Source: Trichoplax adhaerens (Eukaryota; Animalia; Placozoa). From it: a stretch of DNA of 7,031 nt. The stretch spans positions 1 through 7,031 of the forward strand of contig NW_002061259.1 in NCBI RefSeq assembly GCF_000150275.1, written 5' to 3'. A program made the translations under genes and the position numbers. Every line of letters begins with the position of its first letter. Position 1 is the stretch's first letter. The notes beneath the pieces are model-generated. The model searched no databases and was not told the origin of the DNA. It was given only the letters and a program-made list of their open reading frames with translations. Below, in pieces: positions 1 through 7,031 of the stretch.

Positions 1-192
1 TGAGGATGATGAAGTTTCAGGAAGAGCATTGTCGATTTTACGTCAAATGTAGTAAATGTAGTGAACAGATACCCATAGTCAAAGAATACAAAAAAGAAGA
101 TGAAAATTTGATTCGATGCCAACATTGTAAAAACGTACTTTCTAGTCAATCTCTGAACGATTGGATAATTTATAAGGAAGAGCTATGGAACG
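1..192 (+). CDS. Coding exon (5'-truncated by window) with CxxC-x19-CxxC; resembles the Cys-rich C-terminal end of invertebrate COR (Roco-type) domains or a zinc ribbon
   Basis: Open frame RMMKFQEEHCRFYVKCSKCSEQIPIVKEYKKEDENLIRCQHCKNVLSSQSLNDWIIYKEELWN, with Cys codons at 48, 57, 117 and 126. Good donor CG|GTAAGG at 193 (phase 1). The hydrophobic ORF tail 193-308 is read as intron read-through. The COR assignment is by motif impression only. Confidence 0.65.
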
Positions 193-876
193 GTAAGGAT
201 GTGAAAGCAATTCTTGGCTTGATTGTTGTTGCTATCATTATTTCCGTCAAAATAGTGTGTTTTGACAAAATTTCTGCATTAGTATTCTTTAAGCTAAATT
301 TTCAATAATTATGATTGGAGTTTCTATTCTATTCAACCATTATCTAAATCTCATCTTAGAATACCGTATAGTAAAAGCATTGATATAATAAAGCAGAATG
401 ATTTGCTAAAACAGTTAACGAGACGAGAATGCATGCTATCTTTTAGGTAAATTTGCATATTACTCTACCTTGGCATAATATTCAACAATTAGTTAGCTGC
501 AATAATATTTTCTGATTTTGTATATTTTTGTTACTGAAAATGTATTATGGATTGCAATATTTCAAAATGAATACTTCATCTACTGCATTTCATTTGTGTA
601 GTAAATAGAAACGGCTGGATTTTATTTATCGCTGCTTCCTATAGTATTTTGTTTTTTAACGTTAGTACACGATAAGTCATTAATATTGAACTGTTTAATA
701 GCCAATTAGTTTCATCGTCTTATGCAGCGTATAGAAATTAATATAGATAGCATTCCCTGCGTATAAAAACACCTAAAAGGATAAAGGGAGAAAACTATCT
801 TCGTAAACTCTTTAGAGAAACATGTCATATATTTCACTTGCATGGCTGCAAATCTATCATCTATTTTAAAATAATT

Positions 877-976
877 ACGATAGGGCTACTAATTGATTAT
901 TCCTATTTTCACCTCATTTCTTTAGAGAAAAAGATATATAGAGAAGATAAAGGTGAGCCTCCACTGAATTGATATC
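877..976 (+). repeat. Direct repeat 1, copy 1 (microexon plus intron flanks)
   Basis: Ungapped alignment to 4381-4480 (offset 3504), about 75/100 identities by hand count. Confidence 0.85.
926..952 (+). CDS. 27-nt symmetric (phase 1-1) microexon, (E)KKIYREDK
   Basis: Branch-like TACTAAT at 887-893, polypyrimidine tract and TTTAG acceptor (AG 924-925), strong donor AAG|GTGAGC at 953. A paralogous copy with conserved splice signals lies at 4430-4456. Confidence 0.75.
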
Positions 977-1311
977 ACACAAGTACTACCAAAGCGTAAA
1001 AAGCCAAATTCTGTTCAGTAAAATGTGTTTTGTAATAGTCTTCTTTGAATTAAAGTATATTTTTCAATAAGTTCTCACACTCTGTATTTTTAAAGAGAAT
1101 AGCTTGCAGTTAGTATAACAACATTGAGTTAAGTAAATCACACTATATTACAATCATTTAAGCCAAAAGAGTACGTACTTTTAACGTTTAACGATGTTAT
1201 AATACTTTATAAAAATGTTGAGCGCTTGCATGCATAGTAGCGAATGAGATTATACTTTGTTTCTTTAATGGCTGATGATACTGTATCTTTGTAATGTCGA
1301 TTCAACTCTAG

Positions 1312-1428
1312 AACAAGAATCAGACGAAACTGAGAAACTCAATGCTAGTTGTGCACCCGGAATTCGATTTGAAGTCTCTGTCGATTCTAATAAAACTGTT
1401 GAGATAGAAATGGACGAACCCAATTCTT
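1312..1428 (+). CDS. 117-nt symmetric exon, acidic linker EQESDETEKLNASCAPGIRFEVSVDSNKTVEIEMDEPNS
   Basis: Acceptor CTCTAG ending 1311, consensus donor GTAAGT at 1429, open phase 1-1 frame, higher GC than flanks. Confidence 0.75.
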
Positions 1429-1717
1429 GTAAGTTGTACTGTGGCTAACATTTTTTTACTATTTTAAGTGACAATACAGTAAAATCTATCGCATACTACA
1501 ATAGCAGCGACTTACCTGATTTGTAAGATGGAGTCATTTAATTGGTTTGTATAGCAAGCGCTTTCAACAATTGCAACTTAGAAAGAGGAATATTCTTGAT
1601 TTAGTGTAGAGAGAATCGTTCATTCTTGCTACATTCAATTTTCTATTAACTGTTTCATATGATGTACCGTAAGTAGCCGCTGATCCTATTTTTGCAAATA
1701 AAATAAAATTATTGTAG

Positions 1718-1963
1718 CTGCCAAGGAGTATAACAGCAAAATCGCAAAAGATATTGGAACGGAGCGGAAAACTTTGGCAAGAGAATTTGGAATTGATCAA
1801 CGCGACATCGACAAAATTATAGCTGAAAATAATGGATCAGTTGACGATCAATGTGCGCAAATGTTGAGTATGTATGCGAGTAGGAAAGGTCGGAGTTACA
1901 CAAAGAGAGCATTAGTTGAAGCACTCTTTAAAAGCGGGCTGCGCTCTGTAGCTGAAGATCATT
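1718..1963 (+). CDS. Death domain exon (DD-A), 246 nt, phase 1-1
   Basis: SAKEYNSKIAKDIGTERKTLAREFGIDQRDIDKIIAENNGSVDDQCAQMLSMYASRKGRSYTKRALVEALFKSGLRSVAEDH follows the death-domain pattern (IA..IG..wK.LAR.lG....I..I.......dQ...ML..w....G...T...L..AL...Gl..vA). Acceptor TTGTAG ends 1717; donor GTATGT at 1964. Confidence 0.9.
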
Positions 1964-1971
1964 GTATGTGT
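1801..1971 (+). repeat. Direct repeat 2, copy 1 (DD-A 3' part and donor)
   Basis: 3 mismatches in 171 nt versus 5711-5881 (offset 3910). Confidence 0.97.
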
Positions 1972-2026
1972 CTAAGTTATGCAATGTTTATTTACCTTTT
2001 TAGAGGATCGAATCGTTAGCAGTATT

Positions 2027-2252
2027 ATTATTTTAGTGAACATACTTTCTAGATATGGGAGTTAACAGTAAACTTTATAGACGTCGATATTTTTATACCT
2101 TTGATATTTATAAATTTGCTAACTTGTGCTTAAAACTGTATACGAGTATTTTCAAAAGTTGCATTTATTACGGTACATCTACTGTATTCCGCAATAAGAA
2201 TTTTGTTAAAATTCTTACAAAGCTAACTGAAATTTTTCTTTAGTTTTATCAT
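2027..2252 (+). repeat. Direct repeat 3, copy 1 (intronic)
   Basis: Ungapped match to 6806-7031 (offset 4779). 13 mismatches counted over 2033-2252, about 94% identity. Confidence 0.97.
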
Positions 2253-2396
2253 TTTGGATTTAAAGTATTAAGAGAGATAAGAACAATAGTGATATTTACA
2301 GTTAAAATTTGGCATTAAAATTAAAAGGAGAAACATTGAATTGTCAGTCATAGGTTCTGTCGATTAAACTTTTTTATTTTCACGTCATTCTTAAAG

Positions 2397-2465
2397 CTGC
2401 CGAGCCATTGCAAAATCTAAAGAAAGATGACGAACTATCTAATAGCGCTGACCGAGAAATCCAAG
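2397..2465 (+). CDS. 69-nt symmetric linker exon SAEPLQNLKKDDELSNSADREIQ, putative GC donor
   Basis: T-rich tract then TTAAAG acceptor ending 2396, open phase-1 frame with higher GC, ends CAAG|GCATGT followed by very AT-rich sequence. Confidence 0.55.
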
Positions 2466-2859
2466 GCATGTTTATTGATAGATAATATAAAAATATATAA
2501 ATATAAACATAGAATATTTGCAATGATGATATCTATGGTGTAATTTATATCGCTTAATTTATTTTGTTAAGTGAAGGGATGTTATGTATGTAAGAATACA
2601 GTAACCTGTTTTACTGCACCTAACGTGTTAGCATAAGTTAAGGTATAATACGTCATTACGGCTATACTATTTAAATGCAGTAAATCCTAAATAAAAGAGA
2701 CTTTTAGTAAGCTTACTAGGAGGAGTGTATCAAAGTCTCTCGTGCTTACGTTAACGACTAAGAGTGGAAACACAACGGATAACAGCTGCTTTAATATAAG
2801 AAAAGTGAATGGCTGAACATGTTGTTGTTATTAATGTTCTTCTATTACTTTTGAGCCAG

Positions 2860-2931
2860 ATAATAATCTTAGATCAGGAAAAAGAAAGAAGAATCCAGCG
2901 AAATGTCATTTATTTCCAGGAATGCATCCAG
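2860..2931 (+). CDS. 72-nt symmetric linker exon DNNLRSGKRKKNPAKCHLFPGMHP
   Basis: Pyrimidine tract 2837-2852, CCAG acceptor ending 2859, donor CAG|GTTAAT at 2932. Phase 1-1 matches the phase required by the next exon. Confidence 0.55.
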
Positions 2932-3180
2932 GTTAATTTTGTTTTGATTGGAGATAGGAGTGTAGTTTTCGACGGTATCTTTCTATCCACAAATTTTTCT
3001 CTCTAAATTGTAGTCCCATTATGTAATGACAGAGCTATTCTATTTATTAGTGCATTAAAATCGAAGAGTACTTTTAACTAGAAGAAACACAGGCATAGGA
3101 GAACATTTCTTGTCATTGACAGTACTTTCTAAATCATCAATTTCATTTCTATTCTTATATAACGTCAACTATCGCAACAG

Positions 3181-4136
3181 CCAAAGCTGGCTATCCAAAG
3201 GTATCGAATAACTGCCAAGTTAATCAAGATCATGATTTAACCTTGCCTGAAGTACCTGGATTAAAATTTCATCTTCCAGCTCAGTGTATAACAACTGAGG
3301 CCACCCTAACCATGACTGTATACTATGCAGATCCACCTTATAATCAAGGTTTACCAATTCAGAAAGATTCTGATGGTAACCGCTTTATCCAGTTATCGCC
3401 AATCGTTCGCCTCGAGCCGGATGGGTATCAATTTACCCCTAATAGCACAAGGAAAGCTTTACTTCAAGTCCCCGTTCCATATATCAACCAGATAGTTTCA
3501 CTTAAGAAAAACAACAACTTTAATATCCCAATAAAGATCATTTGTCGAAGCTACGGATGTGAGAAGTGGGAACAGCAAGATATAGAGTATGAATATAGCC
3601 GCGATAAAAATGGATATTATTGCCTTACTTTTGCAGTAAGCCATTTCTCTGAATATGCCGTCATTTCCCGCGTCAAATCTTTCATTTATTCAGCCTTCAA
3701 GTATATCTTGCCATCTAGGCAGCAACGAATTAAAACGTTAGCTTTCCTATCCGAAATAGACACAAGTGATGATACTGTCCATATGAAATTAATCTTAGCT
3801 AAAAAAGATGTAGATGAAACTGCTATCTTGTCAGATTTTCATCAGGAAGTTATTAGGATACGTTTAGTTACGACTGGACTTGAAAATACTATTCTAAAAA
3901 ATGGTGATTACGAAGCTAAATTTAAGGAAGACGGTTTAGATTGTCCGAATGCTGATTTAAATAATCGGATAATTACTATCAATTGGAATGAGTATAGCTA
4001 TCATGCTATCGATTACGCTTGCAAGGTTATCAAAAAAGCAGCTATTAATATAGCTCAAATCTCTCTAAAGCTTAAAGACCCGAAGCGAGACACCAAGGCA
4101 AAGATTTGCTACTTGCGCAGATCAAATTCCAACAAG
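3181..4136 (+). CDS. Large exon encoding a PIDD/UNC5/ankyrin-type ZU5 domain (~3181-3670, with HFS motif) followed by a probable UPA-like beta domain (~3720-4120)
   Basis: The 304-aa ORF extends in frame up to acceptor CAACAG at 3180 (phase 1). ZU5 hallmarks are GLKFHLPAQCI, LSPIVRLEPDGYQF, LLQVPVP, KWEQ and FAVSHFSEYAVI. Donor AAG|GTAAAT at 4137 (phase 0); read-through would stop at 4155-4157. The UPA call is positional and based on alternating hydrophobic strands. Confidence 0.85.
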
Positions 4137-4241
4137 GTAAATGAACAACATCTATAATCAATCTTCAAGTTGTGAAGTATATAGACTCTGTTTAATTTAC
4201 TAAGTAAAGTTTGTCATGTTTGGCGGCCCAACCCATCAAAG

Positions 4242-4302
4242 CATACAGATACAGAAAAGCTGCCTGTTCTACCCACTAAAGAGCATTCAGCATCACCAGA
4301 TG
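4242..4302 (+). CDS. Short linker exon HTDTEKLPVLPTKEHSASPD (phase 0 to 1); 5' boundary uncertain
   Basis: GC-richer open frame ending at donor GATG|GTAATT (4303). AAG ending 4241 is the first phase-0-compatible AG. Together with 3181-4136 it totals 1017 nt, restoring phase 1. Confidence 0.45.
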
Positions 4303-4380
4303 GTAATTTTGTAATAGCGTAAACAATAGTTGATTATTATCAAACATTATGGGCACTAATTTACTGTATTGATTACTTAA

Positions 4381-4480
4381 ACGATACAACTACTAATCGA
4401 TTGTGGCTATTTTTATTCCACTACTTTAGACCAAAGGAAAGATACCAAAGATAAAGGTAAACCTCTATTGAATTGATATC
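4381..4480 (+). repeat. Direct repeat 1, copy 2
   Basis: Matches 877-976, including TACTAAT, CTTTAG, AAGATAAAGGT and TGAATTGATATC. Confidence 0.85.
4430..4456 (+). CDS. 27-nt symmetric microexon (D)QRKDTKDK, paralog of 926-952
   Basis: TACTAAT at 4391-4397, CTTTAG acceptor ending 4429, donor AAG|GTAAAC at 4457. Confidence 0.7.
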
Positions 4481-5089
4481 TATCAATCATTCTCAATTGC
4501 ATTTAGTAATCCAATTGTAGATCGATTCAAATATGATTAAGAGCAATTACTCCGTGTAAATTCTAACATAGGAATACCTTACCTCGTCAATGGATGTAAT
4601 TCTTTAAGCTACGTTTGCCACTGATGATATGATCGCATACAGTTTTACTAGATAATGATATCACTGACGAATTTTTAAGATCGTCATTAGAATATTTAGC
4701 TACTAGTAAGCTACTTTTAAGCTTTTTTTTACGTTTTTTATTCATAGATATAGTAATTAATTTGCCCATTTAATCATAATAGTGACCAGAAGTGATTATT
4801 ATGTATGATATTATCGCACAAAGTTCTGTTAGCTAATTAGAATGCCAGCGAATATTTCAGATTATAATTAGAACATATAAACTACTACTCCACTACTTTA
4901 CTTGCGAGTATCCAACAATAAGTAAAATGAATTAGGTTAAATTAAAACAAATGTATCCACATTTAAATTATTGAGTCATATTGATAGCACACAGCTGGGT
5001 ATGCGGGTTCGGCTAGTCCATGATAAGATAATTTCAATTTGTAATTTTAAGATAACGTATGTGGTAATATGTTCATTCGTGCCTTATAG

Positions 5090-5266
5090 ATCCTAGAAAC
5101 TATTTTCACTCCATCGCTAGTTGTGTTGGTGTAGACTGGATAAAATTAGCTATAGTACTAGATCCAATGATTGATACTGAGGATATCGAAGCAAAACATC
5201 GTGGTCATACCTATAACAGTGCCATCCAATCGCTTAATCAGTGGTACAGAAAGAAATACCCAAATG
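5090..5266 (+). CDS. Death domain exon (DD-B), 3'-truncated by assembly gap
   Basis: Acceptor TTATAG ending 5089 (phase 1). DPRNYFHSIASCVGVDWIKLAIVLDPMIDTEDIEAKHRGHTYNSAIQSLNQWYRKKYPN contains both conserved death-domain Trp residues (5137, 5242). Confidence 0.85.
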
Positions 5267-5710
5267 NNNNNNNNNNNNNNNNNNNNNNNNNNNNNNNNNN
5301 NNNNNNNNNNNNNNNNNNNNNNNNNNNNNNNNNNNNNNNNNNNNNNNNNNNNNNNNNNNNNNNNNNNNNNNNNNNNNNNNNNNNNNNNNNNNNNNNNNNN
5401 NNNNNNNNNNNNNNNNNNNNNNNNNNNNNNNNNNNNNNNNNNNNNNNNNNNNNNNNNNNNNNNNNNNNNNNNNNNNNNNNNNNNNNNNNNNNNNNNNNNN
5501 NNNNNNNNNNNNNNNNNNNNNNNNNNNNNNNNNNNNNNNNNNNNNNNNNNNNNNNNNNNNNNNNNNNNNNNNNNNNNNNNNNNNNNNNNNNNNNNNNNNN
5601 NNNNNNNNNNNNNNNNNNNNNNNNNNNNNNNNNNNNNNNNNNNNNNNNNNNNNNNNNNNNNNNNNNNNNNNNNNNNNNNNNNNNNNNNNNNNNNNNNNNN
5701 NNNNNNNNNN
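5267..5710. other. Assembly gap (444 N)
   Basis: Run of N. Confidence 1.
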
Positions 5711-5873
5711 GGCGACATCGATAAAATTATAGCTGAAAATAATGGATCAGTTGACGATCAATGTGCGCAAATGTTGAGTATGTATGCGAGTAGGAAAGGT
5801 CGGAGTTACACAAAGAGAGCATTAGTTGAAGTACTCTTTAAAAGCGGGCTGCGCTCTGTAGCTGAAGATCATT
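5711..5873 (+). CDS. Second copy of death domain A exon (DD-A'), 5'-truncated by gap
   Basis: DIDKIIAENNGSVDDQCAQMLSMYASRKGRSYTKRALVEVLFKSGLRSVAEDH, with the same donor GTATGT at 5874. Confidence 0.85.
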
Positions 5874-5881
5874 GTATGTGT
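5711..5881 (+). repeat. Direct repeat 2, copy 2
   Basis: Differs from 1801-1971 only at 5711, 5722 and 5832. Confidence 0.97.
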
Positions 5882-6046
5882 AAAGTTGTTTCTACATGTA
5901 AAAATTTAAAAAGGAAAGCCAATGCTGTAAAAGAAGATGGTAAGCTTTTATGCTATAAACAGAAAGTGTTTATCAAGATTTTCTTCTCATTATTTACACA
6001 ATTTATGATAAACGAATTTTCATGGACTATTTTTAATTTACTGTAG

Positions 6047-6087
6047 ATACGATAGCGTATCTCAAGCGTAACACGACAAGACTCTGA
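6047..6087 (+). CDS. Candidate terminal coding exon YTIAYLKRNTTRL*
   Basis: T-rich tract and CTGTAG acceptor ending 6046, phase-1 frame to TGA 6085-6087, AATAAA at 6197-6202. Confidence 0.4.
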
Positions 6088-6196
6088 TTTCATATTAAAC
6101 TTTGCGTTATAACCCAAATCAGTTTTTTAGCGACGATTATCACCATCTATATCTCCGCAAAGATACTAATAGGGTATACTACTGGTGAAAGGTTGA

Positions 6197-6202
6197 AATA
6201 AA
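6197..6202 (+). promoter_or_regulatory. Candidate polyadenylation signal AATAAA
   Basis: Hexamer about 110 nt after the candidate stop. This is weak evidence in AT-rich DNA. Confidence 0.25.
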
Positions 6203-6805
6203 TAGTTTAATAGAAAATAGATTCATTACTTTGGACCATAAATCCTATAATAATACTATAGATATTACAGAGGAGCGTTAGATGTCATAAAGTAACGTAA
6301 GATATACTAACACTGCAACTATTGCAACTATCTAGATCTGAGGTAGATACGAGTATTAGCCGTATTTGTTAGCTTTAGAGATGTAGTCAATGTAGAAGGT
6401 AATATTGATTGTAAAATCAAATTCAACGTAGATGATAATAGTTCATGTGGTGTTAGACGATTGCAAAAAACATGATATACTAACAGAATCCAACAAATAT
6501 TCTGTCTTGAAAAAATTTAAAATCATATCAATTTTCATTCAATTACTTGACTAGAAATTTTCTCAAAATTTTTTATTGATTTACTGTACATATTCCTTGT
6601 TTGAATGTTCAAGTTCGCATTTTACATCCTAAATCGGACCGTGACTATACTGTGTTAATTGCACATAATTATTTAAACTTAGGAATGGGATCAAACAATT
6701 CTAAATGTTACCAACCATAATTAAGATACATAGCATTTACGTAGTACGATGAATAGTACATAGTCTAACATACTAGGCAATATATTAAAAAAAATTCACT
6801 GCTAG

Positions 6806-7031
6806 ATTATCTTAGTGAATATACTTTCTAGATATGGGAGTTCACAGTAAACTTTATAGATGTCGATATATTTATACCTTTGATATTTATAAATTTGCTA
6901 ACTTGTACTAAAAACTGTACACGAGTATTTTTAAGAGTTGCATTTATTACGGTACATTTGCTGTATTCCGCAATAAGAATTTTGTTAAAACTCTTACAAA
7001 GCTAACTGAAATTTTTCTTTAGTTTTATTAT
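6806..7031 (+). repeat. Direct repeat 3, copy 2 (runs off window end)
   Basis: Matches 2027-2252. Confidence 0.97.

Follow-up and report, generated by a model that had tools for sequence, protein, structure and literature searches.

A placozoan family copy with death domains and a ZU5-UPA module on Trichoplax adhaerens scaffold C1098

The window analysed here is the entire 7,031-nt unplaced scaffold C1098 of Trichoplax adhaerens. The gene on it is a member of a placozoan-specific, multi-copy and fast-shuffling family of the death-fold signalling type, built from phase-1 exon cassettes. The scaffold is poorly assembled and carries the 3' two-thirds of one family member together with the start of a second. 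The widest defensible architecture of this copy is probably (Roc-COR-zinc ribbon)-DD-ZU5-UPA-DD, with the death domain (DD) beyond the assembly gap coming from another unit. In genomic order the gene would consist of a Roc-COR tail with zinc ribbon, acidic mini-exon (ex2), DD1, basic mini-exon, ZU5(HFS)-UPA, linker and DD2, with the stop expected in the gap (Table 1). Each search took a single exon, a stretch given by reference, or a protein of a public database as query. The public gene model of the scaffold, TRIADDRAFT_62714 (P0001), is a one-DD protein, and none of the public gene models combines DD1, ZU5-UPA and DD2.

Table 1 Features of scaffold C1098. Column Position denotes nucleotides of the window. 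Column Remarks denotes splice signals, matches and copies.
Feature	Position	Strand	Remarks
Roc-COR tail/Cys4 zinc ribbon	3..192	+	last 63 codons of Roc-COR exon
Intron segment	877..976	+	75% copy at 4381-4480
Acidic mini-exon ex2	1312..1428	+	phase 1-1; AG 1310-1311, GTAAGT 1429-1434
DD1 death-domain exon	1718..1963/1971	+	Pfam PF00531 Death, E 2.1e-10
Basic mini-exon DNNLRSGKRKKNPAKCHLFPGMHP	2860..2931	+	phase 1-1; alternative acceptor 2876-2877
Single-exon ZU5-UPA	3181..4136	+	ZU5 ~3181-3650, UPA ~3651-4130
H-F-S motif at ZU5/UPA junction	3642..3650	+	
Damaged 3' splice site, GG	4225..4226	+	AG in four paralogues; directly before linker exon
Pro-rich linker exon PNPSKHTDTEKLPVLPTKEHSASPD	4227..4302	+	donor GTAATT at 4303, phase 1
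Intron segment	4302..4715	+	99-100% identical to C1404:928.9-929.3 kb
DD2, first 59 codons of terminal death-domain exon	5090..5266	+	AG 5088-5089, phase 1; cut by gap
Assembly gap	5267..5710		444 N (estimated length)
Supposed third DD: 5'-truncated DD1 exon, second unit	5711..5939	+	Pfam Death 24.5 bits
Intron following DD1 in other copies (C976, C991)	5940..7031	+	

The ZU5-UPA exon and its junction motif

The ZU5-UPA unit with an H-F-S motif that the first-pass annotation had read here is real, as seen from its family profile, its AlphaFold model and its fold matches. It is contained in an uninterrupted 345-codon frame (3120-4154); all 317 codons of ZU5-UPA form an intact frame, and no identical sequence exists elsewhere, which makes this a distinct copy. 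A Pfam search of the exon gave no match. The AlphaFold model is confident (pLDDT 89, pTM 0.84), and Foldseek matched it to 4D8O (1.7e-11), 3G5B (7.9e-9) and 7CRW (1.4e-5); Z values were 13.8 against 4D8O and 10.2 against 3G5B. Using VIA-align, the ZU5 half was aligned to 3F59 (Z 13.3, rmsd 2.8 A) and the UPA half to the CARD8 UPA 7JN7_C (Z 9.9, rmsd 3.0 A, 119 residues); the UPA half also superposes onto the rat NLRP1 FIIND. The fold matches include ankyrin, UNC5b, NLRP1 and CARD8, the family profile matches ankyrin-2 at 1e-6, and ZU5, UPA and FIIND clusters were nearest in a language-model search. The nearest non-placozoan relatives in an exhaustive phmmer search are PIDD-like LRR-ZU5-ZU5-DD proteins.

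The HFS motif is unvarying across 7 close relatives. Of 28 aligned family members, 18 carry HFS and another 7 have HFT, HFC or HFA in its place. In the AlphaFold model it lies between strands E146-152 and E157-164. Its position at the ZU5/UPA junction is that of the self-cleavage site of PIDD1, NLRP1 and CARD8, and motif and fold suggest that the placozoan module may cleave itself there.

Two death domains and the sequence beyond the gap

A death domain had been proposed on either side of ZU5-UPA, and both were recovered. Upstream, DD1 matches Pfam Death, and its best PDB matches, which are weak, are the PIDD and ankyrin DDs. In other copies ex2 accompanies DD1, with a protein conservation of 63-100% beside it (10 loci), and ex2 is used by the public model. 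The basic mini-exon, found in P0003, P0004 and P0008, connects DD1 to ZU5 in paralogue models. In a comparison of copy 1, copy 2, C976 and C1404, DD1 is without its canonical 3' tail (~20 codons), its donor and ~870 nt of intron, and the sole donor left to it is a cryptic GTATGT at 1964, adopted by the public model.

Downstream, the DD2 fragment alone has no Pfam match, but full-length exons of paralogues, which share 92-95% identity with the fragment, reach 27-32 bits for Pfam Death. The best PDB match of DD2 is the ankyrin-1 DD, and this exon is the usual terminal exon of the ROCO family. DD2 is 84-95% identical to paralogous exons, all of them stop-terminated; the stop falls 26 codons past the gap-entry point in each of six, and the Trichoplax sp. 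H2 model P0005 ends at DD2. The remainder of DD2, about 26 codons and the stop, is expected inside the gap.

The first-pass annotation had counted a third death domain in the same protein. A DD-type frame does follow the gap, but as a domain of one protein it was rejected. Positions 5712-5881 are a 99% DNA copy of 1802-1971 in DD1, and the post-gap DD is 93-97% identical to the DD1 exons on C991, C976, C1383, C1333 and C1414. It keeps the canonical tail and a phase-1 donor (GTAAGC at 5940), after which DD1's own intron follows. In its final 226 nt (6806-7031) the scaffold repeats 2027-2252 with 94% identity, and it thus ends inside a second DD1-to-ZU5-UPA unit. Since the post-gap DD belongs to another unit, the architecture has two DDs at most.

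We consider it very improbable that a single transcript encodes Cys4/COR-like - DD - ZU5 - UPA - DD - DD, with the downstream DDs as a genuine tandem. Such a transcript could draw on an open, DD-encoding frame after the gap, on phase-1 introns that make the join formally possible, and on tandem DD-DD in other Trichoplax models, e.g. H2 model P0085 (TIR-DD1-second DD-like stretch-hydrophobic tail, the last two parts as read from the sequence). However, besides the stop of DD2 in all six paralogues and the copied DD1 sequence and intron, the post-gap DD is without its first 29 codons and acceptor, and for the nominal 444 N its frame (position mod 3 = 2) disagrees with that of DD2 (mod 3 = 1). 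The gap also leaves too little room for the DD2 tail (81 nt) together with the 492 nt of ex2, its intron and the absent 5' part of DD1. Finally, at four other loci no DD1 was found within 1.9-4 kb downstream of DD2 (C1295, C1375, C1404 and a gap-free H2 contig, in the last of which DD1 is absent for 1.9 kb beyond the DD2 stop).

Limits and integrity of the C1098 copy

The earlier guess of a Cys4/COR-like module at the upstream end was right in substance. The zinc ribbon has CxxC at 48-56 and at 117-128 and its exon has a phase-1 donor (GT, 193-194); zinc-ribbon Pfam matches in this exon were all under threshold. An exact copy of the exon lies at C1404:968292-968480, and the open frame ending in that copy extends 767 aa upstream; in the fetched 595-aa part of this frame, Roc scores 30.6 bits and COR-A 43 bits, both over Pfam cut-offs. 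The Roc and COR domains themselves are upstream of C1098, outside the scaffold. The likeness of ~30 paralogues to the Cys4 exon ends at 204-209, just beyond the donor, and paralogues of the Roc-COR exon are published placozoan ROCO genes ending in DD (TRIADDRAFT_63591, TRIADDRAFT_61412) or CARD (TRIADDRAFT_62404). A link from this exon to ex2 and DD1 is weakly suggested by adjacency, phase and the automatic model. The adjacency is present only here and in the 100%-identical C1404 twin; other ex2-DD1 cassettes are preceded by TPR exons or by a TIR exon.

The exons are phase-compatible, as had been claimed. All intron junctions on C1098 are phase 1 with the sole exception of the donor after UPA (GTAAAT at 4137), which is phase 0, as is its own acceptor. 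However, since phase compatibility is true of any exon combination in the family, it is no evidence for one transcript. The linker exon connects UPA with the terminal DD in models P0002-P0006 and P0008. In C1098 the acceptor of this exon aligns as CGG, compared to CAG in four paralogues, and the unspliced ZU5-UPA frame runs to a stop at 4155-4157. Termination at 4157 had been named beforehand as an outcome speaking against one transcript; it is where TRIADDRAFT_62714 ends, and with the altered acceptor it makes the link to DD2 in this copy doubtful.

The same stop bears on a reading with two genes, nested or side by side, that we judge unlikely. Here an intron of a Roc-COR-Cys4-DD2 Roco gene would hold a separate ex2-DD1-ZU5-UPA gene or cassette ending at 4157, and the Roco transcript would skip the inserted block. 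The acceptor lesion and the stop would close this inner unit where the public model also ends, and the common family type has Roc-COR-Cys4 spliced straight to a terminal DD (L012, L013, L021; P0063, P0065, P0066, P0072). Positions 1-976 and 4302-4715 are homologous to opposite ends of one Roc-COR-Cys4-DD intron, and the block between them (979-4351) is sharp-ended, with ends common to other copies: 976/979 is a breakpoint, more than seven other copies of the downstream block starting exactly at 979. Within the intron segment 4302-4715, positions 4352-4592 are missing from the C1295 and H2 copies. Against two genes, the inner one has no evident promoter or start codon, ex2 begins in phase 1 with no in-frame ATG exon found upstream of it, and linker exons of paralogues do connect UPA to DD.

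The C1098 copy is damaged or chimeric, given the GG acceptor, the lost DD1 donor and its mosaic make-up. Segment by segment it matches four different loci at 97.5-100% identity, with junctions within shared sequence. Positions 1-1976 are 100% identical to C1404:966.5-968.5 kb, and this C1404 stretch gives way to low-quality sequence at the same position; 2027-4351 are 98% identical to C976. The C1404 twin of 4302-4715 is intron 1 of a Roc-COR-Cys4-DD gene and lies 37 kb away from the C1404 twin of 1-1976, and 4521-5266 are 97.5% identical to C1375. The scaffold could be an assembly chimera. It is possible, if somewhat unlikely, that no functional multi-domain gene exists here, the cassette order being that of mis-joined Sanger reads of different paralogues or of a decaying pseudogene, and that the family-level architecture alone is meaningful. 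The identities to C1404, C976 and C1375, the read-scale segments overlapping within shared sequence, the two lesions and the gap all agree with this, as do premature stops in related copies; the C1295 and H2 copies have an in-frame TAG, and part of the family is therefore decaying. In contrast, the ZU5-UPA frame is intact and without an identical twin, recent gene conversion among tandem paralogues would yield the same mosaic, and independent contigs of two species repeat both the DD1 to ZU5-UPA order and the ZU5-UPA to DD2 order. Even for a real family copy with two DDs, which we favour, the damage to two splice signals may limit C1098 to the one-DD protein seen in the public model.

The family and its likeness to known systems

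The genome holds at least 26 ZU5-UPA exons, ~30 Cys4 tails and ~43 DD2-like exons, which occur in differing combinations. The order DD1, mini-exon, ZU5-UPA, linker is present on C976 and in H2 model P0004, and the order mini-exon, ZU5-UPA, linker, DD2 on C1295 and H2 contig L031. The exchangeable cassettes would be TPR; Roc-COR ending in the Cys4 zinc ribbon; acidic mini-exon plus DD1; basic mini-exon plus single-exon ZU5-UPA and Pro-rich linker; and a terminal DD of several types.

PIDD1 (LRR-ZU5-ZU5-UPA-DD, the PIDDosome core) shares the H-F-S at the ZU5/UPA junction and a C-terminal DD with the placozoan gene, and PIDD-like relatives align on their second ZU5 and the UPA start. In contrast to PIDD1, the placozoan gene has no LRRs, only one ZU5, an extra DD upstream of it and, as N-terminal partner, a Roco tail, TPR or disordered region; its ZU5-UPA is missed by the Pfam ZU5 and UPA models, and the family is multi-copy with a hypervariable UPA. 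The NLRP1/CARD8 FIIND (ZU5-UPA then CARD) is similar in having one ZU5-UPA, an F|S-type junction and a death-fold effector directly downstream, and in following an NTPase-type sensor within an immune-type family that evolves fast. However, the placozoan effector is a death domain instead of a CARD, there is no Pfam FIIND match, and, provided that the fusion is genuine, a Roc-COR GTPase takes the place of NACHT as upstream NTPase. The ZU5-UPA-DD supramodule of ankyrin and UNC5 gives the best fold and profile matches overall and has the same domain order, but these proteins have the fold without HFS and without self-cleavage; they are cytoskeletal or guidance proteins, single-copy, whose N-terminal parts are quite unlike. 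DAPK1 is Roc-COR-DD, with kinase and ankyrin repeats and without ZU5-UPA. The Cys4-ending exon, with Roc and COR-A, has its paralogues in the Trichoplax ROCO family (TPR/LRR-Roc-COR-DD/CARD), whereas in C1098 a DD1-ZU5-UPA block separates the Roco exon from the terminal DD. This family with DD, CARD and TPR has been published, with no mention of ZU5 or UPA (Civiero et al. 2014, PMC4104024).

By analogy to PIDD1 and the NLRP1/CARD8 FIIND, ZU5-UPA would self-cleave at the F-S bond of HFS, and the N-terminal sensor part (Roco GTPase, TPR or DD1, plus ZU5) would remain non-covalently bound to UPA-DD. Upon release of UPA-DD, UPA would oligomerise, and the freed terminal DD may seed a death-domain assembly to which DD/CARD adaptors and caspases are recruited.

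There is a thin signal of possible selection on the UPA half, with pN/pS of 2.6-3.2 (Fisher p 0.002-0.009) compared to 0.4-0.6 for the ZU5 half, by a simple counting method on four sequences of two lineages, in effect one branch, in an AT-rich genome. The excess of amino-acid change in UPA would fit a paralogue-specific self-assembly surface or a surface targeted by pathogens.

Exon cassettes and the ZU5-UPA exon

The window spans scaffold C1098 (7,031 nt) from end to end, and the product of its largest frame is the public model TRIADDRAFT_62714 (100% identity). The window has a G+C content of about 31% and a single run of N (444 N, 5267-5710), and Rfam, tRNA and tandem-repeat scans of its whole length were empty. 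Exon limits were taken from the sequence itself and from the mapping of public models. All searches were performed with single exons one by one, or with public database proteins, and the genome searched for copies comprised 105.6 Mb in 1,414 contigs. The additional exon 856-957 of the public model was not adopted, since it lies inside an intron repeat (877-976). The exon cassettes are phase-symmetric and every combination of them keeps the frame. Phase compatibility is therefore the expectation for an exon-shuffling family and is no evidence for a single transcript.

Exons of the window. DD1 and DD2 denote the first and second death domain, ex2 an acidic mini-exon, mini-exon the basic exon between DD1 and ZU5-UPA, and linker the proline-rich exon after UPA.
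Exon	Position	Strand	Splice phase
Cys4 tail exon	3-192	+	donor phase 1
ex2	1312-1428	+	phase 1-1
DD1 exon	1718-1963	+	phase 1; cryptic donor
Mini-exon	2860-2931	+	phase 1-1
ZU5-UPA exon	3181-4136	+	phase 1 to phase 0
Linker exon	4227-4302	+	phase 0 to phase 1
DD2 exon	5090 onward	+	phase 1

The 345-codon frame 3120-4154 encodes ZU5-UPA. Pfam gave no match of this frame to ZU5 (PF00791, tested at E up to 1), UPA or UPA_2, and six close relatives of the exon are likewise without a Pfam match; more distant placozoan family members do match Pfam ZU5. A word-based protein search with the frame returned only seven placozoan proteins, and the only match of a single-sequence phmmer search against PDB (BRO1, 0.0067) was judged spurious. 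The exhaustive protein search gave 50 matches, with placozoan paralogues down to 23-40% identity and, below them, LRR-ZU5-ZU5-DD proteins aligned on their second ZU5, one of which is from the annelid Owenia fusiformis. The ZU5(HFS)-UPA unit proposed in the first-pass annotation is upheld by a profile and by a structural model. The profile, derived from a 31-sequence alignment, matched ankyrin-2 (ZU5-ZU5-UPA-DD) at 1e-6, spanning the second ZU5 into UPA. AlphaFold reached a pLDDT of 38 with a shallow 7-sequence alignment, and a pLDDT of 89.2 (pTM 0.84) with the 31-sequence alignment, which includes distant relatives. For the latter model, Foldseek ranked ankyrin-B (4D8O, 1.7e-11), UNC5b (3G5B, 7.9e-9), the FIIND of rat NLRP1 (7CRW, 1.4e-5) and CARD8 (7JN7). 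Model residues 1-163 superpose on the ankyrin ZU5 3F59 (Z 13.3, rmsd 2.8 A, 138 aligned) and residues 178-316 on the CARD8 UPA fragment 7JN7_C (Z 9.9, rmsd 3.0 A, 119 aligned). An independent language-model search had ZU5, UPA and FIIND as its nearest clusters. The HFS motif (3642-3650) follows the last strand of ZU5 and precedes the first of UPA; it does not vary among close relatives and occurs in 18 of the 28 aligned members. The ZU5 half of the model (residues 1-165) also superposes on GAIN subdomain B of adhesion GPCRs (BAI3 4DLO, Z 10.1; CD97; latrophilin). GAIN is another self-cleaving beta-sandwich.

Amino-acid differences between the lineage of the window and scaffold C976 and that of scaffolds C1295 and C1414 cluster after HFS, with about 46 of 52 in the UPA half; the intron adjoining the exon is 97-98% identical between the lineages. 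Using a simple counting method on one deep branch, pN/pS was 2.6-3.2 for the UPA half (window 3651-4133 versus the paralogous loci L014, L016 and L030; Fisher p 0.002-0.009) and 0.4-0.6 for the ZU5 half. These sequence comparisons suggest diversifying selection on UPA.

Death domains on both sides of the assembly gap

DD1 (1718-1963/1971), searched as the segment 1702-2016, has a score of 41.0 bits (E 2.1e-10) against Pfam Death (PF00531), for which the curated cut-off is 22.6 bits, and its assignment as a death domain is thereby confirmed. DD2 is represented in the window by a 58-codon fragment, too short for Pfam and without match, the rest of the exon being in the gap; complete DD2 exons of paralogues, 92-95% identical, score 27.4-31.6 bits with Pfam Death. 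The open frame 4633-4770 was ruled out as part of DD2, as a model of Trichoplax sp. H2 (hereafter H2) and tblastn put all of DD2 at 5090 onward; this frame is either intron that is conserved or a segment that goes unused.

The frame following the gap (5711-5939) scores 24.5 bits with Pfam Death and had been counted as a third independent death domain of the same polypeptide. Several observations speak to its origin. At the DNA level, 5712-5881 is a 99% copy of 1802-1971 in the first death domain. The copy is followed by about 925 nt matching the sequence 3' of DD1 in four other scaffolds (C976, C991, C1383 and C1414), and the scaffold end is a 94% copy of 2027-2252. By position mod 3, the death-domain frame before the gap (5090-5266) has the value 1 and the one after it the value 2, so that across the nominal 444-N gap the two are not one frame. 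In 6/6 paralogous loci the exon homologous to 5090-5266 runs 26 codons further and then stops. The gap-free H2 contig NOWV01000704.1 has the order mini-exon, ZU5-UPA, linker, DD2 and stop, and the next 1.9 kb after this stop have no similarity to the window. On C1295, C1375 and C1404, the roughly 4 kb 3' of DD2 contain no DD1. Taken together, these observations identify the post-gap death domain as a DD1 exon, truncated at its 5' end, that belongs to another unit and lies past the point where DD2 is expected to stop. Either that unit is a neighbour in tandem, or a mate-pair mis-join within the repeated family has brought it here. The multi-death-domain scaffold thus survives in DD1, ZU5-UPA and the start of DD2, and its triple death domain is discarded as an artefact on the gap test and the paralogue stops. 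As a caution for annotation, the conspicuous triple arrangement arose where a scaffold was joined within a family of recent duplicates.

Mosaic structure and Roco context

The acceptor of the linker exon reads CGG in the window versus CAG in C976, C1295, C1414 and C1404. Without this acceptor the frame continues to the stop at 4155-4157, which is the end of the public model, and the nearest upstream AGs lead to a stop or to the wrong frame. DD1 of the window is without its canonical 20-codon tail, the donor of that tail and an intron of about 870 nt, and has a 55-nt unique junction instead; its twin on C1404 ends at the same spot in low-quality sequence. It is doubtful that the window copy makes a full ZU5-UPA-DD protein.

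The window is a mosaic of segments with close copies elsewhere. Positions 1-1976 are 100% identical to C1404:966.5-968.5 kb (966510-968485), 2027-4351 are 98% identical to C976, 4302-4715 match the first intron of a Roco-DD gene (C1404:929 kb) with 99-100% identity, and 4521-5266 are 97.5% identical to C1375:200 kb. Segment 1-976 matches one end, and segment 4302-4715 the other, of the single intron of a Roc-COR-Cys4-DD gene, and the block 979-4351 has sharp ends that recur in other copies. A 100-nt direct repeat (877-976 and 4381-4480, 75% identical) flanks this DD1-ZU5-UPA block. As both repeat copies are pieces of the Cys4-to-DD intron of the Roco family, the block looks inserted into, or recombined within, that intron. 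Insertion of the block into the intron of the Roco gene fits the mosaic; gene conversion among paralogues and a chimeric assembly fit it as well. A dispersed repeat element at the breakpoints 976/979 and 4351/4381 was rejected because only 6-11 copies were found and these were family-specific. In the linker-to-DD2 intron, 241 nt (4352-4592) are missing in the C1295 and H2 copies and are 100% identical to C1404:929035-929295.

On C1404 the frame with the Cys4 motif stays open over 767 upstream codons; in the 595 codons of it that were examined, Roc (30.6 bits) and COR-A (43 bits) both exceed the cut-off. These two domains lie outside the window, on the identical upstream exon of C1404, and the earlier guess that the Cys4 exon is COR-like proved correct for the frame that holds it. 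There are about 30 paralogous Roc-COR-Cys4 exons in the genome. The usual family member has a TPR exon and a Roc-COR-Cys4 exon followed by a direct splice to a terminal death-domain exon (loci L012, L013 and L021; models TRIADDRAFT_63591, TRIADDRAFT_61412, TrispH2_008488 and TrispH2_010193). Through a putative splice, the Roc-COR exon may be joined to ex2 and DD1 in one protein. Reading the Cys4 exon past its donor gives a hydrophobic tail with a stop at 306-308, which has the look of a tail anchor; this was rejected because the roughly 30 paralogues are similar only as far as the donor, and translation of AT-rich intron frequently yields hydrophobic sequence. The Trichoplax ROCO family with DD, CARD and TPR partners has already been published, and ZU5 goes unmentioned in that account (Civiero et al. 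2014, PMC4104024). Inside the expected DD1-to-ZU5 intron of the C1404 copy, on the opposite strand and between two assembly gaps, there is a piece with COR-tail/Cys4 (37-50% identical) and DD2-like (47%) sequence (L011:5364-6331 (+), corresponding to C1404:965364-966331), which suggests either that the scaffold is jumbled or that a Roco-DD gene is nested there.

The cassette family and known ZU5-UPA systems

ZU5-UPA exons number at least 26 in the genome, and some of them contain stops; DD2-like exons number about 43. Upstream of the ZU5-UPA-linker cassette there is DD1 in C976, in the H2 model P0004 and in the window, TPR in C1295, in P0012 and TRIADDRAFT_54880 and in P0016, and a long disordered region in TRIADDRAFT_54879. 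The terminal death domain after the cassette is of different types (models P0005, P0006 and P0008). No public model has DD1, ZU5-UPA and DD2 together, chiefly because contigs are short, and the only annotation on the public models is 'Death domain-containing' or 'Nephrocystin-3'. Standard domain models overlook a large Trichoplax family of ZU5-UPA(HFS)-DD cassettes. These occur in combination with modules of the TPR, Roco, TIR and additional DD types, and their amino-acid changes fall mainly in the UPA half.

In vertebrates, self-cleaving ZU5-UPA together with a death-fold domain triggers the PIDDosome as well as the NLRP1 and CARD8 inflammasomes. The supramodule order ZU5-UPA-DD is present in a single polypeptide in the paralogue models P0005, P0006 and P0008; in the window itself, the acceptor of the linker exon reads GG and the gap truncates the DD2 exon. 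The self-cleaving ZU5 of PIDD1 and FIIND has H-F-S (or S-F-S) at the ZU5/UPA junction, where the window has HFS. PIDD1 has N-terminal LRRs and two tandem ZU5, whereas there is one ZU5 in the window and no LRR either there or in the upstream C1404 exon. In the FIIND of NLRP1 and CARD8, ZU5-UPA is followed by a CARD, whereas in the placozoan cassette it is followed by a death domain.

The domain identities, the HFS motif and the cassette orders come from the present analysis, and the biology of PIDD1, NLRP1 and CARD8 serves as the model for mechanism (D'Osualdo 2011, PMC3210808). By analogy with these proteins, the chain would cleave itself between HF and S, the cleaved N-terminal part and UPA-DD would stay in a non-covalent complex, UPA-DD would then be released, and DD-driven assembly would recruit adaptors and caspases. 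If self-cleavage is true, 'functional degradation'-type sensing would date from an animal lineage that was among the earliest to branch off, and an effector class would be added to the published placozoan ROCO repertoire. We regard as rather unlikely the full reading of a placozoan Roco-GTPase counterpart of the inflammasome or PIDDosome, in which a TPR/Roc-COR sensor would be connected by way of a zinc ribbon and an additional DD to a self-cleaving ZU5-UPA-DD cassette present in more than 25 copies, with phase-1 shuffling of the cassette between sensors and a UPA oligomerisation surface under diversifying selection. The remaining result is new ZU5-UPA-DD variation inside the placozoan ROCO and death-fold repertoire, which is published and undergoes rapid shuffling.

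Some other family members are described here. The DD1 exon is common to a TIR-containing gene of H2: P0085 (TrispH2_011687, 314 aa) has a partial TIR joined to a DD1 cassette that is 80% identical to C976 DD1 (query P0003), and by reading of the sequence this would be followed by another DD-like stretch and then, at the C-terminus, by a hydrophobic tail. P0016 (TrispH2_009717, 1,876 aa) has TPR repeats, about 1,100 low-complexity residues and ZU5-UPA at 1441-1728; its Pfam matches are TPR only, and a helical stretch of about 100 residues at its C-terminus reads like a CARD or DD, in which case the layout would be FIIND-CARD-like. The H2 model P0005 matches the window ZU5-UPA query in three stretches, not one. 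The orthologous ZU5-UPA exons L016:4185-5135 (C1295) and L031:682-1632 (H2 contig NOWV01000704.1) have one in-frame stop each (TAG in C1295) and differ by 2 synonymous changes only. Two ZU5-UPA exons 3 kb apart (L029:5413-6327 and 8411-9325; C1414:12.555-12.559 Mb) have identical match statistics to the window exon (36% each). The model built on them, P0009 (TRIADDRAFT_52770, 718 aa), has two ZU5-UPA units identical in sequence, and the pair arose either through tandem duplication in the very recent past or through duplication in the assembly.
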